A stretch of 64,000 nucleotides of DNA, from the NCBI GenBank assembly GCA_016786615.1, contig JAEUVX010000014.1, positions 167,334 to 231,333 of the forward strand, read 5' to 3'. Shown here piece after piece: positions 1-64,000 of the stretch. The translations under genes and the position numbers were made by a program. Positions within the stretch are counted from its first letter, which is position 1; each line of letters begins with the position of its first letter. This DNA is from Flavipsychrobacter sp. (GTDB lineage: Bacteria > Bacteroidota > Bacteroidia > Chitinophagales > Chitinophagaceae). The notes beneath the pieces were generated by a model. That model searched no databases and was not told where the DNA came from. It saw only the letters and a list, made by a program, of their open reading frames with translations.

Positions 1-48
1 GCTGCGGTTTACATTTTCTTCCGTAAGCGCAGGTATGAAAAAAGGTAA
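1..48 (+). CDS. 3' end of a membrane protein, likely GldG-like gliding-motility ABC transporter component (partial)
   Basis: Frame 1 reads AAVYIFFRKRRYEKR* (hydrophobic tail then basic stop-transfer motif), directly upstream of a DUF4340-like gene, a common GldG context. Only 15 codons are visible. Confidence 0.45.
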   Translation, partial: AAVYIFFRKRRYEKR

Positions 49-75
49 TAGTGAATTGGTATAACAGAAATTGAA

Positions 76-1167
76 ATGAAGAAAACCGTAGTTTATATAA
101 TTATTCTTGCTGCACTATCCTGGGCGGTATATTATTTTGTATTTAGAGACAGAGATGCTTTCTCCGGCGATGAGGCAGGATTTACAATAGCTGATACGAG
201 TGCGATTGCTAAAATATTCATGGCAGATAAAAGGGGGAATACAATACTGCTTGAAAGAAAAAATGGTTCATGGTTATTGAATAATCAGTATCCTGTCATG
301 AATCAGCCGGTAAGTAATATTCTGTACACTTTGATGAGCCAGGGGGCACAATACCCTGTAGCACAGCACATGAGGGATGGCATCATAAAAATGCTGGCAG
401 GCGAAGGTGTAAAGGTTGAAGTGTATGATGCAGATGGCGACAAAATGAGGGTGTTTTATGTAGCAGGGCAAGCAAATAATAATGCCGGCAGTTATATGCT
501 GATGCAGGGAAGTGAAACACCTTATGTGGTACAGATACCGGGATTTCCCGGCTACATTGCAACAAGGTACAGCACTAATATTGCTGATTGGAGAGACCGC
601 AGCGTATTTACAATACCCAAAGCAGAAATCAATACAATCAGTATAAAGTATCCTGATGCGCCCCTGAATAATTTTACAATAAGAAGGGATGCTGCAGGTG
701 GCCTTACGGCTGATATTGACCCCGCATTGTCTGCTGGTAAACAGGTAAATAAAAGAAGGGTTGATGTATTCAGCGCATACTTTGAAAAACTATACAGTGA
801 AGGCTATATTAATGGAACAATAAAACTTGATTCCGTTATTAAAAGTGTGCCGCTGATGTGTGTTATTGAAGCAAGTACAAAACAAGGCAAGACACAAAAA
901 GCTGATATTTACCTGATGCCTTTAAACAGAAGGAGTAAGAATATGCTCAGCCCATTCCCCGGCTTAGATAATAACTATGATGCTGACCGTTTTTACGCAG
1001 TCATCAACAATGCGAAGGATACCGTAATTATTCAACGTTTTACTTTTGACAAGGTTTTCCGTAAAGCGTATGAGTTTTATGAAGCTGACGATACGACACG
1101 CACTAATCAGGTAATAGAAATACCTAAAGGTGCAGGCAATGTTATAAAAGTAGGATCCGGGAAATAA
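76..1167 (+). CDS. DUF4340-like domain protein with N-terminal membrane anchor
   Basis: 363-aa ORF with an N-terminal TM helix and a beta-rich periplasmic region resembling Bacteroidota DUF4340 proteins. Confidence 0.6.
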   Translation: MKKTVVYIIILAALSWAVYYFVFRDRDAFSGDEAGFTIADTSAIAKIFMADKRGNTILLERKNGSWLLNNQYPVMNQPVSNILYTLMSQGAQYPVAQHMRDGIIKMLAGEGVKVEVYDADGDKMRVFYVAGQANNNAGSYMLMQGSETPYVVQIPGFPGYIATRYSTNIADWRDRSVFTIPKAEINTISIKYPDAPLNNFTIRRDAAGGLTADIDPALSAGKQVNKRRVDVFSAYFEKLYSEGYINGTIKLDSVIKSVPLMCVIEASTKQGKTQKADIYLMPLNRRSKNMLSPFPGLDNNYDADRFYAVINNAKDTVIIQRFTFDKVFRKAYEFYEADDTTRTNQVIEIPKGAGNVIKVGSGK

Positions 1168-1182
1168 CCCGGATTTTTCTTT
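1155..1182 (+). terminator. Intrinsic terminator overlapping the DUF4340 stop codon
   Basis: ATCCGGG-AAATAA-CCCGGAT followed by TTTTCTTT. Confidence 0.6.
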
Positions 1183-1198
1183 TGGATTATCTATTTTA

Positions 1199-3733
1199 GT
1201 GTTTAAGGAATATAGTATGATACGCAGACCTGATGCGGAACAGTTGAGGAAATGGTGTAACGGTTCATTGCTGTTACATGGCAATGATATTGCAATAGAG
1301 GAACTGGTGATTGACACACGAAAAGTAGCAGAGCCTGAAAAAGCATTATTTATAGCTTTAAAAACAAACCGCAGGGACGGGCATAGCTTTTTACAACAGG
1401 GATATGAAAAAGGTATCCGTAATTTTTTAGTATGTGAAGGTGTGGATGTGGAACTATACCCGGCATCCAATTTTATAAAAGTTAATGATACACTTACAGC
1501 GCTGCAACAAATAGCAGCAGGCTACAGGAAACAGTTTGATATACCAGTTATTGGTATTACAGGTAGTAATGGCAAAACTGTTGTAAAAGAATGGTTGTAT
1601 CAATTGCTGGAAGAAAGTTATAATACCGTTCGCAGCCCCAAGAGTTATAATTCACAGATTGGTGTTCCGTTATCTGTATGGCTGCTGGAGCCTGAGCAAC
1701 AGCTTGCGATATTTGAGGCAGGTATTTCTCAGCCGGATGAAATGCAAAGACTGGAAAAAATCATCCAGCCTGTAATTGGTGTATTTACCAATATTGGTGA
1801 AGCGCATAGTGAAGGTTTTCTGAATAACAGGCAGAAGATAAATGAGAAGTTGGGGTTATTCAGAAATGTAAAACAATTGGTGTACTGTGTTGACTATCCT
1901 GAGTTGAATGAGTTGATAGTGCATTATAAATCCAATGTGCGCAATCATGATAATGATAATGCATTGGAGTTGTTTACATGGTCGCACAAGAATGAAGATG
2001 CAGACCTCTATATTAAATCTGTAAAAACAGAAAACAGCAAGACAACTATTACAGCACAGTATAAAAATGATACAATAAGCATTGTTATCTCTTTTAATGA
2101 TGCTGCATCTGTAGAAAATGCTATTCATTGCTGGGCTTTATTGCTGCTGATGGGTATCAATCAGACAGTAGTTGCAGAAAGGATGCTGCGCCTGCAACCT
2201 GTGTCAATGCGCCTGGAGTTAAGACATGGCATAAATGATTGTACTATAATTAATGACACGTACAACTCTGATATGACATCGCTGCTGATAGCATTGGACT
2301 ATCTGGAGCAACAAAAACAACATCAGCAACGTACCGTAATATTATCTGACCTGTTACAGATTGCAAGGCCTGATACAGATTTGTATGAAGAAGTTGCTGA
2401 GCTGGTTAGCAGAATGAACATACAACGCTTTATTGGCATTGGCCCTGCATTGTATAAACACAAAGCGCTCTTCAGGCAGCACAAGAAGCTACGAAGCATT
2501 TTCTTTAAATCTACAGACGATTTTCTGAAGAAATTTCACCTGATAACATTCGATAATGAGGCGATATTATTGAAAGGGGCACGTGTATTCGCTTTCGAAA
2601 AGATAGATATGCTGTTGGAGCAGCAAGTGCATCAAACTGTGTTGTCAATCAACCTGTCGTCGCTTACACACAACCTGAATGTATTTAGAAGTAAGCTGAA
2701 GCCCAACGTGAAAGTGATGGCGATGGTGAAGGCTTTTTCTTATGGTAGCGGTAGTTTTGAAATTGCCCATCTGTTGCAATATTCAGGAGTAGATTATTTA
2801 TCAGTAGCATATACAGATGAAGGTATTGTATTGCGCAGGGCAGGTATTACTATGCCTATAATGGTGATGAGCCCCGATGCATCATCTTTTGACAGAATGA
2901 TAGCATGGAAACTGGAACCGGAGATATACAACGTAAGGTCGTTGGAATTGTTTACAAGCATAGCGCAGACATTGCAGGTAAAGAACTATCCGATACATAT
3001 AAAACTGGATACGGGTATGCACCGCCTCGGTTTTATGCCGCATGAACTGGAAGCACTTATGGAACATTGTGATAATAACCCGCACATACAGGTTGCCAGT
3101 GTATTCAGCCATCTTGCAGCAAGTGAAGATCCTTCGCTGGATTCGTTTACAGCGCACCAGCGGGAGCAGTTCGAACAAATGAGCCATGCATTACTCACAC
3201 GATTGCCAAACAAACCATTAAGGCATATCTGCAACTCTGCTGCAATAGCCAGGCATCCTGAAATGCACTATGATATGGTACGCCTTGGTGTGGGGTTGTA
3301 TGGTATTGATGGCAGCAAAATGCTACAAAAGAAACTAAAACAAATCAGCACGCTGAAAACCACTATTGCACAAATAAAAACAATACCTGCAGGAGAAACA
3401 GTAGGCTACGGGCGAAGGGGGCATATTGATAAAGAAACACGTATTGCAACTGTGAGTATTGGTTATGCAGATGGTTATCCGCGTGCATTAGGTAATGGTA
3501 AGGCGCATATGCTGGTACATAATCAACCTGCAAAACTGGTAGGTGTTGTGTGTATGGATATGTGTATGATAGATGTTTCTGATATTCCTGAAGCTAAAGA
3601 AGGGGATGAAGTAATTGTATTCGGCCCGCAGTTACCACTAACACAATTATCGGAATGGGCAGATACCATACCTTATGAAATGATGACAGGTATATCGCAA
3701 AGAGTGAAACGGGTATATGAGAATGAGGTGTAG
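1199..3733 (+). CDS. alr: Bifunctional UDP-MurNAc-tripeptide:D-Ala-D-Ala ligase / alanine racemase (MurF-Alr fusion)
   Basis: MurF motifs GITGSNGKT and INDTYN; Alr motifs AMVKAFSYG (PLP lysine), HIKLDTGMHRLG, GYADG, TIPYE. Start is GTG 1199 or ATG 1217. Confidence 0.93.
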   Translation: MFKEYSMIRRPDAEQLRKWCNGSLLLHGNDIAIEELVIDTRKVAEPEKALFIALKTNRRDGHSFLQQGYEKGIRNFLVCEGVDVELYPASNFIKVNDTLTALQQIAAGYRKQFDIPVIGITGSNGKTVVKEWLYQLLEESYNTVRSPKSYNSQIGVPLSVWLLEPEQQLAIFEAGISQPDEMQRLEKIIQPVIGVFTNIGEAHSEGFLNNRQKINEKLGLFRNVKQLVYCVDYPELNELIVHYKSNVRNHDNDNALELFTWSHKNEDADLYIKSVKTENSKTTITAQYKNDTISIVISFNDAASVENAIHCWALLLLMGINQTVVAERMLRLQPVSMRLELRHGINDCTIINDTYNSDMTSLLIALDYLEQQKQHQQRTVILSDLLQIARPDTDLYEEVAELVSRMNIQRFIGIGPALYKHKALFRQHKKLRSIFFKSTDDFLKKFHLITFDNEAILLKGARVFAFEKIDMLLEQQVHQTVLSINLSSLTHNLNVFRSKLKPNVKVMAMVKAFSYGSGSFEIAHLLQYSGVDYLSVAYTDEGIVLRRAGITMPIMVMSPDASSFDRMIAWKLEPEIYNVRSLELFTSIAQTLQVKNYPIHIKLDTGMHRLGFMPHELEALMEHCDNNPHIQVASVFSHLAASEDPSLDSFTAHQREQFEQMSHALLTRLPNKPLRHICNSAAIARHPEMHYDMVRLGVGLYGIDGSKMLQKKLKQISTLKTTIAQIKTIPAGETVGYGRRGHIDKETRIATVSIGYADGYPRALGNGKAHMLVHNQPAKLVGVVCMDMCMIDVSDIPEAKEGDEVIVFGPQLPLTQLSEWADTIPYEMMTGISQRVKRVYENEV

Positions 3734-3750
3734 AAAATGAATTATAGATT

Positions 3751-3787
3751 AAATAAGAAAGCCGCTGTTAAAGCGGCTTTCTTATTT
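3751..3787. terminator. Bidirectional intrinsic terminator
   Basis: AAATAAGAAAGCCGC-TGTTAAA-GCGGCTTTCTTATTT, a perfect 15-bp stem between convergent genes. Confidence 0.9.
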
Positions 3788-3807
3788 AAAAATTGATTGA
3801 GTTTTAT

Positions 3808-5178
3808 TTATACTTCCCTGTTAGGGTCGAATGCTTCCAGTTCGTTAGCAACTGCAGTCAGGAAGCTGGCACCTAACGAGCCATCAACTATGCGGTGGTC
3901 GTAGCTCATAGAAAGATACATCATATGGCGGATAGCAATTACGTCACCATTTTCTGTCTCCAGTACCATAGGGCGTTTTTTGATGCTGCCTACTGCCATA
4001 ATAGCTACCTGAGGCTGGTTGATGATTGGTGTGCCCATCAGGCTGCCGAATGTACCAACGTTGGTCAGCGTAAATGTACCACCTTGTGTATCGTCTGCTT
4101 TCAGCTTATTGTTACGTGCTGCATTAGCAAGCCCGTTTACATCTTTGGTAATGCCCAGCAGGTTTTTAGTATCAGAGTTTTTGATAACCGGTACTATCAG
4201 GTTGCCGCTTGGCAATGCTGTAGCCATGCCGATATTGATATCTTTCTTCACAATGATTTTATCACCATCAACACTACTGTTTATCATCGGGTATTTGCGG
4301 ATGCAATTCACGATTGCCTCGATGAATATTGGTGTGAAAGTGATTTTTTCACCGTATTTCTTTTCAAAAGAATTTTTAACCTTATTCCTCCAGTTTACTA
4401 TGTTGGTAACATCGCATTCTGTAAAGCTGGTAACGTGCGGAGACGTAGCCTTGCTGCGAACCATATGGTCTGCAATCAGCTTGCGCATACGGTCCATTTC
4501 TATTATCTCAACATTATTACCGTAGTTAGCAGCTGGTGCAGGAGCAGCAGCCGGAGCGGATGCTACAGGAGCAGCCGCTTGTGGTGCGGGCTGTGGTGCA
4601 GGTGCAGCTACGGGTTGCGGTGCAGGAGCCGCAACAACTGCGGGTACACCGTTGCCTCTGTTAGCAACATAATTCAGGATGTCTCTTTTAGTAACGCGGC
4701 CTTCAGCTCCTGTACCCGGGATAGACTCCAGTTCTGCCATGCCAATACCTTCTTTAGAGGCAATATTCAACACAAGCGGAGAGTAAAAGCGAGCACCGCC
4801 ATCACCTCCTGAACTGATAATTGGTGCGGCAGCAGGTGCAGCAACAGGTTGTGGTGCAGGCGCTGCTGCAACTGGTGCAGGTGCCGGAGCAGCTACAGGA
4901 GCGGCAGGTTGTGGTGCAGGTGCAGCTGCACCCGAGCCAACTGTATCTATACGAGCTATAACTGTACCAACAGGTACTACGTCATTTTCTTTAAATAGTA
5001 TTTCGGTAACAGTACCGGCAGCGGTAGAAGGTACTTCGCTATCTACTTTATCTGTAGCGATTTCCAAAATGGTTTCATCCATCTTCACGGTATCACCCGG
5101 ATTTTTGTGCCATTTCAGCACAGTAGCTTCCATGATACTTTCTCCCATCTTAGGCATTACGAGATCAACAACTGCCAT
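3808..5178 (-). CDS. 2-oxoacid dehydrogenase E2 (dihydrolipoamide acyltransferase, branched-chain-type)
   Basis: Lipoyl motif EIATDKVDSEV, PSBD motif GTGAEGRVTKRDI, catalytic DHRIVDG, two Pro/Ala linkers. Confidence 0.92.
   Translation of the reverse strand: MAVVDLVMPKMGESIMEATVLKWHKNPGDTVKMDETILEIATDKVDSEVPSTAAGTVTEILFKENDVVPVGTVIARIDTVGSGAAAPAPQPAAPVAAPAPAPVAAAPAPQPVAAPAAAPIISSGGDGGARFYSPLVLNIASKEGIGMAELESIPGTGAEGRVTKRDILNYVANRGNGVPAVVAAPAPQPVAAPAPQPAPQAAAPVASAPAAAPAPAANYGNNVEIIEMDRMRKLIADHMVRSKATSPHVTSFTECDVTNIVNWRNKVKNSFEKKYGEKITFTPIFIEAIVNCIRKYPMINSSVDGDKIIVKKDINIGMATALPSGNLIVPVIKNSDTKNLLGITKDVNGLANAARNNKLKADDTQGGTFTLTNVGTFGSLMGTPIINQPQVAIMAVGSIKKRPMVLETENGDVIAIRHMMYLSMSYDHRIVDGSLGASFLTAVANELEAFDPNREV
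4540..4935 (-). repeat. Two Pro/Ala-rich linker-coding repeats within the E2 gene
   Basis: Recurrent GGTTGTGGTGCAGG-like units encoding APAPQP/VAAP at about 4540-4640 and 4820-4935. Confidence 0.7.
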
Positions 5179-5334
5179 ATATAGATTTTAGTTATAATTT
5201 ATTAACAATAACGCGGTACAAAAATAATCAAATGCTGGTCAAAAGTATAAATTACACCTAAGACTAAGCAGATATAGTTTATTTTATCTTTTTTTACGGG
5301 CTGAAATATCGCATAATACACCCGTTGACAGGAT

Positions 5335-6720
5335 ATGTTATTTAATTCATTACAGTTTTTAGTGTTTTTTATGGTAGTAACCTTATGGTTCTACAGCCTT
5401 AAAACACAAAAAAGCCGTAACCTGCTGCTGCTCATTGCCAGTAGCTATTTCTACATGTCTTTTGTACCAAAGTATATCCTCATACTTGGGTTTACAATCA
5501 TTATAGATTATCTGGCAGGTTTGCAGATAGAAAAATCCGCAGGTAAAAGACGCAAAATATGGCTGGTGCTCAGCATCATTGCCAATGTGGGCATATTGGC
5601 GTATTACAAATATTTCAATTTCCTGGTAGATAACCTGAATGGGTTTTTAAGTGCAGCGTCTGTAGATAAGCATTTTGATGCAATGGATATACTCTTGCCT
5701 GTAGGGTTGTCCTTCCATACGTTTCAGGCAATGAGCTATACAATAGAAGTGTATCGCGGCAAGCAAAAAGCGGAACGCAATTTTGCTACCTATGCCTTGT
5801 ATGTTATGTTTTACCCGCAGCTGGTTGCAGGTCCTATTGAAAGGCCACAGAATATACTGCCGCAGTTACATCAGTATCGTCCCTACGATTGGGGTAATGT
5901 TAAGGAAGGGATTACACGTATGCTATGGGGCTTTTTCAAAAAAGTAGTAATAGCAGATAGGCTTGCAATGGTTGCAGATCATTGTTTCGGGCATTACAAT
6001 GAAATATCGTGGTATGTGTTGGTTATAGGGGCGGTTTTTTACTCTTTCCAGATTTACTGCGACTTTTCAGGTTATTGCGATATTGGTATTGGTGCTGCCA
6101 AAGTGATGAACATAAAATTGATGGAAAACTTTGCGCAACCCTACACTTCATACAACATCACAACATTCTGGAAGCGGTGGCACATCTCTCTTTCCGGTTG
6201 GTTCAGAGATTATGTGTATATACCATTAGGCGGCAACAGGAAGGGGGAATTGCGCAGGCGTATCAATGTATTCATTGTTTTTTTATTGAGCGGATTGTGG
6301 CATGGTGCTAACTGGACTTTTGTATTGTGGGGTGGTTTGCATGGATTGCTCGTTACGCTGTTTCCGGGTAATGAGAATAAAACGAATAGCAAACCTGTGA
6401 TTTATATAAAGGCAGTCATCACATTTATTGCTGTAACAATTCTTTGGGTGTTTTTCAGGGCCAGTGATATCGGGCAGGCTATAGGGTATATCACCAATAT
6501 TGTAACCTTTGAATCAGGCAGTGATGCAACGGGGCTGCATATTGTTGAACTGTTATTCTCTATTTTACTGATTGTGATTTTGATGATAAAAGAATTCCGC
6601 TTGAATACATTCAGTTTTGATAATGACAGGAAGTTTTACTTGTATGCTGCCGGTATGGTAGTACTGTGTTATTTATTCGGAGTGTTTGGAGAAAACCAGT
6701 TTATATATTTTCAATTCTGA
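5335..6720 (+). CDS. MBOAT family O-acyltransferase (AlgI/PatA/DltB-like)
   Basis: Motifs FYPQLVAGPIER, FWKRWHISLS and SGLWHG (catalytic His); multiple TM helices. Confidence 0.92.
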   Translation: MLFNSLQFLVFFMVVTLWFYSLKTQKSRNLLLLIASSYFYMSFVPKYILILGFTIIIDYLAGLQIEKSAGKRRKIWLVLSIIANVGILAYYKYFNFLVDNLNGFLSAASVDKHFDAMDILLPVGLSFHTFQAMSYTIEVYRGKQKAERNFATYALYVMFYPQLVAGPIERPQNILPQLHQYRPYDWGNVKEGITRMLWGFFKKVVIADRLAMVADHCFGHYNEISWYVLVIGAVFYSFQIYCDFSGYCDIGIGAAKVMNIKLMENFAQPYTSYNITTFWKRWHISLSGWFRDYVYIPLGGNRKGELRRRINVFIVFLLSGLWHGANWTFVLWGGLHGLLVTLFPGNENKTNSKPVIYIKAVITFIAVTILWVFFRASDIGQAIGYITNIVTFESGSDATGLHIVELLFSILLIVILMIKEFRLNTFSFDNDRKFYLYAAGMVVLCYLFGVFGENQFIYFQF

Positions 6721-7796
6721 TGATGGTGAGGACAGCATTAAAATATATACTGATAGTTGTTGGGTTGGCAATTCTGTATTTGTCGACCTCGAAAAATATG
6801 ATGCAGCAAATATCAGATGCCCGCAATGATAATGATGAATGGTGGGGCTCTCATTTTGCATACGAAGGCGATTTGGTGGGGATGTCTTACCTGTATTACG
6901 AAAAGAAATTTCATAAACCCGGGCAAAGAATATATAAACCAAAGAAATGCGATAGTGGCAAGGGTGTAAACCTTGTGATATGGGGAGATAGTTACACGCA
7001 GTATTTCGGTGATACTTGTTTTTGTGCGGATAAATATCAATATGGCCGCAGGTATTTCAGCAAGCTTGATTATACATTGGATAGCTCTAAACGAAACATA
7101 TTGATAATAGAAAGCACAGAGCGTTTGGTGAGGGAGTATTTCGCCAATAACAGGATGGCGAATGAGGTTAAGTTATTGTCGTACAAGAATGTATTGTCGG
7201 GCATACAGAGGTATTATAAGCAAGTAAATACAGCAGCATTTAGCATACCCGATGTAAGCATGTTGTTTAATGAACACATCAACCAGAATATTGAGTATAA
7301 TTTGTTTAACTACAATTTTGTAAGCCCTGCAAGGAAAATGAAGGCTTGGATGAATTATAAGGTTTTCAACCGTGCATCCGGCGATGCAGTATTGTCAGAT
7401 GATGCAGATAGATTGTTTCTGAAAGAAACTACACTGAAAAAAGGCAATAGTGGCTATGCAAACCCACTTACAAATGAAGAGATAGATAAGCTTATTGCAG
7501 TGTTTAATGATCTTTATCATCGTTACAGAAATGCAGGTTTCGACGAGGTGTATTTATCGCTCATACCTAATGCTGTTACTATCTATCAACCGGAAAATTA
7601 CAACATGTTAATACCCCGCATACAACAACATGCTTCGTTGAAAATGAAATGTATTGATATTTACACCGTATTCAGGCAGCATCCGGATGATATGTATTGG
7701 AGAGGAGATACACACTGGAGCAATAAAGGGGCTGACGAATGGCTGAAAATAGTAAACAGAATACTTTCAGATACATCTTACAACGCATCCCTGTAG
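6720..7796 (+). CDS. SGNH/AlgX-AlgJ-like periplasmic acetyltransferase partner
   Basis: ATG 6720 overlaps the MBOAT stop (TGATG); N-terminal TM; GDSY and DTHW motifs. Confidence 0.7.
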   Translation: MMVRTALKYILIVVGLAILYLSTSKNMMQQISDARNDNDEWWGSHFAYEGDLVGMSYLYYEKKFHKPGQRIYKPKKCDSGKGVNLVIWGDSYTQYFGDTCFCADKYQYGRRYFSKLDYTLDSSKRNILIIESTERLVREYFANNRMANEVKLLSYKNVLSGIQRYYKQVNTAAFSIPDVSMLFNEHINQNIEYNLFNYNFVSPARKMKAWMNYKVFNRASGDAVLSDDADRLFLKETTLKKGNSGYANPLTNEEIDKLIAVFNDLYHRYRNAGFDEVYLSLIPNAVTIYQPENYNMLIPRIQQHASLKMKCIDIYTVFRQHPDDMYWRGDTHWSNKGADEWLKIVNRILSDTSYNASL

Positions 7797-10444
7797 TCCC
7801 TGCGGCGTACAAGTTTCAGATCCTGAAGTACAGATGCTTTAACCTGGAGTGTGAAATAATAGTTTTTCCTTTCGCCGAAAGGGATAGTGCTCATGCGCAT
7901 TTCCCAGCAGTGCATATCGCGATAGATATTGATTGATGTGATTTGCAACTGATTGCTGTTGAAATCGTACCCGGTATTAATCCCTATTTTCCATCTTGAT
8001 GTAATATTGATATCGCCATCTACGCCAATGTAGTGTTGTGAAAATACCAGCGTATCGCTTTTTGAGAATTTTGAGTATTGTTTGGATATACCAAGAACGT
8101 AAGAAAAATTCAGGTTGAATGGAATGTTGAAATCAACATAATCATTATACCTGCCATACATCATCATACGCTTATATTCATCCGACGCGGCGTTCTTGCC
8201 ATCTTTTTTCTTGCCCTGTATGCCGCCTGCTAAACTGACACTTGCATTCTGAAAACGCATAATACCACCATTACCATCCCACATCAATTCTTTTTTTCTG
8301 ATGCCTGTTGCATAGTCGAATGCATACGGGTCGAAACTGGCATTGGCAGTCAGGTTTAATACATTAAACAACATCGTTGCAAAATTCATATTGAAATGAC
8401 TCAGGTTGAATGAGTCTGCAGCAAAGTCGTATGCACTACCGATTTTGAAGTTGTCAATTATCCGTATGTTTTTGAAACCTGTTGTATCTTTCTTCGTCCT
8501 GACTTTTACTTGCAGGTTATTGTCAATGCCGAAGTTGATTGCACTGCGTATTCTCCCAAACTGGTTGAAGCCCGGTGCACCCGGTATACTGCCTTCGTAT
8601 GCAGATTGATAAGTTGGCTGGTCTGTTCTGTTCAGGCGTGTGTAATAACCATAGTTGAAAGGATTGGCTGCATAGTTGGGCAGATAGCCAAAGCCAACCC
8701 CCGGTGTAAGCACATGACGGATGCCGGCAATTCTTCCCTTTTTAAACATCTTCATACCGTAAATACGGGTGTTCAGGTCAACCCCAGCATCAAAGTCGCG
8801 TGCTGTAAAGAAACCATTGTACTGGGTTGTGTCGAGTTTATCTGTAATGGTGTTGAACTGCTTATACATCCTCCTGGTAAGCCAGTATTCTTTATACGTA
8901 CTTCTTACAGTCAGATTGATGAATCTTGCTACGTTATATGTTGCGCTTATAGGTATGGTATGCAACATGCCGTTTTGCATATTGTCTAAGGAAATATTAC
9001 TGAAGCTGAAACTGCTGTCGTAGAAAGATGTTTGGTTGATACCGGTAAAAGTATATTGTGTTGTGATTTTATCGTACCAGCGTGTACCTACTCTTTTGTT
9101 GTTTTGAAAAGGATTGAACTGAGCTATAAAAAAGTTGACCTCAGGTAATGTTACATTCACAAGCCTCGACTGTGTATTCTGGCTGTGGCGTGCACTTACA
9201 GACAGTGAATAAGGTTTGTTTTGCCATTGCTTGGTATAGGTGATGTTTGATTGATACTGGTTCTGAAGTATCTGATTAGTATTCAGGGTGTTATTAGCAT
9301 TGTACGTAGATGTACCGGCATCTACCGAGGCATTAAAACTAACACCCGGGCGCGATTTGGGGTCTGTACGGTGTGCCCACTGTACATTAAAGTCTTTGGT
9401 GACGGTAGCAGTGGTTTCATATGTTTCCCCCATCTTATTATATGCATACCTGAAGGCAAGCCCGCCATTATATCTGTATCGGTTTGAATAACTGCTTATC
9501 ATATTGGCAGCCCAACTTCCTTTTGTATAAAAGTTAGCCTCAGCAAGCAGGTCCACTTTATCGCTGATGCTGAAGTAGTAACCGCCATTCAACAAACCAA
9601 TACCACGTTGCTCCTCTATAGTATAAGTAGGTATCTTAAAGCCCGAACGTTGCCCCTGTGTAATAGGGAAAAGTCCGAATGGCAGGAAGAGTGGTGTGGG
9701 TACGTCTTCAATATGGATATTTGCCGGCCCAGATGCTACTACCCGGTTAGGTATCAGTTTTATTTTCTTTGCATTGATGCCGAAGTGTGGTTTCTCCAAT
9801 GCACAAGTTGTATAAATACTGTGCAGGCCATAGATGCTTTGGTCGGGGTTTCGTTTTACCTGTTCGCTGATAACAAAACCTTCACCATATTGAGAGCGCG
9901 CATTTCTTACAATAGCACGTTTGCTTTTGAAATTGTATTGCAGCGAGTCGTAAGTGAATTTTTCCTGCCCTTGCGTAAATTCAGGTTTTGCCTTTGCTGC
10001 CAATGCACTGTCTTCGGGCAAGGATGCGGTAACGATATTGTTTGCCTGAAGGTATGTTACCTTATGGGCACTCAATTTCATTTCCTCATAATTAACCTTT
10101 GCATCGCCATATAATTCAAATATGTTGTCAGACATATTCAGTACAACAGAATCTGATGCATCGGCAGTTACTACTGATGGAAGCGCATCCGGCGAAATAC
10201 GGATACCAAGCGAATCTTCAAGTGCGGATTTTCCTGCTGCTGTTTGTTTAGCAGTGTCAGGTGATATCAGGCTGTCATTACGGACGGTGTCTGCGGTCTT
10301 TGCGATTGCACTGTCTGGCAGCATTGAAGGTTTTGATTGCCCGTTTGCAGTGTTTGTTAAGACAAACACAAAAAACACTACCACAAAAAAGCTAATACGG
10401 TGGTAGCATGGGAAATTTGGAATAATTTTACCGCGCAGGTTCAT
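7778..10444 (-). CDS. lptD: Putative LPS assembly protein LptD (Bacteroidota type)
   Basis: About 890 aa: signal peptide, OstA-like beta-jellyroll, large beta-barrel, YTTC and RDMHCWEM motifs. Start is ATG 10444 or TTG 10447, just downstream of a TATTTTTG element. Confidence 0.8.
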   Translation of the reverse strand: MNLRGKIIPNFPCYHRISFFVVVFFVFVLTNTANGQSKPSMLPDSAIAKTADTVRNDSLISPDTAKQTAAGKSALEDSLGIRISPDALPSVVTADASDSVVLNMSDNIFELYGDAKVNYEEMKLSAHKVTYLQANNIVTASLPEDSALAAKAKPEFTQGQEKFTYDSLQYNFKSKRAIVRNARSQYGEGFVISEQVKRNPDQSIYGLHSIYTTCALEKPHFGINAKKIKLIPNRVVASGPANIHIEDVPTPLFLPFGLFPITQGQRSGFKIPTYTIEEQRGIGLLNGGYYFSISDKVDLLAEANFYTKGSWAANMISSYSNRYRYNGGLAFRYAYNKMGETYETTATVTKDFNVQWAHRTDPKSRPGVSFNASVDAGTSTYNANNTLNTNQILQNQYQSNITYTKQWQNKPYSLSVSARHSQNTQSRLVNVTLPEVNFFIAQFNPFQNNKRVGTRWYDKITTQYTFTGINQTSFYDSSFSFSNISLDNMQNGMLHTIPISATYNVARFINLTVRSTYKEYWLTRRMYKQFNTITDKLDTTQYNGFFTARDFDAGVDLNTRIYGMKMFKKGRIAGIRHVLTPGVGFGYLPNYAANPFNYGYYTRLNRTDQPTYQSAYEGSIPGAPGFNQFGRIRSAINFGIDNNLQVKVRTKKDTTGFKNIRIIDNFKIGSAYDFAADSFNLSHFNMNFATMLFNVLNLTANASFDPYAFDYATGIRKKELMWDGNGGIMRFQNASVSLAGGIQGKKKDGKNAASDEYKRMMMYGRYNDYVDFNIPFNLNFSYVLGISKQYSKFSKSDTLVFSQHYIGVDGDINITSRWKIGINTGYDFNSNQLQITSINIYRDMHCWEMRMSTIPFGERKNYYFTLQVKASVLQDLKLVRRRDYRDAL

Positions 10445-10522
10445 CAACGGGCACAAAAATAGGTAATTGCTTTGGTACGTCTATGAATTTGTATATTTAA
10501 CCCAATTGCAAGTAGGTAAATC

Positions 10523-11365
10523 ATGCGCATCAGATTATTATCAATTATACTATTAATAGGACTCATACCCAATATCGTAGCTGCTAACGCTAATAAGATA
10601 ACAAAAATTGTGCTGGATGCCGGACACGGTGGTAAAGATGCAGGAGCTAAAGGACAGTTCTCCCTCGAAAAAGAGCTGACATTAGCTATTGTAAAACGAT
10701 TGGGGAAAATGATTAATGATAGTATGCGCGGTGTGCAGGTGATATATACCCGTACCACCGACGAATATCCGTTATTGCCCGAACGACACAGGATAGCCAA
10801 TGAATCGAAAGGTGATGTATTTATATCGGTACACATCAACTCTTCAGCTATGAAAAAGCACAGGGAACTTGTAGGATATAAAACGGTGAAGAAGGGCAAA
10901 AAAAAGATGAAGCAGCCTATTTACAAGGTTACATACAATAATGTAACGACTGCTACCGGTACGGAAAGCTATGTGCTGGGGCTTCATCGCAACTCTCAGA
11001 AGGAAAGCGCTATCGGCGAATATGGAGAAACGGTGGCTGAAGAACCGGGTATGTTAAATGAAAACGACCCTATGACATCTATTATAATAGCACAATACGC
11101 ACAGGCATTCCTTACTCGTAGCGTGTTATTGGGTACTAAAATTCAGCAACAGTTTGAATGGCAGGGGCGTAGCAGCAGAGGTGTTATGCAGAAAGGCCTT
11201 GAAGTATTGGCAGGTAGTGCAATGCCGGGTGTGCTTGTAGAGTGTGGCTACATCAATAACCCCGAAGAAGAAGTATATATGAACTCGGAACAGGGACAAT
11301 ATGAGATAGCATTGGCAATATACAAGGGTATAAAAGCCTACAAAGCCGAAATGGAAAACAAGTAA
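10523..11365 (+). CDS. N-acetylmuramoyl-L-alanine amidase (Amidase_3)
   Basis: LDAGHGGKD, EKEL, FISVHIN and LVECGY zinc/catalytic motifs; signal peptide. Confidence 0.92.
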   Translation: MRIRLLSIILLIGLIPNIVAANANKITKIVLDAGHGGKDAGAKGQFSLEKELTLAIVKRLGKMINDSMRGVQVIYTRTTDEYPLLPERHRIANESKGDVFISVHINSSAMKKHRELVGYKTVKKGKKKMKQPIYKVTYNNVTTATGTESYVLGLHRNSQKESAIGEYGETVAEEPGMLNENDPMTSIIIAQYAQAFLTRSVLLGTKIQQQFEWQGRSSRGVMQKGLEVLAGSAMPGVLVECGYINNPEEEVYMNSEQGQYEIALAIYKGIKAYKAEMENK

Positions 11366-11496
11366 ATATATCTTTGTTTAATATTTTAAACTGCGCGTTA
11401 ATAGGCAATTGCAGGCTAAATACTGAAATTTAACAAGCTGTTGCATTTTAGAATTGTTTCCTTTATCTTTAAGCTTCGATAAAATATAAAGAGCTA

Positions 11497-12051
11497 ATGA
11501 AAGCCCGTTTAAAGACTATTGCTTTTTCTGCATTATTTGCAATTGCAGCGTTCGTATCAGTAACATATTCATCTTGTAACAGCGATAAGTGTAAAGCCAT
11601 CGTTTGTGCTTATGGTGGTGTTTGTAAAGATGGTGCATGTATCTGCGCGGCAGGTTATGAGGGTACTCAATGCGAAATTGTAAGCAGGGATAAGTATAAA
11701 GGCGTATGGAATGTATTTGAAAAAGGTACATATACTACTACTACTCAGTATCAGGTAAGTGTTGAAAATGGTGCTGATATGACCAGAATGGTGATATATG
11801 GCTTTTATAACAACATCAATAACGGCGTTAATATCCGTATAAACGGCGATGAAGTTACTATACCTATTCAGGTGGTAGAAGGTAACGGTGGCGTTAAATA
11901 TGAAATTCAAGGTACAGGAACGTTGAAATACGAAGCATATTATGCTAAGCATGGCGAAATGACTATGAGGTACACTATTAAAGATTTATCTACGGGTCAG
12001 ACAGACGATTTCGGTGTGAATATTGGTGAAGCTTCAGTTTGGACTAAATAA
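11497..12051 (+). CDS. Lipoprotein with EGF-like six-cysteine domain
   Basis: Lipobox TYSSC followed by CKAIVCAYGGVCKDGACICAAGYEGTQC. Confidence 0.75.
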   Translation: MKARLKTIAFSALFAIAAFVSVTYSSCNSDKCKAIVCAYGGVCKDGACICAAGYEGTQCEIVSRDKYKGVWNVFEKGTYTTTTQYQVSVENGADMTRMVIYGFYNNINNGVNIRINGDEVTIPIQVVEGNGGVKYEIQGTGTLKYEAYYAKHGEMTMRYTIKDLSTGQTDDFGVNIGEASVWTK

Positions 12052-12071
12052 TTCCGGCTCTCAACTTATAG

Positions 12072-12099
12072 ATAAAGCCTCGCTATTGCGAGGCTTTAT
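12072..12099. terminator. Bidirectional terminator
   Basis: ATAAAGCCTCGC-TATT-GCGAGGCTTTAT. Confidence 0.85.
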
Positions 12100-12116
12100 T
12101 ATTTACACAAATATCG

Positions 12117-13088
12117 TTATCGATTCAAGAGTAATAAATCAGCTAACGCAATTGCCGCTGCGGCTTCTGTTACTACAGGTACACGTAGTGCAATACACAG
12201 GTCGTGCCTGCCTTTTACTGCAAAAGGTTCTACCTGCTGTGTTTTGTTGTTCCATGTCTGCTGCTCTTTTGGGGTGCTGCTGGTAGGTTTTACAGCTATT
12301 CGGAAGATCTGTTCATTACCATTTGTAATGCCGCCGTTAATACCTCCTGCATTATTTGTTGCTGTTGTCCCGTCAGCATCAATGATAGCGTCATTGTGTT
12401 CGCTTCCTTTCATTTTTGCAGCACCGAAACCACTGCCAAATTCTATACCTTTTATTGCAGGAATAGAAAATACGATGTGGCTGATTAATGATTCTGCTGA
12501 ATCAAAAAACGGTTCTCCTAATCCTGTAGGTAATCCTTTTACTGAACAACTTACTATCCCGCCTATGCTATCCTGTTCTTCTACAGCTTTTTGTATAGCG
12601 GCTTCTATATCTGTATTTCCTCCGGCCTCAATTAATTGTGCGATAATTGAAATGTCTTTCAATACTTTTTTTGCTACTACACCTGCTGCTACAAGGCAAA
12701 GTGTCAATCTGCCCGAGGAGTGACCACCACCACGATAGTCGTTATAACCATCAAATTTTTTATGAAGTACAAAGTCTGCATGCCCCGGGCGTGGTGTATC
12801 GCGCAGAGCCTCGTAATCTGCAGAGCGTGTATTGTTATTTCGGAATATGATTGTGATGGGTGCGCCTGTGGTTGCGTTGTTGAATACACCGCTCAATATT
12901 TCAGGTATATCATCTTCTTTGCGTGGCGTAGTGCCTGCTGCGCCTGCTTTGCGGCGTTCTGTGTCTTTTTCAAAATCTGCTTGAGATAATGGAATACCTG
13001 CAGGACAACCATCGATTGTCACTCCTACGGCAGGTCCGTGAGATTCGCCGAAAATGTGTACCCGGAATATCCGCCCGAAACTATTCAT
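12117..13088 (-). CDS. aroC: Chorismate synthase
   Basis: GESHGPAVG, RPGHAD, GGGHSSGR, KPTSS and GRHD motifs. Confidence 0.95.
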   Translation of the reverse strand: MNSFGRIFRVHIFGESHGPAVGVTIDGCPAGIPLSQADFEKDTERRKAGAAGTTPRKEDDIPEILSGVFNNATTGAPITIIFRNNNTRSADYEALRDTPRPGHADFVLHKKFDGYNDYRGGGHSSGRLTLCLVAAGVVAKKVLKDISIIAQLIEAGGNTDIEAAIQKAVEEQDSIGGIVSCSVKGLPTGLGEPFFDSAESLISHIVFSIPAIKGIEFGSGFGAAKMKGSEHNDAIIDADGTTATNNAGGINGGITNGNEQIFRIAVKPTSSTPKEQQTWNNKTQQVEPFAVKGRHDLCIALRVPVVTEAAAAIALADLLLLNR

Positions 13089-14301
13089 AGTTCAAATTAC
13101 ATTTTACACCCAAAGCAGCCAAGTCTTTAAAGAAATCAGGATAAGATTTTGATACTGCTTCTGCATGATTTATGATAACATCACCATCAGCATAAAATGC
13201 AGCTACAGCTGCAGCCATTACTATACGGTGGTCGTTGTAGCTTTCTACAGTGCAATTTTTAAATTGTTGTACGCCTGTTATCTTAATTGTATTTTCTTCA
13301 ACATTACATTCAACTCCAAGATTGTTTAGCAATGCCGTAGTGCTTGTTATGCGGTTGCTTTCTTTGTGTATCAATCTATTGATGCCATGTATATTGCTGG
13401 AGCCACTACAAGTGCCTGCATACACGGCAAGTATCGGTATCAAATCAGGGCAGTCAGTTGCATCAAAATTGAAAGCATTTCTGTCTTTGTTTACTACTTG
13501 CAAAATGGCACTGTCTGCCTGTAGCGACGAAGTGTTAAGATTCTTGATATCAATACCACCTGCCATTGCATCAGCTACTACAAAATTGCTTGCCGCACTC
13601 CAGTCGGCTTCAATAGTTATCTCAACATAGTCGTGCAATGCAGGTTGCGGATGAATGGTAAAGCTTTCGTAATTATTATTAGTGATGTTTTTACCAAACC
13701 TGCGCAATACATCAAGTGTAAGGTCTGTATATGGTTTGCTGTTCAGATGATTAACTGTTAGCGTAACCGTTTCCTTTGCGGAGAATGTGTAAGCAAATAA
13801 CATCCCTGTAAGGAATTGAGAGCTAACTGATCCATCTATGCTGATGTCTTTAGGATGTAGTGGACCTTTGATTGAAATGGGTAAGTAATCGTTGTTGCTT
13901 GTAATATTTACACCAAGCTGTGGTAATGTATGGGTAAGTACATCCATTGGCCGGGTTAATAAACTGCCTGCACCCGTAATAGTTAATTGTTGATGAAACA
14001 ATGCAGCGATAGGTATAAACAGTCGCGCAGACAAGCCACTTTCATGGCAACTTATAATGTCATCAGCAGGGTTAATGCCATGAGATGTTATTTCAATATA
14101 GTTCTTTGTTTGTGTGATATGTGCCCCCAATTGCCTGATGATAGTAAGTGCAGCTTTATCATCATCAGAGATGCCGGGATTATTAACAATAGTTTTACCG
14201 GTGTGCAGTAATGCAGCAGCGCATGCCCGTTGCATCATGCTTTTGGATGCAGGTGGGGTAATGCTCCCAGCAGGTTTTCCGGGGCTAATTATTGCCTGCA
14301 T
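13081..14301 (-). CDS. aroA: 3-phosphoshikimate 1-carboxyvinyltransferase (EPSP synthase)
   Basis: PASKS, ESGLSAR, SSQF, KESNR, DHRIVM and KSYPDF motifs. ATG 14301 overlaps the end of aroB. Confidence 0.92.
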   Translation of the reverse strand: MQAIISPGKPAGSITPPASKSMMQRACAAALLHTGKTIVNNPGISDDDKAALTIIRQLGAHITQTKNYIEITSHGINPADDIISCHESGLSARLFIPIAALFHQQLTITGAGSLLTRPMDVLTHTLPQLGVNITSNNDYLPISIKGPLHPKDISIDGSVSSQFLTGMLFAYTFSAKETVTLTVNHLNSKPYTDLTLDVLRRFGKNITNNNYESFTIHPQPALHDYVEITIEADWSAASNFVVADAMAGGIDIKNLNTSSLQADSAILQVVNKDRNAFNFDATDCPDLIPILAVYAGTCSGSSNIHGINRLIHKESNRITSTTALLNNLGVECNVEENTIKITGVQQFKNCTVESYNDHRIVMAAAVAAFYADGDVIINHAEAVSKSYPDFFKDLAALGVKCNLNYE

Positions 14302-15322
14302 CTGAAAAATTATTGAGTGCGTTTTTAATATTTTCAAATGGCAATGGTTTTATAAAAGCATTGCCGATATTATTCAGTACTATATAGTCTATTGCATTAT
14401 TACTGCGCTTTTTGTCCATCACCAGTATGTCCATCAGTTGCTCTGTGTGTAGCTTCAGCGATGCGGGTAGTTTATATCGCTGCAACACATCAATCAATTG
14501 TTTTTTCACATCCGGGTTCAGTCCGCATTCTTTTTCCGATATACTGCAGGCAATTAACATTCCTAATGCTACAGCCTGTCCGTGTGGCAGGTTGTAAAGG
14601 GTTTCAATAGCGTGTCCTGCTGTATGTCCGAAGTTGAGTAGTTTTCGTACACCGCTCTCTTTTTCATCTTCGGTTACTGTTTTGTTTTTCCAGTTTACGC
14701 AGCGTTGTATCAGCTCATTCAATGGTTTTGCATTGTCTTTATAATAGCTGACAGTATGCTTCGCTAATTCTGCAAACAATGCTGCATCAAATATGCACCC
14801 GTATTTTATGATTTCTGCAAAGCCGTTGCTCCATTCCGTATCAGCTAATGTTTGCAGCAGTTCCGCATCAAACAGGATAAAAGAAGGCTGCCTGATGGTG
14901 CCGAGCATATTTTTATGCAGTCCGTAGTTGACTCCGTTTTTCCCACCGATGGAGGCATCTACCATTGCAAGTAGTGTAGTAGGCACAAACCCGAATGGTA
15001 TGCCGCGCATATATATACTTGCTACATAACCTGTAATGTCGGTAACCATGCCACCGCCAAGTCCTATCAATGTGGTTTTCTTATGAGCTTTGAAATCCAG
15101 TAATTGTTCTGTTATTGAGTTGACGGTTTGTTGTGTTTTATGTTCTTCGCCTGCAGGGATGATAATAGTTCGGTATGCACCTATTACCGGTTGATATAGC
15201 GTTGCAACATTACTGTCAGTAATGATAATGCTGCTTTCTGCCGGGGCTTTTTTCAATAAGTTTTTAATGCCCGAAAAGCTGTATTGCACCGTATCTGTAG
15301 GGAAACTGACGTTATATTCCAT
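14285..15322 (-). CDS. aroB: 3-dehydroquinate synthase
   Basis: GEEHK, GGGMVTD, PTTLLAMVDASIGGKNG and NFGHT motifs. ATG at 15322. Confidence 0.95.
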   Translation of the reverse strand: MEYNVSFPTDTVQYSFSGIKNLLKKAPAESSIIITDSNVATLYQPVIGAYRTIIIPAGEEHKTQQTVNSITEQLLDFKAHKKTTLIGLGGGMVTDITGYVASIYMRGIPFGFVPTTLLAMVDASIGGKNGVNYGLHKNMLGTIRQPSFILFDAELLQTLADTEWSNGFAEIIKYGCIFDAALFAELAKHTVSYYKDNAKPLNELIQRCVNWKNKTVTEDEKESGVRKLLNFGHTAGHAIETLYNLPHGQAVALGMLIACSISEKECGLNPDVKKQLIDVLQRYKLPASLKLHTEQLMDILVMDKKRSNNAIDYIVLNNIGNAFIKPLPFENIKNALNNFSDAGNN

Positions 15323-15412
15323 CTGTAAGCCAAAAATAACCCTTATCAGCTTAAATAATAAGCAGGTACGCAATATCTATGGCGGCAGGCTGTGTGTAAG
15401 TTCGCTAATTCG

Positions 15413-15420
15413 TACCTTTG
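15413..15420 (+). promoter_or_regulatory. Bacteroidota sigma-A -7 element upstream of mnmA
   Basis: TACCTTTG matches TAnnTTTG, 9 nt before ATG 15430. Confidence 0.65.
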
Positions 15421-15429
15421 CGCTTCTTT

Positions 15430-16530
15430 ATGAGCAGGAACGGAAAAGTATTGGTGGCGATGAGTGGCGGTATTGACAGTACCGTAACAGCATTGATGCT
15501 TCATAACCAGGGTTATGAGGTAGTGGGGATTACTATGAAGACATGGGATTATGCATCTTCCGGAGGTGGCAAGAAGGAGACGGGTTGTTGCAATCTGGAT
15601 TCTTTCAATGATGCCCGTCAGGCGGCGGTTGACCATGGCTTTCCGCATTATGTATTAGATATCAGAGATGAGTTTGGTGATTCTGTTATCAACAATTTTG
15701 TTGATGAGTATTTGGCAGGCCGTACACCAAATCCTTGCGTGCTTTGTAATACACACATCAAATGGTCGGCATTGCTGAAGCGTGCCAATGCGCTGGGTTG
15801 CGATTTTATTGCAACAGGCCACTATGTAAAAGTGCGTGAAGAGAACAGTCGTTTTGTACTGTCAAAAGCAAAAGACCTGACCAAAGACCAGAGTTATGTG
15901 CTTTGGGGCCTGGGGCAGGATTGCCTGAGCCGCAGCATCTACCCGTTGGGTGATTATCTGAAAACAGAAGTTCGCCAACTGGCATTCGACATGGGTTATA
16001 AAGAGCTTTCTAAAAAAGCAGAAAGCTATGAGATATGTTTTGTGCCCGATAACGATTATCGCGGCTTCCTGAAGCGTAATGTAGAAGGGCTGGAAGAGCG
16101 CGTGGATGGTGGCAATTTCGTATTGGCAGATGGCAAAGTGGTGGGCAAGCATAAAGGTTATCCTTTCTACACCATCGGCCAACGCAAAGGGTTGGATATA
16201 GCATTGGGCAAACCGATGTTCGTTACACAAATCATCCCTGAAACAAATACGGTAGTACTGGGCGAGGCAGATGAATTGCAACAGTCTGAAATGTTTGTAA
16301 GCGGGCTGAACTGGGTAAAGTATGAAGGCATACAGGATGGTATGGAAGCAACTACCAAAATCCGCTATAAAGACCCCGGTTCAATAAGTCATATATTTAA
16401 TGAAGGCGATGGCATTCGTGTATCTTTCGACCATGCGGTGAACAGCATAGCACCCGGGCAGTCTGCGGTAGTATATGATGGCGATGATGTGATAGCAGGT
16501 GGTATCATTCGCAGAGGGTATAATAACTAA
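15430..16530 (+). CDS. mnmA: tRNA-specific 2-thiouridylase
   Basis: AMSGGIDS, TPNPCVLCN, ATGHY, KDQSY, ICF and APGQ motifs. Confidence 0.96.
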   Translation: MSRNGKVLVAMSGGIDSTVTALMLHNQGYEVVGITMKTWDYASSGGGKKETGCCNLDSFNDARQAAVDHGFPHYVLDIRDEFGDSVINNFVDEYLAGRTPNPCVLCNTHIKWSALLKRANALGCDFIATGHYVKVREENSRFVLSKAKDLTKDQSYVLWGLGQDCLSRSIYPLGDYLKTEVRQLAFDMGYKELSKKAESYEICFVPDNDYRGFLKRNVEGLEERVDGGNFVLADGKVVGKHKGYPFYTIGQRKGLDIALGKPMFVTQIIPETNTVVLGEADELQQSEMFVSGLNWVKYEGIQDGMEATTKIRYKDPGSISHIFNEGDGIRVSFDHAVNSIAPGQSAVVYDGDDVIAGGIIRRGYNN

Positions 16531-16554
16531 GAAAAGATTGAAGAACTATAGTGA

Positions 16555-16586
16555 AACGCAGGGCTTTAGCCTTGCGTTCTTCTTTT
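16555..16586 (+). terminator. Intrinsic terminator after mnmA
   Basis: AACGCAGGGCT-TT-AGCCTTGCGTT followed by CTTCTTTT. Confidence 0.7.
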
Positions 16587-16608
16587 AACATAAAAAATAT
16601 CTGTTTAG

Positions 16609-17937
<1,329 letters not shown>

Positions 17938-17985
17938 TTGTTTGGAAGCTGTAATTAGGTTAATTTAGTATCGTAAATACTACTG

Positions 17986-18270
17986 ATGAAAAAGGCATTA
18001 GGAATACTCACAAATAAATTTGTACTGACGGCAATAGCTTTCGGTGTATGGATGTTCTTTTTTGATCAGAATGATATTCGTTCTATGCAGGAACGTAAAC
18101 AGGAACTGCAGGGTACTAAAGACAATATTGCATACCTGAATAACGAGATAGCTAAAATGGAACGCGAACATGATGATATGATCGGCAGCCCGCAAAAGCT
18201 GGAACAGTATGCACGTGAGCAATACCTGATGAAGCGGGACAATGAAGATGTATATGTAATCGAAAAATAA
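17986..18270 (+). CDS. Septum formation initiator (FtsB/DivIC family)
   Basis: One TM, a coiled coil and the EQYAREQYLMK motif; typical position after eno. Confidence 0.85.
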   Translation: MKKALGILTNKFVLTAIAFGVWMFFFDQNDIRSMQERKQELQGTKDNIAYLNNEIAKMEREHDDMIGSPQKLEQYAREQYLMKRDNEDVYVIEK

Positions 18271-18287
18271 TTGTTACACAACAACAT

Positions 18288-18318
18288 AAAAAAGCCCCGA
18301 ATTACTTTGGGGCTTTTT
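18288..18318. terminator. Bidirectional terminator
   Basis: AAAAAAGCCCCGA-ATTACT-TTGGGGCTTTTT. Confidence 0.8.
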
Positions 18319-18321
18319 CTT

Positions 18322-19488
18322 TTATAGCTTTCTGCGTTTTATTTCTTTGTTGATGAGCGATAGCTCCCGTCCTGTTTGTCCGGCAACGGAAGTATTCTCC
18401 TGTGCGCGGCGCATCAGGTAGGGGATAACATCTTTCACAGGACCATAAGGCAGGTACTTAGCTACATTGTATCCATTATCTGCAAGGTTGAAAGAGATAT
18501 TGTCGCTCATGCCGAATAGCTGAGAAAAATATACTTTAGGTGTATTATGGGCGATATTGTGATCTACCATGTACCTGGCAGCCAGCAGGCAACTGTTTTC
18601 ATTATGTGTACCTATAAAGAGGGCTATTTTATCCAGTCTCTCCATGCAAAACAATACACCCGCATCATAGTCCCTGTCGGTGCTGGCTTTATCAGGTTGT
18701 ATCGGAGAAGCGTAGCCCATTTTCAACGCCCTTTCGCGTTCTTTTTCCATATATGCGCCACGTACCAGTTTGGCGCCTAATATATATCCCTTGCTGCTGG
18801 ATGCTTTATATGCTTCTTTAAGGTATGGCAATGTGCCATGTGCATACATCTGGAATGTATTGAAGATGATGGCTTTTTCTTTATTGTAAAGTTCCATCAT
18901 GGCATCTGTCAGTTCATTTACAGGTTCCTGTATCCATGTTTCTTCCGCGTCTATCAGTACCATTACATTGCTTTCGTGCGCTGTTTTGCAAATCGTGCTG
19001 ATGCGGTCATACACTCTTGTCCATTCCGCTTGCTCTGCGTCAGAAAGTTGTTGGTTGGCATGTTTCTTTTCAAGTAGCGAAAACCGGGCAAACCCTGTTA
19101 CTTTGAGGCTGATAAAAGGGATGTTTTTTTGAGAAGCTGCGTATTTGATAGCTTTTACAAACTCAGGAACAGCCTTGTCAAATTCAGCTTCACCTTCCTT
19201 GCCTTCAACACCATAGTCCATTATAACCCCGACTTGGTATTGCGATAGCATATCGGCAACAGCGGCAGCCTCCTCCATTGTCTCTCCTCCGCAAAACTGT
19301 TTGTAAATAGTGTTTTTTATCAGTCCTTTTATCGGCAGGTTCCATGCCATAGCCCATTTTGTGGCCCACATGCCTAAAGCAGTAAGGGTTGGAGAACCCA
19401 TTGAGGAAAATAAAAACCTGGCTTGTTTTAAATCTCTGTTGGAACGATATCTGAAGGCAATCTCCGTATTGTCAAACTCTGGAAGCAT
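18322..19488 (-). CDS. Proline dehydrogenase (monofunctional)
   Basis: IDAEE, NTFQMY, KLVRGAY, GTHN, QLFGM and YLPYG motifs. Confidence 0.93.
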   Translation of the reverse strand: MLPEFDNTEIAFRYRSNRDLKQARFLFSSMGSPTLTALGMWATKWAMAWNLPIKGLIKNTIYKQFCGGETMEEAAAVADMLSQYQVGVIMDYGVEGKEGEAEFDKAVPEFVKAIKYAASQKNIPFISLKVTGFARFSLLEKKHANQQLSDAEQAEWTRVYDRISTICKTAHESNVMVLIDAEETWIQEPVNELTDAMMELYNKEKAIIFNTFQMYAHGTLPYLKEAYKASSSKGYILGAKLVRGAYMEKERERALKMGYASPIQPDKASTDRDYDAGVLFCMERLDKIALFIGTHNENSCLLAARYMVDHNIAHNTPKVYFSQLFGMSDNISFNLADNGYNVAKYLPYGPVKDVIPYLMRRAQENTSVAGQTGRELSLINKEIKRRKL

Positions 19489-19670
19489 ATATATTATTAA
19501 CTGCGCAAAAATAAACTGTATTTCCCGCTAAAAGAAACCCGTTTTATTGTCATGCTACTGTATAAATATTGAAAAATATGCTCACCCCGATAATTTTGGC
19601 AAATTTTTTGGGTTATAGTTCATAGAATTAGCTATTTTTACATCTCTACAATTATTAAAAAAACAACGCA

Positions 19671-21065
19671 ATGAAAAAATTATTTTTACTTATTGCTTCT
19701 TTTGGTTTCACAGCAACAACCTTTGCGCAGTCTGCAAAAGGTGGTAGCATCGTATTCGTACCAGGGGTAGTTAAAGAAGAGGCATCTGCAAGGTTCCCTG
19801 CAGAAAAGCAATTGTCTAAAAGACACAGTTCAAACGCTGCTAACAAAACTACTGCTCCCGGTGGTTCTTGGTTCAGCTATATAGACATCATGTCTTCTAC
19901 AAGCACACAAGGGTATTATTATCCTTTGTATAACGATAGTAACGTAGTTATCACAAGCACATCTGGTGGTGGTAACTTCAATATCAGCACTTTCGGTATG
20001 GGTGTTTCTTTCGACCCTACAGATAGCGTTTACTTCGGTGGTGATGCTAATGGTTCTACAAGTGCAGGTGCTATTCAGGATTTCGCAGCTTTGCCTACTT
20101 TCAGAGTATATAATACTAACGACTACACGATTGATAGTGTTGATTTCCTTGGTAAATACGTTCGTACTCAAAACTATACTGATACCTTGATTATCCAACT
20201 GGCTAAATCTACAGGTACTACCGGTTTTGGCGTGTATTCACTTCAGTTTACTACTGCAGATGCTAATGGTTATGCTATCACTCCTGATGGTAAGCCACGT
20301 TTCACAACTGCTATCTACAACCCTGCTAATAACAGGATTTCAGATTCAGTTACAGCGTCAAACAGGGTTACTATAACTAAAATATTAGATGCAGCTTATT
20401 TCGCTGACTCTAGTTCTAACGGTTATCACAAAACTACATTCGCATTGCCTACAGCAATGAATGTAAGTGCAGGTGAAACAGTTATTGCTTATGTAACATT
20501 CCGTAGCGGTAACGCTTACCCATTGGGTACAAACCAAACTGCTGCTAACACATTCCGTACGTATGCTTACGAAATGACTGGCCAGAACGCTCCTGTTAAA
20601 CAAACAGTTGGTTCTTATACTTCAGGTCTGGTAGCTACAAGGCAGAGCAAATATGTTCCTCCTTATACTTCATTCACATACCAAGGCCACAATGTATTGA
20701 TACCTTCAGTAGCTTATGCTGCCGATGCAGGAAATGACTACCCTTATTTTTCATTGTATGTAAAATGTCCTACATGTCCTACATTAGGTGTTAACAATGT
20801 TAAAAACACTAACATTACTTCAGTTAGCGCGTATCCAAACCCTGCTAACGACGAGGTTAAAGTTAAATTCAACCTGAAAGATGCTGCTAACACAACTGTA
20901 ACTATAGCTAACACTGTAGGTCAGGTTGTAATCAGCAAAAATATGGGTAACGTTAACGCTGGTGAAGCTACATTCTCTACTTCGAACCTTGCAAATGGCG
21001 TTTACTTCTATACTGTAGAAGCTAACGGTCAGCGTACAACAAACCGTTTCGTTGTATCTCACTAA
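19671..21065 (+). CDS. T9SS type A sorting domain protein of unknown function
   Basis: Signal peptide, beta-rich S/T-rich body, C-terminal YPNP...LANGVYFY CTD. Confidence 0.85.
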   Translation: MKKLFLLIASFGFTATTFAQSAKGGSIVFVPGVVKEEASARFPAEKQLSKRHSSNAANKTTAPGGSWFSYIDIMSSTSTQGYYYPLYNDSNVVITSTSGGGNFNISTFGMGVSFDPTDSVYFGGDANGSTSAGAIQDFAALPTFRVYNTNDYTIDSVDFLGKYVRTQNYTDTLIIQLAKSTGTTGFGVYSLQFTTADANGYAITPDGKPRFTTAIYNPANNRISDSVTASNRVTITKILDAAYFADSSSNGYHKTTFALPTAMNVSAGETVIAYVTFRSGNAYPLGTNQTAANTFRTYAYEMTGQNAPVKQTVGSYTSGLVATRQSKYVPPYTSFTYQGHNVLIPSVAYAADAGNDYPYFSLYVKCPTCPTLGVNNVKNTNITSVSAYPNPANDEVKVKFNLKDAANTTVTIANTVGQVVISKNMGNVNAGEATFSTSNLANGVYFYTVEANGQRTTNRFVVSH

Positions 21066-21088
21066 TATTTGTAAAGTTTAATATATTG

Positions 21089-21124
21089 AAAAGGGTAACG
21101 ATTTCGTTACCCTTTTTCTTTTTT
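21089..21124 (+). terminator. Intrinsic terminator
   Basis: AAAAGGGTAACG-ATTT-CGTTACCCTTTT followed by a T-run. Confidence 0.9.
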
Positions 21125-21214
21125 TACAAAACAATAGTTTATTATTGCACACATCCGAAAAACCGCAATGGCGTTTTTGTTGTTGTTTAAATACGAGAAA
21201 AAGAATAACTGAGA

Positions 21215-23560
21215 ATGGCAAAAAACTTGCTGATAGTTGAGTCTCCGGCAAAGGCTAAAACGATTGAAAAAATACTTGGCGAAGATTTTGAAGTGAAGTC
21301 GTGTTATGGTCATATCCGCGATCTTGAGAAGGAGGATATGGGCATAGATATCAATAATGGTTTCAAGCCAAAGTATATCGTATCCGAAGACAAGGAGAAG
21401 GTTGTAAAAGAACTCAAATCACTTGCAAAGAAATCCGAAGAGGTTTGGTTAGCAACCGATGAGGACCGTGAGGGAGAGGCTATATCATGGCATTTATGCG
21501 AAGTATTGGGTTTAGACCCTGCTACCACCAAACGTATTGTATTTCACGAGATTACAAAACCTGCAATAAAGAAAGCGGTAGAAAAACCACGTACTGTAAA
21601 TATGAACCTGGTGAATGCGCAACAGGCGCGCCGGGTACTGGACCGTATCGTAGGTTTTGAGATTTCACCTATCCTGTGGCGTAAGATGAGTATGCGCAAC
21701 AATCTTTCTGCAGGGCGTGTACAATCGGTAGCAGTAAGGCTGATAGTGGAGCGCGAGCGTGAAATTACCAGGTTTAAAGCAGAGAGTAGTTTTAAAGTAG
21801 AGGCATTCTTTACTGCACCTGATATAAATAATAAGAAAGTAACATTTAAGGCAGAAGGCCCTGATAAAATGAAGGGTTCGGCAACTGCTAAAACATATTT
21901 AGAGCGTTGCATTAATGCAACTTATAAGGTGAACGATGTGCAGGTAAAACCGGGGAAAAAATCGCCGGCAGCACCATTTACTACATCTACCCTGCAACAG
22001 GAGGCCAGCCGCAAGCTCGGTTATTCTGTATCAAAAACAATGCTGATTGCCCAGAAATTGTATGAAAACGGGCATATCACCTATATGCGTACCGACTCTG
22101 TAAACCTGTCGGAAACTGCACAGGACAATATCCGCGGAGCAGTGATACAGCAGTATGGCGATAAATACTATCAGCAACGCAAGTTTCAGAATAAAAATGA
22201 ATCGGCGCAAGAGGCGCACGAAGCCATTCGCCCGACGGATATGAATACCACATCTGTAGGCGATGCAGATACGCAACGCCTCTACGACCTGGTATGGAAA
22301 CGTACTATGGCCAGCCAGATGGCAGATGCACAATTGGAACGTACCATTGCCAAAATAGGGGTATCGTCTCAGCCAGACCCATTAACAGCAACAGGTGAAG
22401 TAATACGATTTGATGGCTTTCTGAAAGTATATACAGAAAGTAAGGATGAGGAAGATGGCGAAGATGAAAATGAAGGAATGCTGCCCCCGCTAATGCCGGA
22501 ACAACCGCTTGACATTACTGAAATGCGTGCAACAGAACGGTTTACCCGCCCCGCACCACGTTATACAGAAGCCTCGCTGGTTAAAAAACTGGAAGAGCTG
22601 GGTATTGGCCGCCCTTCTACTTATGCACCTACCATTAGTACTGTGCAGCAACGCGGCTATGTAGAAAAACGTGAAAAGGAAGGTGTAAAACGTGAGTACG
22701 AAATACTGACGCTGAAAAACAACGAAATAACAGAAGTAAAGGAAATCGAAAATACAGGTGCCGAAAGAAATAAACTGTTCCCTACCGATTTGGGTATGGT
22801 TGTAACAGACTTCCTGAGCGAGCATTTTGACCGTATCATGGACTACAGCTTTACTGCGAAGATAGAGGCTGAGTTTGATGAAATAGCACAAGGCAAAGAA
22901 CAGTGGAATAAGATGATACAGGGCTTTTACCAGCCGTTTCATCAGTCTGTAGAGCATACTATGGAGCATGCCGGAAGGGCTAAAGGAGAACGTGAGTTAG
23001 GTACAGACCCGGTGAGCGGAAAACCCGTATATGCAAGGCTCGGCCGCTTTGGTCCGATGGTACAAATCGGTACAACTGAAGATGAAGAAAAGCCACGTTT
23101 TGCAAAACTGCGAACTAACCAGAGTATCGAAACTATTTCGATGGAAGAAGCGATGGAGCTTTTCAAACTGCCGCGTACACTTGGTGTGTTTGAAGGTGTT
23201 GATGTAGTTGTGAACATTGGCCGCTTCGGCCCATATGCGCAGCACGACGGTAAATTCTATTCATTGAAAAAAGAAATGGATCCGTACACTGTGGAGCTGG
23301 AAGAAGTAGCACCATTGATTGAAGAAAAACGTAAAGCAGCCGCTGAAAGTACCATCAAAATTTTCGAGAAGGAAAAAATAAAAATTTTGAAAGGCCCGTA
23401 TGGCCCATACATAAAGCAAGGGCTGCGAAACTATAAAATTCCAAAAGATAAATTGGAAACTGCTGCTAATCTGACGATAGAAGAAGTCAAAGCAATTATC
23501 GAAGAGATAAAAGCTAACCCGCCTAAAAAAACTGCAAGGGGTAAGAAAGGAAAATCATAA
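21215..23560 (+). CDS. topA: DNA topoisomerase I
   Basis: IVESPAKAK, ATDEDREGE, SAGRVQS, ITYMRTDS, GIGRPSTY motifs; C-terminal GRFGP/GPYG repeats and no zinc fingers. Confidence 0.97.
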   Translation: MAKNLLIVESPAKAKTIEKILGEDFEVKSCYGHIRDLEKEDMGIDINNGFKPKYIVSEDKEKVVKELKSLAKKSEEVWLATDEDREGEAISWHLCEVLGLDPATTKRIVFHEITKPAIKKAVEKPRTVNMNLVNAQQARRVLDRIVGFEISPILWRKMSMRNNLSAGRVQSVAVRLIVEREREITRFKAESSFKVEAFFTAPDINNKKVTFKAEGPDKMKGSATAKTYLERCINATYKVNDVQVKPGKKSPAAPFTTSTLQQEASRKLGYSVSKTMLIAQKLYENGHITYMRTDSVNLSETAQDNIRGAVIQQYGDKYYQQRKFQNKNESAQEAHEAIRPTDMNTTSVGDADTQRLYDLVWKRTMASQMADAQLERTIAKIGVSSQPDPLTATGEVIRFDGFLKVYTESKDEEDGEDENEGMLPPLMPEQPLDITEMRATERFTRPAPRYTEASLVKKLEELGIGRPSTYAPTISTVQQRGYVEKREKEGVKREYEILTLKNNEITEVKEIENTGAERNKLFPTDLGMVVTDFLSEHFDRIMDYSFTAKIEAEFDEIAQGKEQWNKMIQGFYQPFHQSVEHTMEHAGRAKGERELGTDPVSGKPVYARLGRFGPMVQIGTTEDEEKPRFAKLRTNQSIETISMEEAMELFKLPRTLGVFEGVDVVVNIGRFGPYAQHDGKFYSLKKEMDPYTVELEEVAPLIEEKRKAAAESTIKIFEKEKIKILKGPYGPYIKQGLRNYKIPKDKLETAANLTIEEVKAIIEEIKANPPKKTARGKKGKS

Positions 23561-23601
23561 AATTGGTGTAACTTAAGACTGGCAGAAAGGAATAATACTA
23601 C

Positions 23602-24477
23602 ATGCAGGCCAATAAAGAAATAAGGGCTTTATTGCAATTGATTGACGACCCCGATGATGAGGTCTTTGATACGGTTGCCGAAAAACTGCTTCATTATGGT
23701 AGGGAGATAATACCTAACCTGGAGCAGCTTTGGGAGGTGACTGCCGATGAAAGTGTGCAGGAACGCATTGAGTCCCTAATCCATCGTGTACACTTCAACG
23801 ATTTACAAAGCGAATTTCTGGAGTGGAGCCATTCTAAAAATCCTGAATTATTACGTGGTGCTATTTTGGTAGCCAAGTATCAATTCCCCGATTTAAATAT
23901 CCCTGCCATCCTTACACAGTTCGATCAGATACGCCGTAATATATGGCTGGAATTGAATAATTACCTTACACCGCTGGAACAGGTAAATGTATTCAACAGC
24001 ATACTATATAATTACTACAAGCTGCAGGGGCATGAGCTTACAGAGCGGGAACCGAAGTATTTCTTCATCAACCAGGTACTCGAAAGCAAGCAGGGAAACT
24101 CTTATTCATTAGGTGTGCTTTACCTGGCATTATGCGAATTGCTGGACATACCCATTTTTGCAATAGACCTGCCGCGCCAGTTTGTATTTGCTTACATAGA
24201 TACATTGCACCATTTCTACAAGCAGGATGATGATGCCGTGCAGCAGATACAGTTTTATGTTGATCCGTTGAATGGAATGGTATATACGCAAAAGGATGTA
24301 GATACTTATCTGCGTAAGATTAATGCCAATGATAAAGAATCTTATATAGCACCTTTACAATCAAAAAGGGTGATATGCAAAATGCTTGAAGAACTTGCAC
24401 TTTGTTATCGTTACAAGCGCGAAGATGCAAAGGCAGATGAAATACAGTCTTTGATAAATATTATCATCACAGAATAG
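23602..24477 (+). CDS. Transglutaminase-like (Transglut_core2/SirB1) family protein
   Basis: MQANKEIRALLQLIDDPD N-terminus, QVLESKQGN..SLGVLY and YVDPLN motifs. Confidence 0.7.
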   Translation: MQANKEIRALLQLIDDPDDEVFDTVAEKLLHYGREIIPNLEQLWEVTADESVQERIESLIHRVHFNDLQSEFLEWSHSKNPELLRGAILVAKYQFPDLNIPAILTQFDQIRRNIWLELNNYLTPLEQVNVFNSILYNYYKLQGHELTEREPKYFFINQVLESKQGNSYSLGVLYLALCELLDIPIFAIDLPRQFVFAYIDTLHHFYKQDDDAVQQIQFYVDPLNGMVYTQKDVDTYLRKINANDKESYIAPLQSKRVICKMLEELALCYRYKREDAKADEIQSLINIIITE

Positions 24478-24479
24478 CT

Positions 24480-25832
24480 TTACGCTTCTTCCTCCTCCTC
24501 GTTATTGATAGTAAGTTTTACGCGTTGTATGCGCATCTTATCAATATTCAGTACTGTAAAGTCAAAATATTTGTAGCTGATAGTTTCGTTTACCGCAGGA
24601 AACTTACCTGATATTTCCAGTATCAAACCTGCTAAAGAATCGCTCTCGCCACGTATATCTTCAAAAGTATCTGACGGCAATCCAATCATACGGGCAACGT
24701 CGTTAATGAGGGTTTTGCCTTCAAATATGTAATTGCTGTCATCAATCTTTTTAAAGTGCAGGTCGTCGTCATCAAATTCATCCTTAATGTCTCCGATGAT
24801 TTCTTCCATGATGTCTTCCAGTGTTACGATGCCGGAAGTTCCTCCAAACTCATCAACTACCACTGCAAAGTGTATGCGCTTTTGTTGAAACTCTTTCAAC
24901 AGGTCTTCAATTAGTTTGCCTTCATGTACAAAGAATGCAGGTCGCATCAGCGTGTGCCAGTCAAAATTGTCTTCCTCGGTATGTGGGAGAAAATCTTTGG
25001 TATGTATTACCCCGGCAACATTATCAAGGCTTTCTTTATACACCGGCATCCTTGAGTACCCAACTTCTATGGCCAGTTTCTGAACCTCAGGAAAGCTCAC
25101 TTCGTATGGAATACCGCTCACATCCATCCGGGTGCGCATTATCTGGCGTGCGGTGATATTGCCAAACTTCAATATGCCTTTGAAGATATTTACTTCTTCG
25201 CGTGTGGCGGTATGCCCTACAGTCAGCTCAATGGCATGTTCAAAATCTTCGTTGCTGATATTGTTTGCAGGTTTGCTGCCAAGTTTGGTTTCAATATAAT
25301 TTGTAGAAGATACCAGTAGATTACTAACTGGTTTGAATAGTTTATTCATGACATTGAGTACCGGTGCCGAGAATAAAGCCATCTTCAGGTTGTTCTGTGT
25401 GGCATATACTTTTGGCAATACCTCGCCAAACAGTACCAGTAAGAATGTAACTGCTACAACTTGTATCAGGAAAGAGAACATTACGCCGATGTTATCGGGC
25501 AATAGCTGGTTTACCAGCAGGTTGGTAGCAATAACAATGGCAATATTGATGAAATTGTTGGCGACAAGTATGGTGGCAAGCAATAGTTTAGGTTGTTCAA
25601 GCAGGTTCAGTGTTTGCCTGGCACTGGGTTCTTCTTTTATTTTCAGGTAGTTGATATCCTTTGCGGTAAGCGAAAAATAAGCCGTTTCTGCACCTGCTGT
25701 AATAGCAGTAAGCAAAAGCAGTACTAAAATGATAATTATGAGTATGGTGATATTAGTGGCAGAAAAAGCCTCGGTTGAGGCTTGCAGCAAAAATGGCAAT
25801 AATGTCGTATCTCCTTCGGATGAACTTTCCAA
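24480..25832 (-). CDS. gldE: Gliding motility-associated GldE / CNNM-CBS-CorC family protein
   Basis: CNNM TM region (FGEVLPK), CBS pair (YSRMPVY, VVDEFGGTSGIVTLED), CorC domain; mutY-ssb-gldE order. Confidence 0.8.
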   Translation of the reverse strand: MESSSEGDTTLLPFLLQASTEAFSATNITILIIIILVLLLLTAITAGAETAYFSLTAKDINYLKIKEEPSARQTLNLLEQPKLLLATILVANNFINIAIVIATNLLVNQLLPDNIGVMFSFLIQVVAVTFLLVLFGEVLPKVYATQNNLKMALFSAPVLNVMNKLFKPVSNLLVSSTNYIETKLGSKPANNISNEDFEHAIELTVGHTATREEVNIFKGILKFGNITARQIMRTRMDVSGIPYEVSFPEVQKLAIEVGYSRMPVYKESLDNVAGVIHTKDFLPHTEEDNFDWHTLMRPAFFVHEGKLIEDLLKEFQQKRIHFAVVVDEFGGTSGIVTLEDIMEEIIGDIKDEFDDDDLHFKKIDDSNYIFEGKTLINDVARMIGLPSDTFEDIRGESDSLAGLILEISGKFPAVNETISYKYFDFTVLNIDKMRIQRVKLTINNEEEEEA

Positions 25833-25919
25833 TGTGTCGTTGTTTGGTGACTCTTCAAAATTAAAAAAAGGAAAGAAATAAAAAACTTCTTTCCTTTTAT
25901 ATTAAAAATATTTTTGTTT

Positions 25920-26360
25920 TTAAAATGGCAAATCATCTTTCGTTGCCCCAATGTTAGGGTCGTAGCTGATGTCAGGTGCCGAAACATCCGTACTGTCGCC
26001 CGGAGTGTGCGGGAAATCACCGTTTTCTTTCCTTTTATCCAGCATTACAAGGTTATCGCCCACTATTTCGGTGCTGAAACGCCTGTTTTTATCCTTGTCT
26101 TCCCATGTACGGGTACGCAGGCGTCCTTCTATGAACACCAAACTGCCTTTGTGTAGGTATTTCTGTGCCAGTTCTGCAAGGCCGCGCCATAGTACAACGG
26201 TATGCCACTCTGTCTGGGAAACCAGATTGCCGTTTTTGTCCTTAAAAGTTTCGGTAGTAGCGAGAGGGAATTTTGCTACAGCTATATTTCCTTCCAAGTA
26301 TTGCAAGTCCGGGTCGCGTCCTAGATTACCAATCAACATGACTCTGTTAACGCCTCTCAT
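25920..26360 (-). CDS. ssb: Single-stranded DNA-binding protein
   Basis: VNRVMLIGNLGRDP, TEWH and C-terminal DDLPF. Confidence 0.96.
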   Translation of the reverse strand: MRGVNRVMLIGNLGRDPDLQYLEGNIAVAKFPLATTETFKDKNGNLVSQTEWHTVVLWRGLAELAQKYLHKGSLVFIEGRLRTRTWEDKDKNRRFSTEIVGDNLVMLDKRKENGDFPHTPGDSTDVSAPDISYDPNIGATKDDLPF

Positions 26361-26409
26361 AAATTACTTGTTGTTTATCAATTAGAAAAAATTGTAACCT
26401 TTCTAAGTA

Positions 26410-27483
26410 TTAAAAATAAAAATTTTTTTCTAAAAAAGAAACAATGGTCTTGGGGAATGCTAATTTTTTCAAGTCCTTGATGTACACCCATTTACCGTCC
26501 TCAAAAACAGCAGCATCGGGCTTGCCGATGGCTAAGGAGTAGAACTTTGAATGTATGGTTTGGTGTGTCAGTTGTTGCTTCATACCCTCGATAAGCGTGG
26601 GTTTGCCGTTGATGGCAAGAGCTTTGTATGCAGCAATTTTTTGCAACTCAACTATTCCCACAGGCTTATCTGTTTCTATCAGGTATAGTTCGTGCAGATT
26701 GTGCCATATATCCTTGCCTTCCCGTTTATGCACCCATATCCTGTCCTCGTTGGTCAGTAGCAGGTAGTTGAAATGGCGATCTTTTACCTTCAGCTTTTTA
26801 GCTCTTACTGGTAGCAAGGCTATCATATCCTGCTTGTATGCTATACATTGTTTTTGTAATGGGCAGCTATCGCATAGTGGCTTCTGTGGTGTACACACAG
26901 TAGCTCCAAGGTCCATAATGGCCTGATTGTAAGCAGCGCTGTCTTCTTTGTACAGTAATTCCTGTGCCAGACTGTGGAAAAGCTTTTTCCCTGCTGTACC
27001 ATCAGAAGGGGTATCAATGCCGAAGAACCGAGCCAGCACCCTGTAAACATTACCATCTACAACAGCATGGGGTAGTCCATAAGCAAAAGAGGCTATTGCA
27101 GCGGCAGTATATGGGCCTATACCTTTCAAGGCAATGATGCCTTCGTGTGTATCCGGAAACTTCCCGTTCAGCTCATTGCTGATGTAGCGGGCTGTTGCCA
27201 GCATATTGCGGCAACGGTTGTAGTAGCCAAGCCCCTGCCATATACGATACACATCCTCATCATTGGCCGCAGCCATTTTTCGGATGGTAGGGTAGGCTTT
27301 GGTAAAGTTGAGGTAATAGGGCAATCCCTGCTGTGCGCGGGTTTGCTGCAATATGATTTCAGATAGCCATATTTTATATGGGTCCTTTTCCGATTTCCAG
27401 GGCAATTGCCTGTTGTTATCGGTATGGTGCCAGTTTATCAGCTGTTTTGTGAAAAAACGTTTTTGTGCGTTCGGCGTCTCCAT
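26410..27483 (-). CDS. mutY: A/G-specific adenine glycosylase
   Basis: WLSEIILQQT, GLGYYNR, GIGPYTA, VDGNV and the 4Fe-4S motif C-x6-C-x2-C-x5-C. ATG 27483 is the likely start. Confidence 0.95.
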   Translation of the reverse strand: METPNAQKRFFTKQLINWHHTDNNRQLPWKSEKDPYKIWLSEIILQQTRAQQGLPYYLNFTKAYPTIRKMAAANDEDVYRIWQGLGYYNRCRNMLATARYISNELNGKFPDTHEGIIALKGIGPYTAAAIASFAYGLPHAVVDGNVYRVLARFFGIDTPSDGTAGKKLFHSLAQELLYKEDSAAYNQAIMDLGATVCTPQKPLCDSCPLQKQCIAYKQDMIALLPVRAKKLKVKDRHFNYLLLTNEDRIWVHKREGKDIWHNLHELYLIETDKPVGIVELQKIAAYKALAINGKPTLIEGMKQQLTHQTIHSKFYSLAIGKPDAAVFEDGKWVYIKDLKKLAFPKTIVSFLEKNFYF

Positions 27484-27549
27484 TCCACGCAATATACACA
27501 AGCCATCCCTCAGCCCGATTTTTTTGTTTTAAAACTGCGTTCTAAAGCC

Positions 27550-27557
27550 TACTTTTG
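27550..27557 (+). promoter_or_regulatory. -7 element upstream of transketolase
   Basis: TACTTTTG. Confidence 0.6.
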
Positions 27558-27577
27558 CGGCACAATTTCCTCAATTC

Positions 27578-28420
27578 ATGGAGCTGAATAAACTGAAAGA
27601 CATTGCCACACAGGTGCGCAGGGATATCGTAAGAATGGTACATGCGGTACAAAGCGGCCACCCGGGTGGTTCTTTGGGCTGTACAGAGTATATGGTAGCA
27701 TTGTATTTCCATATCATGAAGTATGATACCAACTTCAGCATGGATGGCAAGGGGGAAGATGTATTCTTCCTTTCAAACGGGCATATATCTCCTGTGTTCT
27801 ACAGCGTATTGTCTCGCGCAGGATATTTCCCTATCAGTGAACTGGCTACTTTCCGTAAACTGAACAGCCGCCTGCAGGGCCACCCAACTACACACGAGCA
27901 TCTGCCGGGTGTACGTATAGCAAGTGGTTCGCTGGGGCAGGGTATGAGCGTAGCCGCAGGTGCAGCCCTGACAAAAAAACTGAATGGTGATGACCGTATC
28001 GTTTACTCGCTGCACGGCGATGGTGAAATGCAGGAAGGCCAGAACTGGGAAGCTATCATGTTTGCTGCTCATCATAAAGTTGATAACCTGATTGCAACGA
28101 TAGATTACAACGGCCAGCAGATTGACGGGCCTACAGACAAAGTAATGAACCTAGGTTCGCTGCATGCGAAATTCGAAGCTTTCGGATGGCATGTTATAGA
28201 CCTGAAAGAGGGTAATGATATGGAGCAAGTAATAAAAACAATGGAAGCCGCTAAAGCTGCTACCGGTAAGGGTAAGCCTGTTTGTATAATGATGCACACT
28301 GCAATGGGCAAAGGTGTTGACTTCATGGAAGGTACGCACGAATGGCACGGTATTGCACCAAATGATGCACAATTAGAAAATGCACTCGGACAATTACCAT
28401 CAACAATCGGAGACTATTAA
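27578..28420 (+). CDS. Transketolase, N-terminal (TPP-binding) subunit
   Basis: SGHPGGSLG, SNGH, LQGHP, GSLGQG, GDGE and WHG motifs. Confidence 0.93.
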   Translation: MELNKLKDIATQVRRDIVRMVHAVQSGHPGGSLGCTEYMVALYFHIMKYDTNFSMDGKGEDVFFLSNGHISPVFYSVLSRAGYFPISELATFRKLNSRLQGHPTTHEHLPGVRIASGSLGQGMSVAAGAALTKKLNGDDRIVYSLHGDGEMQEGQNWEAIMFAAHHKVDNLIATIDYNGQQIDGPTDKVMNLGSLHAKFEAFGWHVIDLKEGNDMEQVIKTMEAAKAATGKGKPVCIMMHTAMGKGVDFMEGTHEWHGIAPNDAQLENALGQLPSTIGDY

Positions 28421-28448
28421 TCTGAAGTTATAATACATACATTCTTTA

Positions 28449-28481
28449 AAAAAGCGCACAACAAATTGTTATGCGCTTTTT
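28449..28481 (+). terminator. Intrinsic terminator after transketolase
   Basis: AAAAAGCGCAcAACAA / TTGTTaTGCGCTTTTT followed by a T-run. Confidence 0.75.
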
Positions 28482-28527
28482 CTTTTTGTAGCTATTCAGC
28501 TATACATTTAAGGTTAATTCAACCTAT

Positions 28528-28986
28528 ATGAAAAAAACTCTTGTAGCTGTTTTGGCAGTATTAGCCTGCAGTTCTTTAATCCTGACTTCCTGCAATAAAA
28601 AAGATGATGACATTGCCAAAGCGCAAACCAAAGCAGAAATGCTGACAGGTACATGGTATGTTACCCATTATGCAGATGATATGAATGGCAATAAATCATT
28701 GGATGAAGATGAAAAATACCTTATTGAAATGGATGTAGAACACATGATTACTTTTAATCCCGACTTTAAAGGAATTATCTCAGAGAATATTCAGGGTGAG
28801 GAACCTAATGCTATTATCTTTTCCTGGCATCTAACCAATGATGATAAAGATATCGTTATTAATAGGCCAGATTTTAAAGAAGAGGTGATAACGCATATTG
28901 AATCGCTAACAGCATCAGATTTTGTATTATTAGACGATGAAGATGCATCGGAAAGGTTTTGGATAATAATGAAAAAGAAACAGTAA
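28528..28986 (+). CDS. Lipocalin-like lipoprotein
   Basis: Lipobox LTSC, LTGTW motif, beta-barrel-like pattern. Confidence 0.65.
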   Translation: MKKTLVAVLAVLACSSLILTSCNKKDDDIAKAQTKAEMLTGTWYVTHYADDMNGNKSLDEDEKYLIEMDVEHMITFNPDFKGIISENIQGEEPNAIIFSWHLTNDDKDIVINRPDFKEEVITHIESLTASDFVLLDDEDASERFWIIMKKKQ

Positions 28987-29021
28987 AATAAAAGCCCCGT
29001 TTTAAACGGGGCTTTTATTTT
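28985..29021. terminator. Bidirectional terminator
   Basis: AAAATAAAAGCCCCGTTT-T-AAACGGGGCTTTTATTTT. Confidence 0.9.
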
Positions 29022-30163
29022 TATTGAGTAAGTATGTCTCTCGATATAACCAGTTTCTGTATTTCCGATGTACCCTCGCCGATAGTACACAGCTTGCTGT
29101 CTCGGTAGAATTTCTCAACCGGGAAGTCTTTGGTATAACCATAGCCACCAAATATCTGTACTGCATCTGTAGATACTTGTACGCATATTTCAGAAGCATA
29201 GTATTTAGCCATTGCAGATTCCTTAGTCATTTTCACACCACGGTTTTTCATATCTGCAGCCTGGTATATCAACATTTCTGCTACTTCAATCTTAGTAGCC
29301 ATATCTGCCAGTTTGAAGGCGATAGCCTGGAAGTTTGATATCGGTTGGTCGAACTGTTCGCGCTCTTTAGAATATTTCAACGCAGCTTCGTAAGCACCTT
29401 TTGCAATACCCAGAGACAATGCAGCGATAGAGATACGGCCACCATCCAGCACTTTCATAGCTTGTTTAAAGCCATCACCTATTTCGCCCAGACGTTGCGC
29501 ATCAGATATACGGCAGTTGTCAAAAATCAACTCTGCAGTTTCTGAAGCACGCATGCCCAGTTTGTTTTCTTTCTTACCTGCGTTGAAGCCCGGTGTGCCA
29601 CGTTCTACTACAAATGCTGTTACGTTGTTCTTAGCACGCGGTTCGCCTGTGCGCGCCAGTACCACGGCTACATTACCGCTGATACCGTGTGTAATCCAGT
29701 TCTTCGTACCATTCAGTATCCAGTCGTTGCCATCGCGGGTAGCTACGCAACGCATATTACCGGCATCGCTACCTGTATTAGCTTCTGTCAGGCCCCAAGC
29801 GCCTATCCATTCGCCGCTTGCCAGCTTTGGCAGGTATTTTTTCTTTTGCTCTTCGTTGCCGAAGTACAATATATGTCCTGTACAAAGAGAATTATGCGCT
29901 GCTACAGAAAGGCCTATAGAACTGCAAATCTTTGCAACTTCACTTACTACGGTTACATATTCAAAATAGCCCAGTCCGCTACCGCCATATTCTGCAGGTA
30001 CCAGCACGCCCATCAGGCCAAGTTCTCCCATTTTATGGAACAACTCAATAGGGAATTTCTGTGTTTCATCCCAATCCATCATATGTGGGCGGATGTTCTT
30101 ATTGCCAAAATCGCGAACCATTTCAGCGATTTGCATCTGGGTATCTGTATAATTGAAATCCAT
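29021..30163 (-). CDS. Acyl-CoA dehydrogenase
   Basis: WGLTEANTGSD, GTKNWIT, KLGMRAS, FGGYGY and IGEGTSEIQ motifs. Confidence 0.95.
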   Translation of the reverse strand: MDFNYTDTQMQIAEMVRDFGNKNIRPHMMDWDETQKFPIELFHKMGELGLMGVLVPAEYGGSGLGYFEYVTVVSEVAKICSSIGLSVAAHNSLCTGHILYFGNEEQKKKYLPKLASGEWIGAWGLTEANTGSDAGNMRCVATRDGNDWILNGTKNWITHGISGNVAVVLARTGEPRAKNNVTAFVVERGTPGFNAGKKENKLGMRASETAELIFDNCRISDAQRLGEIGDGFKQAMKVLDGGRISIAALSLGIAKGAYEAALKYSKEREQFDQPISNFQAIAFKLADMATKIEVAEMLIYQAADMKNRGVKMTKESAMAKYYASEICVQVSTDAVQIFGGYGYTKDFPVEKFYRDSKLCTIGEGTSEIQKLVISRDILTQ

Positions 30164-30291
30164 ATATTACGAGGTAAATCGAAGCGCAATTTTACGACTT
30201 TTTTCGCCAATCATCAATTCATAAAGGCTATTGCATCCGGTTTGCAGCAATAATCTACAAAAAAGCCAATACGTATTGGTGGTTTTTATAT

Positions 30292-30921
30292 TTATTCGAT
30301 GGTAAGACGGTCCTTCAGTGTGTTGAATGTAGTGTCTGAGAAATGATAGACATCCTTCAATTGTTCAATACTGGTATAGCTGCCAATCTCCTTTTTATAT
30401 TCCAGTATTTTATGTGCCAGTTTGGGGCCAATGCCGGGTAGTGCAACCAACGATGCAGAATCGGCAGTATTCAGGCTGATGAGGTTTATTTTAATCGTGA
30501 TGTATGGTGCCAATCGGTTATAATCAGCCTCATCAAGGGTATAGAGTGCTTTAAAGTCTTCTTTCTTATAAAAATGCTTGCCCTTGTTGCGCCAATTGAG
30601 AAATATAGAAATGGTTTTTTCGCTAAGCCCTAGTTGTTTTAATTGTGCAGGGCTTACAGTATTCGGGTCGAAAGCAAAGAGTTGTGGTGTGGCAATGCTT
30701 TCTGTAGTTGTTATGCGTTCGCTAATTGGTACGACCTTATTTTTATGTGCTTCCCATTTTGCGGCAAGTGCTTTTTGTGCAGCGTCATTAAAGTCAGGTT
30801 TTACCCATAAATGCATGGTAGCTTTGCAGACTATCAGCAATATGATAGCAATCAGCAGCACAGCGATACCCATACGTTCGGTACGTGTAAATGATGTATA
30901 GGCTGTTATCAGGCGTTTCAC
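30292..30921 (-). CDS. ComEA-like helix-hairpin-helix protein
   Basis: N-terminal TM; HhH repeats FDPNT and LNTAD..LPGIGPKLA. GTG start. Confidence 0.85.
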   Translation of the reverse strand: MKRLITAYTSFTRTERMGIAVLLIAIILLIVCKATMHLWVKPDFNDAAQKALAAKWEAHKNKVVPISERITTTESIATPQLFAFDPNTVSPAQLKQLGLSEKTISIFLNWRNKGKHFYKKEDFKALYTLDEADYNRLAPYITIKINLISLNTADSASLVALPGIGPKLAHKILEYKKEIGSYTSIEQLKDVYHFSDTTFNTLKDRLTIE

Positions 30922-30954
30922 AAAATGAAAATAGTAAAACCTTTATATTGCAAG

Positions 30955-31974
30955 ATGAAATCTTTTGCCAGCGATAATTATGCGGGTGTACTTCCCGAAG
31001 TGATGGAAGCTTTGCAACGCGCCAATGAAGCACATGCACGCTCTTATGGTGCTGATGATATTACAGCACGTACACGCAAACTGTTTTGTGAGGTGTTCGG
31101 GGCAAATGTAGATGTGTATTTTGTTTTCAACGGTACGGGTGCCAATGTGCTGAGCATCAGCAGCGCTACACACTCTTACAATTCGGTACTGTGTGCCGAT
31201 ATATCGCATATATATAATGATGAGTCTGCAGCACCTGAAACATTTACAGGTTGCCGTTTCTTTCCGCTGACATCGAATGAAAATGGTAAACTGACACCAG
31301 AAGTAATACAGCAACGCCTGATACGCAAAGGCGATATACACTATGCACAGACAAAGTTGTTGTCACTTACACAATCTACCGAGTATGGTACGGTATATAC
31401 TACCGATGAAATAAAAGCACTGGCTACACTGGCACACGATAACGATTTGTTTGTGCATGTAGATGGCTCTCGTTTTTTCAATGCAACTGCATCATTGGGT
31501 TGTGGTTTGAAAGATGTAGTAACCGATACAGGCGTAGATATACTTTCACTGGGTGGTACCAAAGCGGGTATGATGTTTGGCGAAGCGGTTGTTGTATTCA
31601 ATAACGATTTGAAAAAGCATATTGCCTACAAGCACAAACAAAGCATGCAGCTGGCATCTAAGACACGATTTATAGCTGCACAGTTTGAGGCTATGCTGCA
31701 AGGTGAGACGTGGCGCAAACATGCGTTGCACGCCAATGCAATGGCGCAATATTTGTCAGCATCATTGGCTGCATTCCCTCAGGTAAAAGTGACAAAACCT
31801 GTACAGGCAAATGCTGTATTTGCAGAGCTACCGCGAGAATGGAATAAACCACTGCAGGATGCGTATCCTTTCTATATATGGAAAGATGCAACGAATGAAG
31901 CCCGGCTCATGTGCAGCTTTGATACTACACATGAGGATATTGATGGCTTTACCGATATTATGAAACAGCTATAG
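30955..31974 (+). CDS. ltaE: Low-specificity L-threonine aldolase
   Basis: FASDN, NGTGAN, HVDGSR and LGGTK motifs. ATG 30955. Confidence 0.88.
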   Translation: MKSFASDNYAGVLPEVMEALQRANEAHARSYGADDITARTRKLFCEVFGANVDVYFVFNGTGANVLSISSATHSYNSVLCADISHIYNDESAAPETFTGCRFFPLTSNENGKLTPEVIQQRLIRKGDIHYAQTKLLSLTQSTEYGTVYTTDEIKALATLAHDNDLFVHVDGSRFFNATASLGCGLKDVVTDTGVDILSLGGTKAGMMFGEAVVVFNNDLKKHIAYKHKQSMQLASKTRFIAAQFEAMLQGETWRKHALHANAMAQYLSASLAAFPQVKVTKPVQANAVFAELPREWNKPLQDAYPFYIWKDATNEARLMCSFDTTHEDIDGFTDIMKQL

Positions 31975-31976
31975 CG

Positions 31977-33263
31977 CTACCAGCGGTCTTGCTTTGGCTT
32001 CGGTTTGTTGTTGTTATTATTATTCTTGTTGAAGCGCTTCTTGTTAGGTGTATTGTTCTGAATAGCATTCGGACGTTTTACCACGTCTTTATTCTTAGGC
32101 AGATTAATTTTCACAACATTTGAAGTGCTGGCAGGAAACGGATGGTTTTCTATAACAGGTATCTGCTTGCCTATCAGTTTCTGAATAGCTTTCAAATCAT
32201 CTTTTTCTTCATCATCGCAGAAAGAGAATGCTATACCTGCTGCGCCTGCACGGCCTGTACGTCCTATACGGTGTACATAGGTTTCAGGCACTTCAGGCAA
32301 GTCGTAGTTGATGACGTGCGATAGTGAATCTATATCTATACCACGTGCTGCTATATCTGTAGCCAGCAGTACTTTTATTTCACCTGTTTTAAAATTGTTC
32401 AGTGCGCGTTGTCTGGCGTTCTGCGATTTATTGCCGTGTATAGCCTCTGCATGTATGCCGTCTTTATACAGCTCTTTCACAACTTTGTCTGCACCATGTT
32501 TGGTGCGGGTAAAGACCAATACCCTGTCAATGTTCTTATCGTTCTTTATGATGAATGAAAGCAACTTACGCTTATCCTTCTTGTCAACATACAGTATATA
32601 CTGGTCTATCTTTTCTGCTGTGCTCGATACAGGGGTAACTTCTACTTTTTGCGGATTTACCAATATTGTATTTGCCAGCTTCTGTATTTCAGGCGGCATG
32701 GTAGCAGAGAAGAAAAGCGTCTGGCGTTTTGCAGGTAGCTTTGCCACTGTTTTCTTTACATCGTGTATAAAACCCATGTCCAGCATACGGTCGGCCTCGT
32801 CCAGTACAAATATCTTAATGTTACTGAGGCTGATGTATTTCTGTTCCATCAAATCGAGCAACCTGCCCGGTGTTGCTATTAATATATCAACACCCGCATG
32901 CAGTGCTTTTACCTGCGCGCCTTGCGGTACACCACCAAATATTACCAGATGCTTCAGGCGCAGGTGTTTGCCATAAGCTGCAAAGCTTTCACCTATCTGT
33001 ATCGCCAGTTCGCGGGTAGGTGTCAGTATCAGTGTTTTGATGACTTTGTGGCTGTTGTCAATAGGAGGTTCACTCATTAACTGCAGTATCGGCAATGCGA
33101 AAGCAGCCGTCTTACCCGTACCTGTTTGCGCGCAGCCAAGCAGGTCATTCTTTTGCAATACTATTGGTATCGATTGTTCTTGTATAGGAGTGGGATGGGT
33201 ATAACCCTCATGCTCTAATGCGTCCAGTATGGGCGCTATCAGATGTAATTCTTTAAATGTCAT
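31977..33263 (-). CDS. DEAD-box RNA helicase (RhlE-like)
   Basis: [21 protein letters not shown] and HRIGRTGR motifs; basic/Asn-rich tail. Confidence 0.95.
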
Positions 33264-33366
33264 TGTAAAAATTGTAGCCGGCTACGTACTGATTAAAAAC
33301 TAATAAGGCAGGAAGTCAGCGATTAAATATAAATGCAAAGGTAGGGTTTATATATTTAATGGGTTT

Positions 33367-34587
33367 TTAGCTCGGTTTTCGCTTAAACTTATCATAGCGT
33401 TTCTTATTTCTGTTTCCACCCGGTTTTCGGAAATCTGTTTTGAATTCCGGTGTCGGGCCAAACTCAGCAGGTACAGGTAGTTTCTCTACAGGGTGCCCCA
33501 GTAACTGTTCTATTCTGTGAAATTTAAACTGTTCCTTGTCATTAATGAAAGTATAAGCGCAGCCTGTTGATGCTGCACGGGCCGTACGCCCTATACGGTG
33601 GATGTAGTCCTCACCTTCGTGCGGCACATCATAGTTTATTACCAGCTCTATATCTTCAATATCTATACCGCGGCTTAGTATATCCGTTGCTACCAGTATC
33701 TTCAGTTTCTTACTCCGGAAATCTATTAATACCTGTTCGCGCTGCTCCTGTTCCAGGTCAGAGTGTATTTCATCAGCGGGTAGTTTTTGTTTTTTCAGGT
33801 CTTTGGTCAGTTGTTTTACGCTTTGTTTACTGCTGCAAAAAATCAATACACTGTTGTATTCTTTCTCTTTCAGTATGTGTTTTACAAGCGGTATTTTTTG
33901 TTCGTCATGTACAAGGAAGGCTCCCTGTTTCATCTTATCTGGCGGGCGGGATATGGCTATGTTTACTTCTATAGGTTCTTTCAGTATCGTGTTTGCCAGC
34001 TTGCGTATGGCAGGTGGCATGGTTGCAGAGAACATCAGGTTCTGTCTTTCCTTCGGCATGTGAGAAATGATTTTTACGATGTCCTCGTAGAAACCCATAT
34101 CCAACATACGGTCGGCCTCGTCCAGTACCAGATATTTCACTGCACTCATCTTCACATACCCCATATTCAGGTGCGATATCATACGCCCCGGTGTACAAAC
34201 AACTACATCCACACCATGCGATAATGCTTTTTTCTCAATAGCAAAAGAATCACCGCTTCCGCCGCCATATACCGCTATGCAACTGATGGGTGTGTAGTAA
34301 GAAACGCCTTCCAGTATCTGTACTATCTGCACTGCCAGTTCGCGCGTAGGTACAATTATCATCGAGTTTACCTGATTATCGTCTTTGGTATGCCACAGGA
34401 TATTCTGTATCAGCGGCAGCAGGAATGCAGCAGTTTTACCTGTTCCGGTCTGTGCCGCTGCAATAATGTCTTTGCCATCAAGTATATGTGGTATCACCTG
34501 TGCCTGCACAGGGGTAGCTGTAGTATATCCCATCGACTCAATGCCATCCATCAAATCATCATCAAACCCGAAATCCGTAAAGTTCAA
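33367..34587 (-). CDS. DEAD-box RNA helicase
   Basis: [21 protein letters not shown] and HRIGRTAR motifs. Probable TTG start at 34587 (MNFTDFGF). Confidence 0.93.
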   Translation of the reverse strand: MNFTDFGFDDDLMDGIESMGYTTATPVQAQVIPHILDGKDIIAAAQTGTGKTAAFLLPLIQNILWHTKDDNQVNSMIIVPTRELAVQIVQILEGVSYYTPISCIAVYGGGSGDSFAIEKKALSHGVDVVVCTPGRMISHLNMGYVKMSAVKYLVLDEADRMLDMGFYEDIVKIISHMPKERQNLMFSATMPPAIRKLANTILKEPIEVNIAISRPPDKMKQGAFLVHDEQKIPLVKHILKEKEYNSVLIFCSSKQSVKQLTKDLKKQKLPADEIHSDLEQEQREQVLIDFRSKKLKILVATDILSRGIDIEDIELVINYDVPHEGEDYIHRIGRTARAASTGCAYTFINDKEQFKFHRIEQLLGHPVEKLPVPAEFGPTPEFKTDFRKPGGNRNKKRYDKFKRKPS

Positions 34588-34655
34588 AATATATGCTTTT
34601 GTTTCAATTCTTGTAAAGATAAGGCAGAACGGGCTTATAACAGGTTTTAATACAA

Positions 34656-34683
34656 ATGCCCCGGTATAATAATACCGGGGCAT
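34656..34683 (-). terminator. Terminator closing the GyrI-like + small ORF transcript
   Basis: Perfect 12-bp stem ATGCCCCGGTAT-(4 nt)-ATACCGGGGCAT, followed by TTGTATT on the minus strand. Confidence 0.75.
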
Positions 34684-34708
34684 AAACAAACGGGTTTATA
34701 GTTACAAG

Positions 34709-34819
34709 TTATCTGTGCAGCTTACAGATGCCGCCAATGCTGTAATTGATGGTGCAAAACAGCCACCCGAAACAGCCCCGGCATATCATGCGGATGGTTT
34801 TACAGCACATAGTTTTCAT
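34709..34819 (-). CDS. Cys-rich 36-aa micropeptide not in the ORF track (MKTMCCKTIRMICRGCFGWLFCTINYSIGGICKLHR)
   Basis: Hand-translated ATG 34819 to TAA 34709. It starts 12 nt after the GyrI-like stop and ends before a terminator. Confidence 0.5.
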   Translation of the reverse strand: MKTMCCKTIRMICRGCFGWLFCTINYSIGGICKLHR

Positions 34820-34831
34820 AAGTAGTATCTT

Positions 34832-35287
34832 TTATTGTACCCCTATCTGCACTTCGGTTACATTATTAGCAGGTTGTTCCATATCTACTACTGTATATAC
34901 TTCCCTGCATTCCTGTGTCATATTCAATCCGTTGGTACGCAGCTCGGCTATAATGCGTCCGTATGTTTCATACAGATTATCCCATGAGCCTTTGTGGGTG
35001 GTTGATATGTATTTGAAGTCGGGTGTTTCGCTGATGCTGAAGCCATCAGTACTGCCAACAGGCATTCCGCTTATAGGCAATCCCATTTCAAGTGTAAAGA
35101 TTGTTTCCTTGTTGCCATCGGCACCCATATAGCGCCATATTTGCCCGCCGGCAGGAATCAGTCCCGCCTTGCCTGCTATTTCATACAAACGCTTCGGTGT
35201 ATTGCCCGAGTCTTTTTGAATGTTATGCAAAGATGTCCGGATAGTAGCTGACAGTACTTTTACTGGTGCTTGTGTTTTGATTTCCAT
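34832..35287 (-). CDS. GyrI-like small-molecule-binding domain protein
   Basis: 151 aa; FTLEMGLPI, HKGSWDNLYETY and CREVY match the GyrI/AraC effector-binding pattern. Confidence 0.75.
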   Translation of the reverse strand: MEIKTQAPVKVLSATIRTSLHNIQKDSGNTPKRLYEIAGKAGLIPAGGQIWRYMGADGNKETIFTLEMGLPISGMPVGSTDGFSISETPDFKYISTTHKGSWDNLYETYGRIIAELRTNGLNMTQECREVYTVVDMEQPANNVTEVQIGVQ

Positions 35288-35295
35288 AATTATGA

Positions 35296-35347
35296 TTGTT
35301 TATGGTGCAAAGCAACGATGGGGTAGTGACAGCCTTATGTCAGCAGC
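35296..35347 (-). promoter_or_regulatory. Promoter/operator copy A (TGACA-N6-TGTCA, putative WYL regulator site)
   Basis: Minus strand GCTGC-TGACA-TAAGGC-TGTCA-CTACCC-CATC-GTTGCTTTGCA-C-CATAAACAA; 46/52 identical to 36351-36402. Confidence 0.8.
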
Positions 35348-35359
35348 TGTAAATAATTT

Positions 35360-36304
35360 TTAAGAATAATGCTTGCTTAGTTCTTTTATCCAGTTCTTCA
35401 TCATGTCTTTGATGCTTTTCGGGTATAGGATTGTGGCATTGCTTTTGAATGTCAGCAGCCAGCTACAGAGGTATTCCGGGTAGGCCACCATAAATTTCAT
35501 CTCCGTTACATCTTTCTTTTTTTCCTCGCTTACAAACCCATAGTATAGCCGTTGTTCTTTTATATAACGTATCACACTGTTGTCAAAAGCAATGCAAACT
35601 TCTGTCATATTGTGTTTCGAACGGAAGTCTTTCAGGTATTCTTCCAGTGTAGGTGTGGCTATAGTAAATAATGTATCAGTCCTGTGCAGTTGCTGTATTC
35701 TGTCGAGCCTGAAGTTGCGATAGCCATTGCGCAGGTGGCACCACGCCACCAGGTGCCAGTAGTTGTTTACATAATAGATACCTACAGGTTCTATCAGTCG
35801 TTCATTTACTTCTTCCGAATGATTGGTATAGTAAACAATACGCACTGCTTTCTTCTGGCTGATGCTTTGCAATATATCTATGATATGGTTGCCTGTACCT
35901 GCCGGTGGGTTGGTATTGCGTTTGAAAACCTGTATAGCTCCTTCAATATCTTCCAGCATACCTTTTTCTGTGCTGCGCAATACTGCTTTTATTTTATAGA
36001 GTGCGGCCTTGTATTGCTCTGCAGTGGCTTTGTCGGTCATTTTATCAATGAACTTTTCTGCCGTTACAAAAGTGATAGCCTCTTCTTTGGTAAACATCAC
36101 TGGAGGTAGTCTATAGCCATCCATAATGCTATAGCCAACACCTGCCTCGCCTATAATAGGTACGCCTGCTTCTTCCAGCGAACCAACATCTCTGTACACC
36201 GTACGCAGGCTGATGCCGAAGCGGTCGGCTATTTCCTGGGCTTTTACTACTTTCTTTGATTGTAGCTGAATGAGTATGGCTGTTATCCTGTCGAGGCGGT
36301 TCAT
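35360..36304 (-). CDS. YafY-family HTH-WYL-WCX transcriptional regulator
   Basis: MNRLDRITAILIQLQ..ISLRTVYRD HTH, GEAGVGY, WYL domain YWHLVAWC..RNFRLDRI, C-terminal WCX-like domain. Confidence 0.93.
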   Translation of the reverse strand: MNRLDRITAILIQLQSKKVVKAQEIADRFGISLRTVYRDVGSLEEAGVPIIGEAGVGYSIMDGYRLPPVMFTKEEAITFVTAEKFIDKMTDKATAEQYKAALYKIKAVLRSTEKGMLEDIEGAIQVFKRNTNPPAGTGNHIIDILQSISQKKAVRIVYYTNHSEEVNERLIEPVGIYYVNNYWHLVAWCHLRNGYRNFRLDRIQQLHRTDTLFTIATPTLEEYLKDFRSKHNMTEVCIAFDNSVIRYIKEQRLYYGFVSEEKKKDVTEMKFMVAYPEYLCSWLLTFKSNATILYPKSIKDMMKNWIKELSKHYS

Positions 36305-36350
36305 GATGACGTAAAGATAGCCTGAAAAATATTTTTAAAAATTTCTGAAA

Positions 36351-36402
36351 GCTGTTGACATAGGGCTGTCACTACCCGGTTGTTGCTTTGCATCATAAAC
36401 AA
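36351..36402 (+). promoter_or_regulatory. Promoter/operator copy B (TGACA-N6-TGTCA)
   Basis: GCTGT-TGACA-TAGGGC-TGTCA-CTACCC-GGTT-GTTGCTTTGCA-T-CATAAACAA. Confidence 0.8.
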
Positions 36403-36414
36403 ATACAAGTAACT

Positions 36415-36924
36415 ATGACACAAATTCAATCGCTGCTGAAAGAAATGGAACACGAAGCGGCAACTACAAAGAAATTTCTATCACTTGTGCCTGCAGACAA
36501 GTTTGATTACAAACCACATCCTAAGAGTATGCCAATGAAAGAACTGGCAACGCATATTGCAGAAATACCTGCATGGATAAAAATGGTATTGACAACGGAA
36601 GGGCTTGACTTTGCTGCAACGCCTTATGTACCTACGCCGGTTAGTTCTACAACAGATTTGCTGGCACTGCAGGAAAAAAGCTTCGATGAAGGCTACGAAC
36701 AGCTATCTAAAGCTACTGAGGCCGATTTTGAACGTATATGGACTATGCGTCAGGGAGATGTTGTTTTCAGCGAGCTGCCTGTTGGCGAAAATATACGCCA
36801 TTGTTTTTGCCAGATAGTTCACCACCGTGCACAATTGGGTGTTTACCTGCGCCTGCTGAATATACCGATACCCGGTAGCTACGGACCAAGTGCTGATGAA
36901 ATGGGCGAATACAAACCTGAATAA
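36415..36924 (+). CDS. DinB/YfiT family protein
   Basis: KPHPKSM..LATHIAE and IVHHRAQLGVYLR..PGSYGPSADE motifs. ATG 36415. Confidence 0.88.
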   Translation: MTQIQSLLKEMEHEAATTKKFLSLVPADKFDYKPHPKSMPMKELATHIAEIPAWIKMVLTTEGLDFAATPYVPTPVSSTTDLLALQEKSFDEGYEQLSKATEADFERIWTMRQGDVVFSELPVGENIRHCFCQIVHHRAQLGVYLRLLNIPIPGSYGPSADEMGEYKPE

Positions 36925-36934
36925 GAACACAAAT

Positions 36935-36964
36935 AATAAGAGCCACCTGTAAGTGGCTCTTATT
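36935..36964. terminator. Bidirectional terminator
   Basis: AATAAGAGCCAC-CTGTAA-GTGGCTCTTATT. Confidence 0.85.
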
Positions 36965-38290
36965 TTATTTTGCTATTGCAATTTTTACTTTCTGATTCTT
37001 AATCTTTTTGTCCTTAATAAGGTGCAGCGCATGGCTGGCCTTTATTTTTTTGATGGATACAAAAGAGAAGAAATCTTTTACTTCTATCAGGCCTATGTCT
37101 TCTTTCTTTAGTTCTGCCTGTTGAGAAAGGAAGCCTACAATATCTATTTTATTAACCTTGTCTTTCTTGCCCGCTGCTATAAACAATGCGGTCCATTTTG
37201 GTTTTTCTGGCAGGTGGTTCCCTTCCTGTATTTCCATTTCAGTTATCGTATCTGCATCCAGGTATTTTGGCAACGTTTCTTCCTGCGATAATATCAGCAC
37301 CGCAGTACCGCTCGCATCCATACGTGCAGTACGTCCGTTGCGGTGGGTAAAAATGTCTTCTGTATGTGGTAGGTGATAATGTACTATATAACGAATGTTT
37401 GGAATGTCCAGTCCGCGTGATGCAATATCTGTTGTTACTAAAAAGTCTACAGCACCGCTACGGAATTTGAATAGCGCACTATCCCTGTCCTTTTGTTCCA
37501 TCGCACCATGATAAAATTCATTCACCACTCCTTGCTCTGTAAGCCAGTTGCTGGTACGTTCTACAGACTCTCTGTGGTTGCAGAATATAATTGCAGAACG
37601 GTTTCCTATCTGGCATATCAGTTCCAGCAGTGTTCCCAGTTTGTCTTTATCCTCAGAGTGTAAAGTCTTTACCTCTAATCCCAAAGACTCTGTAAGCTTC
37701 TCTGTAATATAGTTGAGCCTTACAGGGTTTTCCAGTTGCAGAAAATCAGGTATTTCAACTGCTTCAGTTGCAGAGGTGAGTATGCGCTTATTAACGTTTG
37801 GCAGAGACTCTATGATAAACGATACTTCTTCCAGAAAACCAAGCTCCAAAGATTTATCAAATTCATCCAGCACTATCGTAGTAATTGTATCAGTCGTGAT
37901 GCTCTCTCTGCGTATATGGTCGCACAGCCTGCCGGGTGTGCCTATCAATACTGCAGGCGGTTCTATCAGGTTGTTTTCTTCAATCTCACGTTTGTGCCCG
38001 CCGTAGCAACAGGTTGTTTTAAAACCTGTGCCCATACTTTTAAATACCAGTTCTATCTGCTGTGCCAGTTCGCGCGATGGTACAACGATAATAGCCTGTG
38101 TACTCTTGCTGTTTTTATCCAGTTGTGCTACAATCGGCATCAGGAATGCAATGGTCTTACCGCTACCGGTGGCAGAAAGCAGTACCATATCGTTATCTTT
38201 TTGTCCGGCATCCATGGCTGCAAGCTGCATTTCATTCAGCTTGTCAATCTTCATGTTGGACAATATTGTATCTACAGAGAAATTTTGCAT
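36965..38290 (-). CDS. DEAD/DEAH-box RNA helicase with C-terminal DbpA-type RNA-binding domain
   Basis: SATGSGKT, PSRELA, DEFD, SAT, HRNGRTAR; C-terminal GKKDKVNKIDIVG..IGLIEV. Confidence 0.9.
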   Translation of the reverse strand: MQNFSVDTILSNMKIDKLNEMQLAAMDAGQKDNDMVLLSATGSGKTIAFLMPIVAQLDKNSKSTQAIIVVPSRELAQQIELVFKSMGTGFKTTCCYGGHKREIEENNLIEPPAVLIGTPGRLCDHIRRESITTDTITTIVLDEFDKSLELGFLEEVSFIIESLPNVNKRILTSATEAVEIPDFLQLENPVRLNYITEKLTESLGLEVKTLHSEDKDKLGTLLELICQIGNRSAIIFCNHRESVERTSNWLTEQGVVNEFYHGAMEQKDRDSALFKFRSGAVDFLVTTDIASRGLDIPNIRYIVHYHLPHTEDIFTHRNGRTARMDASGTAVLILSQEETLPKYLDADTITEMEIQEGNHLPEKPKWTALFIAAGKKDKVNKIDIVGFLSQQAELKKEDIGLIEVKDFFSFVSIKKIKASHALHLIKDKKIKNQKVKIAIAK

Positions 38291-38388
38291 CGCCGCAAAG
38301 GTACGAATGTTAGCCCGGAGAGCCTATTCTGCTGTTAATTAACATTTTGGTCGCAAATAGCTGTAGTATATTTATTCAAACCACCTGT

Positions 38389-39354
38389 ATGAAAAAACTA
38401 TTACTCTGCATTTCAATTGCTGGTATCTACACAGCATCTGCCCAAACCTATCAGCAAAAGGTTTTCGATGATAGTTATTTCGAAGCCACAAGAAAAGCAC
38501 AGGCTCTGTACGATACCAAGCAATACAAGCAGTCGGCTATGGCATACAGCAAGGCATTTTCAGATGCTGGTGGTAAATGCATGTTGCAGGATAGATATAA
38601 CGCGGCATGCTCATGGTCTATGGCAGGTAATACTGATAGTGCAATAACTTATTTGCAACTTGCCGCCAATGGCAGATATACAAGTTATAATCACCTGATT
38701 TTAGACCCGGATCTGGATGCATTGCATACAGATACACGTTGGGATATGATATGTAAAAAAGTAAATGAAAACCGCCTCATCAGTCTGTCTGCTGCAAATA
38801 TGAACTTACTATATCTGCTTGACACAGTTATGCAAAATGACCAGCGAGAACGTATGAAGTTTGATAATACACGGGAGAAATACGGTGTCAATTCAAAAGA
38901 GTTCAGAACGCTGGTGGCTACCATGAATAAATTCGACTCAGTTAATATCTTGCGCGTTACTAATATCCTGGATACGCATGGCTGGCCACATAGGGCAGAG
39001 GTAGGTGACGAAGGTTCACAGGCTGTTTTCATGGTTATACAACATGCAGACATCAGTGTACAGGAAAAATACCTGCCTCACGTTCGTGATGCTGTAAAAG
39101 CAAGAGATGTCAGGCCATCGTCTTTGGCGTTGCTGGAAGACCGTATTGCTGTCAGTAATGGTAAAAAGCAACTGTATGGTACACAATTAGGGATGAAGCA
39201 GGATGGTACTTATTACCTTGATGAGTTGGAAGACCCCGATAATGTAGATAAACGCAGAGCTTCTGTTGGTCTCGGCCCGCTGGCCGATTACCTTATGCAG
39301 TGGAACTTGAAATGGGATCCGGCTACATACAAAAAGGAGCACAACCTTAAGTAA
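38389..39354 (+). CDS. Secreted TPR + DUF6624-like protein
   Basis: Signal peptide, YNAACSW TPR-like segment, DQxxR, GWP, IQHAD, LEDR, QLYGTQ and VDKRRASVGL motifs. Confidence 0.75.
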   Translation: MKKLLLCISIAGIYTASAQTYQQKVFDDSYFEATRKAQALYDTKQYKQSAMAYSKAFSDAGGKCMLQDRYNAACSWSMAGNTDSAITYLQLAANGRYTSYNHLILDPDLDALHTDTRWDMICKKVNENRLISLSAANMNLLYLLDTVMQNDQRERMKFDNTREKYGVNSKEFRTLVATMNKFDSVNILRVTNILDTHGWPHRAEVGDEGSQAVFMVIQHADISVQEKYLPHVRDAVKARDVRPSSLALLEDRIAVSNGKKQLYGTQLGMKQDGTYYLDELEDPDNVDKRRASVGLGPLADYLMQWNLKWDPATYKKEHNLK

Positions 39355-39378
39355 TCACACCTGCTCTAAGAAAAAAAT

Positions 39379-39414
39379 AATACATAAGAGTTTGATGTAT
39401 TGAAAACTTATGTA
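39379..39414. promoter_or_regulatory. Candidate PadR operator (overlapping inverted repeats)
   Basis: AATACAT-N9-ATGTATT at 39379-39401 and TACATAAG...CTTATGTA at 39381-39414. Confidence 0.55.
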
Positions 39415-39441
39415 TCTTCGTTTCAGAAAACGGAGATTGAA

Positions 39442-39783
39442 ATGATATTTTCATCAGAGTTGATAAAAGGTACATTGAAAACTATTGTGCTGAAGCTGCT
39501 GGCCGACAATAAAAAGATGTATGGCTACGAGATAACTCAAACAGTCAAGGAGCTTACCAAAGACAGGATACAGCTTACCGAAGGTGCACTGTACCCGACG
39601 TTGCATGCACTGGAAGCAGATGGCTTGCTGACTACAGAAACAGAGTATATAGGTAAGCGTGTGCGCAAGTACTACAGCCTGAGCCCAAAGGGTAAAAGCA
39701 AAGCGAAGGAGCGTGTGAACGAGTTTACAGAGTTTGTAGAGACCATGCAGTCATTGTTAGACATTAAACCAAGATTGGCATAA
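39442..39783 (+). CDS. PadR family transcriptional regulator
   Basis: ELIKGTL..MYGYEI, EGALYPTLH, RKYYSL motifs. ATG 39442. Confidence 0.93.
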   Translation: MIFSSELIKGTLKTIVLKLLADNKKMYGYEITQTVKELTKDRIQLTEGALYPTLHALEADGLLTTETEYIGKRVRKYYSLSPKGKSKAKERVNEFTEFVETMQSLLDIKPRLA

Positions 39784-40502
39784 TGTATCGCATCACTGAC
39801 CAACAAGTTGATTATATTCTTGACGACATAAGACGTCGTGGCGTTGAGATGGAGGATCTGCAGTATAACCTCCTGGATCATATTTGTTGCATCATTGAGC
39901 GAAACCTTGAAGAGGATGGAGACTTTGAGGCTTACTATCAGCAAACAGTTGCAGGCTTTTACAAACAGCAATTGTCTGAGATAGAAGAGGAAACCATCCG
40001 ATTGTTAACATTCAAAAACTATTACGGTATGAAAAAACTGATGATGGGCTGCGGTGCATTTTCTGCATTTGCATTCGTAGTTGGTTCGTTTTTTAAAGTA
40101 ATGCACTGGCCCGGGGCAGGAGTTATCTTAGGCCTCGCATTCCTTGTGTTCTGTTTATTATTTCTCCCGTTGTTGTTCCTTCTCAAAACAAAGGAGACAG
40201 GTGCAGCCAGAGATAGAATAATTCTTGGAACCGCAACGCTTGCAGGTATTTTGTACGGCATATCTATGCTGTTTCAGATTATGCACTGGCCGGGTGCACG
40301 TATTATCTGGTTCTCAACATTGGGGCTGTCGGCTTTTGTCTTATTACCACTTTATTTTTTCAATGGTATTCGCAAGCCCGATGCTAAGACCAATACGATT
40401 GTAACCAGTATTATACTGATCGGTGTATTAGGTATGCAGTTTACACTGACAGCACTGCATAAAAAGCCTGAACCACAAACAGAATTACAGGCAAGTAAAT
40501 AA
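39783..40502 (+). CDS. Membrane protein with N-terminal helical domain and two GldL-like TM repeats
   Basis: TAATG coupling to padR; ELLDH-like NLLDHICC N-terminus; repeats FKVMHWPGA and FQIMHWPGA. Confidence 0.65.
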   Translation: MYRITDQQVDYILDDIRRRGVEMEDLQYNLLDHICCIIERNLEEDGDFEAYYQQTVAGFYKQQLSEIEEETIRLLTFKNYYGMKKLMMGCGAFSAFAFVVGSFFKVMHWPGAGVILGLAFLVFCLLFLPLLFLLKTKETGAARDRIILGTATLAGILYGISMLFQIMHWPGARIIWFSTLGLSAFVLLPLYFFNGIRKPDAKTNTIVTSIILIGVLGMQFTLTALHKKPEPQTELQASK

Positions 40503-40509
40503 TCTCCTT

Positions 40510-40536
40510 GAAGCGCTGCCATTGCAGCGCTTCTTT
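40510..40536 (+). terminator. Intrinsic terminator
   Basis: GAAGCGCTGC-CATT-GCAGCGCTTC-TTT. Confidence 0.8.
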
Positions 40537-40611
40537 AATATGTTCTATTCAGATTTTCGTCACCTTGGAACATATACCTTAATTTTGCAGCCTTAATAAT
40601 ATATCGGTTTC

Positions 40612-42300
40612 TTGAACAGTAACAATCAAAATAAGATTTCATGGTTCCCGGATAGTGTAGTAAAGAATATTGCTCTGCCCGAAAGGTTCACTTTCCCGTT
40701 TTATTATGAACCGCACCCTTTAACAAAATTAGCCGCAGCAGAGCTGCAACATTATCTCGAAACACAAACAGATCTCCGCCACAATTTCGGTCTCTCCGCA
40801 GATATGGAAGAGTTGGTTATCGGGAAGATGTTTGGCGTTTTGGTTGTTGCAGACTCAGAAGGGAAAATTGGTTATCTGTCCGGCTTTTCAGGCAAACTTG
40901 CAGGTACAAACGATCACTCAAGATTTGTACCACCAGTCTTCGATATGTTGACAGAAAACAGTTTTTTTCTGAAAGAACAGGAAGTCATCAGTGCTGTTAA
41001 CAGCCGGATTGAAGAAGTGTTATCTGATGAAAACTACAATCGTCTGAAAGATGATTCAGAACGATTGACCTTGCAATCTGCGCAGGAAATAGCAGTGCTC
41101 AAAACACAATTAAAGAACAACAAAGAGATACGAAAGAGGCTTCGTCAAGAACAGAAAAGCAACTTGGGTGCAGATGAGTATGCTTTGTATGAAGCAGACC
41201 TGGTAAAACAAAGCCTCTACGATAAGCATTTGCTTAAAGTGCTTACTGATAATTGGAATGTTGTGTTAGCAGATATTCAGACAAGACTGGCTCCGCTTTA
41301 CGCCCGCATTGAAGCACTGAAGGATGAGCGTAAAGAAAGGTCTGCCGCGTTACAAAATCAGCTGTTCGAACAATACACATTTCTGAACAAGGAAGGCAGG
41401 CGTATGAGTTTGCAGGATATTTTTAAACCAACTGCTTTTGGCAAACCACCGGCAGGAGCCGGCGAATGTGCAACACCTAAATTATTGCAATTCGCATTTG
41501 CTAACGGGTACAAGCCACTTGCTATGGCAGAGTTTTGGTGGGGGGCTTCGCCAAAGTCAGAAGTGAGGAAGCACAAACAATTTTATCCTGCATGTACCGG
41601 CAAATGTAAGCCTATCCTTGCGCACATGCTGGAAGGGATACCGATGGATGATAACCCGTTATTGCTGCCGTCAAAAGAAAGTATCTGCATAGATGTAGTG
41701 TATGAAGATGAATATATATTGGTAGTAAATAAGCCCTCAGGCTTACGTTCTGTTCCGGGTGTTAACGTTGAAGATTCTGTTTACAGCAGGCTGAAATCAA
41801 CATTGATAAATACCGAACCGCATATTGTTCACAGGCTCGATATGGATACTTCGGGCTTATTGGTAGTAGCCAAAACGCGTGAAGCGCATAAACATATTCA
41901 ACGGCAATTTCTGAACCGTACGGTAAGTAAGCGGTATACCGCACTGTTGTCAAAGGTTATTGATGAAGGTGAAGGAGAAATAATACTGCCTTTATGTGCC
42001 GATTTGTACAACAGGCCATTGCAATTAGTTTGCTTTGAAACAGGAAAGAAAAGTATTACCAGATGGAAAGTAATTGAGCATATTGGTGATACGACAAAAA
42101 TCCATTTCTGGCCACTTACGGGGCGCACGCATCAGTTGCGTGTACATGCCGCTCATACCGATGGCCTTAATGCGCCCATTGTCGGCGACGACCTCTATGG
42201 CACGTCCGCAGAAAGATTATACCTGCATGCCGCTCATATCACGTTTGTGCATCCTGAAACAAAAAAGCGAATGGAATTTGAACTTGCCGAAGCGTTTTAA
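40612..42300 (+). CDS. RluA family pseudouridine synthase with long N-terminal extension
   Basis: C-terminal VNKPSGL, HRLDMDTSG, GRTHQLRVH and GDDLYG motifs; N-terminal GKMFGVL, coiled coil and Cys motifs. TTG start. Confidence 0.88.
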   Translation: MNSNNQNKISWFPDSVVKNIALPERFTFPFYYEPHPLTKLAAAELQHYLETQTDLRHNFGLSADMEELVIGKMFGVLVVADSEGKIGYLSGFSGKLAGTNDHSRFVPPVFDMLTENSFFLKEQEVISAVNSRIEEVLSDENYNRLKDDSERLTLQSAQEIAVLKTQLKNNKEIRKRLRQEQKSNLGADEYALYEADLVKQSLYDKHLLKVLTDNWNVVLADIQTRLAPLYARIEALKDERKERSAALQNQLFEQYTFLNKEGRRMSLQDIFKPTAFGKPPAGAGECATPKLLQFAFANGYKPLAMAEFWWGASPKSEVRKHKQFYPACTGKCKPILAHMLEGIPMDDNPLLLPSKESICIDVVYEDEYILVVNKPSGLRSVPGVNVEDSVYSRLKSTLINTEPHIVHRLDMDTSGLLVVAKTREAHKHIQRQFLNRTVSKRYTALLSKVIDEGEGEIILPLCADLYNRPLQLVCFETGKKSITRWKVIEHIGDTTKIHFWPLTGRTHQLRVHAAHTDGLNAPIVGDDLYGTSAERLYLHAAHITFVHPETKKRMEFELAEAF

Positions 42301-42375
42301 TGATGCTCGGTAGCATCTCTATAGTTAACGGGTAGGCAGGTAAAAAGAGATTGAACATTTAATCTGCACAATCCC

Positions 42376-42406
42376 ACCATTGTTGGTGTTCTTCGCCAAC
42401 AATGGT
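42376..42406. repeat. REP-like palindrome between convergent genes
   Basis: ACCATTGTTGG-TGTTCTTCG-CCAACAATGGT, a perfect 11-bp stem with no adjacent T-tract. Confidence 0.5.
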
Positions 42407-42430
42407 CTAAGCTGCAACTGCTGTGCTTCT

Positions 42431-42847
42431 TTATTTGTTAGCTTTCTTCAGTGCTGCCATCATTTGTTTTGTGATGCCGGCCTTGTCTTTCTTCAATACT
42501 TTTCCATAAGCAACTGCCGATTTCGATACGGGCAGGTATTCATCTGCCCATAGTATAAGTTCTATTAATACCGGTAACAGGTCTATGCCTTTTTCAGTAA
42601 GTTTATAATATATCTTGGCTTTGCTTTCGGGGTGCTCTTCTTTTGTAATGATGCCTGTAGCTTCAAGCATTGTTAATCTGTCTGCCAATACATTTGTAGC
42701 AATTTTTTCAACAGATTTCAGAAACTCGTTATAGGTATTCTTTCCGTTCATCATTATATCACGCACTATCAGCAGAGACCACTTATCGCCAATGATATCC
42801 AATGCGCTGCTGATGGGGCAGTCTGAACGTTGTTTCAATTGTTTCAC
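42431..42847 (-). CDS. HxlR family winged-helix regulator
   Basis: CPISSALDIIGDKWSLLI and YKLTEKG motifs. GTG start. Confidence 0.92.
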   Translation of the reverse strand: MKQLKQRSDCPISSALDIIGDKWSLLIVRDIMMNGKNTYNEFLKSVEKIATNVLADRLTMLEATGIITKEEHPESKAKIYYKLTEKGIDLLPVLIELILWADEYLPVSKSAVAYGKVLKKDKAGITKQMMAALKKANK

Positions 42848-42861
42848 ATCACAATAATATA

Positions 42862-42890
42862 AAATTAACTTGCTTTTTGCAAGTTAATTT
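42862..42890. promoter_or_regulatory. Candidate HxlR operator
   Basis: AAATTAACTTGC-TTTTT-GCAAGTTAATTT, a perfect 12-bp inverted repeat between divergent hxlR and VOC genes. Confidence 0.7.
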
Positions 42891-42918
42891 GCTTAAATTT
42901 GTTTCAAATAATATATAC

Positions 42919-43269
42919 ATGCTTACAGATATTCACCCTAAGCTACCAATGAGGGATAAGGCAAAGACGCGAAGTTTTTATATCAATCAATTAGGCTTCA
43001 AAGAATTCGGCAGTGCAGATTTTGACGGCTACCTGATGGTTGAAAAAGATAGTATTCAAATACACTTCTTCGAGTTTAAAGATTTGAACCCTAAAGAAAA
43101 CTACGGGCAGGTTTACATCCGCACAAACGATATTGATGCGTTGTATAAAGAGGTAAAAGAAAAAGATGTGGAGTGCAGCCTGCTTGAACATAAGCCATGG
43201 ATGCAGCGGGAGTTTTCATTGCTTGATCCTGATAGCAACCTGCTTACTTTCGGGCAAAATGTAATTTAG
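42919..43269 (+). CDS. VOC/glyoxalase/bleomycin-resistance family protein
   Basis: FYINQLGF, IHFF, KPWMQREFSLLDPDSNLLTFG motifs. ATG 42919. Confidence 0.88.
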   Translation: MLTDIHPKLPMRDKAKTRSFYINQLGFKEFGSADFDGYLMVEKDSIQIHFFEFKDLNPKENYGQVYIRTNDIDALYKEVKEKDVECSLLEHKPWMQREFSLLDPDSNLLTFGQNVI

Positions 43270-43278
43270 ATACAATGA

Positions 43279-43304
43279 AAAAGCCACTCAATTGAGTGGC
43301 TTTT
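43279..43304. terminator. Bidirectional terminator (VOC / tRNA operon)
   Basis: AAAAGCCACTCA-AT-TGAGTGGCTTTT. Confidence 0.85.
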
Positions 43305-43315
43305 CTTTCTTTAAG

Positions 43316-43389
43316 TCGGGAAGACAGGATTCGAACCTGCGACCCCCTGGTCCCAAACCAGATGCGCTACCGGCCTGCGCTACTTCCCG
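43316..43389 (-). tRNA. tRNA-Pro(TGG)
   Basis: CGGGAAG/CTTCCCG acceptor stem, anticodon arm TCTGG-TT TGG GA-CCAGG, GGTTCGAATCC T-loop; CCA not encoded. Confidence 0.95.
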
Positions 43390-43425
43390 AACTTCCGGAA
43401 TCAATCTTCGCTGAAGAAACTCCAG

Positions 43426-43514
43426 CGGTGAGGGAGGGATTCGAACCCTCGGTACGGTTTGACCCGTACGACAGTTTAGCAAACTGTTGGTTTCGGCCTC
43501 TCACCCACCTCACC
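43426..43514 (-). tRNA. tRNA-Ser(GCT)
   Basis: GGTGAGG/CCTCACC acceptor stem, anticodon arm ACAGT-TT GCT AA-ACTGT, long variable arm, discriminator G. Confidence 0.95.
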
Positions 43515-43647
43515 ATTACCGTAAGCTAAGCCTACTAAGTACGTTAGCCGATTGATAACCCCTTTTTGGGGACTGCAAAGATAACGGTATTAACGAAATA
43601 ACAAAAGATTTTTTCGAACAAAATCATATACCATTTAATGCAATGGG

Positions 43648-44754
43648 TTAGCGCCTGTTGAATACATATTGCAGCTGCACGAGGAAGTAATTTCGTTTAA
43701 TGTATTCCTTACCATCATTGCTTTTATGCAGCAGGCTCTGACGGTAGGTAACACCCATACCAATGTTTTTTGTTACCATATAATTCATACTCAGTGTACC
43801 GCCAAAGTCTGTTTCAGGTACTTTTTTACCTGCATCTGCAAGGTGGTGGTTGATTTCATTGATGGTTTTTTTATCTGCTACTACACGTTGTACATCCACG
43901 CCTGCAACGGCATACAGTTTTCGGAATACCTGTACAGATACTCCCGGGTTTACTTGTATATATGGCAGGTTTCTGCTTTGCTGTTCGTAACGTTCTGTAA
44001 TTGTTTTTTCAATATGTGTTGTGTATGATGTATCAGTTGGTGTTATAACTTCTGTCTCTGTTACGGTAATATGCTTGATGGATATGTCCTGTTTGCCATG
44101 TACATACCCAAGCCCTGTTTGTATAGATAGTTTACCGTTCAGCCTGTTTTGCATGGTAATGCCCGCTGCAAAACTGTTTCTGTTTCTGTAAACAGCCATG
44201 CCGGTATGCAGCCCGAAGCTTGTAGTTTTTAGCTTGCGCTCTTCATATATATCGTATTGTGGTATAATGGTGTTTCGGCTCTTTTTATCAATCGGTTGTT
44301 GAAAGTTGAATACTGTTTTTTCTTCTGCTGGTGCAATGATGTCTGAGCTCGGGTTTACTATAACATGGTTTCTGTTTGCCGGTTGGGTACTTTGTGCAGT
44401 CATTTCCTGTTTAGCTACCGGAGTGTGGGGGAGCGTTGGTGTATATGAAGGCATTTCAGTTTTTGTTGGTGTTGTGGTGCGTTCAATGATTTGTTGAATA
44501 GTATGATTATTGTTTTTTACTGTAACTATTTCTTCCTGTTGCGGATATAAATACCATGCAGTAGCGATAGCTACAATAACTGCCGCTGCTGCCGCATAGG
44601 GCTTTGCCAGAAAAGGGATGGCAATCAACAACCTGCGGTTATTGCTTTTCCCATCCAGCATTTGCTGCATGTGCCCCCAATTATCCTCGTTGAAGGGGAT
44701 AGTTTCTTCCGAAACTATATCGGATAATTTTTTATCAAATTCACTGTTCGTCAT
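43648..44754 (-). CDS. Putative dual-membrane-spanning anti-sigma factor (N-terminal anti-sigma, TM, disordered linker, C-terminal OM beta-barrel)
   Basis: ATG 44754 lies 1 nt after the ECF sigma stop; one TM; P/T/Q-rich linker; amphipathic beta-strands ending in YFLVQLQYVF. Confidence 0.65.
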   Translation of the reverse strand: MTNSEFDKKLSDIVSEETIPFNEDNWGHMQQMLDGKSNNRRLLIAIPFLAKPYAAAAAVIVAIATAWYLYPQQEEIVTVKNNNHTIQQIIERTTTPTKTEMPSYTPTLPHTPVAKQEMTAQSTQPANRNHVIVNPSSDIIAPAEEKTVFNFQQPIDKKSRNTIIPQYDIYEERKLKTTSFGLHTGMAVYRNRNSFAAGITMQNRLNGKLSIQTGLGYVHGKQDISIKHITVTETEVITPTDTSYTTHIEKTITERYEQQSRNLPYIQVNPGVSVQVFRKLYAVAGVDVQRVVADKKTINEINHHLADAGKKVPETDFGGTLSMNYMVTKNIGMGVTYRQSLLHKSNDGKEYIKRNYFLVQLQYVFNRR

Positions 44755-44755
44755 A

Positions 44756-45322
44756 TCACTTAGTTTTAAGTTGATATTCACTTATTTTTTGTTTCAGCAA
44801 TTCTCTTGCCTGGCTCATATACCAGTAAGATGTTCCTTCTTTTATACCAAGCCCTTCCGCGATTTCCTTATGGCTGTATCCTTCAAAAATATACAGGTTG
44901 AAAACTGTTCTGTGGGTTTCGGGTATTTGTTGCAGAACCATAATTATTTCTTTAAAACCCATATTCTGCATGGCATCATTGCTGATGTGTGCAGATGTCA
45001 TAGCGCTGCTGTTGTCAGCTATTTCGGTGAATACAAGTGCGCTGTGTTTTTTATTTGCCCTCAGGTTGTCGAGGCAGGTATTAACCACAATTCTTTTCAT
45101 CCATCCTTCAAAAGAGCCCTTGCCATCGTACATGTTTATCTTGGTAAATACTTTAAAGAAACCATCATTCAGCCACTGTTCCGCATCGTGCATGGTATTT
45201 GCATAGCGCAGGCAAATCTTCAAAAAGTCGCTGTAGTATTTTTTATACAAATACCCCTGCACTTTTCGTTGTTGCTGTTTGCAGCCTTCAATTATTTCTA
45301 TGTCAGTAAATGTTTCTGCCAC
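44756..45322 (-). CDS. ECF RNA polymerase sigma factor
   Basis: DAEQWLNDGF, GSFEGWMKRI, FNLYIFEGYSHKEIA and GTS motifs. Confidence 0.93.
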   Translation of the reverse strand: MAETFTDIEIIEGCKQQQRKVQGYLYKKYYSDFLKICLRYANTMHDAEQWLNDGFFKVFTKINMYDGKGSFEGWMKRIVVNTCLDNLRANKKHSALVFTEIADNSSAMTSAHISNDAMQNMGFKEIIMVLQQIPETHRTVFNLYIFEGYSHKEIAEGLGIKEGTSYWYMSQARELLKQKISEYQLKTK

Positions 45323-45417
45323 GCGTTGCTATGCCAATAATAACTCCTGTACCTATAAATATTGCAGCAGCATTGTTTTTTTGACAATGCTGCTACAATT
45401 AGTTTTCGCCTGTTTTT

Positions 45418-45978
45418 TTACGGCAATACTACTGCATCTTTGCCGGATGTCTTTGTAATGTGGCAGCAATCTGTACTGATGTCGTACACTTCGTTTACCA
45501 CTTTGTTGCCGTTTTTGTAACCTACAAAACGTACTTGTGTTGTGGTGTTTTCATGTCCGTTCACCCATGCATCGTTGAATACCACATAAGCATCGCGTAT
45601 AGCATCGTACTCATACAGGTGAGCCGGCAGTTTATTGCCTGCCATATCTTCTGTATGGAAAGAGGTAAGTACAACGGTGTTGCCCGATGCGTCTTTTACC
45701 TGCAGGTCTATCATCCTGAATTCCTGTGTGCAGTATATGCCTTCACATTCAGGGTTACGCGGGTTTTCATCTCCCCCTCTGTCAGATGTGTCCACGGGAG
45801 GTTTGCCGTTGTCGTTTGTGCCTTTATTGTTGTCACTATTGCCCGAATTCCCGTTGCTGCCATCTTTCTTGGCCGATGTTTCAGGTGTGTTTTTTGTGGT
45901 GTCAACAATTGGTGCCTTTGTACAGCTGGCAATAGTAAGCAGTAGTGCCGAGCAGATAATCATTAGCTTCTTCGTCAT
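45418..45978 (-). CDS. Lipoprotein of unknown function (G/N/D-rich linker, Cys-containing domain)
   Basis: Lipobox IASC; CEGIYCTQEF and DCCH motifs. Confidence 0.7.
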   Translation of the reverse strand: MTKKLMIICSALLLTIASCTKAPIVDTTKNTPETSAKKDGSNGNSGNSDNNKGTNDNGKPPVDTSDRGGDENPRNPECEGIYCTQEFRMIDLQVKDASGNTVVLTSFHTEDMAGNKLPAHLYEYDAIRDAYVVFNDAWVNGHENTTTQVRFVGYKNGNKVVNEVYDISTDCCHITKTSGKDAVVLP

Positions 45979-46079
45979 AATCAGTTTTTTTAGGTTTTAA
46001 TAATTTGGTTCTGATTAAATAGACGCAGTGCTGTTCCGTTACCTTGGTGCAAGTCGGAAATATTTTCCCTAAATGACAA

Positions 46080-46103
46080 AAGACCGACAAAAGCCGGTCT
46101 TTT
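46080..46103. terminator. Probable terminator after dnaA
   Basis: AAGACCG-ACAAAAGC-CGGTCTT flanked by A/T runs. Confidence 0.55.
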
Positions 46104-46125
46104 AATAATAATCAGTTAGTTTTTA

Positions 46126-47604
46126 TCAGATGCTGGCAAGCTGCACTTTTTGCTGCAGCTCCAGCAGGTGTTCTTTGTATTCGGTATCTGTATCCATCAG
46201 GTTTTCAACCGTTTGGCAAGAGTGTATCACCGTTGTGTGGTCGAAGCCACCAAAGTGTTCGCCTATGTTTTTCAGAGAGCTCTTCGTGAATTTCTTGGCA
46301 AGGTACATCGTTATCTGGCGTGCCTGTACTACTTCGCGTTTGCGGGTTTTAGCCAGCAACCTGTCGTATGGCAGGTGGAAGTAATCGCATACCATTTTCT
46401 GTATGTTCTCAATCGTCAGCTCGCGTGCAGAAGTCTTAACGAAGTTCTTCATGACACGTTTCGCCAGGTCGATGTCGATTTCTTTTTTATTCAGTGTAGC
46501 CTGTGCAAACAATGCTATCAATGCGCCTTCCAGTTCGCGTACATTACTTTGTACGTTGTAGGCTACATATTTTACCACTTCTTCAGGTATTTCCAAGCCT
46601 TCCTGCCTCATTTTCACCTGCAGTATATGCTGGCGTGTTTCAAAGTCAGGTGCTTGTATATCAGCATTCAGCCCCCATCGGAAACGGCTCAGCAGGCGTT
46701 CCTGCATACCTTCCAGGTCTTTTGGTGGCGTATCGCTTGTTAAAACGATTTGCTTGCCGCTCTGGTGCAGGTGGTTGAAGATGGCAAAGAATACATCCTG
46801 TGTTTTAGCCGCAGGAACAAACAAATGGATATCGTCCACTATCAATACATCTATCAGTTGATAGAAGTGGATGAAATCATTTACTTCATTATTCTTTGAG
46901 TGTTCTATGAATTGGTTGATGAACTTTTCCGCACTTACATACAGTACTGCTTTGTTTGGGTGCAGCCTGCGTACTTCGTTGCCTATAGCTTGTATCAGGT
47001 GGGTTTTGCCCCAGCCTACACCACCGAATATTACCAGCGGGTTGAAGGCAGTTGCGCCTGGTTTCTGTGCTACGTGAAAACCCGCAGAGCGTGCCACACG
47101 GTTGCAGTCGCCTTCTACATAGTTTTCAAACGTATAGTTGGCATTCAGCTGCGGGTCTATCTGCATGCGCTTCAGTCCCGGTATTGCGTATGGTGTTTTT
47201 ATATTATGAGGGTCATCCCATTTCAATGGCATGTCCACATAGTTATTCTCTTTAGATGGTTTGTTGTAAGTACTGCCCGGCATGTTGATGGATGCAGGGT
47301 TGCGCTGCGATGTACTGCTCTCCATCAGGATGCGGTACTCCAGCCTGCCATCTTTGCCCAATACACGCTTAATTGTTTTGCCGAGTAATTCAACAAAGTG
47401 TTCTTCAAGCCACTCGTAGAAGAATTGACTTGGTACTTGAAGTGTGAGAATGTTGTTTTCTAAAGCAACAGCCTTGATAGGTTCGAACCAGGTTTGGTAT
47501 GTACGCCAGTTAACATTATCCTTTATAATGTTCAGACACTTATCCCAAGCTGCTTCTGCTTCGTTCAGAATTTTATTAGAAGTATCGTAAAGGTTGTTAT
47601 CCAT
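46126..47604 (-). CDS. dnaA: Chromosomal replication initiator DnaA
   Basis: TWFEPI, YTFENYVEGDCN, NPLVIFGGVGWGKTHL, RLLSRF, RELEGAL and DHTTVIHS motifs. Confidence 0.96.
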   Translation of the reverse strand: MDNNLYDTSNKILNEAEAAWDKCLNIIKDNVNWRTYQTWFEPIKAVALENNILTLQVPSQFFYEWLEEHFVELLGKTIKRVLGKDGRLEYRILMESSTSQRNPASINMPGSTYNKPSKENNYVDMPLKWDDPHNIKTPYAIPGLKRMQIDPQLNANYTFENYVEGDCNRVARSAGFHVAQKPGATAFNPLVIFGGVGWGKTHLIQAIGNEVRRLHPNKAVLYVSAEKFINQFIEHSKNNEVNDFIHFYQLIDVLIVDDIHLFVPAAKTQDVFFAIFNHLHQSGKQIVLTSDTPPKDLEGMQERLLSRFRWGLNADIQAPDFETRQHILQVKMRQEGLEIPEEVVKYVAYNVQSNVRELEGALIALFAQATLNKKEIDIDLAKRVMKNFVKTSARELTIENIQKMVCDYFHLPYDRLLAKTRKREVVQARQITMYLAKKFTKSSLKNIGEHFGGFDHTTVIHSCQTVENLMDTDTEYKEHLLELQQKVQLASI

Positions 47605-47846
47605 ATTTGGCTACTCGTTCATCAAGTTAATACCATTTTTTCATACTTGGTAATTGTTATGCGACGAATTTATTGCCCGCTAAAATAATTTCTTGTTTTA
47701 ACGGGTTCATTCACCACTCACCTTACCTTCAAATTAAAGTTTCAGACGCCTCAAAAATCTGCAGCACTTTTGTTTGATTTTGCCCCTCACCATATTCTTT
47801 TGGCGGGAGGACGAAGTTGCTAACAATTTGTTGAAAAAAAAAATGA

Positions 47847-48779
47847 TTAGCCACTTGTTTCTTTGTTAATGTTTACAGATTGGGAGTTTTGCAATCGCGC
47901 ATCCTGTTGCCTGCCAAATACATAATCGAGCCTGCCGAGGCGCACACCTCCCCAACCTACCTGGTTAATAACAGTTTCTTTGCCGGATGCATTCCTCGCA
48001 ATCGCAGGCTGGTCAAGGAATGTATGGGTATGTCCCCCGATTATCAAATCGATGTATTCGGTTTCTTTTGCTATAGTTTTATCACTTATTTTATTCGTTT
48101 CATATTCATACCCGAGGTGCGAGAGGCAAATAACCATATCGCATTTTTCACCCTTTTTTAATCTGTCAGAAACTGTCTTTGCAACCTGTATCGGGTCATT
48201 GTATTTTGTATTGCCATAAGCAGCTCCGGATACCAGTCCTTCCAGTTCTATCCCCAGTCCGAAAATGCCCAGTTTTATACCCCCTTTTTTGATGATAGTA
48301 TAAGGGGCGATTTTATTTTCAAGCGGGGTATCGGTAAAGTCATAATTAGCTACCAGTGCCGGAAACTTTGCGTAGGGCAATAATCGGGCGAATCCCTCTA
48401 TTCCGGCGTCAAAATCATGATTACCCATCGTACAGGCATCATAGCCCATCATACTCATGGCTTTTATCTCTGGTTCGCCTTTGTACATGTTAAAATAGGG
48501 TGTCCCCTGCAGCATATCACCCGCATCCAGCAGCAATATATTGTCGCATTCGCCCCTTATTTGCGATATCAACGCACCGCGCGCAGCTACACCACCCAAC
48601 CCCGCAAGCCTGCCGCCATCCATCGGGAAGGGGTCCAGCCTGCTGTGTACATCATTGGTATGCAGTATTGTCAGCTTCTTTTCTTTCTCACCCGCAAGGC
48701 TTTCATACGGGAAAGCCCCCGTAGCAATAAGCCCTGCACCTAAAGATGTTTTCTTTAAAAAGCTCCTTCTATTCAGCAT
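47847..48779 (-). CDS. 5'-nucleotidase, metallophosphatase (N-terminal) half with Tat signal
   Basis: RRSFLK twin-arginine motif; HTNDVHS, DAGD, GNHDFD, SHLG and GGHTH motifs. Confidence 0.9.
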   Translation of the reverse strand: MLNRRSFLKKTSLGAGLIATGAFPYESLAGEKEKKLTILHTNDVHSRLDPFPMDGGRLAGLGGVAARGALISQIRGECDNILLLDAGDMLQGTPYFNMYKGEPEIKAMSMMGYDACTMGNHDFDAGIEGFARLLPYAKFPALVANYDFTDTPLENKIAPYTIIKKGGIKLGIFGLGIELEGLVSGAAYGNTKYNDPIQVAKTVSDRLKKGEKCDMVICLSHLGYEYETNKISDKTIAKETEYIDLIIGGHTHTFLDQPAIARNASGKETVINQVGWGGVRLGRLDYVFGRQQDARLQNSQSVNINKETSG

Positions 48780-49509
48780 AGCGTACTCTTTTTTCTATAT
48801 ACGGATGTAGTGGTTGGTTTGCTTTGTTGAGTTGCTTTACATAGTCTATGAGTATGTCGCGTATAAACAGGTTGACGGGTGTAGCTTTCAATGATGTAAG
48901 AAAGCTGCATTTATCTCCGCCAGTTGCCAGGTAGTCATTAGTAGCTATCAGGTATGTCTCATTTTCTGCAACGTTTTTCCCGCCTATAGTAATGGCAGTG
49001 GCTTTCCCGTCTTTTATTTCATAACGGATACCGCTTACCGGCCAGCCTTTCATTGCTGCCATGTGGTGGCACCATTGCACAAGGATGTTCCCGGGCACTT
49101 CTACTATTGTTAATGCATTATCAAACGGCATCAGTTCATACATCTTGCCGATTGTAATCTTGCCTGCATTGATGTATGGCAGGCGAATGCCTCCCTGATT
49201 GGCAACTGCCGCCACAACACTGCTGTTGCTTCGCTTCGCTGCCTGTAGCATGGCATCGGCTATGAAGTTGCCGAGTGTGCATTCCGGCTGTGCTTTGGTA
49301 AGTGTGGTGTCAGCGTATCCTATCACTATTTGCATGGTGCTGTCCATGCGTTGTTTATATGGTGCAAGAAATTGTATATAACTGCTGTCAGTTTTGGCTT
49401 CTTTGCCTACTGCATAATGCCTGCTGTTATGTTCTTGTATATAATGTGGTTTATGACAGGCTGTTACAACTGCAAGCAAAAGAGATATGTGTACTATTGA
49501 AACGCGCAT
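48769..49509 (-). CDS. 5'-nucleotidase C-terminal domain lipoprotein
   Basis: Lipobox VTAC; LGNFIAD, NQGGIR, PFDN and YLATGGD motifs. Confidence 0.88.
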   Translation of the reverse strand: MRVSIVHISLLLAVVTACHKPHYIQEHNSRHYAVGKEAKTDSSYIQFLAPYKQRMDSTMQIVIGYADTTLTKAQPECTLGNFIADAMLQAAKRSNSSVVAAVANQGGIRLPYINAGKITIGKMYELMPFDNALTIVEVPGNILVQWCHHMAAMKGWPVSGIRYEIKDGKATAITIGGKNVAENETYLIATNDYLATGGDKCSFLTSLKATPVNLFIRDILIDYVKQLNKANQPLHPYIEKRVRYAE

Positions 49510-49589
49510 TGCGGTGCAAAACTAAGTGCTATGAAGATAGTGCAGTATTAAGCTTATTTTATCCCTTGCAGAATGATTATTTTTGAAGC

Positions 49590-50777
49590 ATGACCGGCCG
49601 TTTAAAATTAAGAGAAAGGATTATGTCCCCCGTTATGGAGTTCATTCGCGATAGCCGCTCTGTGGGTATCGTTTTGATATGTGCTACGTTTATTTCTTTG
49701 ATAATCAGCAATACCGCATGGTCTGATACTTACATGCATTTTTGGGAACGTGAACTTACAATGCCGCTTCCCGAACTGCATTTGCCACATACCATACTGC
49801 ACCTCATTAACGATGCGTTGATGGCTGTTTTCTTTTTGCTGGTAGGTATGGAAATAAAGCGCGAGCTGCTGATTGGTGAACTGAACAGCCTGAAAAAATC
49901 GTTGTTGCCTATTATTGCCGCAGCGGGTGGTATGTTTGTACCTGCAACTATTTACATGCTATGGTGTGGAGGTACGCCGTTCAGCAGCGGGTGGGGTATA
50001 CCTATGGCTACAGACATCGCGTTTTCATTAGGTGTGCTGTCTTTATTGGGCAAGCGTGCGCCTATATCGTTGCGTATCTTTCTTACTGCACTGGCTATTA
50101 TCGACGACCTTGGTGGCATACTCACCATCGCCATATTTTATGCCGGCGATTTGCAATGGAATTATTTGCTGTATGCAGGTATCGTTATGTTGGCACTGGT
50201 AATTATGAACCTGCTGAAGGTGAAACGCTATTATTTCTATTTCGGGTTAGGGTTGCTGCTATGGTATTTTGTTTTCAATTCGGGTGTTCATGCTACAATA
50301 GCTGGTGTATTGCTGGCATTCACTATACCGTTGCACAAAATAGAAGAACTGGAATACTCCCTGCACGACCCTGTAAACTTCATCATACTGCCATTGTTTG
50401 CATTGGCAAATACAGCAATAGTATTGCCTGCTGAATTTGGTAGTATCTATACATCTGTTGTGCATCACGGTATCACAATGGGGCTGGTACTGGGCAAACC
50501 ATTAGGTATTTATGTATTCAGCATGGCGGCAGTACGGATGAAGATTGCAGAGCTGCCCGACGGTATGAAACGCCCGCAGCTATTGGGTATGGGTATGATA
50601 GCAGGTATCGGGTTTACCATGTCTATATTCATGGCCACACTTGCATTTGATGATGCAGCTACGCAATTGATAGCCAAAGTAGCTATCATCGGTGCATCTG
50701 CATTGGCAGGCATACTTGGTTTTGTATTCCTGAAACTGATAAGTACGAATCAACCGGTCAAAAAACCAACTAATTAA
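49590..50777 (+). CDS. nhaA: Na+/H+ antiporter NhaA
   Basis: INDALM, GMEIKRE, PMATDIAF, LAIIDD, GKPLG and GIGFTMS motifs. Confidence 0.95.
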   Translation: MTGRLKLRERIMSPVMEFIRDSRSVGIVLICATFISLIISNTAWSDTYMHFWERELTMPLPELHLPHTILHLINDALMAVFFLLVGMEIKRELLIGELNSLKKSLLPIIAAAGGMFVPATIYMLWCGGTPFSSGWGIPMATDIAFSLGVLSLLGKRAPISLRIFLTALAIIDDLGGILTIAIFYAGDLQWNYLLYAGIVMLALVIMNLLKVKRYYFYFGLGLLLWYFVFNSGVHATIAGVLLAFTIPLHKIEELEYSLHDPVNFIILPLFALANTAIVLPAEFGSIYTSVVHHGITMGLVLGKPLGIYVFSMAAVRMKIAELPDGMKRPQLLGMGMIAGIGFTMSIFMATLAFDDAATQLIAKVAIIGASALAGILGFVFLKLISTNQPVKKPTN

Positions 50778-51246
50778 CCGCTTCCACTCCAAACTGCTTC
50801 AAGTGATGCCAGCTATGTTTGTGCAATAGTTGCACCCACATTTCATAATTCAGATTACCAAAGAAAGGATTAGTAATTATTGCATCAGGTTGTGCATCAA
50901 ACACAGCAAAGAAGTCATTAATCTCCGTCTGCAATTCGTTCAGTGCATCTTGTATGCTTGCATTCTTTTCAGGTACAGTGTTATCGCCTATTATAGGGTT
51001 AGGCGTATTTTCTCTGAATGGTTTATCACTCATCAGGAAGGCCTGCATTTTAGGCACATTCTCTTCGGGTGTCAGCAAAGCATACTTATCCTTACCGTTC
51101 GCTTGCCTGAATGAAAAGCTCATGTGCTCTATCATCTGGTGTACATTCATCTTGCCCCACAATCCTTTGGTGTCGGTATTGATGCCTGCCAGAAGCTTTA
51201 CATATTCGTTCTTCAGAAACGCGGCTTTCTCTTGTATGTTTCCCAT
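50770..51246 (-). CDS. DinB-superfamily / DUF1569-like protein
   Basis: WGKMNVHQMIEH, NPFFG and HKHSWHHLKQFG motifs. Confidence 0.8.
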   Translation of the reverse strand: MGNIQEKAAFLKNEYVKLLAGINTDTKGLWGKMNVHQMIEHMSFSFRQANGKDKYALLTPEENVPKMQAFLMSDKPFRENTPNPIIGDNTVPEKNASIQDALNELQTEINDFFAVFDAQPDAIITNPFFGNLNYEMWVQLLHKHSWHHLKQFGVEAVN

Positions 51247-51255
51247 GTTTTTTTA

Positions 51256-51348
51256 TTTAGTGCATAGTCGTAAGTATAAAGTAAATAGTATGTAACGCAT
51301 GAGTTCTATACTTGTAAACGCTCTACTTACTACTTTATAATCTCTACT
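51256..51348. repeat. Heptamer-phased imperfect inverted repeat
   Basis: Five tandem 7-mers with AGT in phase (51256-51290) and a complementary arm with TACT/TAAT at 51324, 51331, 51338, 51345; core TATAAAGTA/TACTTTATA. Confidence 0.5.
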
Positions 51349-52309
51349 ACAAAAGTCCTTTAATCAGTTTTTCTTGCGAAACACCTTCTGCCTCTGCCTT
51401 GTAGTTGCGTACTACACGGTGGCGCAGCACAGCCAGCGCCATTGCCTGCACATCTTCTATATCCGGAGAGTATTTGCCTTGCAGCAAGGCATGGCATTTA
51501 GCACCCAGTATCAGGTATTGCGATGCGCGAGGCCCTGCACCGTACGATATGTATTGTTTGGCAACATCAGGTGCAGTGCTGTTGGCAGGGCGTGTTTTCT
51601 GCACCAATCCAACAGCATATTCCAATACATTGTCGGGCACAGGTACGCGGCGTATCAAATCCTGGAAATAAAGTATGTCTTCACCTGTCAGCACTTTCTG
51701 TAGTTCAATATTATCAGCACCTGTTGTATTGCGTACTATCATCACCTCTTCCGCAAAGCTTGGATAATCCAGCCATATCTGGAACATAAAGCGGTCAAGC
51801 TGTGCTTCCGGCAGCGGGTAGGTTCCTTCCTGTTCTATAGGGTTTTGTGTAGCCAGTACAAAGAAAGGTGCGGGCAGTTTATATACGGTACCGCTGGCTG
51901 TTACATTACGTTCCTGCATGGCTTCCAGCAATGCCGATTGTGTTTTGGGAGGTGTGCGGTTTATCTCATCTGCCAGTATGATGTTGGCAAACACTGGCCC
52001 CTTCACAAAACGAAACTGGCGTGTTTCGTCCAGTATTTCCGCACCTACTATATCACTCGGCATCAGGTCGGGGGTAAACTGTATGCGCTTGAAGGAAAGG
52101 TCCAGTACATCTGCTACCGTCTTTACCAGCAATGTTTTTGCAAGCCCCGGTACACCAACCAGCAGGCTGTGCCCGTTGCATAGTATTGATATGATGAGCT
52201 TGTCTACAACTTCATCTTGTCCTACGATTACTTTGCCTATGGCTTGTTTTATGACTGCAAACTTTTCTTTCAGGGCCTTGGCCGCGTCTATATCCGATGC
52301 GTAATTCAT
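51347..52309 (-). CDS. MoxR family AAA+ ATPase
   Basis: GVPGLAKT, RIQFTPDLMPSD, DEINR and ATQNPIEQEGTYPLPEAQLDRF motifs. Confidence 0.95.
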   Translation of the reverse strand: MNYASDIDAAKALKEKFAVIKQAIGKVIVGQDEVVDKLIISILCNGHSLLVGVPGLAKTLLVKTVADVLDLSFKRIQFTPDLMPSDIVGAEILDETRQFRFVKGPVFANIILADEINRTPPKTQSALLEAMQERNVTASGTVYKLPAPFFVLATQNPIEQEGTYPLPEAQLDRFMFQIWLDYPSFAEEVMIVRNTTGADNIELQKVLTGEDILYFQDLIRRVPVPDNVLEYAVGLVQKTRPANSTAPDVAKQYISYGAGPRASQYLILGAKCHALLQGKYSPDIEDVQAMALAVLRHRVVRNYKAEAEGVSQEKLIKGLL

Positions 52310-52454
52310 TACTGTTTCTGTAGTTTATGGTTTGAGTGTTGATGCCTCAATCCGGCTATTCATTAAAAATAGACAGGTAATTTCTATTATTTTGTGAAAA
52401 TTGACAAATAACCTTGAAAATCACATCATAGAGCGAATTAATAAATAGTATAGT

Positions 52455-52778
52455 ATGACCATAGAACAAGCACAGCAGCAGGTAGATGCATGGATAAAAA
52501 CAGTAGGTGTCCGTTATTTCAACGAGCTTACCAACCTGGGCATCCTGATGGAAGAAACAGGCGAACTGGCACGCCTGATGGTGCGCAAATACGGCGAGCA
52601 GTCTTTTAAAGAAAGCGATAATGGAAAAGAACTGGCAGATGAAATGGCCGATGTATTATGGGTGCTGCTATGTCTTGCCAACCAAACGGACGTAAACCTT
52701 ACTGAAGCGCTGCAAAAGAATTTTGAAAAGAAAAACATCCGCGATGCCGAACGGCATAAGAATAACGAAAAGTTATAA
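52455..52778 (+). CDS. MazG-like nucleotide pyrophosphohydrolase
   Basis: LMEETGELAR and ADEMADVL (ExxE..ExxD) motifs. Confidence 0.9.
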   Translation: MTIEQAQQQVDAWIKTVGVRYFNELTNLGILMEETGELARLMVRKYGEQSFKESDNGKELADEMADVLWVLLCLANQTDVNLTEALQKNFEKKNIRDAERHKNNEKL

Positions 52779-52780
52779 TA

Positions 52781-52811
52781 AAAAACCCCGTGTACATTAC
52801 ACGGGGTTTTT
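52781..52811. terminator. Bidirectional terminator
   Basis: AAAAACCCCGTGTA-CAT-TACACGGGGTTTTT. Confidence 0.9.
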
Positions 52812-52829
52812 ACTTGCAGTTAAATATTA

Positions 52830-53606
52830 TTATTGTTGGCTAACCAGCATTTTACCAGTTTGGATGTCGCTACCCATTTCTACACGATACAGGTAAATAC
52901 CATTTTGCAGGTTTTTAGTGCTTACATTGATAGTATTGTTGCCAGACATTTTGCCTTTGTTTTCGCTGATTACCAGACGGCCGGTAACGTCAAATATTTT
53001 CAGGCTTACTTCTGCGATGTTGTTCATGCTCAGGTTGAACTTAGCCTCTGTGCTAACAGGGTTAGGATACAAACTAACTTGATTTTCTACGTTAGTACCT
53101 GTTACTGTTGCTACACCTGATGGTGGATTGTAGTTAGCTTTCATAACAATCGACTTACAACCTTGGTTGTTAGTAGTAACGTTATCTTTTACAGAGTCAG
53201 CACTTCTGTTGATAGGTGCTACAGCGATACAGTATTGTACAGTTTTATCAGTAGTAGTTGTTGTTGTATAGCCTATTGAGAAGTTTGCATTGATTTGGAT
53301 AGTATCGTTTTGGTTCAGTACTTTACCCAGTTTGCTTGAAGAATAATAAACTGTAGTAGAAGAACCACCGCCGAATACCAGGCCATTACCATCAAGATAC
53401 CAAGAATATATAATGCTGTCACCCGCTTTTAATGGGTTTGCGCCTACGTTTGTAACTACTACTTTAGATTGGAATGCAACACCGCTATCAATAGTAAAAT
53501 TCGCGATAGGGTTGTTCATAGTTGCGCTGATATCTACTAACCTTTGCGCATTAGCTGCAAAAGTGAAACAGCCGAAAGCTGCAGCAAGAGTAAAAAGTTT
53601 TTTCAT
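52830..53606 (-). CDS. T9SS type A sorting domain protein with one Ig-like domain
   Basis: Signal peptide, Ig/DUF11-like region (DNVTTNNQGC), YPNP..LQNGIYLY CTD. Confidence 0.82.
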   Translation of the reverse strand: MKKLFTLAAAFGCFTFAANAQRLVDISATMNNPIANFTIDSGVAFQSKVVVTNVGANPLKAGDSIIYSWYLDGNGLVFGGGSSTTVYYSSSKLGKVLNQNDTIQINANFSIGYTTTTTTDKTVQYCIAVAPINRSADSVKDNVTTNNQGCKSIVMKANYNPPSGVATVTGTNVENQVSLYPNPVSTEAKFNLSMNNIAEVSLKIFDVTGRLVISENKGKMSGNNTINVSTKNLQNGIYLYRVEMGSDIQTGKMLVSQQ

Positions 53607-53770
53607 AAAAAAGTGTTTTAAATGTGTAGCGAATATAGGGTATTTTTTCTCTCAAAGTGCAGTCATGGGCAATATTTGACCCTTTTTTACACTAAACTGA
53701 TAGTTGTAACTATTCATTAGTTTTGTGAGGCGGTGGTTGTTTTATTATTGGTTAAAATACTTGACTTCTG

Positions 53771-54403
53771 ATGATTTTTTCTTCAAAACTGATAGAGGAT
53801 GCTGTAAATGAGTTTTCGAAATTGCCGGGAATAGGTAAAAAAACGGCATTGCGTATGGTACTGCAATTGCTGAAAATGGATAAAGAAAGTGTAGCAGCAT
53901 TTACAGATGCCATTGCCCGTATGCGAAACGAAGTAGTATTCTGCAAGCATTGCCATAATATAGCCGATACCGATGTATGTACAATTTGTGTCAATTCTTC
54001 CCGCAACCGTTCGCAAATATGTGTGGTAGAAAATATCAGGGATGTGATAGCTATAGAAAGTACCCAACAATATAATGGGTTATACCATTTGTTAGGTGGT
54101 ATATTATCTCCCTTAGACGGTATTGGCCCCGAACAATTGAATATTGACACCTTATACCAGCGTGTAAAGAATGAAAATGTACAAGAGCTGATAATGGCAC
54201 TGAGCCCAACCATAGAGGGCGACACCACTGTGTATTACATCGCCAAACAAATGAATGCTTTGCCTGTTACCATTACAACCATAGCGCGCGGCATTGCCTT
54301 CGGTGGAGAGCTGGAGTATGCGGATGAAATGACATTAGCGAGAAGTATAGCCAAACGCTTGCCTATTGAAAACTATGTAAGTGTGCAGCCCAAAGTTTTG
54401 TAA
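53771..54403 (+). CDS. recR: Recombination mediator RecR
   Basis: LPGIGKKTA, C4 zinc finger CKHC..CTIC, TOPRIM EGDTT, GGELEYAD. Confidence 0.96.
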   Translation: MIFSSKLIEDAVNEFSKLPGIGKKTALRMVLQLLKMDKESVAAFTDAIARMRNEVVFCKHCHNIADTDVCTICVNSSRNRSQICVVENIRDVIAIESTQQYNGLYHLLGGILSPLDGIGPEQLNIDTLYQRVKNENVQELIMALSPTIEGDTTVYYIAKQMNALPVTITTIARGIAFGGELEYADEMTLARSIAKRLPIENYVSVQPKVL

Positions 54404-54489
54404 TAAACAAGCTTCGATGCGCTATTTCAGCGATAGTATATTAATGGTACAATAAGGCTGTTTTCTATTCAAGTAATTTCGATGAGGCT

Positions 54490-55266
54490 TTAGTGTATGT
54501 CAATATCTCCACTATACACATAGGTTGCAGGGCCATTCAGAAATATCTGCGTGATACCTTTTGCATCTTTTTCAAAACTTACGGATAGCTTGCCTCCCGG
54601 TGTTGTGATGCTGGTATTAAAACTGCCTGTTGCATCGCCACTGGCTGCAATTGCCGCAGCAGTAACACCTGTGCCGCAACTGTATGTTTCATCTTCCACA
54701 CCACGCTCATAAGTGCGTACGCTGATACCATCTTCCGTACGCTGCACAAAATTTACATTGATGCCCTTAGGTTGGTAGCGCTCCGTATTCCGGATGCTTC
54801 TTCCCGTATTAAATACATCAGTAGTTTTTACATCATCTACAAATGTTACATAATGCGGCGAGCCTGTGTTCAGTTCTGTAAAATCGTTTTCAGTTATTAC
54901 ACTTGTTACATCCTGCATTTGCAGGCTTACAATACCGTCATGGTTGATGGTAGCGGTATGCGGGCCGTCTATAGCTATGAAGGATGCGCTGTCGTTGATA
55001 ACACCCAGCTTTTTTGCAAATGCTGCAATGCACCTGCCACCATTGCCGCACATGGTACTTTCATTGCCATCGGCATTGTAGTACACCATACGGAAATCAT
55101 ACCCCTCCTCATTTTCCAGCAGCATCAGCCCGTCTGCGCCTATGCCGAATCTTCTGTCGCACAAAAACGCTATCTGTGCGGTTGATAATGAAATATTACC
55201 CGCCCTGTTGTCTATCAGAATAAAATCGTTTCCTGTACCCTGATATTTGTCAAAATGCAATTGCAT
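54490..55266 (-). CDS. dapF: Diaminopimelate epimerase
   Basis: KYQGTGNDF, GIGADG, MCGNG, TGSPH and ERGVEDETYSCGTG motifs. Confidence 0.96.
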   Translation of the reverse strand: MQLHFDKYQGTGNDFILIDNRAGNISLSTAQIAFLCDRRFGIGADGLMLLENEEGYDFRMVYYNADGNESTMCGNGGRCIAAFAKKLGVINDSASFIAIDGPHTATINHDGIVSLQMQDVTSVITENDFTELNTGSPHYVTFVDDVKTTDVFNTGRSIRNTERYQPKGINVNFVQRTEDGISVRTYERGVEDETYSCGTGVTAAAIAASGDATGSFNTSITTPGGKLSVSFEKDAKGITQIFLNGPATYVYSGDIDIH

Positions 55267-55280
55267 CCGGCAAAGTTACA

Positions 55281-56768
55281 TTATTTATTACCCGGAAAAT
55301 ATTGCTCGGCACGCGCGTTGTTGTTAGTATTGCTGCGCCCTGTTTTATACAGTATGCTGCGCCATCCCGTATTGCGCACTTCACCTCTTATATTAGAATG
55401 CAGCACCCTATACTCGCCAAAAGAAAAGCCCGGCCTGTAAAATAATATCATGCCGCCTGTGCGTTGGTGCGCCAGTGTGTTGTACGACCATATCTCATAG
55501 GGTTCAGTACCCTGCTCGTTTTCTACGGTTACCATTTCCTCCGGTTTGCCATATTTCAGGTATATAACGCCACGCTCTGTTTCATAGCCCGGCATATTGC
55601 CTGCTGCAAATCTTTTGTTTACTTCTTTTACTTTATCGGTATAGGCATCCCATGCAGCTTTGGGGTCTGTCGGGTTGCGTTCTTTCCAGAAGTTGTAGAT
55701 GAAATAACGGATATACATTTCATCTGGTTTGGCAATGAAATTATCTATCGTCAATACCTCAATAGAATTGCTGATGGGTTTAATCATTTTAAGTATCGCC
55801 TTCAGTTGCGGCAGGGTGTATTTGCTTACAAATGTGCTGTTCAGGTCGAAGAACTGCATCTCTTCAAATGTGAATGAATCTGTCTTTCCGGGCGTATTTA
55901 CAGCAACAGGTTGCAGGTTGATGCGTTGAAAGAATAATGATTGTGATGCGACAATGGTAGCATTTTCTTTCAGCACAATATTCAGATAATAATTGCCCGA
56001 TGGCAGCGATTCAATATTCAGCTTGCCTGTTGCAGGCATCACTGCTTGTATAGTGTTTGGTGCGATGGTGTCGTTTTTCTTCAGATTGAATACTGCATTT
56101 TCAAGCGGCTTCTTCGATATAGATACTGTTTGCACCAGCTTGTTTTGCGGCCTGGATGCTGCTGTCGGGTAATACAATTCGCTATAGTAAAATAATGAAC
56201 GGCGCCAGCTATCTACAAAAGCTGCGCACAATGGTATTTGCAGCATATTGTTTTTGCTGAAGAGATTTTGCTGTGCCTCATTCCATACATAGCTTGTATC
56301 AAGCAGTTGCAGGTTGCTGTATGCAGGTTTTTGCGCTATGTCAGTTATTTCAAAACTATCGGCAAAGCTATAGTAGCTTGTGGTGTCAATCAGTTCTGTC
56401 AGTGTCAGCTGCACTTTGTATTTACCGGCGGGCAGCAGGTAGCGTTGCAGCTCTATGATGTTCTGATTCACTGCAAGGTCTATATGTGTTGCTGCGGGTG
56501 TTTGCAGCAGGTAGTGGTCTTCTTTTACGGTTTTGCCTTCCTCATTTATGAACGAAATATCGGTGCGGATTTTTGCGATGATTTTACCGGTTTCAGGTTC
56601 AGTAAAATGCAGCGAGCCGGGTATTATCTGCCAGTATGTTTCTATATATGGTTTATACCCGTTATTTGCAGGTTTGTAAAAAATTGTATAACCAACTGTT
56701 GCTTCTATAGCATGGGTATGGAGGCATAATAACAAGCTGATAAAAACTAAACCAAGCCATCTGAGCAT
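55281..56768 (-). CDS. GWxTD domain-containing protein
   Basis: Signal peptide, Ig-like region, FWKERNP, motif variant GYETERGVIYLKYGKP, YEIWSY. ATG 56768. Confidence 0.8.
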   Translation of the reverse strand: MLRWLGLVFISLLLCLHTHAIEATVGYTIFYKPANNGYKPYIETYWQIIPGSLHFTEPETGKIIAKIRTDISFINEEGKTVKEDHYLLQTPAATHIDLAVNQNIIELQRYLLPAGKYKVQLTLTELIDTTSYYSFADSFEITDIAQKPAYSNLQLLDTSYVWNEAQQNLFSKNNMLQIPLCAAFVDSWRRSLFYYSELYYPTAASRPQNKLVQTVSISKKPLENAVFNLKKNDTIAPNTIQAVMPATGKLNIESLPSGNYYLNIVLKENATIVASQSLFFQRINLQPVAVNTPGKTDSFTFEEMQFFDLNSTFVSKYTLPQLKAILKMIKPISNSIEVLTIDNFIAKPDEMYIRYFIYNFWKERNPTDPKAAWDAYTDKVKEVNKRFAAGNMPGYETERGVIYLKYGKPEEMVTVENEQGTEPYEIWSYNTLAHQRTGGMILFYRPGFSFGEYRVLHSNIRGEVRNTGWRSILYKTGRSNTNNNARAEQYFPGNK

Positions 56769-56860
56769 TTTTCGCTTTTTTTGCAAAACTATAATAATTG
56801 TCTTTGATGAGTTGTGAATAATAACCGAAAGTAGTGCAGTATGACAATTAGATGTTTAAT

Positions 56861-57517
56861 ATGAGTAATACGATAGTCAGTTCATATATTCCGTTTCCCA
56901 ACATAGGTTGGTGGTCGTTGGTGCAGGATGCTGCTTCTTTATTGCTGGATGGCGGCGAGCATTTCGAAAAAATGACGTACCGCAATAAATACTTTATCAC
57001 AGGTTCAAACGGTGGCATACAACTCAGTATTCCATTGCAGCAGGGCAGGGAGCAGCGCACGCCGATGCTACAGGTGCGTATAGACAATAAACAGCGATGG
57101 CAAATACAGCACTGGCGCACACTGGTATCGGTATATAAACGCACACCGTATTTCGACCATTATGAGCCATCGCTCGAAAAGCTTTTTACGAAACCTTATG
57201 ATTTGCTCGTGGACTTTAACCGTGCATCAATTGGATGGTTGCAAAAAGAATTGAAAGCAGGCTTTGCCATCACTGCCACAGATGTGTATCAAAAGGAATA
57301 TCTCGATGTGGTTGATATAAGAACAGCTTTAAAACCCGGTGCAGAGCGTCAGGCACTCACTAATGGTACAGCACCTTATTACCAGGTATTTGCAGACAGG
57401 GTAGGTTTCTTGCCCAACCTTAGTATGCTCGATATATTATTTGCCGAAGGCCCGCACGCTTTGCAATGGGTGAAACAGCATCATGCGTTGATAAACGACT
57501 GGGTTTCCGTAAAATGA
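56861..57517 (+). CDS. WbqC family protein
   Basis: EHFEKMTYRNK, LSIP, WQIQHW, YKRTPYF, YYQVF and LSMLDILF motifs. Confidence 0.88.
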   Translation: MSNTIVSSYIPFPNIGWWSLVQDAASLLLDGGEHFEKMTYRNKYFITGSNGGIQLSIPLQQGREQRTPMLQVRIDNKQRWQIQHWRTLVSVYKRTPYFDHYEPSLEKLFTKPYDLLVDFNRASIGWLQKELKAGFAITATDVYQKEYLDVVDIRTALKPGAERQALTNGTAPYYQVFADRVGFLPNLSMLDILFAEGPHALQWVKQHHALINDWVSVK

Positions 57518-57529
57518 AAAAAGAGATAA

Positions 57530-58240
57530 TTATTTATCTCCCTGTTTCATTTTCCATACACCATACATCGCTTCCTGTACTATGCCTTTTGTCATTTTCG
57601 ACTGGCCTTCCGTTCGGTCAATGAATGTGATTGGTACTTCGTGTATTTTAAAACCGAGCTTCCATGCACGGTATTTCATTTCTATCTGGAAGGCATAGCC
57701 CACAAACTGTACTTTATCCAATGGTATGGTTTGCAATACTTTTGCTTTGTAGCATATAAAGCCCGCAGTAGGGTCTTTCACCGGCATAAACGTGATGATG
57801 CGTGTGTACAGCGCGCCGCCTTTTGATATAAATATCCTGTCCCATGGCCAGTTTACCACTTTGCCACCCGATACATATCGAGAACCGATTGCTACATCGG
57901 CACCGCCTGTGCTGCATGCCTGATGCAACCGCAATAAATCTTCAGGATTATGAGAGAAGTCAGCATCCATCTCAAAGATAAACTGGTAGCCCTTTTCCAA
58001 CGCCCATTTAAAACCTGCTATGTATGCTGTGCCAAGGCCAAGCTTGCCGCTGCGCTCCAGCAGGTGTACCTGCTCCGGGTAGCTTTGTTGCAATGATTTT
58101 ACAATAGCTGCCGTACCATCAGGAGAGCCATCGTCCACAATCAGTATATGAAAACTGCCGGGCAACGACAGTACCTTCAGGATGATGCGTTCGATATTCT
58201 CCTTTTCGTTGTAGGTTGGTATTATGACGAGTTTGTCCAA
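57530..58240 (-). CDS. Polyprenol monophosphomannose synthase-like GT2
   Basis: IPTYNE, VDDGSPDGT, GLGTAY, MDADFSH, GYAFQIE and FIDR motifs. TTG start. Confidence 0.9.
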   Translation of the reverse strand: MDKLVIIPTYNEKENIERIILKVLSLPGSFHILIVDDGSPDGTAAIVKSLQQSYPEQVHLLERSGKLGLGTAYIAGFKWALEKGYQFIFEMDADFSHNPEDLLRLHQACSTGGADVAIGSRYVSGGKVVNWPWDRIFISKGGALYTRIITFMPVKDPTAGFICYKAKVLQTIPLDKVQFVGYAFQIEMKYRAWKLGFKIHEVPITFIDRTEGQSKMTKGIVQEAMYGVWKMKQGDK

Positions 58241-58311
58241 ATCAGGGCAAAATTAAAAGGTCTAAAATAAGAAATAATGGCGTCTGGTATGTTAAATAAA
58301 TGTCTAAAGTT

Positions 58312-59091
58312 TTAAGCTTTGGGCTTCCGCAGCTTCATATTATTCAGTATTTCAGATATTTTCTGTTTGGTATGCAGCGGAAAATCTGCCTGCATCATCC
58401 AGTCATAATACTGTGGCTCGCGTTTGAAGATTTCTTCCACTTTCTGTCCTTTATATTTGCCGAAGTTGAATACCGGTTCGCCATCTTTCATCACCATACG
58501 GCGTGCATAGTCCACCATCGGTTCGGCATTGCTTATATCATGCAGTTGCTTTACTTCCGTACCCAGTTGTGCATACCTGTCCAGTTGCGATTCCAGTACT
58601 TCAATAGTCGCTTCCACATCGGCTTCTGCACTATGTGCGTTCTGCAGTGTCTTGCCGCAATAAAACTCGTAAGCGGCAGCCAGTGTGCGGGCTTCCATCT
58701 TAAAGAATATCTGCTGCGCATCCACCATGTTGCGCTCTGTAAAATCTACATTGATGCCTACTCTCAGAAACTCTTCTGCCAGCATCGGTATGTCGAATTT
58801 GTTTGAGTTATAGCCACCGAGGTCACAACCCTTCATCCAGTTATATACATCGTGTGCTATATGTTTAAAGAGTGGCGCGTCTTTCACATCTTCATCCCTG
58901 ATACCATGTATCACGCTCGATTCGGGCGGTATAGGTATGCCTGGGTTTACACGCTTCACGTATTTTGCTCTTGTGCCGTCGGGGTTCAGCTTTATCAGTG
59001 CCAGTTCTACAATCCTGTCTTTACCGTGGTCGGTACCCGTCGTCTCAAGGTCAAAAAATACAATCGGTCTCTTTAAACTAAGCTGTGCCAT
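58312..59091 (-). CDS. DEDDh 3'-5' exonuclease (PolIII epsilon-like)
   Basis: FDLETTG, YNSNKFD, AHSAEAD and C-terminal FNFGKYKG motifs. Confidence 0.9.
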   Translation of the reverse strand: MAQLSLKRPIVFFDLETTGTDHGKDRIVELALIKLNPDGTRAKYVKRVNPGIPIPPESSVIHGIRDEDVKDAPLFKHIAHDVYNWMKGCDLGGYNSNKFDIPMLAEEFLRVGINVDFTERNMVDAQQIFFKMEARTLAAAYEFYCGKTLQNAHSAEADVEATIEVLESQLDRYAQLGTEVKQLHDISNAEPMVDYARRMVMKDGEPVFNFGKYKGQKVEEIFKREPQYYDWMMQADFPLHTKQKISEILNNMKLRKPKA

Positions 59092-59106
59092 TCGTCTTGT
59101 ATTGTG

Positions 59107-60471
59107 TCAATTTTGCTGCGAACATACACTATTCCAGTCAATTCCGTCGAATGTGCCCGAACTCATCAGTAACAGACAGGTAGGTTGTGCTGTTTGGTTG
59201 AGCAAACCTGAAATATGTTCCTGTAATGCCTGTTTTTCATCTATTACCACAAGGTCATCGCGTTTGAAGTATTGTTTCACCGTTGCGGTTTCCAGCTTCG
59301 GCAGGCCCTTCAGTTGCAGCGCATGGTGGCTGAAGTACACAATCGCGTTATCTGCCGAATCTATACTATGGGCATACTCGCTCAGAAACTGCTCGTTCAG
59401 GCTGCTGTAGGTATGCAGCTCAAAACATGCTATCAGCTTGTGCGTAGGGTAGCCCTCGCGTACTGCATCCAGTGTGGCCTTCAGCTTCGATGGTGCGTGT
59501 GCAAAGTCGCGGTAAGCTACCAGTTGGTCGTTTTGATACAGTTTTTCCAGCCTGCGTGCAGCACCGCTGAAGTCGGCAATGGCTTTGTAGCAATCTTCTT
59601 TGTTTACCCCCAGTTCTGTACATACGGCTATAGCTGCCTGCATATTCAGCAGGTTGTGCCGCCCGAATACCGAAACAGGTATCGAGCCATATTCCGTATC
59701 CAGTACCGCTATGCCATCTTCGTAATGGAATGCCGGCATATTATATGGTGCTGCATCCAGGTGGTTGGCACTGGTGTCGATTACTTTTTGCACCTCTGTG
59801 TCTTCATTATTATAATATACCGGTACACCATTCTCCAGCCCTTCCAGATATTGTTCAAACTGGCTGCGGTAAATATCGTATGTAGGGAATACGTTGATGT
59901 GGTCCCATGCAATACCGCTCAATACGCTTATATGCGGATGGTAGAAGAATATCTTAGGGCGCTTTTCTATTACCGATGCGGGATATTCATCGCCCTCCAA
60001 TACTATAATCGGTGCGTCACTCAACCTTACAGACTGCTCGAAGCCTGCCACTTTTGCGCCTACCAGATAGTCGAAATCGATACCCTGCTTGCGCAGTATG
60101 TGCATAATCATCGATGTGATGGTAGTTTTGCCATGGCTGCCTGCTACTACTACGCGTTTCTTGTTTTTACTTACCTCATATACATATTCTGGGAAAGAAT
60201 ATATAGGGATGCTGAGCGCTTGTGCCGCCAGCAGTTCGGGGTTGTCTGCTTTTGCGTGCATGCCTAATACTATGGCATTCAGCTCTTTAGTAATCTTTTC
60301 GGGGTGCCAGCCATAGGTTTCGGGCAGTATGCCTGCTGCGGCAAGGTTGCTTTTGGCAGGGTCATTTATCTCATCATCGCTGCCCGTTACGGTGTTTCCC
60401 TGCCTCAAAAGTGCCAGTGCCAGCTGGTGCATTACAGCCCCGCCGATGGCTATAAAATGTATTCTTTTCAT
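59107..60471 (-). CDS. mpl: Mur ligase, Mpl-like murein peptide ligase
   Basis: HFIAIGG, GSHGKTT, EGDEY, WDH, RRLE and DFAHAP motifs. Confidence 0.75.
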   Translation of the reverse strand: MKRIHFIAIGGAVMHQLALALLRQGNTVTGSDDEINDPAKSNLAAAGILPETYGWHPEKITKELNAIVLGMHAKADNPELLAAQALSIPIYSFPEYVYEVSKNKKRVVVAGSHGKTTITSMIMHILRKQGIDFDYLVGAKVAGFEQSVRLSDAPIIVLEGDEYPASVIEKRPKIFFYHPHISVLSGIAWDHINVFPTYDIYRSQFEQYLEGLENGVPVYYNNEDTEVQKVIDTSANHLDAAPYNMPAFHYEDGIAVLDTEYGSIPVSVFGRHNLLNMQAAIAVCTELGVNKEDCYKAIADFSGAARRLEKLYQNDQLVAYRDFAHAPSKLKATLDAVREGYPTHKLIACFELHTYSSLNEQFLSEYAHSIDSADNAIVYFSHHALQLKGLPKLETATVKQYFKRDDLVVIDEKQALQEHISGLLNQTAQPTCLLLMSSGTFDGIDWNSVCSQQN

Positions 60472-60551
60472 TAAAAAAAATAGTTATCTTCGTAGAAATA
60501 CAAATGTAAAATACCCTTTTAACTAATACTATTTAATTAAGAAGATTGATT

Positions 60552-60686
60552 ATGCAACTAGTTTCTTTCCTACGTCGTGTAGTACCGGTAATAGCTGTAG
60601 CAGCAGTGGTGATGTTGGCATCGTGTAATGGTGGTAGTAAAAAATACGGCTGCCCTAATAAATTGAGCATATCGCTATCTAAGTAA
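60552..60686 (+). CDS. 44-aa small lipoprotein not in the ORF track (MQLVSFLRRVVPVIAVAAVVMLASCNGGSKKYGCPNKLSISLSK)
   Basis: Hand-translated. Basic N-region, hydrophobic core, lipobox LASC; TATCTTCG -7-like element at 60485. Confidence 0.75.
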   Translation: MQLVSFLRRVVPVIAVAAVVMLASCNGGSKKYGCPNKLSISLSK

Positions 60687-60763
60687 TAACTTTTTAAGAT
60701 GTTTCGGCAAAGGATGACAATTCTATGACTTGTCATCCTATTGTTGTTTTAGGATGTTTGCAA

Positions 60764-61312
60764 ATGTCTAAGTACTATTTCCTTACAATAATTTGTTTTC
60801 TAACGTTTTCTAAGCTTTTTGCTCAGGATAGTGATAGTTTAAAAGGGCTGAGTTTTATTGAAAGGCGCAATTTCAGTATGTACTATCCCGCCGGTTGGAT
60901 AGTTGATACTTCCCGCAGGCATCATACAAGCCTGATACTGTTTGATACGGTTGTAAATAAGTCGTTCAGAAATGTAGTCAAGGTAAATATCAGGTTAAGC
61001 AAGAGTTTTGAAGAACTAACGATTGAGGAAATGCATGAAGAACTATTATTCCCTTTGGTGAATAAGGGAGAATGTTTTATTTCAGCAAAGTCAAAAGAAT
61101 TTTACGATACAAAGAAAGTAAATAGGAATGGTAAGTACAGTTTATTGATTTATGACGCTGATGCCTGTGATGTTGACGTTAAAGTGTATGTTGCCTTCTG
61201 GAATTTGGAAGGGTGGACGTATTGTATTAGAATGGCAATCAGGCATGAAGACTACGAACGATATAAGCCTATGATGGATACAATTATTGACTCCTTTTAC
61301 ATAAAAAAATAA
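60764..61312 (+). CDS. Secreted hypothetical protein, possibly PsbP-like fold
   Basis: Signal peptide, FSMYYPAGW motif. ATG 60764. Confidence 0.5.
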   Translation: MSKYYFLTIICFLTFSKLFAQDSDSLKGLSFIERRNFSMYYPAGWIVDTSRRHHTSLILFDTVVNKSFRNVVKVNIRLSKSFEELTIEEMHEELLFPLVNKGECFISAKSKEFYDTKKVNRNGKYSLLIYDADACDVDVKVYVAFWNLEGWTYCIRMAIRHEDYERYKPMMDTIIDSFYIKK

Positions 61313-61335
61313 CCACCTTTCGGGTGGTTATTTTT
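61305..61335. terminator. Bidirectional terminator
   Basis: AAAAATAACCACC-TTTCG-GGTGGTTATTTTT. Confidence 0.9.
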
Positions 61336-61355
61336 ATTATCTGAATAAATTGTTC

Positions 61356-62009
61356 TTACAGGAATGTATATCCCAGCGATAACTGCACCGTACGTGTCTT
61401 CCAGCTATTGGTAACAGAAGATGCATTCACGTCCGAGAAGCCGATGATATAACGTGCATTCGCGCGAAACTTGCTCAGGTTCAGCTGCAGCCCCAGTACA
61501 CCCGATACATCACCCGATTTAAACAATCCCGTAGTGCTTTTCAGCAGGTTGTCTTTATCATTCACACCTACCACGCCGCTATACATTGGCCCCAGTTGCA
61601 ACCACAGCGGCCCGCCGAATTTGAAGTTGAACAGCACAGGCACATGTACGTATGTTACTGCAAAATTGCCCTTCTTGCTGCTGTCTGCTGCATTATTATA
61701 TATCAGTGCCGATTGTTTTGCAGATTGGTAGAAGTTTACACCACTGCCGGTATATTTTATACTGCTTATCAGCACCTCACCCGTTACGCCCACACGCTTG
61801 CGGCTGATGCCACCGAATATACCTGCTACTAAGCCAGGCTTGTAGCCGCTTTCCCATTCCTTGCCGTTCAGGTTGGCAAAGTTGGCACCTACTTTTACAC
61901 CAATGTCCACTTTTACGGGCAATACCTTATCTGCAACGCCTGCTCCCGGTTGTGCCATGCTCAGCATCGGCAGGCACATAATTGCTGCTAATAGTTTGAT
62001 ACGTTTCAT
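61356..62009 (-). CDS. Porin family / outer-membrane beta-barrel protein
   Basis: Signal peptide, GVKVGANF, YVHVPVL, C-terminal QLSLGYTFL. Confidence 0.82.
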   Translation of the reverse strand: MKRIKLLAAIMCLPMLSMAQPGAGVADKVLPVKVDIGVKVGANFANLNGKEWESGYKPGLVAGIFGGISRKRVGVTGEVLISSIKYTGSGVNFYQSAKQSALIYNNAADSSKKGNFAVTYVHVPVLFNFKFGGPLWLQLGPMYSGVVGVNDKDNLLKSTTGLFKSGDVSGVLGLQLNLSKFRANARYIIGFSDVNASSVTNSWKTRTVQLSLGYTFL

Positions 62010-62085
62010 ATGTTTTATAAAAGAGTGAGTTTTAATGATTGATTGCAAAGGTATTAAAGGTGTCACAAAAAACGTGCCGCACGTA

Positions 62086-63687
62086 TTATGATTCTGCTAA
62101 CACCATAAATTCATTACGCAATGGTTCCATGTATTTATACAGTACGTCGAAGTAGGTATTGCCCATCGCAGCATAGTAGCCTATAAAGTTTTCATACCGT
62201 TCCTGCAATATGCCTCTCGGAGATATACCGTCCTTTAAACGGGTAATGCGTTGCAACTGGTCCTGCATTTTTCGTTTTTCGGCACGCAGCATTTTTTTCT
62301 CCAGTATTTGCAGTTGATGGTTCATCTTGGCAAATGCCGCATCGGCACTTGCCTGCAGGGTAGGGTCCAGGTTCGTTGCTTTCTGTTTCAATTGTGCCAG
62401 TATGTTTTTGATGGCTGTTGCTTCTTCATCGGTGTGCCAGTTGTTGCTGCTGTGTGTGCCGATGTAGCTGCGTATCAGCGATGCCTCCGACCTGAATATT
62501 TCTTCAATGCCGAAGCCAAGCTGGTTGCGCAGTTTATTATACGGTGCAGTCATCCACAATACCGACTGGCGCAATAATATTGTGGGATAAAATACTTTGT
62601 AATTATCAAACAGTGGCTTCAATTCCAGCCAGTAGGCAACCTCTGCACCACCACCTATAAAAGCCACATCGGGCAATATACTTTCCTGAAAAATGCCGCG
62701 TAGTATTACGTTAGGGCTGAATCGGTCAGGGTGTTCATTCAATTCCGCCAGCAAATCTTCTTCCGTCCATTGTATATCCGTATTCAATACTATCCATCTG
62801 CCATTACGTTTTTCAATACGCTCGCGGATATTACCCCGCAGGTAAAACAGGTTTATAAATCGTGGGTATGCCTGTACTTTGTATAGCTCTTCCAGTGCCT
62901 CAGTGTTTTCAGAAACAAGCGCGTATGCAAGATGGCTTTGCAGGTCGTCCCGCAGTATGGGTAGTATCTGTTTTTTTAGCTCGGCCTCATCGGGGTTCAG
63001 TACTATCAGCCCGTACCTGCCAAACAATTCATTCACTAAATATTGTGTAGCCTCGCCTATGGTATGGTGTTGCAGGTAGGCATGTGTCAGTATTTCTTTC
63101 AGGTTGTCCAGGTTTTCACCGGGCGGGCCAAGTACTTTAAATACCTCATCCAGCAATGGTTTCAGGCTGGATGTCTGCATACGGCCTACAGCACCTGTTT
63201 GCCCTGCGGCATCCCATACATATTTATGATTGTTGTAGCGGAATGTGCCCAGTTCGTCAAGGTCATTATCCTCGCTGCCCATATAGTACACCGGTACAAA
63301 ATGTTTATCGGTGTATTGTGTGTTCAGTTCATCTGCCAGTTTTATGGCATGTATTATTTTATAGATAAAGTACAGGTAGCCCGTCATCAGGTTGGGCTGA
63401 TGCGCGGTGCAGATGGTAAATGTATTGTCATCTGCCAGCCGGGCAATGTTTTCAATTACCTTATCGTGTTTGTTCAGGTGGGTGTATTGTTTGTTCAATA
63501 CATGCGTCAGTACTGCTCTGTTTACGGGGTATTTGCTGCGGTCTGTTATGGCTTGTGCAATGCCTTTGGCATCGGGGGTATAATTGTAATATGGTTCTAC
63601 GGCAGGGTGCGCTTTGAGGTAGTCCAATACCAGGTCGCTGAAATTGCCCGTATTGTCGTACGGTATGTAAGTACAGTCAATATCCAT
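62086..63687 (-). CDS. bshC: Bacillithiol biosynthesis cysteine-adding enzyme
   Basis: CTAHQPNL..YKI, PVYYMGSED, FSPNVILR, GGGAEVAYW and QER motifs. Confidence 0.9.
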   Translation of the reverse strand: MDIDCTYIPYDNTGNFSDLVLDYLKAHPAVEPYYNYTPDAKGIAQAITDRSKYPVNRAVLTHVLNKQYTHLNKHDKVIENIARLADDNTFTICTAHQPNLMTGYLYFIYKIIHAIKLADELNTQYTDKHFVPVYYMGSEDNDLDELGTFRYNNHKYVWDAAGQTGAVGRMQTSSLKPLLDEVFKVLGPPGENLDNLKEILTHAYLQHHTIGEATQYLVNELFGRYGLIVLNPDEAELKKQILPILRDDLQSHLAYALVSENTEALEELYKVQAYPRFINLFYLRGNIRERIEKRNGRWIVLNTDIQWTEEDLLAELNEHPDRFSPNVILRGIFQESILPDVAFIGGGAEVAYWLELKPLFDNYKVFYPTILLRQSVLWMTAPYNKLRNQLGFGIEEIFRSEASLIRSYIGTHSSNNWHTDEEATAIKNILAQLKQKATNLDPTLQASADAAFAKMNHQLQILEKKMLRAEKRKMQDQLQRITRLKDGISPRGILQERYENFIGYYAAMGNTYFDVLYKYMEPLRNEFMVLAES

Positions 63688-63800
63688 CAAGGATTGCGAT
63701 TTGAGACTGCTAAGTTAAGCGTAGGTTTTAATACTTGGGTTATTTAAGGATAGGGAATATTGATGTCGACTTACTTGTGCAGTCAGGGAGTAATTACTGA

Positions 63801-63826
63801 AAAGTCCCCTTTAGGGGATTTAGGGG
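63801..63826. repeat. REP-like short palindrome
   Basis: AAAG-TCCCCT-TT-AGGGGA-TTTAGGGG, with TTTAGGGG present twice. Confidence 0.35.
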
Positions 63827-64000
63827 TTTTGATTCACATGTACCGATGGCGCACTGCTTTCTTTCATTTTCTGGTAGCCGGCATGTATCAGGCAGATGCC
63901 GATGAACTCTGTAATATATAGCACTTCTATATGTCCGAATTTTGATGCCGCACCGCCAATGCCGGGCAGCAGTCCGCCTGCAGCTATCAGCACATTCCCC
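63820..64000 (-). CDS. 3' end of a hypothetical membrane protein (partial)
   Basis: Reads GNVLIAAGGLLPGIGGAASKFGHIEVLYITEFIGICLIHAGYQKMKESSAPSVHVNQNP*, with two TM-like segments. Confidence 0.65.
   Translation of the reverse strand, partial: GNVLIAAGGLLPGIGGAASKFGHIEVLYITEFIGICLIHAGYQKMKESSAPSVHVNQNP

Follow-up and report, generated by a model that had tools for sequence, protein, structure and literature searches.

The described systems closest to the locus analysed here are built around transcriptional activators with a WYL domain. PafBC of the Actinobacteria acts at promoters of the form tGTCgg-N10-tA-N3-T that have no -35 element, and the GTC is read by residues R46 and R50 of PafB (PMC8635444). 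DriD of Caulobacter crescentus reads GxC through R37 and R41 in the sequence ATACGAC-N7-GTCGTAT, binds its own promoter and has ssDNA as its effector (PMC10853764). In Mycobacterium smegmatis, the homodimeric SiwR activates a divergent DinB-superfamily operon (dinS) on genotoxic stress via an imperfect palindrome between the -35 and -10 positions that is needed at -26, and senses ssDNA through R204/R207 (PMC10693628). The WYL protein DdaA, from the Moraxellaceae, activates a dispersed DNA-damage regulon and was first noticed through its conserved promoter motif (PMC12392091). For neighbourhoods of YafY, EVE and SRPBCC/VOC genes, Bell et al. (2020) proposed a 'ligand-activated antibiotic resistance' (PMC7641849), and genotoxin resistance is a known function of GyrI-like cyclopropane hydrolases and of AlkZ (PMC9854587). 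In the Bacteroidetes, LexA-like boxes (GGA-N5-TCC and CTAA-N5-TTAG) have been found upstream of homologues of translesion polymerases (DinB/UmuC) and of UmuD (PMC8565304); the words WYL and uvrB are absent from that paper.

Here we analysed a 64-kb stretch of DNA (the window) from an uncultured Chitinophagales bacterium, within which a 2.3-kb locus holds the gene for a WYL regulator between two copies of a promoter-operator element (Table 1). The statements that a preliminary description had made about the sequence hold, with small corrections given below, and Pfam confirmed its assignment of HTH-WYL-WCX, GyrI-like and DinB proteins. Its use of SiwR and PafBC as precedents agrees with the literature, and its view that the combination of genes and operator had not been described stands likewise, as we found no published description and literature searches on a WYL/YafY regulon in Bacteroidota and on these combinations of genes gave no relevant result. 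NCBIfam has a specific family for none of the four proteins. PADLOC returned generic WYL models only, with no match for the neighbouring genes, and a reading of the locus as a defence system was dropped on these grounds. By Pfam, the neighbours of the regulator gene are DinB-family, GyrI-like and DEAD-box helicase genes, and not a phage-defence system (BREX, CBASS or others) of the kind expected beside a BrxR/CapW-type regulator.

Table 1. Features of the WYL locus, in window coordinates.
Feature	Position	Strand	Basis and remarks
Terminator-like hairpin closing the GyrI-like/small-ORF unit	34656..34683	-	12-bp stem, 7 GC pairs, tail TTGTATT
Small ORF, 36 aa, 7 Cys	34709..34819	-	Starts 12 nt past the GyrI-like stop codon
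GyrI-like small-molecule-binding protein, 151 aa, target 2	34832..35287	-	Pfam GyrI-like 2.5e-9
Inverted-repeat arm	35287..35368		82 nt
-7 box TTGCTTTG of the GyrI-like operon promoter	35308..35315	-	Geometry as at Operator 1
Operator 2, CTGC-TGACATAAGGCTGTCA (- strand reading)	35327..35346	-	Exact palindrome; starts 13 nt past the WYL stop codon
HTH-WYL-WCX transcription factor, 314 aa, 'YafY family', predicted regulator	35360..36304	-	Pfam, profile search
Putative -7 box TATCTTTA of the WYL gene	36312..36319	-	7 nt before the ATG; direct reading
Inverted-repeat arm	36330..36411		82 nt
Operator 1, CTGT-TGACATAGGGCTGTCA	36352..36371	+	Divergent WYL/DinB intergenic region; exact palindrome
-7 box TTGCTTTG of the DinB promoter	36383..36390	+	11-nt gap after TGTCA
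DinB-family protein, 169 aa, target 1	36415..36924	+	Pfam DinB 1.1e-11, DinB_2 7e-6
Bidirectional terminator-like hairpin	36935..36964	both	Separates DinB from the convergent DbpA helicase gene

The regulator has an HTH_11 domain (3.5e-16, residues 6-58) and a WYL domain (4.8e-21, residues 143-206), while its WCX domain scores 23.9 bits, exactly at the Pfam cutoff of 23.9. In a profile search its closest solved relatives were PafBC (1.7e-22) and DriD (5e-7, residues 84-309), the alignment to the DriD structure 8tp8 reaching residue 309; the repressors CapW (1.3e-8) and BrxR (2.5e-8) were matched over the WYL domain only, which can be aligned with those of PafBC, CapW and BrxR. The recognition helix carries the pair of arginines, at i and i+4, that goes with the reading of GxC triplets. 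This pair, R34/R38, lies in a segment (ISLR34TVYR38D) that is invariant in alignment A2, R38 aligns with R50 of PafB, and the half-sites of the operator hold GAC and GTC. In the WYL domain, the stretch YRNFRLDRI is near-identical to the aligned VRNFRLDRV of PafBC, and Y195-R196-N-F-R199-L-D-R202 is invariant across A2; the alignment suggests that this arginine/tyrosine stretch is the counterpart of the ssDNA-binding cluster in SiwR, PafBC and DriD.

The structures nearest to the DinB-family protein are 3di5 and 3gor, which are DinB-like putative metal-dependent hydrolases, and those nearest to the GyrI-like protein are 9rtm and CTR107. GyrI-like orthologues are found downstream of the operator in L001-L008 and L013. 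The small ORF had been presented as coding for a Cys-peptide. The ORF exists, and five related genomes (L001-L005) retain an ORF of 32-36 aa that has the core MKT..C..I.MICRGC.GW, but the number of cysteines varies among these relatives and is not conserved. It has no match in Pfam, NCBIfam or PADLOC, and it is probably a real small gene. Terminators had been placed at the ends of both target units, and both hairpins indeed passed a terminator-like scan: the one beyond the DinB gene, with a stem of 12-13 bp and a T-rich tail on both strands, scores on both, and an equivalent of the other lies past the small ORF in L001-L004. Public RNA at the locus consists of assembled, unstranded metatranscriptome contigs only, in which the WYL and DinB genes are transcribed. 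In the bioreactor metatranscriptome X27 these two genes are covered at similar depth and the GyrI-like gene is not covered, a weak observation, from unstranded contigs, that runs contrary to a simple prediction of co-regulation.

Exact matches to TGACA-N6-TGTCA occur twice in the window, at 35327-35342 and 36356-36371, where 0.08 would be expected by chance in 64 kb, and two or more matches arose in none of 100 shuffles. The only match with one mismatch, at 10262, was dismissed as a third site as there is no -7 box behind it. Direct reading confirmed that an 11-nt gap separates the palindrome from a downstream TTGCTTTG in both copies. Both palindromes, one preceding the DinB-family gene and the other the GyrI-like gene with the small ORF, sit in the arms of an inverted repeat around the WYL gene that are 82% complementary and take in an A/T-rich stretch upstream of the palindrome. 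The 52-bp duplicated element reported previously (35296-35347, minus strand; 36351-36402, plus strand) is real, but its extent had been underestimated, the repeat being in fact 82 nt long. An Rfam scan of 34500-37100 (E up to 10) gave no match at either repeat and weak matches only on the terminator hairpins, and a known RNA element was rejected as the explanation of the repeat.

The preliminary description would have been contradicted by orthologous loci that lack the motif. Instead, the module was found directly past the WYL gene, which is the position of Operator 2, in 61 of 80 related genomes belonging to the Chitinophagales, Sphingobacteriales and Cytophagales. The WYL proteins of the motif-bearing genomes in these three orders are only about 50% identical. 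The module is kept in the form CTRC-TGACATAGGGY-TGTCA, a fixed 11 nt and TTnnTTTG, and the position of the site is constant whatever gene family follows; the downstream genes, tabulated across related genomes as had been proposed, code for DinB, SRPBCC, EVE or GyrI-like proteins. Operator 1 also fits this consensus and is kept in L001-L004, the few close relatives to which the exact order of DinB, WYL, GyrI and small ORF is confined. The remaining 19 of the 80 close homologues have no operator inside 4 kb, an observation that counts against the reading preferred below, and variants of the palindrome with up to two mismatches were absent from both sides of the WYL gene in the 19 related loci without the exact palindrome. 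In a set of 68 sites, collected with TGACA-N6-TGTCA as the sole search key, it can be seen that the flanking C-T at -3/-2 is invariant, that G10 is present in 66, that TTTG begins exactly 15 nt past TGTCA in 61 and that position 29 is T, giving TTnnTTTG, in 62. The combination of a single gene with a palindrome of two half-sites suggests a homodimer that would bind the operator. However, the operator is asymmetric, with its CTRC flank and oriented G-rich spacer, and this is left unexplained by a simple symmetric dimer.

These sites bear out the earlier remark that the -7 box is without the conserved A of TAnnTTTG. The baseline among NNnnTTTG sequences upstream of other ORFs in the same loci is different, TA being commonest there (25%, versus 17% for TT). 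The sigma-70 promoter type is not applicable to Bacteroidota, and a sigma-70-type scan was uninformative (7 matches versus 7.1 expected). The proposal that the duplicated element is a promoter with its operator is supported. The operator takes up the -33 region, with constant spacing to the -7 box, and transcription of the DinB gene is predicted to start near 36395-36398. For the WYL gene itself, we confirmed by direct reading that TATCTTTA stands 7 nt ahead of the ATG; this box is kept in L001-L004, 35 of 81 homologues have a T..TTT. box 4-10 nt upstream of their start codon, and the WYL mRNA is predicted to be near-leaderless.

The regulon had been described as self-contained, which is not supported. 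In a scan of metagenomes, 33 of 91 evaluable sites (36%) adjoin a WYL gene, a strong enrichment, and some WYL genes bear a site in their own promoter; however, the other 58 have no WYL gene beside them, among these being sites ahead of uvrB, AlkZ-like glycosylase, VOC and many DinB genes. As the module stands before many unlinked genes, including uvrB and AlkZ-like genes, the two sites in the window are the local part of a dispersed regulon. Among 111 proteins encoded downstream of sites, DinB is the commonest family (60), followed by GyrI-like (14), VOC (5-8), AlkZ-like (3) and UvrB (2) proteins; VOC/glyoxalase, SRPBCC/AHSA1, EVE, DoxX, TetR and efflux components (OEP) also occur behind the module in Bacteroidota. 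Classical DNA-repair genes account for only 5 of the 111, most of the others being of a detoxification type with undefined substrate, and this speaks against the reading preferred below. We saw neither recA/SOS-type repair genes nor defence genes downstream of the operator in Bacteroidota.

We consider it probable, at roughly 60%, that the locus is a Bacteroidota counterpart of PafBC, SiwR, DriD and DdaA, in which a nucleic-acid-sensing activator would control a dispersed genotoxin or DNA-damage regulon. The target families fit the genotoxin/electrophile response put forward in the preliminary description; the binding of the operator by the WYL protein, the activation of a weak promoter and the inducing signal are what we infer. 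The two target promoters combine a Bacteroidota -7 box (TTnnTTTG, with T for A) with the 20-bp operator CTRC-TGACA-TAGGGY-TGTCA in place of a -33 element, and in the proposed mechanism GAC in one half-site and GTC in the other would be read by the paired recognition helices (R34-x3-R38). When the TT of the -7 box is set to -12/-11 of a -10 hexamer, the promoter-proximal TGTCA would fall at about -28 to -24; the C of its GTC and the first T of the -7 box are 12 nt apart, which places it in the register of the '-26 element' of PafBC. The ligand of the WYL domain would most likely be single-stranded nucleic acid arising from DNA damage, and the ligand-bound dimer would enable initiation by the housekeeping RNA polymerase at promoters that are otherwise weak, so that induction would switch on the DinB-family protein and the GyrI-like protein with the small peptide.

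The closest likeness is to PafBC, which is the best solved-structure match of the WYL regulator and shares its GTC-reading arginines, its near-identical WYL arginine cluster, promoters without a -35/-33 element, the 12-nt distance from GTC element to -10/-7 box and, by analogy, a dispersed DNA-damage regulon. In the 'sigma adaptation' of PafBC-type promoters the regulator inserts between sigma region 4 and the DNA, and activation depends on it. However, PafBC works as a heterodimer or fusion, with DNA read by PafB alone and at one half-site, whereas one gene and a two-half-site palindrome are found here; PafBC promoters have a canonical -10, whereas a Bacteroidota sigma-A type polymerase would here meet a -7 box that departs from TAnnTTTG, so the analogy is incomplete; and the regulon here is mostly of detoxification type. 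The SiwR/dinS layout is reproduced in that the WYL gene is divergent from an adjoining DinB-superfamily gene, with a palindrome in the common promoter region, and this is kept in L001-L004. The phylum and the operator sequence differ, as does the co-directional second target (GyrI-like with small ORF) that is present here. For SiwR the adjacent operon is the one known target, whereas the operator here is widespread at unlinked genes. DriD is a homodimeric HTH-WYL-WCX activator with GAC...GTC cores and an ssDNA effector, much as proposed here, but it is more distant in sequence than PafBC, its targets are recA, didA and the like, and its GAC-N7-GTC has an AT-rich spacer, as opposed to GAC-N8-GTC with a conserved, oriented and G-rich spacer. 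DdaA likewise has a dispersed regulon and a conserved promoter motif, but is placed in a separate WYL clade (PMC12392091), and its regulon includes RM and CRISPR-Cas systems. The neighbourhoods that Bell et al. noted by comparative genomics also have a WYL regulator of YafY type beside EVE, SRPBCC or VOC genes; the passages of that work on WYL and YafY mention neither an operator nor a promoter architecture, and neither unlinked sites nor a connection with uvrB/AlkZ (PMC7641849).

The same regulator and operator could instead work in the opposite sense, with the WYL protein acting as a repressor like BrxR or CapW that blocks the -33 region until a ligand releases it. The operator covers the place of a potential -33 element, repressors too typically have their operators over the -33/-35 region, known HTH-WYL-WCX repressors align with the WYL domain, and in X27 the DinB gene is covered about as deeply as the regulator gene with no known stress. 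Our direction of regulation is taken from promoter anatomy and relatives, and the existence of such operators and of BrxR and CapW speaks against the activator reading. Repressed promoters are usually strong, however, and those found here have no -33 element and a non-consensus -7 box; moreover, the operator-to-box spacing is exact to the base pair in 61 of 68 sites and in the register of the PafBC activator, the likeness to the activators PafBC and DriD is full-length, and no defence system is adjacent. We therefore regard repression as rather unlikely. It is unlikely, too, that the ligand is a small-molecule xenobiotic or antibiotic and the system a drug-resistance switch instead of a DNA-damage response. 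Most targets do have folds that bind or detoxify small molecules (GyrI-like, SRPBCC/AHSA1, VOC, DinB, DoxX, TetR and efflux OEP proteins), as in the antibiotic-resistance proposal of Bell et al. (PMC7641849), but the presumed counterpart of the ssDNA-binding arginine/tyrosine cluster of PafBC, DriD and SiwR is invariant here, the operator is also borne by uvrB and by genes for AlkZ-like glycosylases, and all characterised activators of this WYL class sense ssDNA.

Two further explanations would detach the palindrome from the WYL protein. CRP/FNR-type dimers also use 5-6-5 palindromes, and with so many sites away from any WYL gene and WYL homologues lacking a site, another factor of this kind might bind, the WYL gene being merely a frequent neighbour. 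This is very unlikely given that the site follows the WYL stop codon directly in 61 of 80 genomes before any downstream family, that over a third of metagenomic sites adjoin a WYL gene, that some WYL genes bear the site themselves, and that the GAC/GTC cores fit the R-x3-R helix code of PafB and DriD. The published LexA-like boxes differ from the palindrome, and its identification as a Bacteroidetes SOS box was rejected. That the 52-82-bp repeat is just a recent local duplication or small mobile repeat without a regulatory role is scarcely credible: the copies in the window are more alike over their 82 nt than the operator alone would need, but for each there is a separate orthologue in L001-L004 that shows copy-specific differences, which makes the duplication an old one, and across the phylum only the operator and -7 box are kept, at fixed spacing and always 15-45 nt before a start codon, with no Rfam family in the region.

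Extended to the phylum, the nucleic-acid-sensing activator reading gives a more tentative proposal, to which we assign somewhat less than even odds: that Bacteroidota possess a LexA-independent, WYL-activated genotoxin/DNA-damage regulon in which the activator substitutes for -33 recognition by the housekeeping sigma factor, a PafBC-like 'sigma adaptation' on a very different polymerase. Its -7 boxes would be crippled by T for A at the second position of TAnnTTTG, leaving the promoters silent without the WYL activator, and it would join nucleotide excision repair (uvrB) and crosslink glycosylases (AlkZ-like) with DinB, GyrI-like, VOC, SRPBCC and EVE proteins against natural-product genotoxins. 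To our knowledge, LexA-like repressors are the sole regulators of DNA-damage genes described so far in Bacteroidota. If the proposal is true, a WYL regulon, marked by a 20-bp operator distinctive enough to be spotted by eye, would constitute a second, SOS-independent pathway in these bacteria, and would give a functional context to hundreds of DinB, GyrI-like, SRPBCC, EVE and VOC genes in Bacteroidota of soil, water and wastewater. The motif would offer an easy way to search metagenomes for candidate genotoxin-resistance genes, and the PafBC-like register suggests that the use of a WYL dimer in place of an upstream promoter element may be an ancient and portable mechanism.

The sequence TGACA-N6-TGTCA was found in the 64-kb window only at 35327-35342 and 36356-36371, against a chance expectation of 0.08, and two or more matches were reached by none of the shuffles. 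In both copies the palindrome is followed, after 11 nt, by TTGCTTTG. On re-checking, all of the sequence statements of the preliminary description were correct, and the element is indeed present twice around the WYL gene, but the length reported for it was too short: the inverted arms (35287-35368 and 36330-36411) extend over 82 nt with 82% complementarity, beginning in an A/T-rich stretch and ending shortly ahead of each start codon. Each copy has its own orthologue, with copy-specific differences, in L001-L004, which indicates that the duplication is old; these are the only genome loci to have the exact order DinB-WYL-GyrI-like-small ORF. No Rfam family matched the repeat region of the window. 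A less tidy feature is the asymmetry of the operator, in which the invariant CTRC is confined to the distal side and the G-rich spacer has an orientation; an equally good reading is a direct G-Y-TG-W-CA repeat with a period of 11 bp.

Positions and strands of the cassette, its operators and its surroundings (window numbering)
Feature	Position	Strand	Remarks
DinB-family gene	36415-36924	+	169 aa; assigned by Pfam
Operator 1	36352-36371	+	before the DinB gene
WYL regulator	35360-36304	-	314 aa; HTH_11 + WYL + WCX; divergent from the DinB gene
Operator 2	35327-35346	-	before the GyrI-like gene
GyrI-like gene	34832-35287	-	151 aa; same direction as the WYL regulator
Small ORF	34709-34819	-	36 aa
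Terminator-like hairpin	34656-34683		end of outward unit
Terminator-like hairpin	36935-36964		end of outward unit
Three DEAD-box RNA helicase genes	31977-33263; 33367-about 34600; 36965-38290		around the cassette; one has a DbpA RNA-binding domain

The four-gene cassette (DinB, WYL, GyrI-like, small ORF) sits between two of the DEAD-box helicase genes. Such neighbours are also present in L001-L003, and no regulon link of the flanking helicase genes was evident in the window or in these three loci. Judged by its best matches, the window comes from an uncultured Chitinophagales bacterium. The genomes closest to the window locus are the MAGs UBA1935 and UWPOB_CHIT7 (WYL proteins 91-92% identical), with IBVUCB1 also among the nearest MAGs, and the metagenomes containing the locus came from freshwater, bioreactor and wastewater sources. 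In L001 (5655-6650), and likewise in L002 and L003, about 1.2 kb of additional sequence separates the small-ORF terminator from the helicase gene and contains a secreted-protein-like ORF of 331 aa on the opposite strand; this sequence is absent from the window. The WYL gene itself appears nearly leaderless (36305-36319, minus strand), with the -7-type box TATCTTTA 7 nt 5' of its start codon, and a box of this type, often TTAATTTG outside the window, ends 4-10 nt 5' of the WYL start codon in 35 of 81 homologues. Operator 2 begins 13 nt past the WYL stop codon with no terminator in between, so transcription may possibly run on into the GyrI-like gene.

The window and L001-L005 all have an ORF of 32-36 aa that starts a few to about 25 nt from the GyrI-like stop and is followed by a hairpin. 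This ORF is probably translated; its N-terminal core, MKT..C..I.MICRGC.GW, is conserved and its C-terminus is variable. The name 'Cys-peptide' given to it is apt for the window genome, where it has seven cysteines, but not for the family, in which they range from 7 down to 2. Directly past the GyrI-like stop, L006 and L013 have short cationic ORFs of 26 and 17 aa (…LKWIIKLLKNC… and …KVLKWVLKNIFC) that replace the 36-aa ORF, a hint that small amphipathic peptides recur as partners of this subfamily of GyrI-like proteins.

For conservation of the operator, the regulator was aligned with 14 homologues, and 80 loci were retrieved with this alignment from species-representative genomes. In 61 of these loci an exact TGACA-N6-TGTCA lies shortly past the WYL gene, mostly at 20-60 nt and at most a few hundred nt away. 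They come from Chitinophagales, Sphingobacteriales (Mucilaginibacter, Pedobacter, Daejeonella), Cytophagales (Dyadobacter, Emticicia, Flectobacillus) and one Flavobacterium MAG, and their WYL proteins share only about 50% identity with the query. Culturable carriers include Chitinophaga pinensis, Dyadobacter, Emticicia, Mucilaginibacter and Terrimonas. The other 19 close homologues had no site within 4 kb, which agrees less well with the general pattern. We anchored 68 sites by the palindrome alone and then read off other conservation. In the flank, C and T at -3/-2 were invariant, followed by R at -1 and, in 61 of the 68, C at 0; the spacer consensus was TA-G-G-G-Y (G10 in 66/68). TTTG started exactly 15 nt past TGTCA in 61/68 sites, the 8-mer ending in that TTTG was TTnnTTTG in 62/68, and the start codon lay 15-45 nt downstream of this -7 box. 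This is how a promoter with an integral operator is built: it has the -7 box of Bacteroidota, and the operator occupies the -33 position. The missing consensus A of the -7 box, which had been noted for the window, turns out to be a trait of the whole family rather than an accident of one locus, and this conserved non-consensus box is the one unusual feature of the system. Upstream of other ORFs in the same loci, TA was the commonest dinucleotide at NNnnTTTG (25% vs 17% for TT).

Some loci depart from the simple arrangement. In the Chitinophaga pinensis MAG locus L068 (4957-6044), two tandem operator-promoter modules stand behind one WYL gene, the first before a GyrI-like/Cass2 gene and the second before a DinB gene. 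At L163 two modules diverge from each other and the locus lacks a WYL gene. In L044 the operator region 3' of the WYL stop (about 4951-5155) is replaced by a tandem array of identical units of about 65 nt (…cagtcgcccgcgtcccgcgggtgaccactatccccacagcctctggctgtatacaaaaactat…).

The genes behind the module were identified by Pfam. Among 54 downstream proteins of the genome loci there were DinB/DinB_2 (18), AHSA1/SRPBCC (14), EVE (10), GyrI-like (10) and DoxX (1) proteins. Scanning metagenome contigs with TGACATANNGYTGTCA-N11-TTNNTTTG gave at least 120 stretches, with 121 sites among the matches listed. A WYL gene lay directly upstream on the same strand at 32 of these sites and divergently at one; 58 had 1 kb or more of sequence upstream but lacked a WYL gene, and at 30 the contig end was too near to judge. 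The CTRC flank is retained at the WYL-unlinked sites although it lay outside the search pattern, which marks these sites as genuine, and a linked and an unlinked site were both found on one 1.26-Mb contig. Among the matches listed, the 111 proteins downstream of all metagenomic sites comprised mainly DinB (60), GyrI-like (14) and glyoxalase/VOC (5-8) families, along with the WYL gene itself (4-5), AlkZ-like DNA glycosylase (3), AHSA1 (3), EVE (3), and UvrB, outer-membrane efflux protein, TetR and DoxX (2 each); the uvrB, AlkZ-like and autoregulated sites were inspected by eye. EVE and SRPBCC targets always adjoined the WYL gene among these matches; UvrB, AlkZ-like and most DinB targets did not. 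With so many targets lying apart from any WYL gene, the earlier view of the regulon as 'self-contained' does not hold, and we conclude from the distribution of sites that the window contains the regulator together with two of the local targets in a regulon that is dispersed. WYL genes with the module in their own upstream region suggest autoregulation, as in DriD. In L091, L118, L121, L150 and L176 the full module lies about 100-180 nt 5' of the WYL gene's own start, besides the proximal -7 box.

Three independent lines, co-location, reading code and register, point to the WYL protein as the predicted binder of the operator. The site stands at the 3' end of the WYL gene for any target family, and 36% of the evaluable metagenomic sites among the matches listed adjoin a WYL gene. 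The recognition helix ISLR34TVYR38D is invariant in the regulator alignment, R38 aligns with PafB R50, and the half-sites are TGACA and TGTCA. In PafB, R46 and R50 contact the guanines of a GTC triplet (PMC8635444); in DriD, R37 and R41 read GxC within ATACGAC-N7-GTCGTAT (PMC10853764); and in SiwR, R38 and R42 are essential and the -26 region is also needed (PMC10693628). PafBC promoters have the form tGTCgg-N10-tA-N3-T without a -35 element, with 12 nt from the C of GTC to the T of the -10 box (PMC8635444), and the distance from the C of TGTCA to the first T of TTnnTTTG is likewise 12 nt. If the box is aligned with the -10 hexamer, TGTCA falls at about -28 to -24, equivalent to the PafBC '-26 element' and to the region used by SiwR.

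We favour activation by the WYL protein, with a probability of about 0.6, because the spacing does not vary by even one base pair, a -33 element is missing, the -7 box consistently falls short of consensus and the solved proteins most similar over their full length, PafBC (1.7e-22) and DriD (5e-7), are both activators. Repression seems unlikely; WYL repressors exist, but the matches to BrxR and CapW are confined to the WYL domain. On contigs of one bioreactor metatranscriptome, depth was about 29 for the WYL gene and 31-44 for DinB and the GyrI-like unit was uncovered, a pattern that sits poorly with simple co-regulation but to which we give little weight because the assemblies are unstranded and may include DNA. 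In metatranscriptome run X28, a 2995-nt contig with a depth of 166 agrees with the DinB gene over only 275 nt (36411-36685) and diverges upstream of 36411, so a near-identical DinB gene in a different context, from another strain, is highly represented there.

As to the inducing signal, the WYL-domain residues Y195-R196-N-F-R199-L-D-R202 do not vary within the family and are almost the same as in PafBC, and arginines that are probably equivalent bind ssDNA in DriD (PMC10853764) and SiwR (PMC10693628). Nucleotide excision repair and crosslink-repair genes are found among the regulon members, and a genotoxin response is plausible. Single-stranded nucleic acid arising from DNA damage is the most likely signal. 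It could instead be a direct small-molecule ligand; Bell et al. noted the YafY-EVE-SRPBCC gene association and proposed such a ligand for these neighbourhoods (PMC7641849). The preliminary interpretation therefore keeps its operator-promoter, its likely activator and its plausible genotoxin response, but not its self-containment.

Control of DNA-damage regulons by WYL activators is established for Actinobacteria (PafBC, PMC8635444; SiwR, PMC10693628), Caulobacter (DriD, PMC10853764) and Moraxellaceae (DdaA, PMC12392091). In the literature we found no description of the present operator, of its promoter architecture or of any Bacteroidota WYL regulon; a study of the Bacteroidetes SOS response has LexA-like repressors only, with different boxes, and the term WYL is absent from it (PMC8565304). 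A useful by-product is that the motif offers a search key for genotoxin-response genes throughout the phylum.

Follow-up and report, generated by a model that had tools for sequence, protein, structure and literature searches.

A 36-codon open reading frame behind a GyrI-like gene in a putative WYL regulon of Chitinophagales probably encodes a member of a new small-protein family

The responses of Bacteroidota to DNA damage and to xenobiotics are poorly known. The systems that most resemble the locus described here come from other bacteria. In Mycobacterium smegmatis, the WYL activator SiwR controls DinB/YfiT-like genes that lie next to it, under genotoxic stress (PMC10693628). In Acinetobacter, DdaA drives the small damage-response effector AciT, which is described as anchored in the membrane, and DriD is a related characterised WYL regulator; AciT and DidA, the effector of the DriD system of Caulobacter, are both encoded downstream of a promoter that carries a palindromic operator, beside the gene of an HTH-WYL-WCX regulator (PMC13010146). 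In addition, the small open reading frames (sORFs) of stress operons encode proteins of at most 50 aa; they follow the preceding gene after a short spacer, are missed by annotation, evolve under purifying selection and have a narrow range.

The window, by which we mean the whole stretch of 64,000 nucleotides that was analysed, contains a small ORF that can be compared with each of these systems (Table 1). As in the SiwR system, a WYL regulator adjoins, and apparently controls, a gene of the DinB superfamily, although the SiwR system belongs to another phylum and has another type of promoter, and GyrI, SbmC and small ORFs go unmentioned in the SiwR paper (PMC10693628). Like the genes encoding DidA and AciT, the small ORF lies behind a palindromic-operator promoter beside an HTH-WYL-WCX regulator, and both those regulons and the present one include damage or xenobiotic-response genes. 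However, the operator here is TGACA-N6-TGTCA, whereas that of DriD is CGAC-N7-GTCG, the small ORF probably shares a transcription unit with a GyrI-like gene whereas DidA and AciT stand alone, and no homology is evident. In contrast to AciT, its product is also only marginally hydrophobic and has a conserved Arg/Lys halfway along its length. With the sORFs of stress operons it shares the short spacer, the escape from annotation, the signs of purifying selection and the narrow range; unlike members of that known class, it has no relative in Pfam, NCBIfam, PADLOC or the PDB, nor any among 1.84 billion representative proteins apart from a single member of its own family.

Table 1. Features of the small-ORF locus and of its surroundings in the window.
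Feature	Position	Strand	Evidence or remark
DEAD-box helicase, 406 aa	33367..34587	-	likely TTG start at 34587
Conserved GTTCTGCCTTATCTTTAC box after the terminator, likely helicase promoter	34613..34630	-	present in the window, L016, L017, L018 and L022
Intrinsic-terminator-like hairpin ending the GyrI-like/small-ORF unit	34656..34683	-	12 pairs, 7 of them G-C, then TTGTATT
Conserved non-coding motif ACTATAA(A/G)CCCGTTT(TT)GTTT between stop codon and terminator	34684..34702	-	strong conservation
Small ORF, 36 codons + TAA, MKTMCCKTIRMICRGCFGWLFCTINYSIGGICKLHR	34709..34819	-	homologues, codon-position bias, pN/pS
Spacer from GyrI-like stop to small-ORF start, 12 nt	34820..34831	-	2-22 nt in relatives
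GyrI-like small-molecule-binding domain protein, 151 aa, proximal cistron	34832..35287	-	PF06445, E 2.5e-9
Promoter/operator element, one arm of an 82-nt inverted duplication	35287..35368	-	82% complementary to the other copy
HTH-WYL-WCX transcription regulator	35360..36304	-	HTH_11 3.5e-16, WYL 4.8e-21, WCX 5.2e-5
Second operator/promoter copy, facing the DinB-family gene	36330..36411	+	82% complementary to the first copy
DinB/YfiT-like family protein, divergent from the WYL gene	36388..36924	+	PF05163, E 1e-11

A preliminary description of this DNA had called attention to a cationic 36-aa frame with six cysteines that begins 12 nt past the GyrI-like stop codon and ends 25 nt ahead of a 12-bp terminator stem. 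The coordinates of this layout match, and translation confirmed the frame, with cysteines at positions 5, 6, 13, 16, 22 and 32 and a net charge of +6. It is the minus strand that carries the ORF, with its ATG at 34819 and its TAA at 34711-34709; a second ATG, that of Met4 (34810..34808), is the sole start position that it has in common with the L003/L015 homologue. The ORF had also been said to be missed by the ORF track, being shorter than its length cutoff, and gene callers miss it as well: none of eight exact peptide variants, including three alternative-start or alternative-first-residue forms, was found in about 15 billion predicted proteins.

Homologous ORFs of 27-36 codons follow an orthologous GyrI-like gene in at least nine distinct Chitinophagales lineages. 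With the GyrI-like protein as query, species-representative genomes yielded six loci in Chitinophagales, whose annotations are Flavipsychrobacter, Chitinophagaceae IBVUCB1, UBA1935 and UBA4414. Scanning metagenomes with the most conserved stretch of the peptide yielded three loci (L008-L010), all directly behind a GyrI-like gene, and the loci L011-L021 are contigs of GyrI-like homologues at 42-98% identity. The carriers are environmental Chitinophagales bacteria. Frame-disrupting changes were sought in close relatives, and the frame is open down to a GyrI-like identity of about 54%: every locus at or above this value has a 32-36-codon ORF behind its GyrI-like stop codon. In all, it is open behind the GyrI-like gene in L001-L005, L008-L010, L011-L019 and L022. 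The small ORF was not found in L006 and L020, whose GyrI-like proteins are 47-48% identical to that of the window, and L021 (42%) has a shortened and diverged homologue, MNTCRTLLLITKGTFKGACNMLCLFFS. The other peptides are MKTMRCKTIRMICRGSFCWLFCTISYCIGGIYRR for the L001 group, METYYNKLLCMICRGSFGWISITITKSMNGIHKHCK for L016, MKTYNCKVLRMICRGCFGWLFIAAWGSINGVHKLYK for L017, METFYCKLLCMICKGSFGWITITITKSINGLHKHHK for L018/L019 and MCRRTILMICRGCLSWLLHLANGLLKGISKPY for L003/L015, a form that has lost the first ATG and diverged strongly in its C-terminal half; the L005 variant starts with GTG.

Searching 1.84 billion representative proteins with a profile of nine peptides gave one true match, a 36-aa protein (MEAYYGKLLRMICKGSLGWICISIKKSMNGVHRYRK, E 2.3e-10); gene callers almost never call the small ORF. 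The gene of this protein again lies 12 nt behind a GyrI-like gene. Because the profile match and every locus sit behind a GyrI-like gene, linkage to this orthologue group is absolute in the sample, which bears out the linkage to GyrI that had been proposed as a check. Profile searches of Pfam, NCBIfam, PADLOC and the PDB with the peptide returned no meaningful match. The small ORF thus founds a new and narrow small-protein family that spans one Chitinophagales clade with about 9-10 lineages. It adds a well-supported, unannotated family to this order and illustrates that a real gene below the annotation cutoff can be recognised from sequence alone; with such a narrow distribution, its general impact is modest. 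In four pairwise comparisons, the identities of the peptides and of the accompanying GyrI-like proteins are 79/80, 61/55, 47/55 and 50/54%, and the peptide diverges at about the same rate as its neighbour.

Many of the loci gathered first are close kin, with nucleotide identities of 75-91% across the whole locus. Since raw conservation proves little among such closely related loci, the pattern of change was examined. The sense frame has no stop codon in any of the seven tabulated homologues, and each of the five other frames is broken in at least one of them; L022 and L008 also have the sense frame open. An open frame of 36 codons is by itself unremarkable, and it is its upkeep behind the GyrI-like gene that is remarkable. 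Differences at the first, second and third codon positions number 4, 3 and 15 between the window and L001, 3, 5 and 18 between L016 and L018, and 14, 8 and 25 between L017 and L022. Summed, these are 21, 16 and 58, with 58 of the 95 differences at the third position (binomial P = 3e-8), a statistic that stands on few independent contrasts, the three being taken as non-overlapping without a tree. Nei-Gojobori proportions put pN/pS at 0.13 for one and 0.11 for the other of the two closest pairs, in which synonymous sites are near saturation; within the two clades the ratio ranges from 0.11 to 0.31. The sole polymorphism among metagenomes of the same species, G>A at 34739, is synonymous (AGC to AGT, Ser27). 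The synonymous-biased substitution for which the preliminary description had advised looking is therefore present, both as third-position bias and as low pN/pS. We consider it highly likely that the 36-codon frame is translated and that the protein is under selection, and the substitution pattern argues, with good confidence, for a genuine protein-coding gene whose product is preserved by selection.

The opposite reading is that the ORF is not translated, and that the open frame is incidental to a conserved RNA structure of the 3' untranslated region or to a DNA element. This would explain why gene callers pass over the ORF and why conservation between its stop codon and the terminator equals or exceeds that of the ORF itself; local hairpins form around the stop codon in several lineages, and Rfam models match over the terminator below threshold (VrrA scores 31 bits, its gathering score being 50). 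These Rfam matches are driven by the terminator hairpin, lie far below the threshold and were discarded. RNAalifold detected covariation in the terminator only and none inside the ORF. A long-range stem that it proposed within the ORF (ATATGCCG with CGGnATAT) was rejected, being broken without compensation in two of eight sequences. RNA structure could not produce substitutions with a period of three or a pN/pS near 0.1, and it would not account for one and the same frame among six being open in all seven tabulated homologues. We therefore regard an untranslated element as highly improbable. Two further candidates were rejected. An antisense ORF of 36 aa (34715-34825, plus strand) is 57-61% identical over 23-30 residues, as compared with 71-84% for the sense peptide, and contains stops in relatives. 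A 16-nt match of the ORF (34746-34761) to the GyrI promoter box occurs in close relatives only and was treated as chance.

The position of the translated frame relative to the GyrI-like gene varies. The spacer is 2, 7, 8, 11, 12 or 22 nt long, the frame relation to GyrI is 0, 1 or 2, and an ATG or GTG of its own is kept; upstream of the C-terminal codons, indels are confined to the spacer. These observations bear on the idea that the small ORF is a C-terminal extension of the GyrI-like protein made by read-through of its TAA. In the window, L011-L014, L016 and L022, the ORF indeed follows in frame behind a single TAA with a spacer of 12 nt. In the L001 group, L005, L008, L018, L017, L003 and L021, however, spacer indels of 1 to 10 nt place it in another frame, and there it is intact and has its own start. 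AF2 gave no fold for the appended segment: in a model of the read-through fusion, the GyrI-like part had a pLDDT of about 90 and the peptide one below 50, with no support for docking, which is a weak test, the fusion being artificial with a 5-residue linker and the alignment having 17 sequences, with L016 and L022 as paired rows. Because the frame relation to the GyrI-like gene varies, we consider such an extension excluded, its remaining probability being vanishingly small.

The small ORF had been placed inside the transcription unit of the GyrI-like gene, and the analysis agrees with this placement. No terminator was found between the GyrI-like gene and the small ORF, and a conserved hairpin follows the ORF. 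Contigs of soil metatranscriptomes run unbroken from the 3' end of GyrI through the ORF, at a low depth (2-5) at which carry-over of DNA is possible, one contig also crossing the terminator. The two genes thus probably form one transcription unit, with the small ORF as the last cistron; its order would be promoter/operator, GyrI-like gene, 12-nt spacer, small ORF and intrinsic terminator. Co-transcription of the two genes and their control by the WYL protein are well-founded inferences, and the short spacer suggests that their translation may be coupled.

The terminator itself is conserved as a structure: in relatives, three pairs of its stem are changed on both sides, and 98.6% of cells are paired. 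A second copy of TATAAGCCCGTT lies past the terminator, at about 34632-34643. Codons 28-30 of the ORF can form a helix with the CCCGTTT of the motif ahead of the terminator; pairing is kept in 90% of cells, there are no double-sided changes, and the helix occurs in several minimum free energy folds. We treat this helix as a lead, and some of the constraint on the 3' end of the ORF may act at the level of RNA. The GTTCTGCCTTATCTTTAC box past the terminator is likely the helicase's own promoter, a reading as a TAnnTTTG-like -7 element that is taken from the published Bacteroidota promoter consensus. The helicase likely starts at the TTG at 34587 and not at the TTG at 34689 given in the mechanical ORF list, and its N-terminus, MNF.DFGFDDDLMDGI, aligns with the ATG starts of its relatives.

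This region is relevant to an alternative that was raised early, namely that the small ORF encodes a cis-acting leader or arrest peptide that tunes the terminator and attenuates read-through into the DEAD-box helicase. The metabolite-sensing leader peptides TnaC and SpeFL, with 24-36 codons, likewise combine a conserved peptide with a termination signal behind it. The terminator behind the ORF is conserved, a helicase gene on the same strand comes next in the window, L011, L016-L019 and L022, codons 28-30 are able to pair just ahead of the terminator, and the one metatranscriptome contig that crosses the terminator would fit read-through. However, in contrast to TnaC and SpeFL, the downstream gene is not conserved. 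In L001-L005, L008 and L015, terminator and helicase stand apart, with a convergent Por_Secre_tail gene in the gap, and the ORF is intact; L009 and L010 have the same downstream sequence as these loci, and a different gene comes next in L021. Where the helicase does follow, a promoter-like box is present past the terminator, and in L001 a perfect TACCTTTG box precedes the helicase. Moreover, the candidate helix is without double-sided change, and the conservation of the peptide peaks at residues 7-20, far from the C-terminus, where arrest peptides act. The intervening convergent gene and the promoter-like box of the helicase thus disfavour attenuation, and we judge a leader peptide to be very unlikely.

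We return to the small ORF as a gene for a conserved protein. Amino-acid conservation is strongest in residues 7-20, with the core K/R7-x-[IL]9-x-M11-I12-C13-[RK]14-G15-x-[FL]17-x-W19-[LI]20; a C-terminal part, [ILM]28-x-G30-[ILV]31-x-[KR]33, and Met1 and Thr3 are also conserved. All members have a net charge of +3 to +7. The preliminary description had laid weight on the six cysteines and had read the peptide as a thiol or metal sink, a redox sensor or a disulfide-rich membrane-active peptide. As a family feature, the six-cysteine pattern did not hold up: it is restricted to the lineage of the window, members have 2-7 cysteines, and Cys13 alone is near-constant, being common to nine of ten homologues and replaced by Thr13 in L021, the most distant one. 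Cys6 is present in the window, the L001 group (including L008), L005, L017 and L018. A CxxC motif is formed by C13-R-G-C16 in the window, L003 and L017 and by C10-M-I-C13 in L016 and L018, and is absent from the L001 group and from L022, which has two cysteines. Conservation of cysteine spacing, which had been proposed as a check, was accordingly not found, the ligand positions shifting between lineages.

A cysteine-based role for the peptide nevertheless has points in its favour. Cysteine and histidine together make up 8-19% of the residues of the 32-36-aa members, and their share in typical proteins is well below this range; in addition, CxxC motifs occur in the five lineages named. The DinB/YfiT family, to which the presumed regulon partner belongs, includes thiol transferases. 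Structured metal sites and disulfide knots, however, normally hold their ligand positions fixed, and in this family no cysteine position other than 13 is fixed; homologues with as few as two cysteines (L022) and the Thr13 of L021 weaken the thiol-sink, metal-sink, redox-sensor and disulfide-rich readings alike. The lack of a signal peptide also implies a cytoplasmic location, which speaks against disulfides. WYL regulons are known to respond to oxidative as well as genotoxic stress, which would suit a thiol or redox function (PMC10693628). All in all, we consider a cysteine-based sink, sensor or disulfide-rich membrane-active peptide unlikely. Judged from the aligned peptides, richness in cysteine is a variable compositional trait and not a conserved feature; what the members do conserve is a basic core, MIC[RK]G-x-F-x-W.

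More specific cysteine-based candidates were also rejected. A metallothionein-like or zinc-ribbon mini-protein would have at least 3-4 Cys/His ligands at constant positions, which the family lacks. A RiPP precursor, such as the six-cysteine SCIFF peptides, would call for an adjacent modifying enzyme and a conserved core pattern of cysteines. The absence of a RiPP enzyme nearby, reported earlier, is borne out among the ORFs of at least 150 aa in the window's interval from about 24.5 to 42.3 kb, which are housekeeping genes, helicases, DinB and WYL, and RiPP-type enzymes are absent from the same synteny in relatives too.

As for the membrane-active reading, a transmembrane segment is not consistent across the family. 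The maximal Kyte-Doolittle means over 19 residues are 1.07-1.73, and the conserved Arg/Lys14, together with Lys26 in L016, L018 and L022, breaks the apolar stretch; for a segment that spans the membrane, such values are borderline. The damage-induced peptides TisB, DinQ and SidA are, at about 30 aa, of the same size, and we infer a similar induction for the peptide described here; they are, however, clearly hydrophobic and membrane-spanning. Type I toxins are moreover controlled by antisense RNAs, whereas the small ORF is co-cistronic with a protein gene, and no antisense element came up in scans for sigma-70-type consensus sequences, a model that does not hold for promoters of Bacteroidota. 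From an alignment of nine sequences, AF2 predicted one helix covering residues 3-35 with a pLDDT of 76; a single helix is a common AF2 default for short peptides.

The regulation of the unit can be read from its promoter region. The element ahead of the GyrI-like gene contains the palindrome TGACA-N6-TGTCA at 35327-35342 (TGACATAAGGCTGTCA), followed by a TTGCTTTG box, which resembles TAnnTTTG, the -7 promoter box of Bacteroidota. The element is near-invariant across L001, L016, L018 and the DinB-side copy, so that the GyrI-like/small-ORF unit has the same operator/promoter element as the DinB gene beside the WYL regulator. The WYL protein would be the one to bind the TGACA-N6-TGTCA operator. 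Because the same palindromic operator sits before the GyrI-like gene and before DinB, the peptide would most likely be made together with both proteins when the WYL regulator is active, and by analogy with SiwR, DriD and DdaA the activating condition would be genotoxic or xenobiotic stress. With a DinB-like protein, a GyrI-like protein, a small peptide and a readable operator, this compact regulon may serve as an entry point to WYL control in Bacteroidota.

As to what the peptide would do in such a response, GyrI-like proteins are binders of small molecules and drugs, and the nearest solved structures of the one encoded here are the AraC effector-binding-domain proteins 9rtm/9rtl and CTR107 (5kax). 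It is possible, as a weak guess, that the peptide is a stress-induced small effector that acts through contacts with proteins or with the membrane, either as an accessory of a GyrI-like/DinB detoxification response or as a WYL-regulon effector like DidA and AciT. More doubtful is the specific proposal that it is the Bacteroidota counterpart of DidA and AciT, with a WYL regulator that senses single-stranded DNA inducing the peptide together with the GyrI-like and DinB proteins. Under genotoxic or xenobiotic stress, such a peptide would halt a process of the cell, for instance its division or the activity of gyrase, or else direct the GyrI-like protein to the target of that protein. If this were true, the locus would be a WYL stress regulon that is small and complete in itself and has a micro-effector not described before, in a phylum without a known damage checkpoint.

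One comparison between loci concerns the relation of the peptide to its neighbour. L001 and L004 are 92-100% identical outside the GyrI-like coding sequence; over most of that sequence identity falls to 57-78%, and it recovers in the last 35 nt or so. Because this drop is confined to the GyrI-like coding sequence, the GyrI-like gene has been replaced by a divergent allele, with the promoter and the small ORF unchanged. This allele swap argues mildly against a tight co-adaptation of the GyrI-like protein with the peptide.

An 82-nt promoter/operator element occurs in the window as an inverted duplication, and contains the palindrome TGACATAAGGCTGTCA together with a TTGCTTTG box. It is almost unchanged even in relatives in which the GyrI-like protein is just 54-55% identical, and is probably a binding site for the WYL regulator. 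The layout of the palindrome is similar to that of the site of DriD, a WYL regulator of Caulobacter (CGAC-N7-GTCG).

Features of the module and its surroundings (window coordinates unless a locus is given)
Feature	Position	Strand	Location or occurrence
Promoter/operator copy 1	35287-35368		5' of GyrI-like gene
Promoter/operator copy 2	36330-36411		5' of DinB gene
DEAD-box helicase paralogue 1	31977-33263	minus	
DEAD-box helicase paralogue 2	33367-34587	minus	
DEAD-box helicase paralogue 3	36965-38290	minus	
Convergent Por_Secre_tail gene	L001:3644-4639		also L003, L015

Comparison of two related Chitinophagales loci, L001 and L004, revealed 92-100% identity over the locus, but only 57-78% in most of the GyrI-like coding sequence (L001:3001-3420, equivalent to 34832-35287 in the window); identity is regained within the final ~35 nt of this gene, and the promoter and the small ORF are unaltered despite the divergence. 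The GyrI-like gene therefore has two divergent alleles, which have been swapped through recombination. Type A is present in the window, L001, L002, L008 and L003, and type B in L004, L005, L009 and L010. Diversifying selection on a ligand-binding protein may be the cause.

In four lineages, the window (34820-34834), L016, L022 and L014, the small ORF is in exact frame with the GyrI-like gene, following one TAA and four codons. A spacer of 12 nt may thus have been the original arrangement; other lineages contain indels of 1 to 10 nt at this place.

In the GyrI promoter, the -7 box/start region (35299-35314, TGCTTTGCACCATAAA) is matched at 14 of 16 positions by a 16-nt segment of the small ORF in codons 20-25 (34746-34761, minus-strand TGTTTTGCACCATCAA). 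As the match is limited to close relatives, it probably arose by chance.

A direct repeat, TATAA(A/G)CCCGTT, is located on both sides of the terminator hairpin (34684-34702 and about 34632-34643); its upstream copy is better conserved than the small ORF itself, and could pair with codons 28-30. A short hairpin encloses the small-ORF stop codon in the L001 group, L016, L017 and L018, and its lineage difference, AAGC/GCTT to AGGC/GCCT, looks compensatory.

In one clade, a convergent gene encoding a T9SS-sorted Por_Secre_tail protein of 331-340 aa is present between the terminator and the helicase. It is missing in the window's lineage; the terminator is the site of an indel polymorphism.

The WYL/GyrI/DinB module is bracketed by three DEAD-box helicase paralogues, all within 6.5 kb, and this synteny is kept in relatives (L011, L016). 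For paralogue 2, the mechanical ORF begins at TTG 34689 and would cross the terminator; alignment with relatives places the likely true start at TTG 34587 (MNFTDFGFDDDLMDGI...).
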